Source: Podospora anserina
Taxonomy: Eukaryota
Direction: 5' to 3'
DNA length: 64,000 nt
Assembly: GCA_017654855.1 (NCBI GenBank)
Contig: CM030332.1
Location: 2,480,001 to 2,544,000 of the forward strand
Position 1 is the stretch's first letter. The number at the start of each line of letters is the position of its first letter. The position numbers and the translations under genes were made by a program. This document shows, one piece after another, positions 1 to 64,000 of the stretch. Under the pieces are notes generated by a model that saw only the letters and a list, made by a program, of their open reading frames with translations, was not told where the DNA came from and did no database searches.

Positions 1-1573
1 GTAGCGAACTACATTCTCAGACGACTTGAAATTGTATCTTCGGATACCTTCGCTTTTTTTTGCACTTTCCAGACATATCCAAGCTCAATATCAACATGCC
101 CCCTTCTTTTTGACATCCCTATCGCGCTCTCGTGGACAGAACAAGCCCAAGCAACCGCCATTTCTCTTTTTACTGGGTCGCTGACATGGTTGGACGTGTC
201 TCACCTCAAACTAGAGACGTCAGAGTTCGAATCAGACATGTCCCCAACTTCATGTCTTTTTCACAATCTCTCTTTTGCAGTCTGCAACTTTCACAAGATG
301 ATATAAGACTGCAGTTAATGTGGTGTCATTGCTAAAATGCCTTAACCAACTTTATTCTTACCTAAGTGCTCTTTCTCTCTTGTTCACATGTCAGCACGTG
401 CCGCCAGCCTGTGTCTGGGGTATACAGCCTCCCTTTCCACACCTTACCTCCAGCGACGTAGCGGAAAATTAAATAGGAATTTACCCTGTCCCCCTTCGGG
501 GGAAACACCTTCGCTTTTGTTCACTTTTTTTTAGAAGATCAACAAACAGATCTTCTCACCTCACGATCTTCAACACCTAACTACGCCAGCAAAGCTAGCA
601 GAGGCCACGCTGGGGCACCTCAACCCCTGGTCTCTGAGGACAGGTGTTGTGGCGCAGACAGCTGGATGCCAGCACAATGAAAATGTTTTTGAGCTTGGAC
701 GTCGCTGTTCGAATTCAATGACTTGATTATCTTTGCATGCTTTTGTTGAGTCAAGTTCGCTTTTAATGAATGCTTGAATGCACTGGGAGTTGATGTGTAT
801 TTTCTTGCGAGCGACAGAGGGTTGTTTTCTTCAGCGGTATGTACATATGATTGATCAACTGGCATGTTATTTGTAAGCTGGGTTTGCTTATCACATATTT
901 GATAATGGAAATCTTTATTTCCCTTGGAGCGGGGGAGATGTTGGGTAGAGCTGTCATACAGGAGATTGTGATGAACTTGTCGTGATGTCGACTGTGGAGT
1001 AATCTGTCAGTGACTGCTGGCTGGGTTATCCCCGGTGTAAGATGCTTAACTCCGGGGCTGGGTCTTGGCAGCTCTGATGGTGCTGGTTTGGAGTTGGCTT
1101 TATTGATCTTGAAGAGTCTGTAAAACCAAAAGGCTTGGTTTATAGAATGTTGTTTTTTTTGGTAACTTTTCGTTTCACCTCGCGAAGGCCATCATATTTA
1201 AGAGCAATATGTGTGTTGTGAATTGATTACAGTAAAAGTCCAGTTGTTCAGGGGTAAGGCAAGCTTTCATTGCTCCATGACATCATCAGCCGTGTTGTTC
1301 CTGAATGGCAGGCTCAACATCAGATTGGTGATCGGAGCATTTGGGAAGACATCCGCATCTTGCACGTGATGACTTTTCAACTTCTAGCGAGAAGAGACTC
1401 TTTCTTCACTGTAATATTTGATCTCTTTTACACACTTATAACACCGGACAAACATCGCTCTTATGCATCTACCAACCAGAAAAAGAACATACCGAGTTCC
1501 CAGCGCAGCCTCTCCTGACCCGCCTCCCTCCTTCTTGCAACCTCCTTCATACCCTCCTTAATGACACAGCAAG

Positions 1574-1600
1574 GCAGTATCAGCAGTATCAGCAGTATCA
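1574..1600. repeat. Tandem repeat (GCAGTATCA)x3 upstream of the PAF-AH gene
   Basis: Three exact 9-nt copies read directly. Confidence 0.85.
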
Positions 1601-1690
1601 ACTTCTCCGAAGACTTCCAAATTCGATATTCCTGAATGTCTACACCTTACTCTTAATACCTACCCCCTACCTTCACCCCGTCTCTCAACA

Positions 1691-3630
1691 ATGCCCTCAA
1701 GACCTGTATCCCGAGCCTCCCGAACTTCCCGCTCAAAATTACGTCCCTCCCTCGACCCCCACGCCTCCCGCCCTCCCCCATCAGCACCTCACCCACCCCG
1801 CTCCTTCCGCGAACACTTCTTCCACTCCCTAACCCCTTACTCAGGCCCCTACCAAGTCGCCTTCCTCGAAATTGAAGTTACCGTCCGATCACCCCGTCAT
1901 TTCAGCCGCATCAAGCGCAATGGGTCCTACGCCCTCAAGCTCGACACCGTCCTCTTCGCCGTCTACTACCCCACCGACAACTCTGACCTCCCACGCAGCG
2001 AGCGGCGGAGTCTCCACCGCAGGTCCAGAAAACCATTATCCAGAGTCCCTTGGCTTCCTCGGCCCAGAGCGGAGACATGCAAGGGCTATGCGAGGTTCTT
2101 CAACGTGCCGTATATTCCCATAACGGCGTATATGGCTGCAACGAGTATGTTTACCAAGTTGCCTGTTTTGAGAAATGGGAGGATCTCGTCACGGTGGTCA
2201 CCTGCTGTTGAGGAGGATGAAGAAGAAGAGAAGGTTACTACGGAAAATATTTCTCCTGCGGAGGGCGGTATAGAGGCGAAAGAGGAGCAAGAAAATGGAA
2301 ATAGTTTGAGCCAGAATACACTTGTAGATGGCGGTGAAGCCTGTGAGGCAGATAAACAAGACGGCAAGCCAAAGTTCCCGGTGATCATGTTCAGCCATGG
2401 TCTTGGCGGGTCCCGAACACTGTACAGTTCTATCTGTGGGGAACTGGCCAGCTTTGGCTTCGTGGTTGTCGCTTTGGAACATCGCGACGGCAGTGGTGCC
2501 AGAACGTTTGTCAACAAGGCTGGTTCCGACCCAGATCTCGATAGTCAAGGCCTTGACAGATCGCCCGGGCCACCAAAGGACGAGAAGAAACAACATAAGA
2601 AAATAGTGGACAGGACAAGCCGTACTACAAAGTCGACTATATCTTCCCCAAAGATAACGCCCAAGATACTTCACCACACAACTCGCGTGGCATTGATACA
2701 GAGCTTCGTGAAGCCCAGATTGAAATGAGGATGGCTGAAATCGAGGAGGCTTTCCACGTCTTGCAGCTTATAAACAACGGAAAGGGAGATGCTGTGCGCG
2801 CAAGGAACCTTAGGAAGAAAGGGAATGTCGGTGCCAGCTCACTGGGGCTCGATGGGATCGACTGGAATGAATGGACAGAGAGGCTTTACTTGGAAAATGT
2901 GACAATGATGGGTCACAGCTTCGGAGGCGCGACCTCAGTGCAGGCCTTGAGGTCCGAAAGACTTGATTGGCTCTCCCAGGGCATCCTACTTGACGCATGG
3001 GGTCCGGCAACTCCTGAGAGCACGGAGCGGGAACGGCTTCGGAAACCGATATTGTCTATCGGGAGCGAGGCGTTCATGCACTGGACGGAAAATTTCGAGC
3101 GCGTCGAGCGAATATGCCACGAGGCCCGTGACGGAGGTGCTCCATGCTGGATGACGACGATACGAGGATCAACACACCTGTCCCAAACTGACTTTGCTGT
3201 TCTTTATCCAAAGTGGATGACAGTGTTTATGAAGACCATTGTGTCTTCGAAACGGGCCATATACCTGACGGTACACTCGGCACTTGAGTTCTTGAAAATA
3301 ACGCTGCCACCACAACAGACCCGATTCAAAAAGTCTTGGGCAGATGACCAACTTCTCAGCAAGGCCGATCCCGGGATGGAGATCGAACTGGACAACCGGC
3401 CAAATGACAAGTGGGTCGCCGCCCGGCTGAGAATTCCTCACGAATTCAGACAGCGGCTCAAGAGGACTGTCAAGCCGAAAAAGAAGTCCAATGTCCCACG
3501 GGATGCCTCGGGAAAGCCCCTGAAAGGTCTTGTCAGCTGGGGGGTTGGGCAGGAAATCTGGTGCCATCAACGCCCTGAGCAAGATGTGCTTGACCGGTAC
3601 ATGGAAGAAAACGGTTGGTCGCCTCAATAA
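1691..3630 (+). CDS. Platelet-activating-factor acetylhydrolase family alpha/beta hydrolase, split by a -1 frameshift near 2600-2603 (possible pseudogene or assembly error)
   Basis: ORF 1691-2728 has [14 protein letters not shown]...[21 protein letters not shown] 2725-3630 has the GHSFGG nucleophile motif, LDAW and [10 protein letters not shown]. The second frame is already open from 2599 and reads [12 protein letters not shown]...[10 protein letters not shown]. Confidence 0.85.
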
Positions 3631-6230
3631 CTCGGAGAGCGCCACCATCCGCTGATCTCCCGTACGCCCAACTGTCCTGCACCCTTGAGGTTGTATCTCG
3701 TAGTAGGCTTGATAATGTATAGCGAGCAGCGAGGAGGGGGCATGATCTGCGAGTGTAGGACGGGTTGGGATGTGTAATAACTTCACTTTGGCGCGCCAAC
3801 CAACGTAAACAATCCGGACACATGAAAGCGACCCCGAGCTGGACAATGTTAACAATAAAGAAGAATGTATCTCGCAGCAAGGCTTGCCAGTGCCGGTCAT
3901 CCGGCCATATTGACATGCACCCCAATGTCAGAAATAGTAGCTCAAATAGTTCCCCAGGAGCGAACGCATGGAAATACAGCCAATGGCCATCTCAACCGCC
4001 CCCCTATGCCCAGGCGAGAGGTCAACCTTGGGTAGGGAGAAAATAGCAAGCGAGAGTGAAAGCTGGAGACGGGAAGCAAACGAGGGAATCCCAAAGACGA
4101 ACGCGTAATGCCCAATCTAAATGTCTTTCCAGGAAGGGGATGATACCACCACCATACCAGGAGCTGGGAGTTCAGTCAAGCGGGGGGATATTGCTCGCCT
4201 ACTGGAAAAAAGGACAGGATAAAAGGCGTGACCTGCTTGTACCTGGAAAGCTGAGGAAAGCAAACACGGCTTGGAAAGCCGGTATGGTGTGTGCTAACTA
4301 TGACGGACAGCTCGAGTCGCATCATTGAGTGCCATCGGCGGTTGGCAGGCCCTGGAAAACGAGGCTCAAAACCAAGCATCCTGCCCAGGCTCGGCGTGAG
4401 TGCCCAGGAGCGGTCCGAAAGAAAGGCGACGAGGCAATAGGCAAATGTTTGGAAAACTTCCGGAAGCAGTATGTATGCAGGATGTGTGGGTCTCAATAAC
4501 AGGGCCGCCTGCACCCATCGCGCGATGCAGATGATCGTCGTTGTGGGGTTGTACTTTCTTACTCAAAAGCTGAGGTTGTGAGTCTAGGTGGGCGGCTGAC
4601 GGAGAGATCGATCGGATACTATGGTGAACAGCGCCAGAATGACGCCATATACAGTCCGATCTGGTGAGTGTCAAGCCAGGTTGGCGAGACGGGACCGACG
4701 AAGCGTCGTTTTCTTACTGTCCAGAGAAGACTGTGTGGCTCCGAGACGGGCAACCAACTCATCGTCATGATCCCGCTGTAGTAGCGCTTCCTGCTCGTGA
4801 GGTTAGCTTCATCATCGGAAAAAGGTCACAGTCATTGGTCTACCGGGAGGTGTTTGCGCATCGGCCGGCGCTTGGGGAGTTGAACGAGCAGTTGTCGTGC
4901 CTTGTCTCACACATACCATCGGGTGAACTAATTGCCTATAGCCGCATTTGGGGTTTTCTAGAACCAGCATTCAAGGCTAAGCTAATCATGAGTCTTTGTG
5001 GAAGAGGTCCTTGGCGTGGTATAGGGAGTACATCTAGTTGCTGATGGCTGCAAGCAAACCGGGTATCGGGCGCAATGAAATCCGGACATTGAAATGAATC
5101 TCGATGAAGTTGATGTGAAAGCGAATGGCGAAGAAAGCTTGTCCTTGGGAAGCAAAGAGGCCAAGGCTGGGCGAGGAAGCTTAGGTGCTAAAGATCTCCA
5201 CTTTACCCCCCTGTGGCGTTCTGGGGCGGTCCGTTGAGAAGCCACTGGGCTGGTAACCAGTCATGCAGTCCTCTTCTACCTCACTTCGCAACGACATATC
5301 TTGTTGGGTATTAGATACAAGCAAGCAGTGTATGGCGGCATATAGTGTCTTCAAGTTTAGGTGTTCTCTGTACTCAAGCCCAACCAAATCAATCCCAGCC
5401 TACCTTACTTCATTCATCTAGACTCTGAATCCTAGTCATCATCGTTTCCGCACCTCTCAAATCATGCCTCGTTTTCTTGTGTCACCATTACCCGACAGCT
5501 CAGCTTTTTCCGCTTTGTGTAACACTTCAATAGAAGACGTTGTGTGCCATGTACGCGAACCCGAAGAAGCTTCTCGGCAGCCGGGAGCTTTTCAGCGGTG
5601 AATAACATCCTGCTGTCCACAACATCACCCTCGTGTTGTTCCTGCAGCGTACCTGACATGCTTGTCTTTCTATTTCCGCCATCGCTTGCCTGCATCGGAG
5701 TGGGTGAGGTGGCCCTCGCAGCTCGCCTTTGTCTTGAGACGAGCCCAAGATGCCACCCACAGCGGGAGGCTTACAACTTTTTAATTTCTTTCCGTTGGAC
5801 ATACACTACAATCAAACACTTCTTGGGCAGGTGGGAGACTCGAGAGTGTGACTCTATGAGCCACTGCTCCCGAGCGTTGCCACCGGATGAAAACTGCGTA
5901 GAGACAAGTCACTTTACCCGTCGCTCCAGAGCATCTTGCATTCACCCAAAGCTGCAGCGGATACGCGCGCAAAATTCAAGACACTCGTTTTCAGGTCTTT
6001 TCACTCGCTACAGGTCATAGTACGTACGCCCGTTTAGAATCCGGTATTGTACCCTCAAGCCGATCACCCGGCGTTTACCTCGTCGGCAAGTTGCAACCCA
6101 CTCAGCTTCCACACATATACATATCTCGCCTTGTGCTCGTCCGGGAACATCCAGTGTCTTTTTTCCCTCGAGGGTATCAGGCCACCCTGGACATCTTTTG
6201 GTAGAATCACTCCAGCTTTACTGGTCCGTG

Positions 6231-9200
6231 ATGGACATCTTGTTTTCTGTTTATGGCTCTGGGCCACTCCCCAAGACAGCCTTGGAGGAGGTTGAGCGCC
6301 GGACTGAGGAATTGCTCAAGTCTGGCACGTTCAACCATCTGGAGAAAAAGTCCAAGGTATGTGCGCCGCTATCCTGCCCCTTCCCGCTTGCTTGCCGTTC
6401 GGTGTTGTACCGTCCTGATTGCTGGGTGTTTCATGGCGCAGCATGTCTCTAACTTTGCATTTGTATGACTACAGCTGGACCAGCTACAAGAAACCTACCC
6501 TCCCTCCGTGCCATATTCTGCTACCTCCCAAGGAAGCCTCCCATCTCTCCAACTCCCGCGCTTCGACTCACCGCCTACGGACCGCAGTACCCCGATGCTA
6601 AGCCCAGAAACCAAGGGTGTTACACTACAATCACTTTCTATCACTATCCCACGATCCCCCGAAAGCCACTCACCGTGCCCCGGCACTGGCGAGGAAGACA
6701 GTGGATCAGAAACACCGACGGCAAATCTTGTATCTCCGCACAAGCAGGTCAAGTTTCTGTCTCCGGGCAACGACGAGGAAGCCATGTCAGATCAGTCGTC
6801 AATCTGCCAATCTCCCAGCTGGGAGAACTATGGCCAGCGGAAGAGGGAGAAGAAGCTCGAAGCCGAACGCCGGAAAAAGGAAAAGCTGCTAGCGGAGAAG
6901 GAAGCGAAGGCGTCGAAGAAACGTACCACCGCAAGACTCAGCAAACTCCCGCCGTCCGCCAGTACTCTGAACACCGGGGCACGAACAACTGGCTTTATCA
7001 GTCCAGAGCGCTCCATGTCTGATCCGTCTCTGATCACACAGCATTCACTGTTGCATCTCCAAACGGTCCAACGACCTGAGGGCAGCGGAAAGGCGGCGTC
7101 TACCGATAATCTTCAACCAAGCAGGCGTCACTTCCTCGCCTCCAGCGATATTGTAAACGGAGACAATGCTGCTCGGCCCAAGACGGCCACTCAAACCGCC
7201 ATACACAATACTCCCGGCGATTCGCACTTGGAACTGCGGAGATCTATCTCGGAGGGGCCTCTTCCGAATGTCGCAGCCATTCCATCGTCACTTTCACTAC
7301 ATCAGGATGGCCGGGTTCCAAGAGATATGTGTCCGCCTTCAGCCTCTAGAACACCAATGCTAAGACATATGTCTCCGTCCGCCCATACGAGAAGCAACAG
7401 CCTACCTCAGACGGCGGCTTCGCAGCCCAGAGGCCGCGATGGGCATAAAATAAATCTGACATCGGCAGGGCTGGCTGATGAGGAAGCGTTGGCGAACTCC
7501 AAGCCACAAGCTTCATCAAGGAGTAGCTCAAGTAACCCTAGACATTCGCGACGCTCCTCATTCACCCAAGACGCCAAAGCGGCAGCCATGAAACTCATTG
7601 GCAGAAGAGGCACATCTGCGACACGGAGCGACAACACGATAGACACCCAACCGTCAGGCATCGAGGCCGACTACTTTGGCGATGCAAACCATCCCCTCGC
7701 CTCAGGCTCAAGTCCCATAGAATCACATGAAACTGCGACCCGCATTCCTCCCTCTACATCTCACAGCACTGGAAGTTCTGGGGGCTTCTCGATGATTTCT
7801 GCTAGCCAGAGTAAAAGATCCCGAAGTCTCAAAGATGCGGCGAAGGCAGCACTGAGCATTGGAAAAAGACCTCAGCTCCAAACAAGCGCAACGACACACA
7901 TAGCAGGCCCGCCATATTTCTCATTTCGAGACCGTAAGCAGTCAAAGGTGTCCATGTCTCAGGAAGTGGGCAGTCCGAGTGTTCAGGATGAGCCACCCAC
8001 CCTGACATCAGTAGTAAGGCGTCAAGAACTAAAGCTTTATTTGAAGGTTCGGCATGCTAATGTGAAGCAGACCTCTGTATCTCAGTCTGGGGCACCTGGT
8101 TCTGTGGCCAGTAACGGAACAACAAGTCAAACAGGAAGCCGCGCTTCCGAAGGCTCGTCGACTTCAACTTGCTCCACCTTCGAAGACGGATCCTCTCTTG
8201 TATCGCAAACAATCACCCCGGACACATCCAGGCCTCAGTCTTCTGGGGGTGATTCTGCATTGGAGAATATTTTGACTCAAAAAGATCCCAATTTCCAAGG
8301 GACCGACTACACACAGTCTGCAAGGTCGAGTAAATCGACTACGCCTCGTCCTGGGAATCCAGAAAATTCTGGATTAAGTTCAGGTGGCGATGATGACTGG
8401 TGGAAAAGAGAGGCCATGCCAGTCGATCAAGATAATGATGCACAGTCTTTCATGACGTCTCGCTCGACTTTCGATGACACGGATGAACCTTCGCCAAACT
8501 CGTCGAACAATACAGCTGAGTTACCACTCAGGAACAGGACTGAGGGCTTGGAGTCTCGACTAGGCCTGGCAAGAAAACTACAATCGGCAGACGCATCTGG
8601 TTCACCAACCTACCCTACCCCGTTGCCGGGATCCTCTGTTGCACCTGCCATTGTGATACCGCCTCGATCCATGAAACGGAATCTTTCCATTTCTGATTCA
8701 GGTCACACATCTCCGTACATTGAGAGAAACACAGAAACTGCCCCAGCTCACTATGGTCCCGTTGAAGATGTTGCCACCAGACCTTTGAAGCGTGAGGGCG
8801 CAAATCGAAAGCAAAAAAGGGAGTTGAGGACTCGGGAGTATGGGAGCAACCAGTCTGCCTGGCACGGAAACGAGCACTCTGCCGAACCACATCCTTTGTA
8901 TTTGTCGACAGATTTACCCAGCCCACCCCTCCCCCCTAGATCAGGGACCCGAAGAAGCAAGCCTGTTATGGCTGCTGAGTTTCAAATACCCTCGAGCCCT
9001 TACTCAGAGGACTTCCCTGGGGACGATAGTGTTTTTGGTCCCAGCTCTCATGTGGAGCCATCACCTCACCCAAGCACCAGGTTTACACATCATAGCGCCG
9101 CCAGACCATCATCACAACCTCGAACACACTCTGCTCCAATTCTGTCTCCTGCGCCTATCTCAGCGCTGAGACCGCATACTCCATCGCCGCTTACTTCCCC

Positions 9201-9630
9201 GGGAGCACAAAATTCAGGTGGCGCTTCTAAACCTGGACCGGTATCTATCCTGAAGCCACCAAAGCACTCAGAGATATCATTGTCTGCACCGACATCGCCA
9301 GGCCAGCCTCCCACCCTGTCCGCACTGCCGAGACACATGCAACTGAAACCCGGCACCTCCAGTCGCACGCCGAGTACCGTCACAGAGTCACGGATGGCTC
9401 CCATAGCCAAAATGTTCGTCGAGTGCTGCAGCTGCAAGTTTTACCACGACATGCCATCCAAAATCTACGAATGCATGGCGAAACCGGACGCGGTGGTCGA
9501 GGACAGAAACCTGGGGATATCGGGAGCGATTACCACCGCAGTGAAATGCCCATGGTGCCAACATAGTATGAGCACCGGTTGCTGCGCGGGTTATGCTGCT
9601 GTTGTTTACCTCAAGGAGAAGTTGCACTAG
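6231..9630 (+). CDS. Large Ser/Pro-rich uncharacterised protein with a short coiled coil and a Cys-rich C-terminal domain; intron 6357-6474, probable second intron 8014-8070
   Basis: ATG 6231 (MDILFSVYGSGPLPKTALEEVE) splices via GTATGT...CTAAC...CAG in frame into the 1040-aa ORF. C-terminus is KMFVECCSCKFYHDMP...KCPWCQHSMSTGCCAGYAAVVYLKEKLH. Confidence 0.8.
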
Positions 9631-10746
9631 AGGGCTAGTCGGTATGTTTTGCATTTTTTGAGAGCGCCATAAGGGGCACATAAAATGGATTTCCTTGCTT
9701 GAGAGCTTGAGTTTACTGTAGCATGTTTTTTTCAGTATCGTCCGCATAAGATGGCGAAGAAAATGGAGGGAAAAGCCTGTCGTTTTCGCGATTCCATGTC
9801 TTACCTAGGTAGCTCATGAATAAAGTGTGTTCTCCGTTACGATACTTTCCGGCTGCATCTAGTATTCATGTGTATCATTTCAGCGCCAATGTATTTATTG
9901 TTTTCAATTGGCGCACACTCTGTCTTCGGATGCCGGCAAACATCTTCAATATCGAACAACTACCGCGACGCGTGGCTTTCTGATGATTCAAAATCATAAT
10001 ATCTGCGTGTAATAAACTCCAAAGCAGCTTTCCCGGCGGGGGATCAACGGGGTGCGGGATTATGCCATCTCGTTACTCATCCATGTTGTTTAGACTTACA
10101 TGAACGGTCCGGCAGTTGATGTCACCTATCAGATACATCTTATCGGTGATTAAGCCTAGACCCTTGGCAGCAGATAAGATAAGATCTCAATGACATCACG
10201 GAGCAGTTGCAAGGTGGAGGTCTCGGCTTTAAGGTTTCCTCTCGGCAAAAAGCGGGTCTTTGGTGACCCACAGTTTTTTCCCGCCAGCCGCAAGGGACAG
10301 ACTCCGTTGTCGGTTCGGCTGGTCGAGAATCTTCCGTGTGAGTGAGTGTTTGCCGTCAATGACGCCGAAAGGAAGAGGACCAATTTTTCTGCGTCGTTTT
10401 TGCCCCTTCGGATACCAATTGAGGAGAAGACCTCCGGTTCGGATTTTTAACTTTGCTTGTCATTGCGCCCTGCAGATACCTCTTTACTTTTGAGACGGGA
10501 AAAAAATATAAACGTCAATTTCACACATCCATTTTCCCTGCGCAAAGAATCCCCGATATCCGTCACACCCGCGCGCAGCACCACAGCTGCAGGACAAAGA
10601 GGTGTCCCGTTGTAACGGTTCCTGCTCCACACTTGCGTAGGTGTGGACTGGATAGGATCGCGAGGGGGAGGAACACATCTCCGGCAGTCCGCCCTGAGAG
10701 AGGGATTCCAGACGTTGCCGGCGACAGGCATCACACGGACAGACAT

Positions 10747-12181
10747 ATGGGGATGCTTTCTAGCGAGGCGCAAACTCCCGACTTCCGACAGAACCACAAT
10801 AGGATGGCCGGCCATGCCTCGCCATCGGTCGTAGTTGATACTTCAACTGATCCGGTCGAGATCACGACCGTACAGAAGATGCTCTCGGCCACATCGGGTA
10901 GCTTGATCACTGGTTTGTTAGGTATGTCTCCTCACCCATACACTTGTGATGAGCGCCACTGACGCTGACACTTCAACAGTAACACCTCTCGATGTAGTGC
11001 GAGTACGATGGCAAGCTCAAGGCCTTTCTAAGCCGCCACCACAACCCCTAACCGCCGACTTTTCCAAGCTCTTACTCTCGAGCTCCACGCCCTTTCGACC
11101 ATCCAGCCTAGGCGTGACAGCCTGCTGCCGCGAAGTCTTCTTCGCAAACAACAACTCCGAAATCTGCGTCGTCGGTCCCCGGGTTCACGGAGCCGGTGCC
11201 ACAGCAATCGACTGCGCCGTCGAGCACACCCAGCAACGAACCTTCAACTCCACCTTTGACGGTCTCCGCAAGATCGCTCGCAATGAAGGTATCACCACCT
11301 TATGGCGCGGTCTCTCCCCGACCCTCGTTATGGCCGTCCCTGCCAATATCATCTACCTAACCGGCTACGACTGGCTCCGTCTTAACCCCGCCTCCCCAAT
11401 ACAGCGCACCAGCGTCCGCGATGACATGGCCCCCTTGGTAGCAGGAATTACAGCACGCATGGTTGCGGCCGCCGTCGTTTCCCCCATCGAGCTGTTTCGC
11501 ACTCGGATGCAAGCCGCGCAAGGCGGTAGTTCCTCTGAGCACCTTGCCGAAACCCTCCGCGGAGTCAAGGACATGGTCAACACCCACGGGTACCGCTCTC
11601 TTTGGCGCGGGTTGACACTCACGCTGTGGCGGGATGTCCCCTTCTCGGGTATGTACTGGTGGGGATACGAAACCATTCGCGGGAAACTCACCGATGCCCG
11701 TGAGCGCGGGAGGTCGACAACTCTGGAAATGGACCTCGATCGTGACGCGCAGAGAAGCTCCAAGGCTCGCGCGAGGAGAAGAAGCCAAAGCAGGGAGAAC
11801 CACGCGGATACTTTCACGGATAGTTTTATTGCCGGCGCCGCCTCGGGTGCGTTTGCATCAGTGGCGACGATGCCTTTTGATGTAGGCAAGACAAGAACAC
11901 AAGTATTCAGGGACTCGGGGACATTAGCCAAGTCGGCGGTGGGCAATGCGGCAGTGGCACCAGAAGAACAATCGATGGGGAGACTGCTGTGGCACATCTT
12001 CCGGACGGAGGGGATGGGAGGGTTGTTTAAGGGTTGTGTACCGCGCACGCTGAAGGTGGCGCCGGCATGTGCGGTTATGATCAGCAGTTATGAGGTGGGT
12101 AAGAGGGTGTTTAGGGGGGTGAATGAGAGGAGGATGTTGAAGGAGGTTGGCGGTGGGGAGGAACCAGCTGCTGCTGCTTGA
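10747..12181 (+). CDS. MTM1: Mitochondrial carrier of the MTM1/SLC25A39-40 type; intron 10922-10979; start may be 10747, 10753 or 10804
   Basis: Three carrier signatures: PLDVVRVR, PIELFRTR, PFDVGKTR. Also EGITTLWRGLSPTLVMAVPAN, RDVPFSGMYW and KVAPACAVMISSYE. Intron is GTATGT...GCTGAC...CAG. Confidence 0.88.
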
Positions 12182-12396
12182 ACCACCCGCTTGAGCGGCT
12201 CCGACTACTCATCCATTACTTCTTCTTTGTCATATGAGCTGGGTGTGTGAACTCTCCACTTTTTTTCCCTGTTTCTATTAGCATCAATATTTTTCTTGTT
12301 GGTTTCATGGGGTTTCTTCAAGGATACTGGAATGATGGTTAGGTGGGCCGGAAGGAAGGGGGGTTTAAATAAGCATGTTTGGCGTTTTTTTGGGGG

Positions 12397-12415
12397 TTTT
12401 TTTTTTTTTTTTTTT
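12397..12415. repeat. Poly-T tract downstream of MTM1
   Basis: Run of about 19 T read directly. Confidence 0.8.
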
Positions 12416-13976
12416 GCATTTTTAGAAAGAATCGAAGATATATGGTGGGTTAGATTGAGGGCGAGAGTACACTAGGGAGGGGGAAGGGTGAGTAAAATGA
12501 GAAGTACCCCAAGGATGTTGCTCTATGACATGCTGGGTGGGTGGAGACAGCGAGATAATGTATATCATTTGTAACAATATAAAAGTATGCATATATTATC
12601 ATTTTCTGGCTTCAGGTATTTCTTTCTTCTTGCATGGAGCCTGGACATAGTAGACTGGGAACCTAATTATCGTGCGGTTATTGTGGCGTTTTTATTTGAT
12701 GCTCTTAAACCGACCGAAGGTAGGCGTATTCTATCCTACTAGATTACATGTGTCAGCCACGTCAAAGCTACCAAAGTTAGCAACAGGTGTATAAGGGATG
12801 ATCTTGGCCTAGGTGAAGAGGAGTGAGCAAACATTGAAATGTCTCTCGATTCTCTACCATACTTACCTAAACCACCTGGTAGAAAAACTTCCCTTCAACG
12901 CTTGCCAGAAGACTCATCACATGAGCGAGTTATCATCGCAAGTAACACCTCAGCCAAGCCATTGGCTCATCGCCAACATATCGTATTCAATAGACTTTCA
13001 CATCCCCCCTCTACTAGACGTAATGATTTCCACCGACCAATGTCAAAACACCCACATTAAAGCACATCGAATCCCATGACACACAGACAGAAATTAACCG
13101 TTAAACGTATTCAGAGGGGAGTCGAAATTTTTTTTTTGGTTGTTCATCAAGAAAATTAAAGAGGTAAAAAGAAAGTAGTCGAAGAGAAAATAGAACAAAA
13201 CAACGCGCTCGATAGCCAGCAAGTTATTCTCTGTGTTGCACGCGCGCGCACACGCACACAGAGACTAACAACACATGCCGAAAACACGCCCACAAAAACC
13301 CACGACACATATCATTACCATCTCCGCCAAAGCCAAACCCAAGCCTCAAAAGTCGCCTGCTCCCAGGCATCAGCGGCTGTCCAGCCAGCAAAAACACAGC
13401 ACCCTCCATTTTCCCAAATTGCCCCCTGAACTGCCTCTGGTTCCTTCTATGGCACCCCTTGTGCCCAGCAGCGGTAATGTGTCCCTCGCCTGACCTCGTT
13501 GGTTGTGTCGTTGCTTATCGATGAAAAAGACAAGCCAAAGCAAAACGCGCCACATTGTGGAAACGTCGGCGGTTGTGAGAATAAGGGTCTCGTTGACCAA
13601 GTGTGAGGTGTTCGTCCATCTGTGACGCCCCCTGCTGTGTCTCTATATCGAGATACGTTCCAGAATCCCAACATATTGACCAGCCCTCGTTGTCGTTGAT
13701 TGCCGCCAGCTGACCGTATCTGTTACTCGCTTGACTATCGCCATCCTCATAGTTGCTGTTGCCCTAGCTATCGCATCACTCTCCTCGTCGAGTGCTCATA
13801 TTTTCTGCTTCGGTGCCTCGATGCCCCGCTATGCTTGTTGCGAAAAGATCCGCGAATCGACCATGTGCATGTGATCTGTATTATGCGAGAGCGTATCGGT
13901 TCTCCTGTGATGAGCAAAATAGCTCCATTAATTGTTGGTTATACATGTGCCATGTTCACGCAATCTCCTTGACGCC

Positions 13977-15688
13977 TCAGACGCTCTGAGGATACACACT
14001 CGCAGGCTGCAAGGTTTGTTAGCTTTGCTCCAATCAAGCACTTGAAGGACAGGTATACATACCGGGCTGTTAAGGATTTGGTTGCGCTTGTTCCGCCCCT
14101 TCTTAATATGATTCTTGAGTGCATTAGAGTCAAGAGGTTTGAGGAGCTCAAAGCTGCAAAGAAGTTCGGTTGATACCGACATAACGGCACCCCAGTTGTC
14201 AAATTCGCCACAGTACTAGAAGAGTATCAGTTAGTATTAGTATATAAATCAAAAAGTTGTCGAGCTAAAAAAACAACTCACGTTGGGAGCGCTGAAGACT
14301 GTGACGAGAACACGATCCGTGAAGAATTCGTAGCCGTCTTCAACAACCATGTGGGCGCGACAAACAAGATCAAAGTCATTAGCGGCCAAAAAGTCAACGA
14401 TGACCTTCTTCCCGAAGCAATAACTGACACCGCGTTCGTTTGACTCCCAGTCTGACTCCATGTCTGCCGGATCAGACCACAAAAGGTCGTTGAGCAAGCC
14501 GTAGTCAGGAACATCGGTAGGCCTAGCAATGTTCCTGATATCGTCCATGTGGCTGAGAGCCGGCGAAAGTCCTCCGTGGACACAGAAGATCTTGGCAGCG
14601 ACGATAGCCGCAATGGGAAGCGTGTTGAACGTGTCGACGAATGTCTTCCAAATCTTCACGTTGCATCTTCGTTTGCACTCATCGTAGAACCCGTATACGC
14701 GCGTGACATTGGCGCATTCGTGATTTCCACGCAGCAAGAAGAAGTTCTCGGGGTACTTGAGCTTGTAGCAGAGCAAAAGCAGGATGGTCTCCAGAGACTG
14801 CTTGCCACGATCCACGTAGTCGCCCAAGAACAGGTAGTTGGAGTTTGGGGGAAACCCGCACATCTCGAACATCCGAATCAGGTCGGTATACTGGCCGTGC
14901 ACGTCTCCTACTATCTTGACGGGCGCGTCCAGCTCGAGAAGGGCGGGCTGGGAAAGGAAAACTTCTCGAGCCCGATGGCAGATCGCCGTGATTTCGGCAT
15001 TCTTGAGACACACTCCTTTTGTGACTTTGCCGGCGTAGGCGGCATCGAGAAGGCGCTTGATGAAATCATCCAGGTCAATATCCTTGATCTCACTCATGGT
15101 GACTCCAGCATCTTCCTTTCCAGACTCATTGGGTGAGTTGTTAACCAAACTGACAGCGTCATCGCGCTTCACCAGGATGGACTGGCCCGCCGGTTGTGCA
15201 GGAAGGGCTGAACTGCCGGCACCCGAAGGCGGTTGGTCTGAAACGTGGTCCACCTCCCCGCTGGCCTGCGCAGCCGAGACATCGTGGTATCCCGCCTTCA
15301 AGGACGCGGATTGTATCGGCGAGGGCGGCGGAAGGTCATCAGCCACGGGAGAAGTCGGCACGGCAGTATCGACCGATGACGGTGAGCTGGGGGACGGGAT
15401 AGAATCGGCACGTGAGACGCGTGACTGGGACGATCTTGCGCTCCTGCCACCTGTAACATCCGCCTTTTCGTTCACATCACCGTTCACAATGAGTGCCGAG
15501 CTCCTAGGACTGTCTGTCCTGTTGGACCCTGGGATCTTGGAACGCAGGGAGCGAAAAGACCTAGATGACTCTCTGGTGTCGGACCTGCTGAACGAAGGAT
15601 ACGACTGGAAGCCCTCGGGGCCGGTCCGGTCGCCATTAGCGGCACCCTTGGCCGACGATCCGGACTCCTTGGAGGATTGGTTGCCCAT
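13977..15688 (-). CDS. PPZ1: Ser/Thr protein phosphatase PP-Z; introns 14281-14216 and 14062-14007
   Basis: PPP motifs GDVHG, GDYVDRG, RGNHE and SAPN|YCGEFDN across the intron. MGNQSS myristoylation-type start and a Ser-rich N-terminal extension typical of PPZ. Last exon [12 protein letters not shown]. Confidence 0.95.
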
Positions 15689-18600
15689 GATTTCTCAATG
15701 TCAGAGAATTATAGCTCTTGAGATAGGGCCTGGACGGCGTGCACACGCGCGTGGTTCCGGGCAGGTCGCTCTTTGGCCAAGACCTACACAGCCTACCGCT
15801 GGCACCCGTCTAGAAGCGATTTGTAATTCTTGTTGTGCCCCTTGGTTCTAGGGAGGGTGGTAGAGTCTGTCGAGACAGGAAAGCAGTTGGGTGGCGGTGG
15901 TTGACCGACGTCCCGATGAGCTCTCCGTTTTCAACGATACCAAGGGAAGACAGTGGAAAGGTGTTGGTAAGAGCGGGGACGGTGGTCGAGGCACGGCGGA
16001 GACTCCGGTCAGTCAGCGGTGTCGGATCTATCGGGGTCGGACAAAGGCCGACGGATAACGGATGACGGATGGTCCGGTCGGTAACACGTCGAATCCGGGG
16101 TGAGTGGAGGTGAAAATGGTCTTTCGAGGTATTGCTATGATGTCAGCCTTGTCCGCGCAGCACACGACCAGCAGCAGCAGCGATAATATTCCCAAGAAGA
16201 GACGCGAGCCAATTCTTGGGTGAGCTGGATGAAGGAAAAAAAAAGGAATTGTGGGGATATAGACGGGGGAAGGTTTAAGTTCTCGTTTGTGGAAAAAATG
16301 AAAGAACCTACGGCCGATAAGAGGGCAACCGAGACGGAGCGACCAGGAAAAAACTAGGCCGCCAAGGATGGAGGTGTGAGAACGGGGCCAGGCACAGTCC
16401 AACCGACAAGGGACTTGATATTTCGCTTCAAGGAGAAGGGCGGGCTTGCTGGTGAAGAGAGCGGGCGGTAGAGTGGTTTAGTGTGACGTGCTCGTAGGTT
16501 AAAAGGATGTGCTGTTCTGGCACGATAGACCGATGTTGCGTTGATGGGTTGATGGGCTTGCCACGGGGGTCAGTACACATCACACGCTCACTCGGTAGGG
16601 ATGAGAGAGCGCAAAAGGCGTTTGGCGGAGCGAACCGTGTGCGTAAGTAGGAGAAGGTTTTCACGGGAACAGATGAAGTGGGCGGCGGGAATGGGGGAAG
16701 GCTGCTTGATTGATGACGATGCGGCTGTCGAGTGAAAGATTGGCGCTTTGACACGGTGGTCTGCCGCAGAGTCAATTGGGCGTCTGGGTCGCTCCGACCT
16801 CCAGGTTGCTGGATCCAAACACGACTGACTTGGGCCCTAGGCAGGGGATGGGAAAGAGCAGTACAACAGGATCACGAATGGCAATTGCAGGTCAAACGTC
16901 GTGCGAAGATGTCGGAAAGCTTCTGTACTGTGCTGAAGGTGCTCAGAAGGCAGTGGGCGAGGCACCGCGAACAGGCACGTGCCTTTCTCAGTGTGGGGCA
17001 CACATCAAGGCGACCTTTGGCTATCAGGTTCTGGACGCAAGATGCTGCCCCGCACTGATGCATCTCTGACAATGCCGCTTCCAGTTTCCATCCCTACCAT
17101 CCGCGTACAACTTGATATCAGACACACCAAAACGGCTTCCTTACGTATCGATATCCTGCCGCCCAGCCAGCAAAGCTGTCGCAATCAAGAATGCCAGAAA
17201 GACAAGACTTGCATCCAAGACTGAGGGGGGCTCGGCATCTGGGCATCCAGGGGAGCAGCCCCCTATTTCTCTTAGCTACCAGCTTTTTCTTGGGTATCAC
17301 CTGTCCCTCCATCAGGAGAGACACAGCCCGACGCCGTCTCACCCCATTGTTTCTGCCAAGAAGGTTGGAAGAACTCTAAACATCTTCTATGTCACAATAC
17401 GTGCAGTGTGGGGGATAGACGGGGGGCACACCCTCACCTCGAGATGGACGGGCGATGATCTTGAGCAAGGCACGGGCGGGACGACGCTCAGCGGATGCTG
17501 TGCGATGCAACTCCTTCCGCTTGATGAGACGTCGAGATGTGTGCCCAATTGCGGGCCTCTGTGGGCCGGGGTTGATATCTTTGGATCCGCCGGTCAGGAA
17601 CTGGTTTCAGCTTTGCTTTCCCAGCCCATTGCATCTGTTCAACCACCTGACCGTGTTTTTTCCCCATGGCTGTCCTGTTGTTGGGAAGCGGTGTACTGCA
17701 GCTGGCGCACATATCTGTCACTCGACAAGACAGAGTTTTTATGGGCACAGGCCATGATTCGACCACTGTCCCCCATCTTGAGATGCATGGCCTTCTGACC
17801 CTAGATTCCCGTCAAGCTGCCGCTGGTGGATGCGATGCGTGGGGGAGAGACATGCCTCTGCATTCCGGGGAAGACTTGATGTGAAAGTGACCAGCGCATT
17901 GGCAATGTTGAAGAAGCCGTCATCGTGGCAGTAAGCATTTCGCTCTCGGGGACCTCACTGAGGCAAAACGGGCATCTCTGCCTGCTGGGCATGAATGCTT
18001 GAAGAGGCTCTGACAGTTTGTGCCAGAGAATGAACATCACCTGGTCAATAGGTGGTGAAAGACAAAACTCGGTATGCCATGTTGTCAACGGCCGGACCCG
18101 ATCCGGACCCGGGATTTTCGATGCCACCATCGAAACAGCCGGCCGGTCTTGGTCCCACCATGCCCGACCGGCTTGTCCTCCGATCTGAACTCTGCTGCCA
18201 CCAAACTCACCGCTCGCCTGCTTGGTTTGTCATCTCTTGGCACTCGGTCGTCATCGGGCCAGACCCAAAAAACTAGCCCATGCCTCCCCGTTGTCTGTTC
18301 CGTCAGGGTGGGAACGACTCCGTACTTGTTCCAAATTTAGCTTGCTGCCCAGCCACCAGCCACCACCGTTTTCGCACGTTTTCGGCAGTGTTGCGCATCC
18401 CACTTCGGTCACCAGCCACCAAGATATCGTCAACACCACAGGTCCATACACTATTCGTACAGCCCAGTGTGGCAATGTACTCAGGAGAGAGTGCAATCCG
18501 GTGACTGTTTTGGAGATCATGGGTATGCAAACTCGAGATGGAGCGTTGTCTGAATCGTCCATCATCACGAGGCTGGGAGCGGATCAGCTTTTATCCCATG

Positions 18601-19944
18601 GTTGAGGCTGAACTGGGTGCATGCAAGTTTAGAGTTTTCCGCTAACAACTATATCCACTAACAAGCTCCGCCTTCAGCTGGCGTCAGCCATCAGATGCCC
18701 CACCTGCTCCAATTGCGCTGATGCCATCAGAACCGATACCGTAGTTGCAAACCATCAAGGGCCTTCAGGCTTTCTTATCCTCTTGTTCTGTTTCGCCCAG
18801 CTCGCGTCACTTCAGGCCTTTTGACAATTGCAACCGAATACGGCAACTGTGGCCGTTACGTCCACGCGTCGTTTAACCTCATTGCGGGGTAGGCCCCGAG
18901 TCCAATTGCCAATGAGACGAACCTACAGACAAAGGTCCCTGAAGATCTACATGCCATGAATCGTCCCCCCGAAGCTGTTGCCTTGATTTTGTGGTTCAAA
19001 TGTCAATCTGGTAAAGAGTTTGAAAGCCCATCATCTTGACCATCCAGACCAACGGGAGCACTCCCGTCCGGCTGTACTCATGTCGAGGTGGCTACCGTTT
19101 CCGGTCAAAACATTTTCACTTTCACGGCCGCAGCTGGGCTGGAACTACTGGCTGACCGGGACAAACAAACAGTTTGAGGCGGCCGGTTTACTGGCCATTG
19201 GGTATCAAGTTGAGTGAAGAACTACAAGGCTCGGGGTGCTCTAGATGGAACTTCCTATTTCCGGGATGCAAGAAGAACGCCACACTTCTTTTTCTAGAGA
19301 TCTGCAAATCCCATACCAAGCGAATGTGGGAGCCTCTGCGAAAGTGAGGATCGGACTTTATCAGATCTGTGTTTCGTCCCTTGAAGGGTGAGCAATGCGC
19401 AGCTCAGGATTTCCCGGGTGCTGCTCATGGGGCCTTGGCTGCTGGGAGGCCTAGGAAAAGAGCTTCTTTGAGGGTCCAAGGGCTGAAGATTCCCGCAGAC
19501 GAGGACAAAACAGTGGGCCATTTCGTCACCCGCATGGAGGCGGAGACTGCGCCACCCGGCCCATTGGCACAGCCTTTTGCTAGCCTGCCATTCCTGTTGC
19601 TAGCAACCCTACCGGGTCGTAAGCAGGGCGAGTTGTCTTGCATCCGTGGGTTGACCCTTCCCTTTTATTTATCTTGCGACCACCCCTCTTCCTAACCTTC
19701 TACTACTCCGTCATTCTGCATCTACATTCTGTGTGAATTTTTTCACTCATTTTTCCCCTCCACCATCTTCAAGAGGGATATCAGAGGACCATCTCGCTAT
19801 CGACTATCGTTAACGAAACCTTCAGGCTAACGTCGACCTCACCCCGCCTCGCCGTTGCCAAAACCCAAAACCGCCCAACCCAACCCCTCGTTATATCTGC
19901 AAACAACCCTTTCTCGAGAGGACAGCACCACAACATCAGTCAAA

Positions 19945-20964
19945 ATGGCCAACTTTGGGCGCGTCGTCTGCGTCGCCCTCCCCTTTTTACTAACCCTCGC
20001 CTCCCTCATATCCCTCCTCGTTGCCGGCCTCGCGGGCGTAGCCGATAAGTCGTTATACATGTTTCAAGTAAACACAACCAACCTCTCCATCGACCCCATC
20101 ACAGCCGCCAACCTCATCTCCAAAGCCACCGGCGGCAAGGACGTCGAGACGGTCTTCAACGACGCCGTAAACGACGCCCTCAATACCCGCCAGGACACCC
20201 AAACCACCAACATCACCGCCGCCGATCTTTCTCTCTATGACCTCTACGACGTTGGGCTTTGGGGCTACTGCTACACGCCTCAGAATGGCTCAAGAGAGTG
20301 CACCAGGCCCGCCTTTGACTGGGCCACTAACGTCCTGAACACCACCACTGGCGACCTCAACTCCATGTTGACCCTCACTGGTCAAAACGTCACCCTCCCC
20401 AAGGAAATCACCGACGCGGTCAAGGCCTTCTCTACCGTCTCCAAATGGACCCAAGTCGTCTTTATCATCTCCTACGTCGCCCTTGGCGTGGCTCTCTTCT
20501 TTGGCCTGTTTGCCAACTGTTCCAGGGCATTTAGTTGCATCACCTGGCTGCTCGCCGCTTTCGCCGCCGTTGCCGTCTGCGCCAGTGCCGCGCTCGCGAC
20601 TGCCACCGCTGTCGTGGTCGTCGGAGCGGTAGAGGGCTCGGCTAAGATCTATGGTGTTCGCGCCGACTTTAACACGAGGTTCCTGGCCGCGGTGTGGATC
20701 GCTGCTGCGTTCGCTCTTGCGGCGGCGCTGTTCTGGGTGTTTACCATTTGCTGCTGTGCGCCCGAGAAGAGGAGCGGTCACAAGAGGAACAGGAGCAGTG
20801 ATGAGGGGGAGAAGCTTATGGGTACCGGGCCGTACCAGAGGTTGGATCAGCCACAGGGGTATCAAGGTTATCAGCAGCAGTGGCCTGCGGCTACCGCTGG
20901 GAATGGGGGGTATGGAAGGCAGACGGGCGGTGCGTATGAGCCGTATTCTCATAGCAGGGTTTAA
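19945..20964 (+). CDS. SUR7/PalI family four-TM plasma-membrane protein
   Basis: N-terminal TM, extracellular loop with YDVGLWGYC...C (claudin-like), three further TMs and a Cys-rich juxtamembrane ICCC. ATG at 19945 in AAAATGG context. Confidence 0.85.
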   Translation: MANFGRVVCVALPFLLTLASLISLLVAGLAGVADKSLYMFQVNTTNLSIDPITAANLISKATGGKDVETVFNDAVNDALNTRQDTQTTNITAADLSLYDLYDVGLWGYCYTPQNGSRECTRPAFDWATNVLNTTTGDLNSMLTLTGQNVTLPKEITDAVKAFSTVSKWTQVVFIISYVALGVALFFGLFANCSRAFSCITWLLAAFAAVAVCASAALATATAVVVVGAVEGSAKIYGVRADFNTRFLAAVWIAAAFALAAALFWVFTICCCAPEKRSGHKRNRSSDEGEKLMGTGPYQRLDQPQGYQGYQQQWPAATAGNGGYGRQTGGAYEPYSHSRV

Positions 20965-22356
20965 GGGGATTTAGGGGAGATTTTCTTTTTTGTGTCTATT
21001 GTTTACCTGATGAGCAAGCATTAATTGGGCGTTTTTCGGGATGGTTGTGCTTTGGCTCATCATCATGGGTTTATTGGGCGGGTTAAAGGAAGGGAGGGCT
21101 CGGGGATAGAGTCGGGTGGGCTTATGATTGATATGATACCCCAGCTATTCCAAGTATTGGGTAAATTCTTTTTACACTTTTTTGTATCTTGGTTTTTGAT
21201 CATCGTGGTGATCTATGGTAAAGGAAAAATTTAGGATGGTCATTGTTTCATAACCCAACTTTGATATGTTCCTGCCTCGTGGCTTCATACTTCCAAACTT
21301 TGTGAATACATTTTGCTACAGGGTATGCTGGAGATAATCTCACTAAGATCGCCTGATGAGGATTGATTCTGCTCATCCTAGGGGTTTCCCTCCACTGTGG
21401 TACGCGCAATTCCACCGCACATTTCACTCAGCTCGCCTGGTGTTGGGCCAGGTTGGGCTTGCCCAGAAGGTTAGGTGTGTGTGGGCTTGGGCTGGAGGGT
21501 CCAGTGGGAAAGGTCCCCAGATACATGAAACACGGGGTTGGGTGCTGGGCAAGGTCTGGGCTTGCATGTGAGCCTGGGCTTCAGGTAGGAATGTGGCTCA
21601 GCAAAAGATGGGACCTTTGGTGGGTGGATGTTGCTTACGTCTGTCTTACGGGCGGGGATGGGTTTGTGGAAGTGAGGTGATAGGTGACGATGAGGCTTGA
21701 GATTGGACTGGGGGAGTATCGGACTCTGAGTATTACGCGGCCGAAGAAGGAACACGGACGCTGTATAACATCGTGTGCGAGGCTGTTACCATTAAGGATA
21801 TCTCTGCAATGGGAGGGTTCATGTAAGATTTTAGCATCGAACCTGTCGTGGTTGTTCAGATGTTATATGGTATCTGGTAAAGCCTGGGTCAAGTGTGAGG
21901 CATGTCGATGTGTAGACAAAGCAATTTACCCAGACTCAACAACGGCATGAAAATCAGTCCAACAAATAAAGCAATGTTGCCTACTCAGCTCTCTAACCCA
22001 CTAATTCTCTAAGCCACTATTCCGCTACCTTGATACCTGGTCCCATGTAGATACAATACAGCCTTTACACAACCATCCCATTTGGCCCACCCACCCTTCC
22101 TATACCCCCCACCACCCTGCTTTGTTGAATGCATCACCTCTCCACCCACCCCAATATCAACCGCCAATCCCTTAGTGTCAAGCAATTCCGTCAAGCTCCT
22201 TTCCTCCCGTACAGTGCTAATTATCCTCTCATCAAGCCATGATGATTCTCCAAGTAAACTTGCAACAAATGACTTTACCACGCAGCCTCACGCCTTCATC
22301 ATCAGCCTCGGCCCCCTAGTCACCCTCGGCCTCGATTCCGGGAAAGAGAAAAATTC

Positions 22357-25300
22357 CTACTCCTTCTCATCCCTATATCTCCAGGGCTTTTGCCTCTTTC
22401 TCGACCCACGGACGCTGTCGTCGTCGTCATCATCGTCGTCCTCGTCCCCTTCGTTGTCGTCATCGTCGTATCTCCCCCCACCTCTCCCATTCACCACCGA
22501 CTGGTCAGAGTGGGAGGAGGTAGAAGAGTCGATCGGTTGAAAGATGCTCTGTCCATACAGCCCCGCACTGTTGTTTCTGTTGGACTGAACATGTGACTCA
22601 AAATCGCGGTGGTGGTCACCGTCACCTGACGGGCTCTGAGCCTCCTCCTCGAAGTCGGAGGCCTTGCGCTTCTTACCCGCCGCTGTGGTAGAGATGGAGT
22701 TCGAGAGCGTTGAGGGCCCGGGGCGAGAAAACCGGTTGCGGTAGGCGAGTGGGTGATCTTCGGAGTCGGTGCCATGCCTTCCGATGTTGTTGATGGATTT
22801 CTCGCTGCTGTTGCTAGGACTAGTAGTGCTGCTGCCGGGACTCGTCTTTCCAGTCTTGCTGCTGCTGGTAGTCTTAGCGGTGCCAGGTCGATGCTTTGGT
22901 TTGCGCCCTGCGCCAGGTCGTGCGCCCCCTCTCTTAGAGATTTTCTTCACGGGTTCCTGACCAGGGCCGCTAACTGCGCCATTGGCGCCAAATGCCGTGC
23001 TGGCATATGGGTGTTTGGAGATGCGCCGTCGTGAAGGAGTTTCTTCTAGGGCCCCGCTCTCGCCTTGACTATCACTAATCTCGGTGGCGTGTTGGTATTC
23101 GCCGGTTTCCTCAGGCGGCTGTGCTTGTTTTTTCTTACGACCAGCACCAGGCCTTGCTCCGCCTCGTTTACCACGTTGCTTCTTGTTAGGGGTCTCCCCA
23201 TAGTCCACGCCATCTTCATCATCTTGCCGGCGGCGTAACTCGTCAAAGAACAACTCATCGTCACTGCCTCGATAGTCCAAATGCCGGCTCGACTTGGATG
23301 TGGTTTTGCGGGGGGCAGCACGTTGAGCGCCTCCTTTGCGCTTCGGCGCGCCATTCCCGCTGCCCTTTTCCTTCCCACCGCTCTCTCGTGACTCTACGAG
23401 CTTCTTGGTCAAGTTAGGGAAGTTGTCACCGTAGTTAAAGAATAACTCCTCCCCGGCCTTGATGTCACGAAGTGCTGAGAACTTGATGCGGAACTCATGG
23501 TTGACATACATGATTTTTGGGGTGATGTTGCAGGTGTCGTTGGCATGGTTGATGTACCGGCTGAGGTTCCCATAAATGGCCGCGTCCACCCATATGCCCT
23601 CCTGCTCAAGAAGCGTGAAAAGATATGAAATCTTGTTTTCCTCGTCAAACACGTCACCGCGGCGATTCTCGCGGCGAACGCCCTCGTCGTGGCTAATAAG
23701 TTCGCCAGTGTACTCAATGATAAACTCGTCCTGCGCTATATCCTCCGCAGCAAAGAGACCATATCCACAGCCCTCCAGCTGGGAGGAACCTATCACGACC
23801 GCCTTGGTGGCGCCGCGTTGCATGGGTACATTCTGACACCCCGTCGAATGAAGCTGTTCATCGTAGGCGTTCTCAGGATCAGCTCTCTCCTTCGCTCCAC
23901 ATCCCTTGCAAAGGACAGGGTCGCATTCCCGGTTGAGTTGAACACAGATACACGGCTTCCCTTCTTTCTGGCGTTGGATACATGTCTTGCCTAGCGAATG
24001 GCAGGCACACCCAGTAAACTTGAGGGCACATGTTTCTGCCGTACATAAGCAGAATCGCTCGCAGAGGACGGGGTGTCTCCCCTTGGATGCACATTGGCAG
24101 CCGTTCGCAGCCGTACACGCACCCTCGTGATGGCAGGGCGTCCATATTTCCCGTAGCGAATGCTCGTGCGTGACAGTTGCATCTTCCCAACCACTCAATA
24201 GCTGCTTCTTTCTCCGATCATACCACGTAACTGGCTTGGGTCCCTTGACGGTCTCAAAAGCCTCGGGGACAGCAGGAAGTGCCAGGCTGAGCTCCCTGAA
24301 TTTGCGATGTACATCCCAGCAGGGCCGGTTCAGCACAGCAGCAACAAAACACTGCGGCATGAGGGACGAGCTGTAGCCCAGAGTCGCAAACACCTGCTCA
24401 AGGACCGTGACCTCGTTTCCAGACCATGGCTTTTCCACATAACCTGGTTTCCCGGTATCGTGAGTGCGATAGCAGGAATTCCGGCAAGGTTGGGGATTTG
24501 ATTTCAAGACAAGGCTTGATTGCTTGCTTGAGTGGTCTTGAAGTTGTGCCATCCACTTAGCCCGCAGAGCAGATGCAACACCGCCGATTTCATCGAGAGA
24601 CAAGCACCGCTTCTGATTGTCTCCATCGATTTCACCGTGCTCACAGTCATGACTGAAACAGATCAGACAGCCCAACGCCGAGTAGCTCCCCAGAGATTCC
24701 ACAACCTTTTGCGTCAGCTCTCTATTCTGATGCCTTTGGGCACTCGGCGTATTCTTGGTTTTCCTGTTGTCCAAGATAGGCTCCACGGCCTTGTCTAGCT
24801 TCAAGACATCACTGAGGGTGATGGGTCTCTGGTTCTTGGGGTCACCAAAGACTTTGTCAAAAGCTTCGGTGAAGAGCTTGGCTGCTCTAGAACCACGGGG
24901 TGACCCAGCACCTTCGTTGTATGTGTCAAGAAGGTGGCTCCTCTGTTGCGGGGTGATGGCATCATCGCTCTCTGGCTGGCTTGCCATGTAGCGGATGAGA
25001 GTGGTTTTGGTGCAGCCGTCAATGGCTAGCCTCTCCAACCACGGCTCCAGGTAGGTTGATAAGATAGCTGCGTATTCATTCTGCGCTCTCTTGGCCAGCC
25101 TCTGTACCCGACCAAGGGCTTTGAAGCCAGACAACTTATCAAGAGTCTCCAGTTCATTGAGCCACTCGGCGTACCTCTTTTCCTCAGCCGAGTTCGGGTC
25201 AACATCACGAAGATGTGGCACAAAGTTTAGCATGGAATTTGGCGCAAGAATATTTTTGCGAATTTCAACATGATGAAACCTGTATCGTGGGACACTTTGC

Positions 25301-26189
25301 CTGTCTGAGGCGATGCACACAACAGGGAAATCGATATGTTTCCCGTGTGCTCTTATGGCTTTCCCTTGCTCGCCACTATGTTGCTTTTCGGGGATTAGAG
25401 AGATGCTCGGCAAAGAGGGTTATCAGAACTAACCTTGAATTTGAGAGTCATAGTCTCTATTTCATTCCCAGCCGATTCATCATGGTCAACCGTGAGAGGT
25501 TTCATATCGGCGAACGCATCCACAGAGCTAATGTGTTGAGGCTTGGGCGCATTTCTCTCGTCTTCTTCAAGCAGAAAGTGAACGAGATGCGCATGATCCT
25601 CGCTGACCTCATTCACAAAGGACCTGAGGATGTCGGCAATGGAGTCTACTGTCCAATCGTCGACCTTTTGGGGCGTCATTGATTTTGGCGTCTCGTGGCC
25701 TCTGAACTCTGAGAGTTGGAGCGAATGTGAAGTTTGCGACTGCGGGGTCGGGTGCTGGGCCGTATTTTTGAGAGTTGGCGACTGTGAATCCCGAATCTCG
25801 TCCCGTGTTGAAAATCGCATTATTAACTTTGATGGTGTTCCATCCAGCCCTGACTTGCTCTTAGCCACTGGTGACCCATTGGGAGTCCGCCTTCTACTCG
25901 CAGGCGCGGATGTGGCTGTAGCATCAGATAAAGAGGAGGGACTAGGCCCTCTACTAGCTTTCACATGTTGCGGAGCCGAGTTCCGCGCATGGTGATGGGG
26001 CCGCTCAGACGCATAGGGTTGTGAAGCTGGTTGTGATCGCAGCCGGTCGCCGTAGTGAGGGTGGTTCAAGGTCGTTGTCCTGACACCAGTTTCGTCGGCC
26101 ACACCATCGCCACCTTCACTCCCCCCATCTTCACTAGCTGAGGTCGAATCCGCCGTCAAATCCACCACAATTCTCCCGGACGAGACCAT
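22357..26189 (-). CDS. kmt6: Histone H3K27 methyltransferase, catalytic subunit of PRC2 (EZH2/KMT6/SET-7); intron 25433-25384
   Basis: CLICFSHDCEH motif, CXC domain (PCHHEGAC...CERFCLC...CICVQLNRECDPVLC) and SET domain (GYGLFA, EYTGELIS, YLFTL, RYINHA, GEELFFNYG). GTTAGT...CTAAT...AAG intron joins the two ORFs. Confidence 0.93.
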
Positions 26190-27910
26190 CGCTCGTGTCC
26201 CGGCTGCTTCTCGCTTCCCTATAGTTGTACCATTCACAATGCCCCGTAATCCCGCGTTGGGGATCTCTTGGTGTGACGATGCCGAGTTGTTGATGAGTTG
26301 CTGTTGCTCTCTTGGCGTAAAGGGAGGGCCCCGTGTGTTTGTCAGAGAATGAAAGAATCACCTGCCGCTTTCACGAAATCAAAGAACCAAAGGGAAAACG
26401 TGCCAGTTAACGGAGACCCGGCCGAGAGTCGAATCCACCGGGCGCTGTGATGCCCACTAGATGCCGAGTTTATGATGAGATGGTCACACACATCTTCCAT
26501 TCTTGAGAGAAGAGACGCGCAGTAGCGCTCCTGCTGAAAGACGCGATTTCTTGGCTACCTGAGGCAGGTGCACAGACCATACATGCCATTCTAGCGACCC
26601 ACCAACCCTGGAACTCCCCTTAGACGAAGCAACCATGACCATTCATGGATTCATCTACCAGTGAGCCTCACCACTTGCGTCCCTGAGGTTTATCAATACT
26701 CGCGGTGTTTGAAAAAGATCTCACGGGACATTATTTAGTTTTCAAACTTGCCGGGGTATCTCAAGCTTGGGGTATTAAGCCCATAGCCGAGCAGGATAAC
26801 CCTATTCACTGCCAACCTTCAGTTAAGGTGTAATATTGTCGAGAGCCTCTCGGTATTCTAAGATGTTTTAGATACATTATGTGCATGCTTGCTTGTTTTG
26901 CCATCGTTGAAATGAAGCTGAGTGTAAGGCTCTTCTAGTTCTGCTGTTCCATTCAAGACCAGCAACTGAAAAGAAAATATATGACATCTATAGAAAGAGC
27001 CATCATAGGGCCTGGCATTGATTTTGTAACCCTGAGACTCTACTCTACCTTCAGCTACCGCAGCATCATATAAGCTAGCTGGCAGTCAGCTTCAGAAACA
27101 CCCATGAAAGCCTCCTCCAAACATGACAATCCACATCGGGATTAGCGGCCGCCGCGCACCGATGTCAGGGGTCCGTCCCTGGGGATCCGGCAGTTTAGGC
27201 AACGAATTTATCAGAGTTACATACAAAAGGCCCACATGAATCGGTTCCGCAAGGTTCGAAAGCCATTTTGTAAACTTTCGATGAACTCCGACTCTAAATA
27301 TCAAGTCGCAAAGTCAAGGTACCTACCCTACTCTATTCGTAGCGGCTTAACAAATCCCCCTCCAAGTTACCTATATTCTCCCAGTAAACCATCAGCAAAC
27401 CTTGCTTCAAAGCCGAAGCTCTCAGGCTTGCCGTTTAGAAACAGCATTCAACCCGATTGAAACCTCCAATTGGACCGCTCTCTCACCCCGCATCCATATC
27501 TTCCGATGCGTCCTTGTGCTGTGTCCCGCAAAGCACATGCTTCACAACAAATCAGACTTCCATATAAACGAGTGTGGACTGTGCTGGTGGAGAACATATT
27601 GATCCTGACCTTGTTACTCAACAGGTACAGGTAGCATTTCAACAGACCAGATCGGATTGGATGATTAATCCCACCATATTATGGAGTGAGAGGAGGGGCC
27701 GCGCTAAATAGCACGACATCCCACATCATGACATCCTGAACTTTCCGATGTACCTTTGCCTCTGTGACATAACATACCTATATACTGCTGATAGTCTCTC
27801 ATCATCTCTCTACCTCATCTTACAGCTGTGCTTCTAACTACTCCCAAATCCCCTCAAGGCACCCTTCAAGGCTCTATCATTACAATAGCTACCCCTCCCT
27901 CACCGACGTC

Positions 27911-28533
27911 ATGTCTGGCTTCCCCAAACTCATCCCCGCCTTCACGGCCAGAGTAAGCCCCCCTCATCCCTCGCCAGCAATAAAACACCCCCCCTTACAC
28001 CGTATCAACATTCCCCCTACCACCACATATACACCACCCCTCCCCTTCCCTCTCAAACCTCAACTAACCCTCTCCAGATCGCCATAGAGCCCCCCACCGC
28101 CATCTCCCCCCACCTCCTCCATGTCCCCTTCGTCCCCTCCCTCGGCTCCCTAATCTCCGAACCCTCCTACCCCCTCAAGCTCAACGCCCCCATCCTCCAC
28201 GGCGCAGACTACATCACCACCCAACCCGACGGCAAGACCGTCAAGCTCGAGGTCCAGTCCGTAGCCAAGGACGCCTCCACCGGCGCCACCATCCGCTTCA
28301 ACTACACCGGCACCGTCTCCCTCCTCGGCGCCGCCGGCAAGGTCCTCAAGGGCGACCCCTCTGCCGCAACCACCGACTTTGGCGAGGCCTTCATCCACCC
28401 CGTCTTCCAGACCGGTGGTGTCCCCGAGTTGGCCGAGCTGGCGAACAAGGTATATGTTGGGTCTGGGAGGTTCATCTTGGAAGAGGGCAAGCCCGTTATT
28501 GTCGAGTACAAGATTAGTGAGGTTGTTGCCTAG
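27911..28533 (+). CDS. DUF3237/UPF0311-like beta-barrel protein; intron 27953-28077; absent from the ORF track
   Basis: MSGFPKLIPAFTAR, then GTAAGC...CTAAC...CAG, then IAIEPP...HGADYITTQPDGKTVKLEV...FNYTG...TTDFGEAF...FQTG...KVYVGSGRF...VEYKISEV-TAG. Confidence 0.8.
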
Positions 28534-29524
28534 GTGCTGGTTGGATAGTATAGTGGATGATTTGAGTGCGTGTCAAAGGAATGATACAAAATAGTTACAC
28601 AAAACAGATGCATGTCAAAGCAAGCCAAAGTAAAAAGGTCTTAATTGTGCAGTCTCGCTATAATCCCCCGAAATCCCAGATAACAAAAGCAAATGAACCG
28701 CTATCCCTCTCCACAATCCCTCCACCGCCCTCTCATAAGTATTCCCAGACCTCTTGATGCGATATCTCCCAACGCCTTGGTATGCCAGTCGTAAGATGAG
28801 ATCGAAAAAAAGTCAAATGCCGTAAGAGCCGAGAACTCCAATGAAAAAGGCAGAAAGAAAAGGAAAGAAAAGCCAGTCCAGATATTATTTGTGAAGCGCT
28901 CCAGAGGTATCAATGCTATATCAGTGAAAAGACCTAAGTGTCCTTAGACTTGAAGACACCGTCAACTCCAGGCTCAGAGTCGCCATAAACTTCAGCGTCG
29001 AAGCTGTCTTCGTCTTGATAGTCGGAAGGCTTCTCATTGATACTGGGAGACTTCCAGTTGTTCGGTGTCGAACGCAGCAAGTTGTGTCCGGGGATAAAGG
29101 TGTTCAAAGCCACGGGGGCAGCAGGTGGCGTAATTTCAAGAATGAGATCGTCCACGTCCTCCTCCGAAATAACACTACCACCAATGGGGGAGCAAAAGTC
29201 GTGAGAGCCCAAGTCGCTACCGTTGTCCACAGTCGTTGATTTGCGGATATTCGCAATGTCAAAATCGTGGTCATTGTTTTTAAACTTGCGGTTGATACCG
29301 CCCTTCAGCTTGCCATGAATGTCAAAATTCGGAAGCTTAGAGTTATCAAAACCACCCGCAGGCTGAGACTCACCAACTTTACCGATATTTAGGATTAGCT
29401 CGGCTGTAAGTTTGGTGACTTGATCACTCCCGGTATAGTTGTCGTCATTACCCGCCGTAACTGCCTCCTCGCAACTGCCAATTGGTGTACAATCATCCCC
29501 GGGCTTGTTGTCGTGCCTCTGCTT

Positions 29525-30674
29525 CTAGCGGTGACCTTGCAGGGAGAATTGAGCTCTCAAGGCCAAAATCTGCTGCTTCTCGGCTTCGGGAAGCATGTCA
29601 ATCGTCTCTTGAGGTAGCTCCATGACAGCACGCATCAGGGCCTCAGGGTCCTGAGCAGGAGGGGGGGCAGCGACAGGAGGAGGCGCGGCACCAGGGACCG
29701 GAACAACCGGGGCAGCGACGGGAGGGGCGGCATAACCACCGACTGGAGTGCCGGTCGCCGCAGGGACAGGGTAGCCGCCATAGTTGGCGGGGACAGCCGC
29801 AGGAGGCGGGGCAACGCTCACACCAGTGTCGAGGACGGAGTTGATGGCGTCCGGTGACACCAAGCCCATGATCAACAGGGCCTGGAAAACAGCATAACCA
29901 AGCTGGGGAGCTTGGTTCAACAGCTCGGCGCAGCGCGCAGGGTCGTTGGTCGCCAGCGTCTTCATCTGCTGGATGATGTCCAGCAGCTGCGCCGGGGGCA
30001 GGGTGCGAAGCGTTTGCGATATGGCATCGGTGCAGCTCACACCAGGAGGGAGATCTTTGCCCTGGGGCAAAGGAGGGAGCGACGAACCGCCCGCGGGGAC
30101 GACCGGCGCGGCAACGTTGTTACCGTTCGACGGCGCCGAGTAACCGGCAGCAGAAGGGCCCTGGAAAGTATTAGTTTGGATGAATCTCGGATAAAGAAAT
30201 ATCGAGACTTACAGCAGCGTCACGGTCACGACCATCTTCGTCGCTGACCGTTTCATTGCTAAAGTCGACACGCAACTTCCGTCCCATAATCTCATAATCA
30301 TTCAAGTTTCGGACGGCTGAAGAAGCAGAGTCTAAGGGAATAAAAAGTCAGCAAAAGTAACTTTGAGTATGCGGCTCTGCGACATTTCCACGCCACAGGC
30401 CGGTGTCATGTCAGCCTTGAAGAGACTACTTACCGTGGTCAGGGAACTCAGCGAAACCAAAGCCCTTGGGGCGACCAGTCTCTCGATCATAGACGAGGCG
30501 AAAGTTCAGGACGCGACCAGCACCACTGAAGATTTCAGTGATTTGCTCCTCGGTGAGTCCTGCAGATAACGGGTTGTTAGCAATCGACTTTGAAAAGACG
30601 TAATATGATCTCGACGACTTGCCATATGGGATGTTGCCCACGAAGACGACACGAGAGGGCTGTCTGTTTGACAT
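29525..30674 (-). CDS. RNA15: Polyadenylation factor CstF-64/Rna15; introns 30622-30560 (GC-AG), 30433-30332 and 30212-30161
   Basis: RRM SRVVFVGNIPYG|LTEEQ...RLVYDRETGRPKGFGFAEF...SAVRNLNDYEIMGRKLRVDFS. Hinge DAISQTLRTLPPAQLLDIIQQMK...PQLGYAVFQALLIMGLV. C-terminal IDMLPEAEKQQILALRAQ. Confidence 0.93.
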
Positions 30675-31422
30675 CTTTGCGATCAGAGGATGCGCAAAGC
30701 CTGGAGTGAAAAGAGTCGCTTTGAAAATTCGGTGGAAATAAGTAATTGACTGGCAGAGAGTCGATGACTAATTGAAATGGAAGTCGCGGCGTCAATGTTG
30801 TCTCGGCGAAGGAAGGGGAAAAAAGGCTGGTTGCGATGATGCGTTGCGCTTCGATGCGATGCGAAGCAGTAGTTGACAAGTCACCCTGGTCTTGAGAGGC
30901 GCGAAGGGCAAAATCCGTGGAAGGAACAATCAAATTCACCACAATAGGTGTGAACTACCGATAGCAATTGGGACTTGAATTGCTCCTTCTCATCCAATAT
31001 CACACTGGCCGCTAAATTTTTACAAAGACTGTGCAAGACCGTCTGAACTTGCTCACTTTGGCGACAACTGGGCGATGGTGGTGGGGGACAATTGACTGGA
31101 TGTTGATGGAGCAATCGGAAGGTGAGGTTCAATTCTTGGGCTAAAAATGTATGGAGCAAAGTACCCCAGTACCGTGAACCAGCCTGGATTTGGCCAAGCT
31201 TTGAGGCGCGAAGAGCAAGGATGTGAATGTCACGAGAGCACGTGATATGGGTTTGGAGAGAGGTGGCCCATGCGTGCTGGGAACCCTGCTTCCTGCAAGT
31301 GGTGTTCGTCAGCGATGAAGAGAAGCGACTGGTTCCACACCTCGTGAAGCTGCAAGCTCTTTCTCCACAGCGCAAACCAGCTGCCATTCAGCACCAGCCA
31401 CTATACCTAGACAACAGACAAG

Positions 31423-32462
31423 ATGGCGAACCGCAATCCCTTCCAGGATTATATGAACAAGCTGCAGTATGCGGCCCAACAAACTCGCTCCGGAGGCAGA
31501 ATGCCCGGCGGAGGTGGTGGCATCGCAGGAGGGGTTGCTGCTCTCGCTGTCCTTGGTGGTGGCGCCTTGCTGTTTCAGAGTGCGCTGTTCAACGTCGATG
31601 GTGGTCACAGAGCGATCAAGTACCGGAGAATAAGTGGTGTCAGCAAGGATATCTATACCGAAGGTATGTTGGGTTTAGACATTACACTCTTGCTGTAGAG
31701 ACAGACTAACTGACTTATAAATATTCACACAGGAACTCACTTTGTCGTCCCATGGTTCGAGACTCCTATTGTCTACGATGTTCGTGCTAAGCCGAGAAAC
31801 GTTTCTTCCCTCACCGGTACCAAGGATCTTCAAATGGTCAACATCACCTGCCGTGTCCTCTCGAGACCCGAAATCACCGCCCTTCCTCAGATCTACCGCA
31901 CTCTCGGCACCGACTATGACGAGCGTGTCCTCCCTTCGATTGTCAACGAAGTGCTGAAGAGCGTTGTTGCCCAGTTCAATGCCAGTCAGCTGATCACACA
32001 AAGAGAAATGGTTGCCAAGCTGGTTCGTGAGAACCTCTCCAGGAGAGCTGCGCGCTTCAACATTCTTCTGGACGACGTGTCTTTGACGGTGGGTTCCTCT
32101 TTGTGGAAATCACATTGCTTAACAAACCGCTAACAATTTATTAGCATCTTGCCTTCTCTCCTGAGTTCACAGCTGCCGTTGAAGCCAAGCAGGTTGCCCA
32201 ACAAGAGGCTCAACGTGCCGCATTCATCGTCGACAAGGCTCGCCAGGAGAAGCAGGCCATGGTTGTCAAGGCTCAGGGTGAGGCTCGCTCTGCTGAGCTC
32301 ATTGGTGAGGCTATCAAGAAGAACAAGTCATATCTGGAGTTGAAGAAGCTGGAGAACGCTCGTTCCATTGCCCAGATCATCCAGGAGGCTGGTGGCAAGA
32401 ACAGACTGCTCCTTGACTCTGAAGGTCTTGGGTTGAACGTCTTTGATGAGGAGAACAAATAA
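31423..32462 (+). CDS. PHB2: Prohibitin-2; introns 31664-31732 and 32089-32144
   Basis: [91 protein letters not shown]. Confidence 0.95.
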
Positions 32463-33104
32463 GGAAGCTGTGTTTTGAAAGAGGTGGGAATGGAGGTATT
32501 GAATCAATCTCCACTGTCTGTATGTATAGGCTGAACATTTTACAAAGCCCCTGTGTATGAGTACGTTGGTGAAAAGATGCATTGAAGAAGTCATGAAGTG
32601 TCTGGAGTTGGCGGTCAGAGTCACACATTTTGAGAAACTTATTTGTTCATCCCGTTTATTTTTGAGTACATTGTCAGCATAATGGTCTTTATTGCCCCTT
32701 AAGTAACAGCTCCAGCAGCTCAATAAGGCTGAACAATTAATGGGCCTCATCCATTACCAAGCAGCCCCCAGCGAGCCAAGCCTGAGGCTCACCCACCAAC
32801 CCCACACAAACCGACCGACCCGCGGACCCACAATCAACCTACCTGCCCCACTAACCCCTCCTTGCGGCCGCCTGCTGGGACAGCAGCTGCCATCGATGGC
32901 GGGTGGCTCACTTGGCGACTGCTGCCTCTCGAGCTTGCCAGCATTGCTGACCGGTGTAGTATTCTTCCTCTTTCTGCCAGCAACAACATTCACCACCATC
33001 CCACGAGTGCTTGATCTTGAAGAACAACAACCAACAGATAGACAACTATCCCTTATTTCACCCAAGAATCACTTAGTGGAAAGACACAAAAGCCAAACGC
33101 CAAG

Positions 33105-33484
33105 ATGCTCGTAAAGTCCGTTCAGCCCCGCCATACCGTGCTTGCGCGATGAACTGACTGACGGGTGGGATAGAGTACGCACCCTCACCGGAAAGGAAAT
33201 CGAGCTCAACGTCGAGGGCTCCGACAAGGTCTCCAAGATCAAGGAGCTGGTGGAGGAGAAGGAGGGGATCCCGCCCGTGCAGCAGAGGTTGATCTTTGGG
33301 GGGAAACAAATGTACCCTCCCCCACACCACCACTACCACCACCACCACCACTTATTTTGAGTGTGTTAATAGTTGCTAATGATGGTAAAAAACCAATAGG
33401 GTCGACGACAAAACCGCTGATGACTATGGGCTTGAGGGTGGCGCGACGTTACATTTGGTTTTGGCGTTGAGGGGTGGGCTTTAA
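33105..33484 (+). CDS. NEDD8: Ubiquitin-like modifier NEDD8/Rub1; introns 33116-33173 and 33312-33399
   Basis: Spliced product [15 protein letters not shown]...[20 protein letters not shown]...[11 protein letters not shown]. Ala at position 72 (LALRGG) distinguishes NEDD8 from ubiquitin. Confidence 0.93.
33325..33351. repeat. (CAC)n microsatellite in NEDD8 intron 2
   Basis: About nine CAC units with one interruption. Confidence 0.8.
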
Positions 33485-34161
33485 AAAAGAAAGAAAAAAA
33501 TGATAGGGAGGGAAAGGGGATAATGGGGGTGGTAGCTGTAAAGGGTTATGAATATAGGCAATACGGCAGAGTGGGAAAGTTTGGCTGTTGTTAGGTACAA
33601 CAAGATGAGGCAAACAAGGTGATGATGATGGTGGACATCAGCGCTGTGGAGGAAGGGTGACAGTGTTTTGTTGAGGAGGTAGCGTAGATGGTGGGTAGGT
33701 GGGATCGAGCGTCTTATGGGATATGATCTTGCCTTGCCTAGGGAAAGTCACTCATGAATGAAGAATGCATATTTACATCAGTCTTCGCCTCGTGTGCTGA
33801 ACCGAATATATGGATGGAGATCAAGATGCTGAACACGATCAGAAGCAATTCGAGTCTTGGAAAACCCATCACTTAAAAACGATATATAAGCAGAAGTAAA
33901 GCCCCGTATAAAAGCCCATCCATTCAATCGATCATCGTACACATTCATATAACCATAGGTCATGCCCGTGTAAAAACCATTCCATTCATCCCTCCATCGT
34001 ACACCAACTTCCAGATAGGCACCGCTTAATCTCGGGTATCTGCTTGTATCAAGCTTAAAAAACCATCTCAACGCCTGCTGAAAATGCCAACCATCCTCGC
34101 TGATTTCCATGCAAATCCCAAAATTCGAATTCCCCCACAAAATGCATCCCTTCTACGTTCC

Positions 34162-35422
34162 CTAACGGGGGACCCGCTTGCTCGGACGCATGAAAATGTC
34201 CACAGGTTTGCGCTTGCGGACGATAGGAGCAGCGGGCCCCCTAGAGCCGACAGCAGGCGAGTTGCTAGCACCCGCAGGCGCGGGTGCGGGCGAGGTCTCG
34301 CCAGTGAACGACTTTGGTGGCGAGCGGGCCGCCACCGGTGCCTTGATGGCGCCAGGCGTCGCAGAGAGAAGACCACGGGGTCTGGCGACGGGTTGTTTCT
34401 TGGGAGAAACGACCCTCTCCACCGCGGCTTCGAGTTCCTCCACAGACAGGCTTCCACGCTGGGGAGGACTGGCGGGTTCGTCATCACCAAACAAGTCGTC
34501 ACCCCCATTGCTGGGGATGTGGTCGTCTTCATCATCGCTGAAGGAGATGATGTTGGCTGGTTTGGCGATGGCGGTGCCCTTGCCCTTGATTGAAAGGAGC
34601 CGGTTCTCGCGTTCTTTGCGGTCACGATCACTGACTGTGGTGTCAGAGGCCTTTCTGATTGGGGCGTTGACAATGGTGGCAGCGGCGTCGAACTGGCGAT
34701 TGATACGAGCGTCGTTCTGCATGGCAATTGGTGCCTGTCTGATTTGGCTTTGCCTGACAGGAATGCGGCCAGCGGGGTTGGAGAGCTTCAGACGACTGGT
34801 CTCAGCGGCGACTTGCCTCTTGGCCTTAGCAATGAAAGTCTTCTTCGGGCGAGGCTGAGAGGACCAGTGGCCGGCTTTGGGACCCTCGCGTTGGCGTTGC
34901 GAATAGTGAAGAGGCAGTCGGCGAGATTCAGGAACAGAGATAATCTTGGCTTGACGGGAGGAACGCTGGCCATTGGCATCTTCCATTTTCTTCATGAAGG
35001 CATTGGTAGCCTCTTCGAGCTGTTGGTTGTAGACCGTCTCGTACTTCTTATAGACTTTGTACCAAGACTTTGGGTCCTTTGGCTGCCAACTATACTGAGC
35101 AGCAAGCGTTTTGAAGTCGCGCTCGATAAGATGCTTCCAATCTATCGACCAATGTTAGCAATGAGTCCCGAGCCAAGGGCAAATAATGGCAGAACTTACG
35201 AGATGGTGAAACTTCGTAGATTCGCTCATCTGTCTCCTGCTCGAGGGTGTGAAGGTGCTCGGCGGTCTTCACGGCCCTGAGGACCGGCTGCAAGAGGTGG
35301 GTAGGCATGTCTCCTAAGCTTGGGATGTCTTGAATGTTTCTAATTGCGACATCAAGAGCCATGTCGAGAAGAGGACGAGGACCGTTCCTCCGAAAAGGGC
35401 CGGTAGATATTTGAAGCTCCAT
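34162..35422 (-). CDS. ELA1: Elongin A (RNA polymerase II elongation factor / cullin-RING substrate receptor); intron 35199-35142
   Basis: BC-box-like PRPLLDMALDVAIRNIQDIPSLGDMPTHLLQPVL, then spliced HWKHLIERDF...SWYKVY. Basic C-terminus RKRKPVDIFMRPSKR. Confidence 0.8.
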
Positions 35423-36477
35423 GATGACTGAAAGTGGGTCTCACCCGTGGTGACAATAGTGGTGACAATAGGGTGGAAGTCGAACAATGGAATCAATAGA
35501 AAGTTGCGGGGCGGGTGGCTTGGAGTTGGAGATGTTGCTCTCGTAGAATTTGCTCGTTGTGCGCCGACCGTCGTCCAGAACTGATCCAATAAGCACCTTC
35601 GAAAAGACACAGATGATGTTCAGGGAAGGTGATGGTGAGACCGTAAAGAGGTCCGGGAAAACGGGCCTTTAACCAGGGAAGTTGTGATCAAAGGTAGATT
35701 CTATTAGATATCCTTTTGCGCAAAAAATCATTGCACCATCCAGCTCAGAAGTGTACGAAAGTATCACCAAAGTCGAGAATCAAGTGAGATCCAGAAGGTT
35801 TCAAGATAGGAGGTTGCGACTCTCTTTTATACAACCGTCACCTGCTACTAGGGTGCCCGGGCCACATGAGCCTCGGGACCCGCATCGCGGATCCACCAAT
35901 CCCCAATAGGCTAGTGCAGATCTATTCATTGTCTGGCAGCCCATTTGAGGAACTTGAGAGCATTGTCGATGCATATGCCTGGTCGAGAATGATTCTTTAA
36001 AACGGCATCTAGTTTGACTATTTGACGTATTCCCGCAGAGTTTCCAAACGGAGTTTTCGCTCGTCGCGGTTGGTAACTCTGGCAGAGCAGGTACGGAGTA
36101 CAGTAGATTCTCCAATCTCCGTCACGGACATCTCTTGGCATTGACCTCTCGGCGCGCCAGGGTCCAGGGAAGCCGCAAACTGCCCAAGAAGCTGGATTGG
36201 CGCGCAAACTGCGCTCTTCAAACCTGACAACAAACTTTCAACCGCTGCACTTCTGTCCCCAACAACCACCATCCTGACCGAAGTTACCATAGCTCCATCC
36301 ACGGAGCTACTGAAACCAAACTTACGCGTAAATACCTAATTGCGGGTACTTGAGGCGATTTCGCACTTTCCAGAGAAATCGGCCGAGATCGACAGCATCT
36401 TGTGACGCCAGTATTGTCGAACCACTCAGAGTGCCACGAGCCTCCCACCCAGTTTCACACTTATACCAGATCCCCAA

Positions 36478-37623
36478 ATGGAGCGACCAGAAGGCTGGGG
36501 CCTCCTAAGCGAAAAAGAAGAAAATGAACTCCACAAAGCCCGACTCCTCGCCGTAGAAGAGAAGGCCTACAAGCGCATCACCAAGCGCATCAACACCCTC
36601 TACCGCTTCGCAGACCCCATCCTCATGCGAGAGCCAGAAAATTACCCGTCCCAAAAAGATGACACCTCCAGCCCAGCCCCTACTCCCGCCGCTGTCCCCG
36701 ATGTCACCACCCCGAGACTCGACTACGCCCGAATGTACCAAGACATCACCCTCGACTTCGCCGCCTTTGACAGCAGCATGGAGCGCCTCCAATTCCTCTT
36801 CACCGCCAACGAAAAGGACAGGCAACACTACGCCCAAGAGCGCGAGCGAATCAAGCGCGACATCACCTCTGTCCGCGCCAACATCATCCACCTCAATCAG
36901 AAATTGGAGCAGGCGAAAGAGACGCAGGAGCAGCGGAAGCAGTTTGACAAGTTGGCGGATGAGATCACAAAAAATCCAGCTTTGCGCGCTCGGGAGGAGC
37001 AAAAGGCGGCTATAAGGAAGCTGCAAGATGAAATTGCCGAGCTCAAGGCGGAGAGTTCTACCTACAGCGACACATGGGTCGAGCGCCGCAATCAGTTCTC
37101 TAGGATCATGGATGAATCTATGGCACTTCGGCGGTTGATCAGGGATGAGAAGGAGGAAGTTGAGAGAAGGGAGGGTATGGATGAGTCGAATGAGGCAGAG
37201 GCTGGACAGACGCCTAGGCCGGGAACGCCTGGCGGGAATGCTACTCCTAGGGGGGAGAGCGGACTTAAGAACTCGATTGAGGCTGGGGATGTGGTTGGCA
37301 CTCCTAGGGCGATGTCCACGGCGGGTGGTAGGACACCTGCTAGGGAGAGTCCCGCGCCGTCGACGCAGGATAATGGGTCGTTTCTGAAGCCGGGGAATGC
37401 GCTGGGGGCAAGCTTTGGGAGTGGTGGGCAGAGTAGGGAGGGGACGGCGGAGCATAGGACTGAGCAAGAGGAGCGGGAGGGGAGGGATCAGGGTGATGTT
37501 GAGATGGAGGATGAGCCGCCGAGGGATGATGAGTCGGAGCCGGATAGCCCTCTGTCTCCCCCGCCAGCGGACTTGCCTCAGATTTTGGTGGACGGACAGG
37601 GCGATAGTATGGATACCACATGA
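36478..37623 (+). CDS. THOC7: THO complex subunit 7 (Thoc7/Mft1-like) with an acidic disordered tail
   Basis: EENELHKARLLAVEEKAYKRITKR, LDFAAFDSSMERLQFL and a long coiled coil to WVERRNQF. Intronless 381-aa ORF. Confidence 0.75.
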   Translation: MERPEGWGLLSEKEENELHKARLLAVEEKAYKRITKRINTLYRFADPILMREPENYPSQKDDTSSPAPTPAAVPDVTTPRLDYARMYQDITLDFAAFDSSMERLQFLFTANEKDRQHYAQERERIKRDITSVRANIIHLNQKLEQAKETQEQRKQFDKLADEITKNPALRAREEQKAAIRKLQDEIAELKAESSTYSDTWVERRNQFSRIMDESMALRRLIRDEKEEVERREGMDESNEAEAGQTPRPGTPGGNATPRGESGLKNSIEAGDVVGTPRAMSTAGGRTPARESPAPSTQDNGSFLKPGNALGASFGSGGQSREGTAEHRTEQEEREGRDQGDVEMEDEPPRDDESEPDSPLSPPPADLPQILVDGQGDSMDTT

Positions 37624-37878
37624 ACACGGAAAATGACAGACATGGTTAAGGAGGGCGCAATGCAATGTAAAGATATCGTCTGATTGTTGCTAGATATCCT
37701 GTCTAGGCAACATTTAACACTCAACTGAGCCAAGAACAACTACTTGTTAGATAGCGTTAATACCAACAATGTAATGTAAACTGGTACAATATAAATCAAT
37801 TTGTAGTTCAAGCACCTCATCGTCAAATAATATTAATTATGAACACGGCCTACTTGCTTTTCTTCCATGAAATATCTA

Positions 37879-38310
37879 CTACTCCTGCTTAGCAACCTTC
37901 TTCCCACTCTCCACAGCCTCCCTCGCCTTCTTCAGCTCCTCCTCCTTGCCCTCCGCCCCATCGCTCTCCGTGATGGCGATTTGCTCCTCCAGGTTCTGGA
38001 CAGCTTCGGAGATCTTGTCACGGAGAGGACCGAAGACGGCTTTGGTTTCCTCGAGGGCGGTTTGCTATTGTTGAGGGTTAGGGTTATTCCAACGAATCTG
38101 TCAGGAGGACAGTTGAAGAGAATCATTTACCTCTTGCTTCAACATGTAAGGGGCGTTGCTGTCGAGGTCGGGCTTGCCGGCGGCAATCTCAGTCTGGAGC
38201 TTGGAGATGCGGGTTTCTTGATGGGCGAGCTCCTTGTGGTAGTAGGACTCTTCTTTTACGAGGCGGAGGACAGAGTTGGTTGCTCTCTCGAGGGGGGTGG
38301 GGGGTGCCAT
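37879..38310 (-). CDS. RBL2: Tubulin-binding cofactor A; intron 38130-38065
   Basis: ATNSVLRLVKEESYYHKE...NAPYMLKQE|QTALEETKAVFGPLRDKISEAVQNLE. GTAAAT...CTAAC...TAG intron. Ends TAG TAG. Confidence 0.88.
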
Positions 38311-39860
38311 TTTGGATAGGTTTGAGTGGTTGTGGTTGGTTTGTAGAGGAAGAGGTGGGAGATGTAGAATGGAGGATGTTATATGAGCTTTGGTTTATTG
38401 TTTCTGCCTGATGGTGTTGATGGTGTAAGCGAGTGAGTGAAGCCTGATGAGGCAGGCTGTATGTTGACTTGGCTGCTGTTTGGCTGTGAGTGGTGGGGTT
38501 GGCGGGGTAAATTTGGAGAGTCAGGGTTATAGCGGATGAGGCAAGCTGCGCGATGGCAGGTGCGAGGAAGTTGGATGGGTTTGGCAACGGTTGATGGCGT
38601 CGTTTTTTGCAAAGCAGTTTGTGCGAGGCGCTTTCAATGTTTGTCCTGTTCATGTTCTACATTTATAAGAAGGCGGATAAGGTTGTTTAAAGAGAGGGTA
38701 AAAGCATTGAAATCTAAAGCCTTCAAGCATGTTCGGATTTACCAAAAAACCCAGACGAGCCTTCAACCATAGTTGAATGGAGTTAAACCTTACCCAAGCC
38801 CAATTTTGATGTAGGATATAGAGCTATGACAAGGAGATACTTTACCCCGTGACTTCAATGCTTACTTTGCCTAATCTGAAGAGAGCTCAAAACTCAAATG
38901 GTAGGATGTTTAGATATGTCGGATAAATGCATATCAAAAATATCAACATCTCTGTAACCGAGTACGGCCCCTAGTCTGTTTCGAAATGTTTCCAAATCCA
39001 ACTCCAAGATTGAAACGCGCCAGTGTGGCTCTCCAGAAGATTCGGTTTCCCATTCATTGATAGCTTACCCCCGATTTGGTCAGGGTATCGCTGACTTAAT
39101 GAGGCCGTCACTTTCCCCAGACAACAGCTCAAGCTTGGTGATGCTGGATGCCTCAAGGCCATATCATATATCCGACATTCTAGCCAGAAAACCTCCTTAC
39201 AAATGCCATCTCTTTGCCATCCCACGTTTCTTGTCACATGGCCTTTGATTGGTGTCCCCCCACAATGGAAGGGCTGCAGGTGCAAGGCTTGATCGAAGTG
39301 ACATGCGCCGGGGCGAAGAAGTGCCAAGCTAAGCCATGCTAGGATGGAAGCTCGGATGGGCTTAACCGAGTTGGGGAAGCTTTTGGACACGCCTCCGACC
39401 CCTGGTCCCGGTGGCCACTCAGCGCAAACTCCACCAACAAGCACTGCAGAGGGGCGACATCACTTTGTTGGAACTGGACACGTCGTGCACATGTATTTTG
39501 AACTTCCTAAATAAGACTGACCTTTTTTTTTATTCTTTTTTTTTAAAAAAAAATATATCTTGCTCCAGCCCATATTTATCTCGCCTTCCCTTCAATCCAC
39601 TCACTCTGGCCCATTTTCTTAAGAGGCTGCAACTCTAGATTTTCTTTGCGCATGGTCGTTCTCATAACCTCTTGCGCTTCCCTGAATTCGCAGGACACTC
39701 GACAGGGCTTTCGAGTTTGAGCTTTTCTTCTCTGACAACCAACCACCTCTCTATCTTTAAAATACCAGCCTCTTGGGTTTAGAGACCGCCTTCGCTTTCT
39801 GACAAAGAGCGACACTTTTCCACTATACTGCACCAGCCGGAACACGGCAGAAGTGCAATA

Positions 39861-42800
39861 ATGGACAACGCCTTCGCGCGATCGTCCCAAGAGGTGCTCA
39901 GCACTCTGGGCGTAAATCCAGCAACTGGGTTGACAGATGCCCAAGTCAAAAGCTTACAGGCGAAGCATGGTAAAAATGGTATGTAGTTGATGTTAGGTTT
40001 ATGCTTCGCTATCGCGAACGTCGATCCCTTGGCTAACTGGTCTGTTCTCTGTAGCTATCGCCGAAGAACCGCCTACTCCATTATGGGAACTCATCCTTGA
40101 ACAGTTCAAGGACCAATTGGTCCTGATCCTTCTCGGTTCCGCCGCGGTTTCCTTCGTTTTGGCTCTCTTCGAGGAGGAGGGTGGATGGAGCGCATTCGTC
40201 GACCCGGCCGTCATTCTCACCATCTTGGTTCTCAACGCCGTCGTCGGAGTCTCGCAAGAAAGCAGCGCCGAAAAGGCCATTGCCGCCCTTCAGGAATACT
40301 CAGCCAACGAGGCCAATGTTGTGCGCAATGGGCAGCTTCACAGGATCAAGGCTGAGGAGTTGGTTCCGGGTGACATTGTGGATGTTTCTGTGGGCGCTCG
40401 TATCCCTGCCGACTGCCGCTTGATTTCGATCCACAGCAACAGCTTCGCTGTCGACCAGGCCATTCTTACCGGAGAAAGCGAAAGTGTGGGCAAGGATAGC
40501 GAGGTTGTTGTCAAGGATGAGAAGGCTGTGAAGCAGGACCAGGTCAATATGCTTTTCTCGGGCACTACCGTCGTCACCGGCCACGCCAGGGCTGTGGTTG
40601 TCTTGACTGGTTCCAATACGGCGATTGGCGACATTCATGAGAGTATCACGGCGCAAATCTCCGAGCCGACCCCTTTGAAGCAGAAGCTCAATGATTTTGG
40701 TGACCAGCTCGCCAAGGTCATCACTGTTATCTGCGTTCTCGTCTGGCTCATCAACATTCCTCACTTCAGTGACCCCAGCCATGGAAGCTACGCCAAGGGT
40801 GCCATCTACTACCTCAAGATCGCTGTCTCGCTTGGTGTTGCTGCTATCCCGGAAGGTCTGGCTGTAGTCATTACCACTTGTCTCGCTTTGGGAACTCGCA
40901 AGATGGCAGCCAAGAACGCAGTTGTCAGAAGCTTGCCCTCTGTTGAGACCCTTGGAAGCTGCAGTGTTATCTGCTCCGACAAGACCGGTACTCTTACTAC
41001 CAACCAGATGAGCGTCAGCAAAGTTGTCTATCTGAGCGCCAATGGCACTGGGTTGGAGGAACTGGATGTCGAGGGAACCACATTCGAACCTCGGGGCGAT
41101 ATCAGGTCTAACGGCAAGGTTGTTACCGACCTTGTCCAGGAGTCCTCAACCATCCTTCAAATGACCCAGGTCGCCGCCCTCTGCAACGATGCCCGCCTTG
41201 ATTACCACTCACACACTGACAGCTACTCCAACGTCGGCGAGCCTACTGAAGGTGCCCTTCGTGTTATGGTTGAAAAGGTGGGCCCTTGCGCCCCTGCTGA
41301 CTGCAACCCCAAGGACCGTGTTCACTATGCCAGCTCTTGGTACGAGAAGCAGTTCAGCCGCCTTGTCACCTACGAATTCTCTCGCGATCGCAAGAGTATG
41401 TCAGTGCTGGTGCAAAACGGAAACTCCCAAAAGCTCTTTGTCAAGGGCGCCCCCGAGTCGATCATTGAACGCTGCACCCACACCCTTGTTGGCCGCGATG
41501 GAAAGAAGGTCCCCATGGACCGCAACCTGGCTGATCTTCTTCTGAAGGAAGTGGTTGATTATGGTAACAAGGGTCTTCGTGTTATCGCTTTGGCTAGCCG
41601 TGACAACGTTCAGGGCGAGTCTCTCCTGCATAAGGCCAAGTCTACCTCCGAGTACGCCCAACTGGAACAGAATCTTACTCTCCTTGGTCTCGTTGGTATG
41701 CTGGATCCTCCTCGTCCCGAGGTTGCTGGCTCAATTCAGAAGTGCAAGGATGCCGGTATCCGTGTTATCGTCGTTACCGGTGACAACCGCAACACTGCTG
41801 AGACCATCTGCCGCCAGATTGGTGTCTTTGGCCCTGACGAGGATCTCACTGGAAAGAGCTTCACTGGTCGTGAATTTGATAATCTGAGCCACAGCGAGCA
41901 GCTTGAGGCGGCCAAGAACGCTTCTCTTTTCTCCCGTGTCGAGCCCACTCACAAGTCTAAGCTTGTTGACCTCCTTCAGTCCCTTGGCGAGGTTGTTGCC
42001 ATGACTGGCGATGGTGTCAACGATGCTCCTGCTCTCAAGAAGGCCGATATTGGCGTTGCTATGGGTTCTGGTACTGATGTCTCTAAGCTCGCAGCTGACA
42101 TGGTTCTGGCCGATGACAACTTTGCCACCATTGGTGTTGCCATCGAGGAAGGCCGTGCCATCTACAACAACACTCAACAGTTCATCCGGTATCTCATCTC
42201 TTCCAACATCGGCGAGGTCGTTTCTATCTTCCTTACCGCTGCTCTTGGCATGCCTGAGGCTCTTATCCCTGTTCAGCTCCTCTGGGTCAACCTCGTCACC
42301 GACGGTCTCCCAGCCACCGCCCTGTCCTTCAACCCGCCTGACCACGACATCATGAGACGCCAGCCCAGAAAGCGCGACGAGGCCCTTATCGGTGGCTGGT
42401 TGTTCATCCGCTACCTGATCATCGGCACCTACGTCGGTCTCGCCACTGTGGCCGGTTACGCCTGGTGGTTCATGTTCTACTCTGAGGGTCCCCAGATCAG
42501 CTTCTACCAGCTCTCCCACTTCCACCACTGCAAGACTGAGTTCCCCGAGATTGGCTGTGCCATGTTCACCGATGTCCGGGCCAAGGCCGGCTCTACTGTC
42601 TCCCTTTCTATTCTCGTCGTCATTGAGATGTTCAACGCCATGAATGCGCTGTCATCGAGCGAATCGCTGCTCACGCTTCCAGTGTGGAAGAACATGATGC
42701 TTGTGTATGCCATCGCTCTGTCGATGGCACTTCATTTTGCCCTGCTTTACACCCCCTTCTTGCAGACTCTCTTCTCTATCTTGCCTCTGAATGCGGCTGA

Positions 42801-42997
42801 GTGGAAGGCTGTGGTGGCCATCAGTGCGCCAGTTGTGTAAGTTTAGCCTCTTTTCCTTTATACGCTAATGAACACTTTGCTAACTTTGAATTTGCAGTCT
42901 CATCGACGAAGTGTTGAAGTTTGTGGAGCGCAGGTTTTTTATGCAGACTCCAGTGTCGAGCTCTGCTGTGGTCTCTAAAGATAAGAAGGATCTATAG
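39861..42997 (+). CDS. nca-1: SERCA-type ER Ca2+-ATPase (P2A); introns 39979-40054 and 42837-42897
   Basis: [53 protein letters not shown] and IEMFNA. Spliced C-terminus ends KDKKDL, a dilysine ER-retrieval type motif. Confidence 0.96.
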
Positions 42998-43365
42998 AGG
43001 AGTTACAGGAGAAGAATTAGAGAAGACATATAACAAGACAAAAATGATATTTGGGCGGTAAAACCGCACGTATTAAACGATATTTAGACACTGTACATGA
43101 AGCGTAATGATATAGCATTGCTTTAGCACAGATACCATTTGACAGATGCAAGTTGCATTTCCCATCTTCTGAGGACAATTCTTGTATCAGATGGAAAACT
43201 TGATCCTTGACGGTGGTCATTGTATGCTCTCAAAATATCATTTACTGTTACAACGCCTAGTATGTCCCAACTCCCGCCTGCCACAGAAGAGACACAGCGG
43301 TTGCTACCCTTTGCCCAGGTTCATTCCCTTGATCTAAAACATTTCTTCTTCTTCGTGCACCCTTT

Positions 43366-44157
43366 CTAATCCTGCCGTCCCTTGAGCAGTCTCTTGGTCA
43401 CCTTGTCCTTCTCAATAATGTACACATGAGCACCCCAACCGGAAAGGGCATCTCTGTCGACGGCGTTGAGAAGGGACTGGGAAATCGTCTCGAAAAGCTG
43501 ATCAGGGCCCTATATCATTCTCCAGTCAGCATTCTCTCCCTTTTTGATATTTCCGAAAACACTCACAAGATTCGGCTCCCACAAACTCTCACACATGCCA
43601 AACAGCTGCTCCGTCGCCGTCCCACTGACAATAAAGTCCTTTGCAAAATCAATGCACCCAATACTATCAAACCCGCAGATAAATGGCTGGCCCGTCTTGG
43701 GGTCCAGCCCCGCAACGACGGGGGAGACAAACCACGGACCGAAGCGGCGCTCGTACAGGGAGGAAGATACAAGGTTGGCAAAGGTGCGGGGGGCGATCTG
43801 GCGCTCTTCGCGGAGGCGGTACATGTTTACTTTGTAGCGGAAGAGGTCCGAGACGGTGGCCACGTCGGTGGCGAGGCCGGTGAGGCCGAGGAAGACGTTG
43901 TCGCCGTATTGGAAGATTTTGGGGAAGTTGTTGGAGACGGTGAGGGCTTGGAGGCCGAGGCGGAGGTCGCAGGCTATGGCTACGCAGTCTTTGCCTACCA
44001 TTGCTACGCAGGCGCCGCCGTCTGGAAGGGGGGGTTAGGAACTGGTGGGGAAAAGGGGAGGCGGACTTATTGAGAAGGGGGAGGACTGGGAGGAGAGAGG
44101 TTAGTTATTGTTTGGGTAGAGGTATGTGAGGGTATCATGGGGAGAGGAGCATACCAT
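43366..44157 (-). CDS. PUP3: 20S proteasome subunit beta-3; introns 44154-44086, 44066-44022 and 43566-43510
   Basis: Spliced [30 protein letters not shown]...[10 protein letters not shown]...[22 protein letters not shown]...LKGRQD. Confidence 0.95.
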
Positions 44158-44870
44158 CTTGGCTGTTGTGGAGGGGTGGCTGCTGGGAAGCGGGTGTGGA
44201 TGGTGATGGCTTCGATGCAACGGGAGCTCTGGGTGGGGAGGTTCAAGTGTGTTTGTTGGACAGTATCGCTATCGGATGAATGTCGTTTCGAACCTCAGGA
44301 GGTAGAGCGGTCTGAATCGCGTGTTGTGGTGTTGTCGACCTGTCGTCGTTGGAGCTCTCGTGCAATCAATGACAGCCTTGGAGGTTCAAGAGGTCGGGTT
44401 GGAAGCTCTCCAAGCTGACAAGGAGGCTGCGCTGGAGTTGACGTGCAAGGCAACACGCAGCTGGCGCGGCGAGTCGGCGAGCGGGCTGGCAGGGGTGGTC
44501 CCTGGCCAAGGTGTAACATAAAAGGCGGTGACAGACGGCGGTAAACGGCTGAAGCCTGCGAAAACGCAAGCTCCCCCTCCAGCTGTGCCCCGTGCGCGCT
44601 GTAATTGCCCCTCTGGAGAGCTTCCAGTTCAGTGGGTGATGGAAGCTCCAGGAACCACCCCACTTGATTATTACAACTGTTGTCTAGACAGCCAAGTTAC
44701 GTGTTATAGCACTGCCTGGTGAATCGAAGACAAGACAAACAAGGTCGACTATCATATCTTTGGTCTTTGCTGTGCTGTATTCGGGCTCGTTGACTATTTG
44801 ACAATTCACTTGATACTCTACTGTACCTCTCAAGGCGCCTTGCCTATCGATACCCCGCTACATTGACAGA

Positions 44871-46456
44871 ATGTCAGCCGCTCACGTCGAGGTCATCTCG
44901 ACAGACCTCCGCCGAGCCAAGGTCAAGGTCAACCCGGGAACATACCTGGTTGATGTCCTCAATGAAGCTTGCAAGAAGCTGAATGTCAACCCTGACAAGT
45001 ATGATGTCAAGTGAGTTGATCCTTGTGTGTTAATCTCCAATACATCTCATCATCAGCTTACACGTATCACAGGCACAAACAAAAGATTGTCGATCTCACA
45101 TCTCCCTTCCGCACATCAGGGCTGGTTTCCGGTGCGAAGCTGGAGCTTGTTCAAAAGTCAAAGAGTGCATCCGTTGTGTCGATAGCTCTCGATGTCGATG
45201 GGAAACGTTTCACAAAGAAGCTGCCCAACGACTTCACATTATGGCAAACGTTGCGCCAGTTTGAGAGCTCAGAGAGTGGGCTCAACCTTACGGGCAGAGC
45301 CACTCCAAAAAAAGACACCCAGAACGGCGGTCAGCTTTATCACGAGGCCCCCATTGTCAACATCATGGGGAGAGAGTACTCTGCTTTGGAAGATCTCAAC
45401 AAGACCTTGTCACAATGTGGCATCAACTCTGGCAGCATGGTCCTTCGCCTGAGTTTCAAACTCACGGAAAAGACCTTGTTCGAGGCCATGTCCGATATCG
45501 GCCAGTTCTTGAAGGATGTCGAGCCAGATCAGCCAAAGGAAGAGGAGTCAAAACCAGCGCCGGTCCAACAGGAGCCCAAGGTGGAGAGCAGTACTACTGA
45601 TGTTGTAGAGGAACCAAAGGTGGAAGGCAACATAGAATCAAGCATTTCACCAACCGAGACAACCACCCCAGCAGTCACAGAGCAAGAAGAGACGAAGCCT
45701 TCTGCGGATCTCATGGATGTCGATGAAACCCAGCCTCAGCCTACATCACCACCCTCCGAACCTGTTGACCGCTTCCTCCCCACCTCCGTCTTCGTCGCCC
45801 CCACCTCCACCACCCCAGCAGCAGTCAACATCCAAGAAGACGACTCAGCTTACGAACCAACCATTGCCCATGCCCAGCTCCGCCAGCAACAGCTCCTCCA
45901 AAAGGCCCAAAACACCCGCCTCAAATCCGACGCCGAGCTCGCCGCAATCAAGGCAGAAGAAGCTGCCAAACTTGCCAAGGTTACCAGAGTTGAAATCAAA
46001 GTCCGATTCCCTGACCAAACCTCCGCCACGTGGGTGGCTACCCCTGAGGAGACCGGAGGCTGGTTATATCAAGCCATCCGGGCGACGATGGCGCACCCAG
46101 ATCAGCCTTTCAAGCTTATCATCCCCGGCCCGAGGACACACGTGGAAGATGGGAACAAGAAGTTGATTGCGGGGTATAAGCTCAAGGGGCCACAGATGTT
46201 TAATCTTGTTTGGGAGGATGGTGCCTCTGGGGAGGCGAGGAAGGGCGGGTTTTTGAAGGAGAGCGTAGCTTCTAGGGCGAGGGACATTGTGATTCCTGAG
46301 GTGCCAGAGGGTGGGGTTGTCGGGGGTGGTAGTGAGGCTGGGCCGTCGGGGTCTTCGTCGGCTCAGGGGGCGGGGTCAGAGAAGCCGAAGAGGGAGATTG
46401 ACCCTGAGGCGCTCAAGAAGAAGATGGGGAAGTTTTTCAAGTTTGGGAAGAAGTGA
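44871..46456 (+). CDS. UBX4: TUG/ASPSCR1-like UBX-domain Cdc48 cofactor; intron 45011-45072
   Basis: N-terminal UBL RRAKVKVNPGTYLVDVLNEACKK...VDLTSPFRTSGLVSGAKLEL. Also YEPTIAHAQ and UBX-type VEIKVRFPDQ. Confidence 0.82.
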
Positions 46457-46783
46457 GTTGCTTGATAAATTATGTGGGAGAGGAGGAAAGTGGTTGTTGT
46501 GTCTGCATTAATCAGGGCGTTTGCTGTATCGAGGATAGGATTCACTATGGGATATGCCCGGCCTTGGGTCTTTGGTAGATATATGCTTTCCCAACTAGAC
46601 AATGAAGCTCAATCAATGGATGCAGTCTTTGAAAGTAGGGTAAGTACAGATAAATACCAGCAATGTCTTTTGATTGTCAAGGAGACAAGGGCGTCCCTTC
46701 AGTTGCCTAGACTAGTAACCGTCAGGCCACTGCTGAATCCAAGTTGCCACAGACTCCTAATTCTCAAAGATAAAATACCAGTC

Positions 46784-47523
46784 TTAATGACCAGCCCTCC
46801 TCGACTCAGCAATAACCCTCTGCAACTCATCAACCTTTGCCTTGGCCCTGCCGTAAGTGCCCAGCTTGCGCTTGGAGTACTTCCTTGCGCGCTTGTCCTT
46901 GCCGTTGCGGAGTAGTTCAATGACACGACGCTCGTAAGGGGCGAGGCTGTTGGAAGCAAGCATGGTCAGCAGCCAAAGCAGTCGTTATCTTGGATGGAGG
47001 GTTGTTATCGCCAGCTAGTAGATCCACAACGGGCCGTTATGGGGCCAGGACAGGGTTCCTCGGAATTCGAGATTATGAATTTGGGTTGGCTGGTGGGGGA
47101 GGGGGGGGAGGGGGGGAAGAAACACACCCGGCGACTTCCTTGACGATGCTGCGGACAAAGTTGGTGCGCTTGCTCTGGGCACCCTTGCGGCGGGAGGGGC
47201 GGGGTTTGGAGATGATGGGGATTGTTTTCTGGGGTTAATTAGTTGATGTTGTGGTGGGTTTTTATTACAGGAAAGAAGCCATCATGGGAAAGAGAAGGGT
47301 GGAGAGGTATAGAGATCATACAACCAGACATAGGATACAGATTCGAGGAAATGAAATTTAGCGTCGATCTTCTTTCTTCAACATAAATTTTTCTTTTCTG
47401 ATTGGAATAATAGAAAGAAAAAACCATAATCTTGAATTAGAAAGAGAGGGGTCATACAGTGCCCTTGTTAACACCCTTTGCCAACCCCGTCTTCTCAGTC
47501 TCCTGCTTCTTGGTAGGAGCCAT
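46784..47523 (-). CDS. RPL36: 60S ribosomal protein L36 (eL36); introns 47457-47229 and 47127-46947
   Basis: [85 protein letters not shown]. Confidence 0.93.
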
Positions 47524-47688
47524 GTTTCTGATAACGCAAAAGATACGGTTTTTATCACCGGCGCCGAAGGGTTCGTCCGTTCGCTTTGGCTCGTTCGGGT
47601 TGCTGACGATGGCTGACAGGTGGAGTTGCGGACGGGAAGGCGAAGCCAAGTGGAGAATGTTTGTGCGGGTGCGCTGGCGGTTTGTGGG

Positions 47689-47829
47689 TCAGGGCTAACG
47701 TTTTGGTGCAATTCTGGATTTCAGTTGCAGGGGCATGATTGTGGGGGTGGCTTGTGGCTGGCTTGGCGGGAGGATGTGGCGTTGGTTTATGAGACGACTT
47801 CCATTTTGACGACCACCATGATAGGGCTA
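47689..47829. promoter_or_regulatory. Two AGGGCTA motifs upstream of RPL36, resembling the TTAGGGCTA (Tbf1-type) ribosomal-protein promoter element
   Basis: TCAGGGCTAA at 47689-47698 and ATAGGGCTA at 47821-47829, about 170 and 300 nt upstream of the ATG. Each is one mismatch from TTAGGGCTA. Confidence 0.4.
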
Positions 47830-49509
47830 CTATGGTTATTGCGATATTGCGGGTGGACATGGGATGAGCTTGCGATTTCCTTGGTTTTGTGTGCTTGGTT
47901 CTTTGAGTTGTTCATCGAGATTCGTTTTTTTCGGAGTAGAGGAAAATCAGACCCTGGGTCATCCCTCTGTCCAACGGTTCCCCTGTTGAAGGCCCTGGAG
48001 TGCCTCCCTACCTAATTCCTGGGAATTCCTGCCAGGAACCGAACACGACCTGCGCCTGCTATCGAGACCTGTCCTACCGGAGAAGCAGGATGGGACCACA
48101 GTCACAGCACAAAGCCTTTGGACGACAATATATCACCAACGGAGTATCAATCTTGTACGCCTGCCACTTGCACCGCTGCCCTCGGCACCCATGGTCAATC
48201 GTACTCGGGTATCTGTATCTTTTATTCTCCCCGAACCTGGGATCACCATTCACCGTCAACCGGCTGGCTTGTCAAAGTGTCATAGGGGACCATTGCAATG
48301 AATTGGTGCTTCTTGCTGGGTCTCCGACGGCTCCTACCTGATCTATCAGGGTGGGCAGGCGGTTGTGAGTTCAACTTTGTAGCTTGTGAAACAGACCTAA
48401 ATACATGTGTACCGGTTAATAGTACTGTTCCTCTACTCAAAAGGTTTCTCCTGAGCTAGGTTTGAGCTGGTAGTTCCTCTCACAGAGAACCAGCGGTTTG
48501 TCACACAGAATGCTTCAAAGATCTTTCGTTGACCACATCCATTTGCTGTGTCACAGCTGGGAACACGAGTAGGATTGTTACTCTGACTTATATGCTTGAA
48601 CCGACCACAGCCGTTGGCATAATGGCAGCAGAACTCAGCGTTGAGTAACGTTGAACAGAAAAGTCGGGAAAAGAGGCCAAGTACATTCGGTGTGGATTCA
48701 ACGGTCCGATCTTTTCTCTTCTTGAGTCCAGTAAACGACAGAATATACGAAATTACAAGACATAGGGATGGCCGGGGGGACCAAACAGGTAGCATAATGA
48801 TATCATGGCAGTCCACTTACATGTACCGGCATAATCAAACACTTTACCGACACCGGGAGAAAAGAGCGGACTCGGCTTGAAACGAAACATCGCGGAGGTG
48901 GAACATTGTGAACCAACCATAGCCTGTACCTGCTGAAAATTCCAGAATAGGCACTCGGCAAGGAAGATGGTTGGCTCAGCAGGTAGAGTGACGCTGGGAA
49001 TCCGCTCCTCGAGAATCCGCCGGTTTTCCCGCAGTCGTGTGTGTGAGGCGAGAGGGCGGAGAATGGAGGCTTTCCATGGTTTCAACTGATATTTTCATCT
49101 CACTCGGCTGGTTGCAGTAGGTACAGGATCTGCATGTCTGGTGCTCCAGCATCCACAGTGTTGGCATCCAGTTGTAGATCAGATTTGAAGGATTGGCAGG
49201 TGGCAAGCGGCATATCCAGGCTCTCCGAGAAATCGATCTGCAGGTACGGCTGGTATTCATCGGCCGTGCCCGTTGAGGGAGGCTCTTTCTTAAATACTCA
49301 GGGCACTGATGGACCTGCCAATACAGGATTCCAATTCCTCAAGTCTTCAGTTCTTCTCAAAACTTCTTCCCTTGACCGGATCATCAGCAACCTTTTCTTT
49401 TTTTCAGAGCAGCCCGGTTGCTGCCACTTTTTATTAGACTTACTTTCTGTCAGCATCTATACCAAACACTCTTTTACAGCCGAACCTTTTCGACTACTTC
49501 TTCTAGAAC

Positions 49510-50122
49510 ATGATCCTGCCCGCCTTCTCTACCGCCCTAGTGGCGGGCCTCCTCCCACTCGCTGCGGCCCTCGCTGCATTCTCGGCAATGACAGACTACA
49601 CCATCCCTCCAGCTGTGATTAAAACGCTGATGGAATCCGATAAAGAATGCGTCATGCCTTGGGGGTTCAACATCACCAACTTCATGATCTTCACCCCCGC
49701 CCCCGGCAACAATCACTCCCAACTCATTAGCTTTGACTTTTTCGACGACCCCACCAAAATCGCGACATCCTGCGCCTTCAATGAAAGTTCGGTCAATGTC
49801 GCTCCTTTCGATTTCACCCCTCGCTATCCATGTGAGGACTGGCGGGTAACCTTTATGTGGAACAACGCAACACAAGGCCTGGAGATGATTGAAAGGGCCT
49901 GCCCAGATGTCTTGTAGGTTGATTATTAAAATGGCTGCTCCATTACGCGCTAACCAGTTATACAGAACAACTTCTATGGAGGCTTCCGGGTCGATATGGG
50001 TAAATGGAACCTTGAGCTGCCTCGAGGATGATGCGAACGGTGCGTATGGTCCTGGACTCGATTGCATCTCATTTCGAAAGTATGAGGCAAAGTACTACAG
50101 CCTTCAGCCCACACCGTGGTAG
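49510..50122 (+). CDS. Small secreted cysteine-containing fungal protein (possibly AA1-like fold); intron 49914-49965
   Basis: Hydrophobic signal peptide, six Cys and several N-x-S/T sites. GTAGGT...GCTAAC...CAG joins into TTSMEASGSIW...YSLQPTPW-TAG. Confidence 0.7.
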
Positions 50123-50984
50123 AGACACGTCGATGACACGTGGGAGCCCAGTAAGGGGATCCCAGGAGGGGGAATCAAGTGAAAGAAGGCATGAGGGGGG
50201 ATATCAGCGGTCGTCACTGACACTGTGTGGACGTTTGAAACCCTGGCTACCTAATGGGTGTAGTTTGGTCCAGCTACTTGGTCTAGTTGGGCAGGATGGA
50301 TGCGGGATTCAGGGAAGGATAATCAGTAGCACTGACAGTGGTTTCGATGGCACACTATTGAGCATACATCGAGGTTAGGTAATGGAGTATTAGTATTAGT
50401 AAGGCGGGAAGCAAAGAACAAAGAAGGTTCGTTCGTTCGTTCTGCATATTGGTGCACTCTGCAGGTTCGAAACATGCTTAATTGGTGAATAATGCGGGGT
50501 GTTACCACTACTGTGGCACTAACCCCTGTTCCCCCATAAAGTGCCCTGGCGGCACAGCAAGGTGCCCAAAATTATCACCAACCTCCTCTCTGAAACATGA
50601 ACCTTTGAGAACCATTGCGTCATACCTCACACACGGCGATGGCTGTACGAGACGATATTCAGTCGATATATTTTTGTTGAAATCAAACAGTCAGCTATGA
50701 ATTGTCTTTTGACGGTCCGTTTGGTTTCATCAGGCTGAATCCGTCCCTGCCGCAGTCCCTGGCGCCGTGCATTTCAATTGGCAAGTGATCTGGTCACGAG
50801 GTCGGATGTAGTCAAGGCCAACAGCCATCCTCCTCCTAACTGCCTTATGGTCTTTTACTCCCCGGGTCTCTCTTGTTCCTTAAACTCATTGGGTCATTTT
50901 CCCCCTTCACTTTTACTTAACCTCAGCATCCCTTTTACGGCCTGATTCAACATTAGCCAGCCCTCACGATCATCATCAGCAACA

Positions 50985-52208
50985 ATGAAGCCATTAATAT
51001 CGCCACTCCTCGGCCTCCTCTACACCACAACCGCCGCCCAAGCAAACCCGATATCATCACCCAAAGCCTCTAAAAAAAACGGCATATCCCCCCAATTATT
51101 CTCTTCCCTCGAACGGCTATCCCGCCTGGTAGACATCTCGTACTGCGTCGGCACCCCAGGTACAGGGGGTCTCTCCCCGCCGTTCAGCTGTTCAAGCCGG
51201 TGCGGTGATGTCGACATAAGCGGGAGGCTGGAGCTGATCAGGAGCTGGAACACGGGGTTTTTGAGCATGGAGGATAGCTGTGGGTTTGTGGCTTTTGACC
51301 ATCCTGGGGTGCAGCAGGACAGAAAAGAGGGCAAGATTGTGGTTGCGTTTCGGGGGACGTATTCGCTGGCTAATACGATTGTTGATTTGAGTACTGTTCC
51401 GCAAGAGTATGTGCCTTATCCTGCTGACCCGGATGGGGATGGGGGGGACGAGAAGGGGAAAGGGCCGAGGTGTAATAATTGTACGGTTCATATGGGGTTT
51501 ATGGCTAGTTGGAAGGCGGCGAGGGAGATTGTCGTGCCTGCGGTGGAAAAGGCGCGGAAGAGGTACCCTGGGTATGGGGTGGAATTGGTGGGACATAGTC
51601 TTGGGGGTGCGGTGGCGATGTTGGCTGGATTGGAGATGAGGGCTGGGAGGGGGTGGGAAGGGGTTAGGGTGGCGACGTTTGGGGAGCCGATGGTGGGGAA
51701 TAAGGGGTTGGTGGAGTTTGTTGATGAGGTTTTTGGGTTGAAGGGGGATGTTGGGGGGGGTGGGGAGGATAAGGCGTATAGGAGGGTGACGCATAAGGGG
51801 GATCCGGTTCCGTTGTTGCCGTTGAGGGAGTGGGGGTTTAGGAGTCATGCTGGGGAGATCTTCATCACGAAGGGGGATTTGCCGCCTGGGCCGAAGGATC
51901 TGAGGTTGTGCGAGGGGGATAGGGATAAAGATTGTTTGAATGGGGAGGATGGGGATGACGAGGAGGGGGAAGAGAGTGATAAGGGGTGGTTTAGGGAGAT
52001 GGTGAACGAGTTGGGCGGGAAGGAGGAGGGTGAGATGTGGGAGACGGAGACGGGGTGGCCGACGAGGTTTAAGTTATGGCAGTTGTTGTTTGCGCATAGG
52101 GATTACTTTTGGAGGCTTGGGTTATGTGTCCCTGGTGGTGATCCTATCGATTGGGGGAGAGGGAGGTATAACCTTACGGAGAGTGATGATGAGATGCGGG
52201 ATCTGTGA
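50985..52208 (+). CDS. Secreted class-3 lipase (triacylglycerol lipase / feruloyl esterase-like)
   Basis: Signal peptide, VDISYC, IVVAFRGT, CTVHMGF, VGHSLGGA nucleophile, RVTHKGDPVPLLP and HRDYF. Confidence 0.9.
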   Translation: MKPLISPLLGLLYTTTAAQANPISSPKASKKNGISPQLFSSLERLSRLVDISYCVGTPGTGGLSPPFSCSSRCGDVDISGRLELIRSWNTGFLSMEDSCGFVAFDHPGVQQDRKEGKIVVAFRGTYSLANTIVDLSTVPQEYVPYPADPDGDGGDEKGKGPRCNNCTVHMGFMASWKAAREIVVPAVEKARKRYPGYGVELVGHSLGGAVAMLAGLEMRAGRGWEGVRVATFGEPMVGNKGLVEFVDEVFGLKGDVGGGGEDKAYRRVTHKGDPVPLLPLREWGFRSHAGEIFITKGDLPPGPKDLRLCEGDRDKDCLNGEDGDDEEGEESDKGWFREMVNELGGKEEGEMWETETGWPTRFKLWQLLFAHRDYFWRLGLCVPGGDPIDWGRGRYNLTESDDEMRDL

Positions 52209-54614
52209 GATGAATTCAAAACACTGGGAGCGAACTGGAGGCAGCCTGCGTTTGACTTGTTTGGCGTTTTGTCGGTTTGGCTAGAAGCATATTGGTATGG
52301 TTCGGAGTTATGATCAAGGAAAACACGAATGGCTTCGGGAGGCTCATGAAAGCGTACTTCTGCTAGTTATGATATCAACATATGATAATGTTTCTTGCTT
52401 CATAAGCTCGCTACACAGATCTCTATCTATCTTTGCGACTCATGTAGTCATCAAACCCGATGACGGTTTCTTGTTCGTGACACACATTCAGGGGCACAGT
52501 TGACTTTTTTAATTCATTTATCACACCCCGGACATAAATCTTGGTGCTGCTCTTAGCTATTTTTAAAGCGTATAATATATCTTTTGAGGCCTATTGGCTA
52601 TCTTTGGAAGAGTTGTAATTATCTTGTGAGGTGTGGTTTCGCTTTCCTCGAGGTGCCTATCAGCATTCACCATCTACCGAGCAAAACGAAGATGTTGTAA
52701 CTCCCCAACCCTGGCCAAGAGATTCAACATTGAGACCGCCACATCATGAGGCTGATGCCTTAGGTTAATCAGACTTCCTCTTTCTCGCCAAGAGTTCGCA
52801 GGAGAGCTGATCAAGTAGCTTCAGTGGATATGTGATGTCCATCCTCATTTGATTCACAGATTTCCGCGAACATTTTGGTGGTTTTCCCTCTACTAACCAG
52901 TCGCGTGACTGGTCATCACCACTGTAACCGGACCTAAACCCTCTCACCAGTGATTGGCCAGGCTGACGAACAAGCTCATAGGCGGATGCCGCTGTCACTT
53001 GTCACGGTTGAAAGTGCGCTGTTGTTGCCTCGACAAAACGCCAAACAGGCAAAATATAAACATCAGCATGAGCATTTAATAAACTCGGAACCGCGACTGC
53101 CTTGTTCTGTTGTGGCTTAGGTCCGTCGTGGTGGTCGTCCAAGGCTGTGTGCATACATCTCATCCCGCATCGAAGCATCTCTTGCTCACTGGATTGGATG
53201 AAATTGAAGGGATTGGATGATGCACTGGCCGCATGCTATGAGTGGCCTAAGAAGGGGGCACGGGGGGAAGCCTTGCAGTGTGTGATGTGGTTCTTCTAGC
53301 CGCTTCCATGATTTACCCTGTGGGTTGGGCTCGTGGGTGAGTTGTTCGTTGAGCCCCACACATGGGATGCTCTTGATAACTTTGATTTGACCAACCACCG
53401 ACATGAGCTTTTAGGAGAATGGGAGCCTCATGAATAGTGGAAGCTGCCTGTGATGGTGAGGGGAGGCAGCATCTCGTTCTGTGTGACCACACCTTCTTTG
53501 AACCCCTCACCTCCCACGTTGCCCGCCAGCGCTTGAACCAAAGAAGGCAGAGGAAGGCTTTGCCTCGTGACTGCCGGCGGCTCAAAGAGGAATGGACGGC
53601 TGAGCCAAACTCTGGTTTTCGGCACGGGGACTGGGTGCCACGAGGACGCGCGCGGGCGGTGGGCAGTGATAAGGAAATAAAACGCTTGCTGCCATCGAAT
53701 GGAGGGGCTCTGAGTCAAGGAGTTTTGCGCGTATGTAGGTCCCTTTGGTTGCGTGACGTCCTGCGGCTTGCCCCTCACCAACATGCCATCTCTGCCTGCG
53801 TCTCAACCTTCGATGATAGGGACAAGATGTAGAGCCATCGGGTTGACGATGGTGATGCATGGACGGCGGGAGGCTGCCGGAGCTGCCCAGTTACCGGGGC
53901 CGCCTGTATTAGTGTAGATCCAAGACATTCCCTGGGAGCTGTGATTGTCTGATCCAGAGAAAAAGGAATTCAGGCGGCCATAAGGTGGGGAACGATGACT
54001 CCATTGAGATGAATGGCGATTTCATGACCAACCTACCTAAAGACCAGGTGACGGCTGCCATCTCAAGCTTTATAGGGAGAATTCAAGACCTCGGATGTTT
54101 CGATTTATATTCCGACGTCCAAGTGCCGAAGCTGGCGGATCAAAGAAGGTCGAGAAGGTCTGTCTCCAAGGTGAAAGCACTGGCAGTGGCAGCCGTCAAC
54201 AAACGACGAGACGTGATCCAGATAGTGGGGTCGGGAGGCCTTGGGCGAGGGTTGCTTGTGCTTGTCTCTGTTAGGGTGGGACTCCCAATTCCGTGGGAAA
54301 TAAGGTGGTATCGTAGGTCACGTGTAAACACTCTGCAGGCGGTTTCATTCGACCGCTGCCCCCGAAAAAAAACAGGGCCCCCCAGGCTGCGCTTCGTTAG
54401 CCCCAAGAGAGGGGGAGACCGATTTGACCTCCCCCGAAAGTCCCTTTGGCTCCAGCACTTGAACCTGCTTCCGACCTCACCACTTCGCAAAAACACCAAA
54501 ACAAATCTCCATCTACCAGCGACTTTTCCACGCGACCCTCCTGCTCTTACCTTCTCCTTTCGGAATCCTCCACTACTCGAGAGACTTGCGCACTCAACAT
54601 CACACATAACAAAA

Positions 54615-55823
54615 ATGGCGACCGAGGTACGTTGGACCCTTGACCCACGACGCCCACCGTCTGAAGCCCGCCCATTTCCCCTCCCGAACGCCCGGCCTCG
54701 AGCCGTGTCGTGATAGGGCCTCTCCTGGGCCTCTGGCATGCCCTCTCCTATCTACTAGAATCTTACTAACTTTCTGTTCTCAATATGTAGCGTGAAAGGT
54801 TCGTCTGCTTCAGTGCTGGAGCTGTGGCCGCCACAGCTTCAACCCCGCCGTTGCCTGCAGCGAGAACTAACCGAGTGTAAAAATTGTAGCAAGACCTTCC
54901 TCGCCCGCCTCTGCGAGCAGGCCGAGCGTTACGATGAGATGGTTGGCTACATGAAAGAGGTCGCCAAGCTCGGTGGTGAGCTTACCGTTGATGAGCGCAA
55001 CCTCCTCTCCGTCGCCTACAAGAACGTCGTTGGCACCCGCCGCGCCAGCTGGCGCATCATCTCCTCGATCGAGCAGAAGGAGGAGTCCAAGGGCTCTGAC
55101 AAGCATGTCCCTACCATTCGCGAGTACCGTTCCAAGATTGAGAGCGAGCTCGAAAAGGTCTGCCAGGACGTTCTTGATGTCCTCGATGAGGCTCTTATCC
55201 CCAACGCTGCCTCTGGCGAGTCTAAGGTATTCTACCACAAGATGTACGTTGTATTCTGCGCTGGCATGAACGTCACCTCTTTTTTGGACTTGGATGACTG
55301 ACTGACTTGATTTATAGGAAGGGTGACTACCACCGTTATCTTGCCGAGTTCGCCTCCGGTGAGAAGCGCAAGGGTGCTGCCACTGCTGCGCACGAGGCCT
55401 ACAAGGTACGATTAGTTGTTTTTGGTTTTGCAAATGCTACTCGATAGTTGCTAACGTGCCGTTTTTTTCGTGTTTTTGTAGAGCGCCACCGATGTCGCTC
55501 AGACCGAGTTGACCCCCACCCACCCCATCCGCCTGGGTCTGGCTCTCAACTTCTCCGTTTTCTACTACGAGATCCTCAACTCCCCCGACCGTGCTTGCCA
55601 CCTCGCCAAGCAGGCTTTTGATGATGCTATTGCCGAGCTCGATTCCCTCTCTGAGGAGTCTTACCGCGACAGCACCCTTATCATGCAGCTTCTCAGGGAT
55701 AACCTTACCCTCTGGACCTCGTCCGATAACGGCGAGCCTGAGGCTACCGAGGTTCCCAAGGAGGAGAAGACCGAGGAGAAGCCCGCTGAGGAGAAGGCTT
55801 CTGAGCCCGCACCTGAGAACTAA
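54615..55823 (+). CDS. 14-3-3 protein; introns 54627-54790, 54799-54889, 55244-55317 and 55406-55481
   Basis: [88 protein letters not shown]. Confidence 0.97.
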
Positions 55824-57879
55824 GCGGCTCGTCCATGACGGGATCGTCGAAACATTCCGAGAAGGGTCTCTCGGGACCCCACACCTCGTTTTGGTTGCTT
55901 GATAAGCTGTAATTGGGGGCGATGTGGGTCAATATCAGACCTTTAGTTGCCGGAGACTGGACTACATCGTCTGGCCGTGCCGGTTGGGCGGGTGCAGTGC
56001 TATGCGGTAGCAATAGCACTAGCGGTTCATGCAAGGGCGAGACTGCGCAAGGGAGTTGGTTGATGTTAGGGGGAAACTGAAAATGCAGGGCATGGTGCTT
56101 TCTCGTTTTATTACCTCTGTTTTTGTTTTGAGTCTCCTTTTTACAACTTTGCTTGCTTCCCTTGGTTCGGAGTTGTGTCGGTTCAAATCTCCAGTTTTCT
56201 GACGAGGGGAGGAGGAAAGGCCAAGCCACCCATCGAAGTCGCTCGCCATTCCATCTGGCGAGGAAATGAAATCCATTTAAGCCAAATACCTCTTTTAGTG
56301 TCACATGTCCCATTCTACGAGCTTTGATGTATCTCCTCCACCGATCACATCCCTTTGTCGTTACAGGCAAGTTGGTGCCTAGATATTTTATGGGCTTAAG
56401 AAGGCGCATGTTTCTATGTGGATTATTTATGAACCATGATCACCACATGTACACATCACTACTATGCCAGTCCTAACTGTGAACTCCCCTTTGCACTGTA
56501 ACTGCCCCTCCAAATGCAGTCTGAAAAAAAAAGGAGGAAAACCAAAAGCCACTGACACTCTGTGAATGTCAATTTCAAATACAGTTTATCTGAACCTCCA
56601 CCACATAAGCCTCACAAACTCAAATCACCAACCACTCAGGATCTCGTTTGTTCAGGTAGGTATTATGTAATATTATTAAATCTGCTTTCTCACAGCGCCC
56701 CAATTTCATTATTACCCCCTTCGCTTTTTCGAACTCCTGGCTTAGCCATCCGTAAACCCCCCCTCCCTTCTCTCCTTATTCCGCTTCCAGATATATATTC
56801 CAAACCAGAAAACAAACAACTAACAACCCCCATCTCCCCTATATACGCTCCCACCCCTCAAAAGCCAAAACAAAAACAAAAAACAAAGCTCTTCTCTTTC
56901 GCTTTGTGTAATGCTGAACCAAAATGCGAACAATGCTTATCCCAACTTCCAGTCCTCAGCCACCTCCTCGATGAGCTGAGCGGGCATATATATATACAAC
57001 AAACCAACCACCGCACACAAGTCTCCGCTATTGTCTCTTGTAAGAAAAAAAAACAGAAACATCTTACCACTCCGGCAAAGGCCAAGCAGCAATATCCTCC
57101 TCCCAATCAATCCAGTCAAAATCCGTTTCCACCGAGGGCAGCTCAATTCTCACATCCTCCTCACCCTCCGCCGACAACACAGATGGAGATCTCGGCCGAT
57201 GATGACCCAGTTTCACCTCCCCATCATCACAAAACTCGCACCGACCACAGTCATGACGAACCCGAATGTTTGGTAGATGTTGCCGGCTCGACTGCTGCCT
57301 ATCCGCCGCTGGACCGCGAATAATCCTCCCCCAATCCAACACCGGCTCCGGATACTGAAATTGTTGCTGCCTCTTCTCCGCTGAGCCCGGAGAATGATCG
57401 CCAACCCCACGATATTTCCCCCTCAGCCCATGACGGCTTCTGTCAGTGGTTGTTCTTCTCAAGCGACGAGCGGGATCAATGTTGCCGGGGTAATGATTAA
57501 TATTATTATCTTCCCTCCCTTCTCTACTATAGGGAGGGTAAGGGTATGTAGAAGATGATGTGTGCGCGGCCGAAAATGTCCCGTAGCCACCACGTATAGA
57601 ATTATGAGGTTGTAATAATGGGGTCGGTGGTGATGGACCTCGTCTTGGTCGGTTTTTCTTCATGCGGCCTCTCTCATCCCTCCCAGGGTCCCAAGGCTGA
57701 TTCTCCTCGCAGGAAGTTCTCACCAAGGAACGACGAGGCCCCACGTCATCGTACACTTCTTGCCCATGGCACCCACCAAGAACAAATCTCCCAGCTTTGT
57801 CGAGAAGTCTCAACACCTAGTCGCAAAACCGCCGACATTTTTCTTTCGATGAGTTGTACAGATTCCGCATCCATGGTCC

Positions 57880-58911
57880 CTATTCATTGGGCTTTGAGCG
57901 TTGTAGCAGCGCCGCTGCCCGTGCCAAGCGGGATGACATCCTTCCTGGGGTGGGCCGTGGAGCGGCGGACGAGTCTGTGAGACTGGAATCAGATGGTGGC
58001 GTGATGACCGCGGCCTGGGCGGTAGGGCGGCGTCCGGGAAATATATCCATGCTAAGTGATTTCTGCGCAGGCCTAGGTGTGGGTGTCGAGACCAGCCTTT
58101 GGTTTGAGAGCCACTTTGGCTGGCTTTTTGGTCTTGTCAGCTCCCGGATTTCCGCGTCCCTTTTATGCGCACTGCTCATCCTATTCGGCTTGACGCGTCG
58201 CAAGAGGTCCGTAACCTTCTTGCCGAAGCCCAATCCTGGCCGCATTTTGCTGTTTTCGCTGCCAGCCCGACTGCCATCCTCTTCTGGTGGCGGCGATGGC
58301 GGCCTGCTACAATTCCGACATACATCTTCCGCCTCCTGTCTCGCATCACCGTTAGGCGTCGGACCAAAGCCCTGTGCTTTGCTTTTGTTCCTTTCAGCAG
58401 CCTCTTTCTTTTTACCCTTTTCACCCCCATCCACCTCCATAATCTCTGAGCACTGGCAGTACGTCTCAGCCATGCCAACACCCTCGCTCCACCCTCGGAT
58501 CCAGTCTGCCTTCTTTCCTTGATTTCGGCTGGGCAGGAGTTGTTGCCTTGTGGAAAGCCAGTCGGGATTACTGGTCTCCTGTGGTGTGGGAGGCGTATTG
58601 CGTTGCTCCTGTGTCTGCGCCGGAGCTGTTCTTGCTGTCGGGGCTGTCCGTGTGGTTGAGTCGATGGGTCTCTCACAGGCGCCATCTGGTTGGTCTGGCT
58701 GAACTTGAAACACCTGGCTACCCAGCGACTTTTGTTCTTGACTTGTAAATCCAACCTTCACTATGTCTGGGTTAGACGCGGGCGCATCGTATACGTAGCT
58801 GTAGTCATCCGAATATGGCGTAGCTCGTATGAATTCAGACAGGGCTAGTGGTGGTGTTGGACGGTGAGGTGTCGTTGACCCCCCGAAGGAGAATTCCCCA
58901 GAGCGATCCAT
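57880..58911 (-). CDS. Hypothetical protein (343 aa, low complexity, with DWIRGW and CxC...CxxC motifs)
   Basis: Intronless ATG-initiated ORF with protein-like composition. No family recognised. Confidence 0.6.
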   Translation of the reverse strand: MDRSGEFSFGGSTTPHRPTPPLALSEFIRATPYSDDYSYVYDAPASNPDIVKVGFTSQEQKSLGSQVFQVQPDQPDGACERPIDSTTRTAPTARTAPAQTQEQRNTPPTPQETSNPDWLSTRQQLLPSRNQGKKADWIRGWSEGVGMAETYCQCSEIMEVDGGEKGKKKEAAERNKSKAQGFGPTPNGDARQEAEDVCRNCSRPPSPPPEEDGSRAGSENSKMRPGLGFGKKVTDLLRRVKPNRMSSAHKRDAEIRELTRPKSQPKWLSNQRLVSTPTPRPAQKSLSMDIFPGRRPTAQAAVITPPSDSSLTDSSAAPRPTPGRMSSRLARAAALLQRSKPNE

Positions 58912-61282
58912 AGTCGGCCACTTTCCGGAGCGATCGTGTTTGGATATGAGAAGCGTGTGGTCTGAGGAGCGATGTATCCAGGGAGGATAGGATAGGTAAA
59001 AAGGACGGCTACTTTCAGATGGCGATGCTCGGGTATACGGGAGAAAACCGAGTCAACGATTGAAGCGACCCGCAGTGTCGAGATGCTGTGTGGTCCTTAT
59101 GCCGACGAGGAGAAGCGCATAGATGGCCGGGATGCGGCAGGAAAGCCAGAGCACCTCCAAAGCATAAACGCGCCGCGGACTTGGGAGGAGCGTATTCGAC
59201 CGTGGACACTGGGCTGAAGATGGCGATGGTTGTTTGGTGAACGGACGGAGCAACCGGTAGACAACCGTGCTGGAGGTACCTTGGTATGGCCCTTGGCTAG
59301 ACTGGCCAAATCGAAGAAGCAACGCCCAAAAGTTTAAAAAGCTCCACAGCACTCAGCTTGAATCGTCTGATATGGAGCCAAGCACAAAAAAAATGGGAAA
59401 GCGCAAATGGGCTGGCAACTTCGATCAAGTTCGGTCTTGGTGATCCACGTGCGGGTGGGCAGTGTTGTCTGCCCTGACTGACGTTCTCTTCAATATCACG
59501 ACGAAGACTCGTGACCGGCAGACAGAAGGCCCGAACCTGTTCCTGCTTTCGACTCGCCCAGCAGTGACACTAGTCCAAGGCCATTTCCTGTCCAATTCCG
59601 GCTTGGATATCTTCCAGTTTCCGCTTATCAAAGAGGCTCAGTGATGTGAGGCGGTCTAACGATCACAGCTGGACGTCGTGTGGCGATGTGTCAAAAAACA
59701 GCAACAGACTTGCTCCTCGCCATAATCTTTCGGGGATGCTGATTTGCGTGCTTCCGCGTGGAAGTTCAGAAAAGGCCGACCAGCGTTTTCTCCCGGCGCC
59801 GAAAAAGATAGCCCCAAGCCTTCCAAAGTCAATTGCAAAAGATGAAATCGGAGAAAAAGCATTGGGAAGCAGGCGGAAAAGGGACCGCGTTGAGAAGTGC
59901 GGCGGCGGATCACGGCACCAAAAAAACCCACCGCATGCAACCACTGCAAGCCCCGCTGCCCTGCACCACACCACTGGAAAGGTGTTCCCTTCCCCAGCGC
60001 ACCGGTCCTCGGCAGAGGGGTGGTGACCTGGTTGAGCCCTGGAAAAAGTCACGATGGACCAATAAAGTCGATACAGACCCCCAGCCCCAACGCTAAACAA
60101 GATCGATAATTGACGAGCCTAGCCTTTCTCAGGGCTACACCAGCACGGGACTAGCGTCGGGATGTGCGATTTCCCCTTGGAGTTGGTGGGTGAGGTGTTG
60201 CCGTCAAACCGGGTCAGTCGCGTGAACCCTCGCTGCAGGATGCGCCCAGTTCAATTAATTTATCCAAACCGTAACAATATTTCCCAAACCCGTCCCCCAA
60301 AAAAGTCTCAGATGCGGGTGGCGCTGAAAAGGAGAAGGTAACTACAGTCGGGGAGTCGGAGAAAACCCGGCTGTCACAGATAGAGAAATCTCAAACGCGA
60401 AAAGAGAAGAGGGTGCTGCGGCAGATGCACAACATTGGATGTACAATGACGTACTGCCCAATGTTCTGGACCAACCCATCACTTTACAGCTGTTCAAAGC
60501 CCTTAGGATATATCACAACAAAACCAGTGGGAAGATGCCACCTTCTACTTGATGATGTCTTCACGGTAAGAAATGCCAGGCTACCTATCCGTAAGCATCT
60601 TCCTATCGCATTCCTGGGGAATCAAAATCTGGTTCAAGAAAACCACATGTTGCAAGTCAATCACAACCATGTCAGATTCGGGACGCGCCAAGAGCGTTGA
60701 AAGCAGCCACATGCCCCCCCCCCCTCCATCTTCACAAATCTCTTGGCCTTGAATCCCAAAAATGAGATCTTCCCCAAACAAACTTTTCGGTCTACTAGTC
60801 TATCCTTTTGTAAACTACTTCAAGATATTTATTTTCCCTGCTGGCCAGACCGGTGGTGATTTCACACCATCGGAGTCAGCAGTTGTTGAGATAAGCGTTT
60901 ACGCCATCTGCTCGTGTTCTTTGAGTACACTCAGACGACCATGTTTCAGTTACGCCTTCATTCAGCCACACCGAAGGTTACCACAACCATAAAATACTCC
61001 AACTTCCCTCAACTGCGCTACAACAAACATTGCTCCCGAGCTGCCATAACTATTAGAATGGCACCTCCAGAAGAACTCTCCAACGGCATGAAAACAGTAG
61101 AAGCACAATTATAACACCCCCATCCTCTCTGTATTCTGTAATTCCTGTATACCTGTATCAACTTCAAAAGCCTGTATGATATCACTTCCCACCCTTGACA
61201 TCAAACCACCTTTTCCAGAACGCCTATGAAACTCAAATTCATTTGGCCCTTTCTACCAAGTCCATTACGCCAAGGGGCTCGT

Positions 61283-64000
61283 TCAAGTTGAAGGCTTCAA
61301 AGCCTCCCAGCCGCCAACTTCAACACCGGTATCATCCCCTAACAGGTCGACCGTCGATGTCATCACCGACTTCCTAGGCGCCGGTGGCGGAGGGGGGGTC
61401 TGCTTCACAGTCTGTGGTTGCGCTGCCGTACCAAGCGGTTTGCGAATAGGTAGCTGCGGTCTCCGCTCAATCCCACCTGTCTGGCCTGCCAAACCCGGGA
61501 GCGGTATGCCTCCAGCGGGTGTTGAGCGTCCTGAAGAGGCGATGCTGGCACCAGTGTTTGCTCGTCGGGGCAGTTGTGGTGGCGGTGGGAACTCATCTCT
61601 CAAACTCACGTTGCTAGAGGGTGGACCGTTCGAGAAAGACCCGGAAACCGTCGAGGTTGACCGGCGAGGAGGAAGGCCTGGCAGAGGAGTCTCTAAGCTA
61701 ACCTGCAAAGCCTTCAAATCCGACATCGAGCTGGAATGGTCATCTGCGTTCGGGGGAGACGACGAGGCCACAAGATGAGCTGGTTTCTTCGCTACAGGAG
61801 GTGCTGGCTTGTGTTTAATAGTTTGTTGAGCAGACTGCTGCGTGGGCTGCTGTTGTTGCTGCGGCTCCGTCGGCTTCGAAGTAAGAGGCAGAACGGGCAG
61901 TCCATTCCCCACTGGTACACGCTTTTGGTGCAGTGCGGCGGTTGGGTTATTGACGGTTGATCCAGTACTCAAACCAGTTTGCCTGCGAGGCGGAGGTGGA
62001 GGAGGGGCCGCATCTGATTGGGTAGGTCTCGAATCCTCACTGATCGGCTTTCTTCCAACCTTGGCGGGCAGAGTGGATGGATCGAAAGGAGGGGGCAGCT
62101 TTCTTGGTGTCGTACTTGATGCCGAAGACGAGAGAAGAGCAGAGACATTAACATGCTCAAATGGGGAAGTTGACATGCTTGAGAAGGATGATAAACGAGA
62201 TTCAGATCTTGGGACATTAACCCAATCCGGCTCATCCGTTGGCGCATACGGGTTAGTAGGACGCTTCGGGTTAAGAATCGTGATATATGCTGGGCTTTCG
62301 GGTTTGGGTGGGCTGATGTGTGAGCGTGCCATCTTTCCATTTTCAAGCCACCATCTCTGGCGGTCTGAACTTGATGGCGGAAGCCCGGGTTCGATAGCCT
62401 CATACCCGATCAAGTCTTCTTCATCCGACTCCTCTGTGGCAAGGTTTGCTGTTTCTCCGCCTACTTCGGCTCTCCGTCGCTCGTAGATCTGGCGACTGAT
62501 CCTTTCTCGCAACCTTTCATTGACGATATCGACCTTGCATTCGAAGATGGCATACACGGGCCGGTGATCAGAGAAGCGCAGGGGAGCCGAGTTGTAGGCC
62601 AGCTGCCTGAGATTTGTCCCCTTGCGCAAAATGCGGTCTGTCCATGCTGGTATGCGTGCTTTCTCCCTATTCGAGTTATCAGTAACTGGCCTCACAACTA
62701 TCGCTTGTGTCAGTCGGAACTTACGAGCTGTCAAAGTCATCAGTACCAACATCATACTTGTACGTTGGCATAAACATGATTCGTGCCTCGGAGTAGTACT
62801 GGAAAGCGAGCCCGGCCACCATTTGCAGATTTAGCTGGTCGTTTTCGAACAACCTCTCTAAATCCCTTTGCCTGACCAACTCCTTTGCCGGTTCAAGGCC
62901 TAGGCCAATACGGTAGTTGAAGTCACCAAACCATATGACAGATTCTACGTTTCATTGTTAGCAATGTTACCTTTTGAAGAGGTTGGGTCGCCAAACTGAC
63001 CGTGATCCGCAATCCCCCTGTTTCTCTGGAACCGGAGACCTTGGTCAATGGTAGCATAGTCTCTATTCCGCTCATCGTAGTTGGCAAATCCAGCTGCGAG
63101 GTGAGCCGTGACGAAGCAGATTGGAGTATTGGCGAAATCCAGCCGAATAGCAACAGCTCCCTTGTTGCCTGCCATGCCCGACATTCCTGTCTTCTTGACG
63201 CTTCCTTCAACGTTCTTGATGTAATGGAGCACGGAGGCTTTCACAAAGATGAACAGCGCAGCCCCCACAAGCTGTCCACTCCGCAGTAACACATACTTTT
63301 CGTCCTCTTCTCGGCTGTAGTTGTGGTCCAGGGTTCTCTTAATAGCCTGCTCCCACATTTGTTTTCTCGTTGGGTCGCTGTTCATGATCTGCTGCGGGTT
63401 GAGCTCAACAATCTCCTGGAAGCCAATGGCAATGATTTCTGGCTGTTTGGACCGAGCCTCAGGGGGACAAAGCCACACTGACAAGTCCTCATCGATACCG
63501 TCCGTGCGTCCGTTCAGGTTGAAGGTCCCAACCAAGATGTTTATCGTCTCGTTTGTAGAAAATTCGCCACTCCGGCGCTGCAGTTCGCTGGCCACGTAAT
63601 CACTAATGGGATCGTATAAAATAACTGGCGCCTGTCCGACAAGTCTACCAAGAAGTGTATCGATCGTGGTTTGCCGCGCCTTATCAGTGAAATTGTTGTG
63701 GTACAGTCTGGTTGCTGACTTCCGAACATCAGCGATGGCACCCGCAAGAGACATCTTGCCGTGACGAGTAAAAGACGACTTGAGGGCTCCGGTCCCCGCA
63801 TAGATTTTCGAAAGAGAATCGCCGTTGTCTGCCCAGAGATTAGAATGCCTAGACCAAAAGTCTGATGTTGCATATTCCCCTCTATGACCAAGGAAAGATT
63901 CAACCGCCATCTGGGAAACGATAGTTTGAATGAGGTTGGTCCTGTCCAGGCAATCTAGACAGTTCGTGCGGAAGACACCCTCTTGCTGCAGCACCACAAC
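61283..64000 (-). CDS. Synaptojanin-like polyphosphoinositide phosphatase (Sac1 + inositol 5-phosphatase + Pro-rich tail), 5' end outside the window; introns 63000-62945 and 62724-62667
   Basis: Sac1 catalytic RTNCLDCLDRTN. 5-phosphatase motifs GTFNLNG, GFQEIV, GNKGAV, FVTAHLAAG, WFGDFNYR and PTYKY...PAWTDRIL, plus SDHRPV. Confidence 0.95.

Follow-up and report, generated by a model that had tools for sequence, protein, structure and literature searches.

We show that the RNA15/CstF-64 gene of Podospora anserina is followed, directly behind its UAG stop codon and in the same reading frame, by 196 codons of genuine coding-type sequence, beyond chance, that are carried on transcribed RNA, contain an alternatively spliced intron, are confined to the P. 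anserina species complex and change rapidly at the amino-acid level. Our preferred account, held tentatively and at somewhat less than even confidence, is that this frame is a young relic coding fragment that now lies in the RNA15 3' UTR. The window analyzed is a 64,000-nucleotide stretch of contig CM030332.1 (assembly GCA_017654855.1), in which RNA15 is encoded on the minus strand; all positions given here are counted from the first letter of that window.

The coding region of RNA15 (29528..30674, minus strand) is divided into exons at 30674-30623, 30559-30434, 30331-30213 and 30160-29528, and the introns between them (30622-30560, of GC..AG type, 30433-30332 and 30212-30161) are all removed in the RNA contigs of the four runs examined. 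The spliced translation agrees letter for letter with P0134, a 310-aa database protein from the P. anserina species complex in which Pfam identifies an N-terminal RRM_1 (4.2e-23), CSTF2_hinge (1e-32) and CSTF_C (4e-7); the last exon yields CSTF2_hinge at 6e-33 and CSTF_C at 2.5e-7, both at the far end of the protein. A preliminary description of this DNA had called the gene RNA15/CstF-64 and placed the downstream frame after its conserved C-terminal domain, and both assignments hold, the former through the three domains and the identity with P0134, the latter through the position of CSTF_C at the end of Rna15. The canonical UAG (29527-29525, minus strand) stands in the context CGC-UAG-AAG, where the A at 29526 is the candidate for recoding. 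All 23 aligned orthologues terminate within two alignment columns of this stop and, judged from that alignment, the downstream frame appears dispensable for making Rna15, whose end is that of all orthologues.

Behind the stop, the open frame occupies 28937..29524 on the minus strand and is closed by a TAG at 28936-28934. The coordinates, the peptide and the run of 196 in-frame, Met-free codons up to this TAG are exactly as originally described; a GTG first occurs in frame at codon 99. A first-order Markov model of the window gives 196 codons without a stop a probability of about 4.6e-4, and 17 other long ORFs in the window are followed by 1-48 open codons past their stops. Three-base periodicity in the frame reaches a chi2 of 79.5, whereas 5000 simulations of stop-free non-coding sequence average 7.4 and never exceed 29.2, and its codon log-likelihood (0.262 per codon, against -0.044 +/- 0.046 in the simulations) falls within the range of the true coding pieces of the window (0.198 +/- 0.108, n=46), which gives substance to the initial impression that the codons look coding-like. 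The signal is present along the whole frame: 14 of 3000 simulations match the periodicity of codons 1-50, another 14 of 3000 that of codons 51-72, and 0 of 3000 that of either codons 73-134 or codons 135-196. It also ends with the frame, windows extending past the TAG being negative for coding signal and the 394 nt beyond it having no periodicity (chi2 1.7-2.2). A synonymous-only codon score (0.037 for the frame, 0.069 +/- 0.09 for coding sequence and -0.011 +/- 0.075 for off-frame controls) was left unused because coding sequence and off-frame controls are not resolved by it here. That the frame is open by chance within an ordinary 3' UTR is a reading to which long 3' UTRs lend some plausibility, as does the expectation that, among ~10,800 genes, one or a few stops somewhere in a genome will have a long open frame behind them. 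However, none of the 5000 stop-free simulations attains the observed periodicity or codon score and the adjacent UTR is non-periodic, and on these simulations and the comparison with the flank we reject this reading and give it next to no credence. Between the frame and the stop of the convergent plus-strand neighbor (28531-28533) lies a T-rich, non-coding 3' region on the minus strand (28540..28933), which is likely to be where the RNA15 transcript ends.

The frame is covered in 16 RNA-like runs from 9 studies; these runs contain 0.84-0.89 of the words and, none of the listed runs being catalogued as RNA, their RNA nature is taken from spliced introns in the four examined. RNA contigs are unbroken over 28078-30159 in three of these four runs and reach 29982 in the fourth, providing the coverage beyond 28934 that had been proposed as a check; they also cross 28540..28933 and merge with the convergent gene, and such contigs cannot show transcript ends. 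Run X12 reveals a 65-nt intron (GTGAGT...TTGAC...AAG; 29309..29373, minus strand) with a GT..AG joint from 29308 to 29374, at a depth of 59 for the spliced and 85 for the unspliced form (~40% of coverage), and this joint was seen in that one run of the four examined. Contig continuity together with the minus-strand junction at 29374/29308 places the extension on mature mRNA. The preliminary description had considered transcripts that always polyadenylate upstream of about 29300, as well as a splice acceptor near 29399-29377. The former does not agree with the RNA, in which contigs continue past the GT..AG junction at 29308, and no splice to the latter was seen in the four runs, where the intron observed is 29373-29309. 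This intron begins 151 nt downstream of the RNA15 UAG, and its removal shifts the frame, such that a hypothetical read-through tail would have 59 aa instead of 196. The spliced form leaves a 125-codon ORF whose sole start is a TTG, and a database ORF found on 9 contigs (P0004) begins at the TTG just 5' of the junction and runs past it.

Neither an AUG-initiated nor an RNA-supported splice route into the frame was found. Six candidate AUG splice routes all depart from RNA15's own in-frame ATGs and lack a branch-point motif, and the RNA contigs of the four runs contain no joint for any of them. Three sibling models from the species complex (P0007, P0128 and P0131), derived with MAKER according to the available text of their source (PMC10936905), join ...SLQ to VTAGN... 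through a predicted in-frame 75-nt intron (GTCACC...CAG; 29461..29535, minus strand). In such a splice-bridged isoform, the stop would lie inside an alternative intron, either this one or a longer alternative beginning with the GTGAGC donor at 29821, and Rna15 would be fused to the tail unrecoded; enumeration does give in-frame routes from donor 29821/29823. We nevertheless consider this very improbable, given that the joint is absent from all four RNA runs, which show the true introns and also the 65-nt intron, and that the GTCACC donor is poor and the predicted intron has no branch-point motif, whereas all four confirmed introns have one. The same three models also read through the real GC-AG intron 1 as if it were coding, a pattern more in keeping with ab initio prediction than with support from RNA.

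The coding-type signal could also belong to a separate small gene, with the frame as its lineage-specific main exon, transcribed within or behind RNA15 and using a non-AUG start or an exon that escaped our search. The re-annotation of P. anserina reports, in its available text, 1732 novel transcribed regions (PMC9801653), and the run X16 contig has a depth of 40, compared with 5.5-9.3 for the RNA15 5' exons, this depth being a mean over a contig that also spans the neighboring gene. Speaking against such a gene, the frame has zero in-frame ATG codons, the ORFs opened by ATGs in the other reading frames are short (33, 38 and 56 aa), acceptable splice signals link the tail frame to no AUG outside RNA15's own frame, and the 125-codon ORF of the spliced form starts only at TTG; we regard a separate gene as quite improbable. 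As it lacks both an AUG and a supported splice route, the frame could be translated only if the UAG is recoded, whether by A-to-I editing in the sexual stage or by leaky termination.

The encoded peptide matches its earlier characterization as an acidic tail of about 200 aa, with 196 aa, a net charge of -17 and 35 D+E versus 18 K+R. It has no confident predicted fold (AlphaFold2 single-sequence mean pLDDT 32.1) and belongs to no Pfam family, and a search for structured RNA gave no Rfam match at E <= 1. A word-based protein search returned 0 matches among proteins of 107-343 aa and P0001 as the sole match among those of 30-106 aa, and phmmer against 1.84 billion representatives of all lengths returned two, P0001 and P0002. 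P0001 is an ORF call from the same species complex. P0002 is spurious as a relative, being a 3495-aa bacterial TPS/FG-GAP/MBG repeat protein in which the match consists of a single 28-aa stretch, at 36-39% identity, recurring 15 times. The ESM Atlas search gave no usable match. Across 46 usable metagenomic loci of RNA15 orthologues, tblastn found nothing at meaningful E-values with either the tail or the convergent neighbor gene, and the open run behind the RNA15 stop in these loci has a median of 13 and a maximum of 125 codons. The proposed check for a related frame in orthologous 3' regions gave none by phmmer, word-based search or tblastn outside the species complex, to which the tail is confined as an orphan. 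No donor gene or paralogue of the tail was found by phmmer, word-based, ESM Atlas or metagenomic tblastn searches, and a search for insertion signatures yielded short internal repeats only and no flanking duplication. The frame is either a young gene leftover or a tail added only upon stop recoding.

Species of the complex share over 98% identity across genic regions, according to the available text of PMC10936905. Relative to P. pseudocomata, the tail differs at 11 amino acids, which takes at least 12 nucleotide changes, over ~392 non-synonymous sites, or ~3%, and relative to P. pseudoanserina and P. pseudopauciseta it has 5 and 4 changes over 349 sites (1.1-1.4%); Rna15 proper has 1-2 changes in 310 residues. 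Amino-acid changes in the tail therefore seem to accumulate at a roughly neutral rate within the complex, as judged from amino-acid changes, and the tail was not found to be under conservation at the coding level in related species, as a readthrough extension would be. Its end is also variable, the last few codons of the P. pseudocomata model being frame-shifted and two 478-aa sibling models terminating 25 codons sooner. Hence, the notion of a preserved orthologous frame stands in part: inside the complex the frame is mostly open, yet its sequence is drifting rapidly and three species differ in where it ends. Every sibling sequence examined is open for at least 150-171 codons, although sibling frames are detectable only because they are intact, and their intactness thus weighs neither way. 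Some sibling models share the ...GHR end and the others pass the stop via a predicted intron, and therefore no genomic TGG is seen. Three ATG-started ORFs that overlap the tail in other frames are absent from the protein collection.

If the frame is a young relic, a former or captured coding piece of untraceable origin would have lost its own start and ended up behind the RNA15 UAG, where it would be carried as an unusually long RNA15 3' UTR, with its protein sequence free of selection and too young for stops to have accumulated. Any product of UAG recoding would then be incidental. The part likeliest to be active today would be the 65-nt intron, and transcripts from which it has been spliced would be expected to become targets of nonsense-mediated decay. 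Since neither a donor nor a paralogue was found, a point that itself counts against this account, we infer the relic origin, as we do the lack of meaningful translation and the coupling to decay. Other observations also weigh against a relic. A random capture must land in frame, stop-free and behind the UAG, a coincidence that we estimate at ~1 in 10, and the coding signal is already present in the first 50 post-stop codons, as a translated extension predicts. In addition, the drift is compatible with purifying selection as weak as that usually seen in disordered tails (dN/dS ~0.3-0.6), and P. anserina belongs to an order known, from the available text of two reports, for UAG stop-loss editing (PMC5381528, PMC11156358).

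It is possible, if on balance rather unlikely, that ADAT-type machinery edits the UAG to UIG (Trp) on some perithecial RNA15 mRNAs and produces a 507-aa Rna15. The 196-aa acidic disordered tail would then alter Rna15 stability or partner binding, and splicing out the 65-nt intron would leave a tail of 59 aa and make the mRNA prone to decay. Such an isoform would account for a coding signal that starts right behind the UAG and stops at the next stop in a frame that has neither an AUG nor a supported splice entry, and the tail is found on minus-strand transcripts and is covered in the 16 RNA-like runs of the 9 studies. In the available text of the relevant reports, relatives in the order Sordariales edit UAG stops in fruiting bodies (PMC5381528, PMC11156358), UAG is edited more than any other triplet, and stop-loss sites occur in hundreds of Fusarium, Neurospora and Sordaria genes (PMC4817773, PMC11156358, PMC5381528). 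The same literature describes stop-loss tails as tending to be longer than controls, to be disordered and to serve as destabilizing elements (PMC4817773, PMC11156358, PMC5381528, PMC13123824), which is in line with the UAG and the long tail without a confident fold at RNA15. The editing context put forward in the preliminary description is correct in having U at -1 and purines at +1 and +3 (CGC-UAG-AAG), and the -1 U, +1 G, -3 G, +3 A and +4 G all fit the preferences given in the available text of PMC4817773; it is weakened by -2 C and +2 A, which are non-preferred letters in the text available for PMC4817773 and PMC11156358.

Several further findings count against editing of this stop. Stable loops are favored for editing, whereas the local hairpin at the UAG is weak (MFE -9.2 kcal/mol, z = +1.9 versus shuffles), both folded windows are weaker than shuffles (z +1.86 and +2.02), and the A at 29526 lies in a 6-nt loop in two of three minimum-energy folds, a loop missing from both centroid structures. 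The contigs of all four runs show no alternative letter at 29526. Contigs lose minor variants and cannot show editing, most editing levels in the literature lie under 30% (PMC4817773, available text), and the stage of the runs is unstated; consequently, the missing G at this position is uninformative on editing. No contig-derived read-through protein occurs among the 120 matches listed of 261, nor in the 10-member cluster. Published figures, as far as the text of PMC4817773 is available, imply an editing event at only ~9% of the UAG triplets of Fusarium cDNA. The tail is missing outside the complex, changes almost neutrally and has an unstable end, and sibling species keep the stop, with no genomic TGG seen. 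The literature, supplementary tables aside, yielded no list of P. anserina editing sites and nothing that links stop-loss editing with a cleavage stimulation factor. A more elaborate version, a fusion through editing, appears doubtful: a coding fragment would recently have landed in frame behind the UAG, and A-to-I editing of that UAG in fruiting bodies would give an extended Rna15, with the 65-nt intron setting the tail length at 196 or 59 aa and adding a decay tag, and with the dosage or activity of the polyadenylation machinery controlled by stage from the gene's own 3' UTR. A role of the tail in poly(A)-site choice and autoregulation is speculation.

The locus is of interest whichever way the UAG is used. 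If it is edited, RNA15 would carry an unusually long stop-loss tail with full coding statistics on an essential mRNA 3'-end factor, and one young enough to watch domain gain through RNA editing. If it is unedited, the locus would be a clean case of a relic 3' UTR coding fragment that misleads gene predictors, as well as a candidate for control of RNA15 by a 3' UTR intron. The 10-member cluster includes seven named public models, of which three fuse the tail via the weak predicted intron and four mistranslate the GC-AG intron.

The arrangement bears some parallels with stop-loss editing in Sordariomycetes, exemplified by FgDBF2 of Fusarium graminearum (PMC13123824, PMC4817773): both involve a UAG stop in a sexual Sordariomycete and an in-frame extension without a confident fold, consistent with disorder, and the extension exceeds the usual random post-stop length, as the available text reports for edited genes. 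For FgDBF2-type cases, the same text documents editing, an extended protein and a phenotype, with a short tail and a site conserved across Sordariomycetes, whereas RNA15 shows the sequence prerequisites and has a candidate tail of 196 aa, with full coding statistics, in one species complex. Premature-stop correction of the PUK1 type, as presented in the available text of PMC4817773 and PMC11156358, is similar in that coding continues behind a UAG and predictors invent a bridging intron, but there a conserved protein remainder lies behind the stop, while the RNA15 orthologues (23 of 23) end at it and the tail is an orphan. The three sibling RNA15 models invent just such a bridging intron.

Programmed translational readthrough likewise adds a C-terminal extension in the same frame behind a stop. 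In fungi, peroxisomal isoforms are made when a UGA that sits in a leaky context is read through, and UAG followed by A is a good termination context. RNA15, with its UAG-A, differs from such systems in that neither a conserved readthrough motif nor a conserved extension was found. A further parallel concerns introns in 3' UTRs, which in filamentous fungi are reportedly coupled to nonsense-mediated decay, as Zhang and Sachs are said to have described in 2015. Decay sensitivity and a link to the Rna15 level are putative at RNA15. In P. anserina, 344 genes carry 3' UTR introns according to the available text of PMC9801653, and the intron described here resembles the decay-coupled class in being spliced 151 nt past the stop, beyond the ~50 nt required of that class, and in being alternatively used, with both forms present in run X12.

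Directly behind the UAG stop of the window's RNA15/CstF-64 gene, and in frame with it, 196 sense codons run on along the minus strand (29524-28937) before closing at TAG 28936-28934, and this tail is, or was until recently, protein-coding. The preliminary description, which proposed that the UAG is edited A-to-I in fruiting bodies or read through to give an Rna15 with an acidic tail, had the coordinates and peptide right; a scan of the frame bore out the absence of an in-frame ATG, and the tail is indeed acidic (35 D+E vs 18 K+R). The coding assignment follows from open length, periodicity and codon score, all of which exceed chance. Under a first-order Markov model of the window, 196 stop-free codons have a probability of about 4.6e-4, and only 1-48 open codons follow the stops of 17 other long ORFs in the window. 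A accounts for 10% of third and 39% of second codon positions, and the periodicity chi2 is 79.5, whereas 5000 simulated non-coding sequences, stop-free and matched in dinucleotide composition, average 7.4 and never exceed 29.2, which makes a chance open frame hardly conceivable. Periodicity reaches significance in every sub-segment, beginning with the first 50 codons after the UAG, and none is found in the 394 nt beyond the ORF's stop. The earlier impression of coding-like codons also held against the simulations in a codon log-likelihood score, for which long ORFs of the window were the training set: 0.262 per codon for the tail, 0.198 ± 0.108 for true coding pieces, -0.044 ± 0.046 for the simulations and 0.012 ± 0.123 for off-frame ORFs inside genes. 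In 40-codon windows the coding score is always positive for starts between 29500 and 29080, and it turns negative where such a window extends past the ORF's stop.

Two direct repeats within the tail (29423-29445/29492-29514, 23 nt, 78% identity; 29255-29265/29318-29328, 11 nt, exact) encode recurring acidic peptide motifs and hint at a possible internal duplication. Residues about 122-133 (about 29125-29160, minus strand) form an acidic run and then a short hydrophobic stretch, EEDVDD-LILEI, which we take to resemble a SUMO-interaction-type motif. A single-sequence AlphaFold2 prediction (pLDDT 32, no secondary structure) is weak evidence that the tail may be disordered.

The gene itself is identified as RNA15/CstF-64 because P0134, a 310-aa protein of the Podospora anserina species complex that matches its spliced product exactly, residue by residue, carries the Pfam domains RRM_1, CSTF2_hinge and CSTF_C; the nearest named proteins among the matches listed belong to locus "106970"/PODANS_1_6970 of the same complex. 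Its four minus-strand exons (30674-30623, 30559-30434, 30331-30213 and 30160-29528) lead from ATG 30674 to TAG 29527-29525, and introns 1-3 are all removed in the RNA contigs of the four runs examined, including the GC..AG intron 1 (30560-30622, GCAAGT...GCTAAC...CAG; 4/4 runs). Four public models, those of P. anserina S mat+ (319 aa) and three sibling species, read intron 1 as coding, and that of P. comata (300 aa) instead leaves out part of the RRM; the structure is correct in the two 310-aa proteins P0127 and P0134.

Coding-type sequence lying in frame right behind a UAG and lacking its own start would be expected of a recoded extension, and a tail made by stop-loss at the sexual stage is possible, though unlikely. 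The context CGC-UAG-AAG around the candidate A (29526) has the U at -1 and purines at +1 and +3 that had been pointed out, and positions -3 and +4 agree as well; positions -2 and +2 go against published editing preferences. Two of three minimum-energy folds place this A in a small loop that is missing from both centroid structures, and the folds are weaker than those of shuffles. No contig-derived read-through protein occurs among the matches listed (best 120 of 261) or in a 10-member cluster, which, for the assembled runs, counts against majority editing only. Our literature search, supplementary tables aside, found neither a list of editing sites for P. anserina nor a link between stop-loss editing and RNA15/CstF-64.

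Other entries into the frame fare poorly. ATGs in the tail's other frames open ORFs of just 33, 38 and 56 aa, and an independent gene started in some unconventional way is improbable. Enumeration of ATG, donor and acceptor combinations yielded six candidate routes, all of which begin at in-frame methionines of RNA15 itself, lack a branch-point motif and are missing from the RNA contigs. A splice-bridged isoform is drawn in three public models, P. pseudoanserina (478 aa), P. pseudopauciseta (478 aa) and P. pseudocomata (506 aa), which enter the tail through an in-frame 75-nt "intron" (29535-29461, minus strand). This bridge, in contrast to the four confirmed introns, lacks a branch-point motif and starts from a GTCACC donor, and its joint appears in 0/4 RNA runs, making such an isoform improbable. 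The same three models, produced by a MAKER pipeline with SNAP and GeneMark-ES (PMC10936905), translate the true GC-AG intron 1, and we regard the bridge as a construct of the predictors. Even so, these models are independent evidence that gene predictors rate the frame as coding, and they show the stop to exist in those three species.

The tail is transcribed. Sixteen RNA-like runs, drawn from nine studies, contain 0.84-0.89 of the words sampled from 28600-30800, the share to be expected once the three RNA15 introns are spliced out. Contigs run unbroken from the convergent plus-strand gene (27553-28533, stop 28531-28533, with a 125-nt intron at 27953-28077 confirmed in RNA contigs) through the tail into RNA15 in three of four runs, and in the fourth they break inside the last RNA15 exon. 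The neighbour's contig joins RNA15 sequence in X1, X4 and X16 and extends only into the tail, to 29309, in X12, so the 3' ends of the two transcripts overlap or abut somewhere within 28533-29308. Contig letters across the region equal the window's, with no variant seen, in assemblies where strand, ends and minor variants are invisible. Run X12 also reveals an alternatively used 65-nt intron (29373-29309, minus strand, GTGAGT...TTGAC...AAG; depth 59 spliced vs 85 unspliced), whose minus-strand GT..AG joint, 29308->29374, means that RNA15-strand transcripts extend to at least 29308. P0004, a database ORF supported by nine contigs, begins at a TTG just ahead of this junction and runs on past it. 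The intron begins 151 nt behind the stop and its removal disrupts the open frame; any read-through product would then carry a tail of 59 aa. In P. anserina, the median 3' UTR is 212-239 nt and 3' UTR introns are reported in 344 genes (PMC9801653). In X16, the contig spanning the neighbour, the tail and the 3' part of RNA15 has a depth of 40, and the RNA15 5' exons 5.5-9.3 (break at 29982-29996); this could reflect antisense or independent transcription over the tail, or only contig averaging.

The RNA15 stop is ancestral, since 23/23 aligned orthologues terminate at most two columns from the window's last Rna15 residue, among them those of Triangularia setosa (17 differences in about 305 residues) and Apiosordaria backusii (16). 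No Pfam family matches the tail, and phmmer against 1.84 billion representatives gave two matches: P0001, an ORF called automatically within this species complex and covering the last 98 codons, and a bacterial repeat protein, which is spurious. Word-based protein searches returned nothing further and the ESM Atlas nothing. The conserved frame that the preliminary description envisaged did not emerge either, tblastn with the tail as query finding nothing in metagenomic orthologue loci. From 215 metagenomic RNA15 relatives, 80 loci were kept, 64 of them reaching the C-terminus; 52 were distinct and 46 usable behind the stop, with a median of 13 and a maximum of 125 open codons. The maximum belongs to L075 and L079, identical sequences of a distant orthologue (39% identity in the last exon) that ends in TAG. 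Among the 52 distinct loci (L001-L079; three probably mis-parsed, and not phylogenetically independent), TAG ends 29, TGA 12 and TAA 11, and TAG seems over-used at the RNA15 end, though not fixed among the closest relatives.

Within the complex, whose species are >98% identical in genic regions (PMC10936905), the tail differs from the window by 11 amino-acid changes (at least 12 nucleotide changes) over about 392 non-synonymous sites in P. pseudocomata (about 3%), five over 349 in P. pseudoanserina (1.4%) and four over 349 in P. pseudopauciseta (1.1%); Rna15 proper has 1-2 changes in 310 residues in these proteins, and translated intron 1 a similar per-codon rate to the tail (1-2 in 21, tiny numbers). 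The tail's amino-acid-changing rate is about that of total divergence, as expected without purifying selection, although this measure is non-synonymous only and compatible with weak constraint on a disordered tail. The frame also has an unstable end: the last few codons of the P. pseudocomata model lie in a shifted frame, and both 478-aa models stop 25 codons early, probably through a stop at codon 172, which in the window is GAA, one step from a stop. Since single changes create a stop in 2.8% of cases, we estimate, with an assumed indel rate, that a neutral frame would survive only some 1-2% of divergence; if the tail is unconstrained, its loss of constraint must therefore be recent.

Restriction to one young species complex, near-neutral amino-acid change, an unstable end and a frequently used frame-breaking intron all count against a stop-loss tail and in favour of a young relic, a reading we hold tentatively, at somewhat short of even odds. 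A coding fragment no longer under protein-level selection would now serve as the RNA15 3' UTR, translated at most incidentally. Against it, we put at roughly one in ten the chance that a fragment captured at random would land in frame directly behind the UAG. A tail that is rarely translated is unlikely to have gained so strong a coding signal de novo, and so either the relic or the stop-loss view requires a pre-existing coding sequence as its source.

UAG stop-loss editing has ample precedent in Sordariomycetes: 323-403 genes undergo it in F. graminearum, protoperithecia of Sordaria macrospora have 47 sites, and Neurospora has "hundreds"; it favours U at -1 and stable hairpin loops, has a median level of about 15% (<30% at 76% of sites), and the edited genes tend to have longer, disordered, protein-destabilising tails (PMC4817773, PMC5381528, PMC11156358, PMC13123824). 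About 9% of UAG triplets are edited (PMC4817773). The mechanism class, stop-loss editing and the 3' UTR intron, is known; if confirmed, RNA15 would add a new and unusually long stop-loss case, on a core 3'-end-processing factor.
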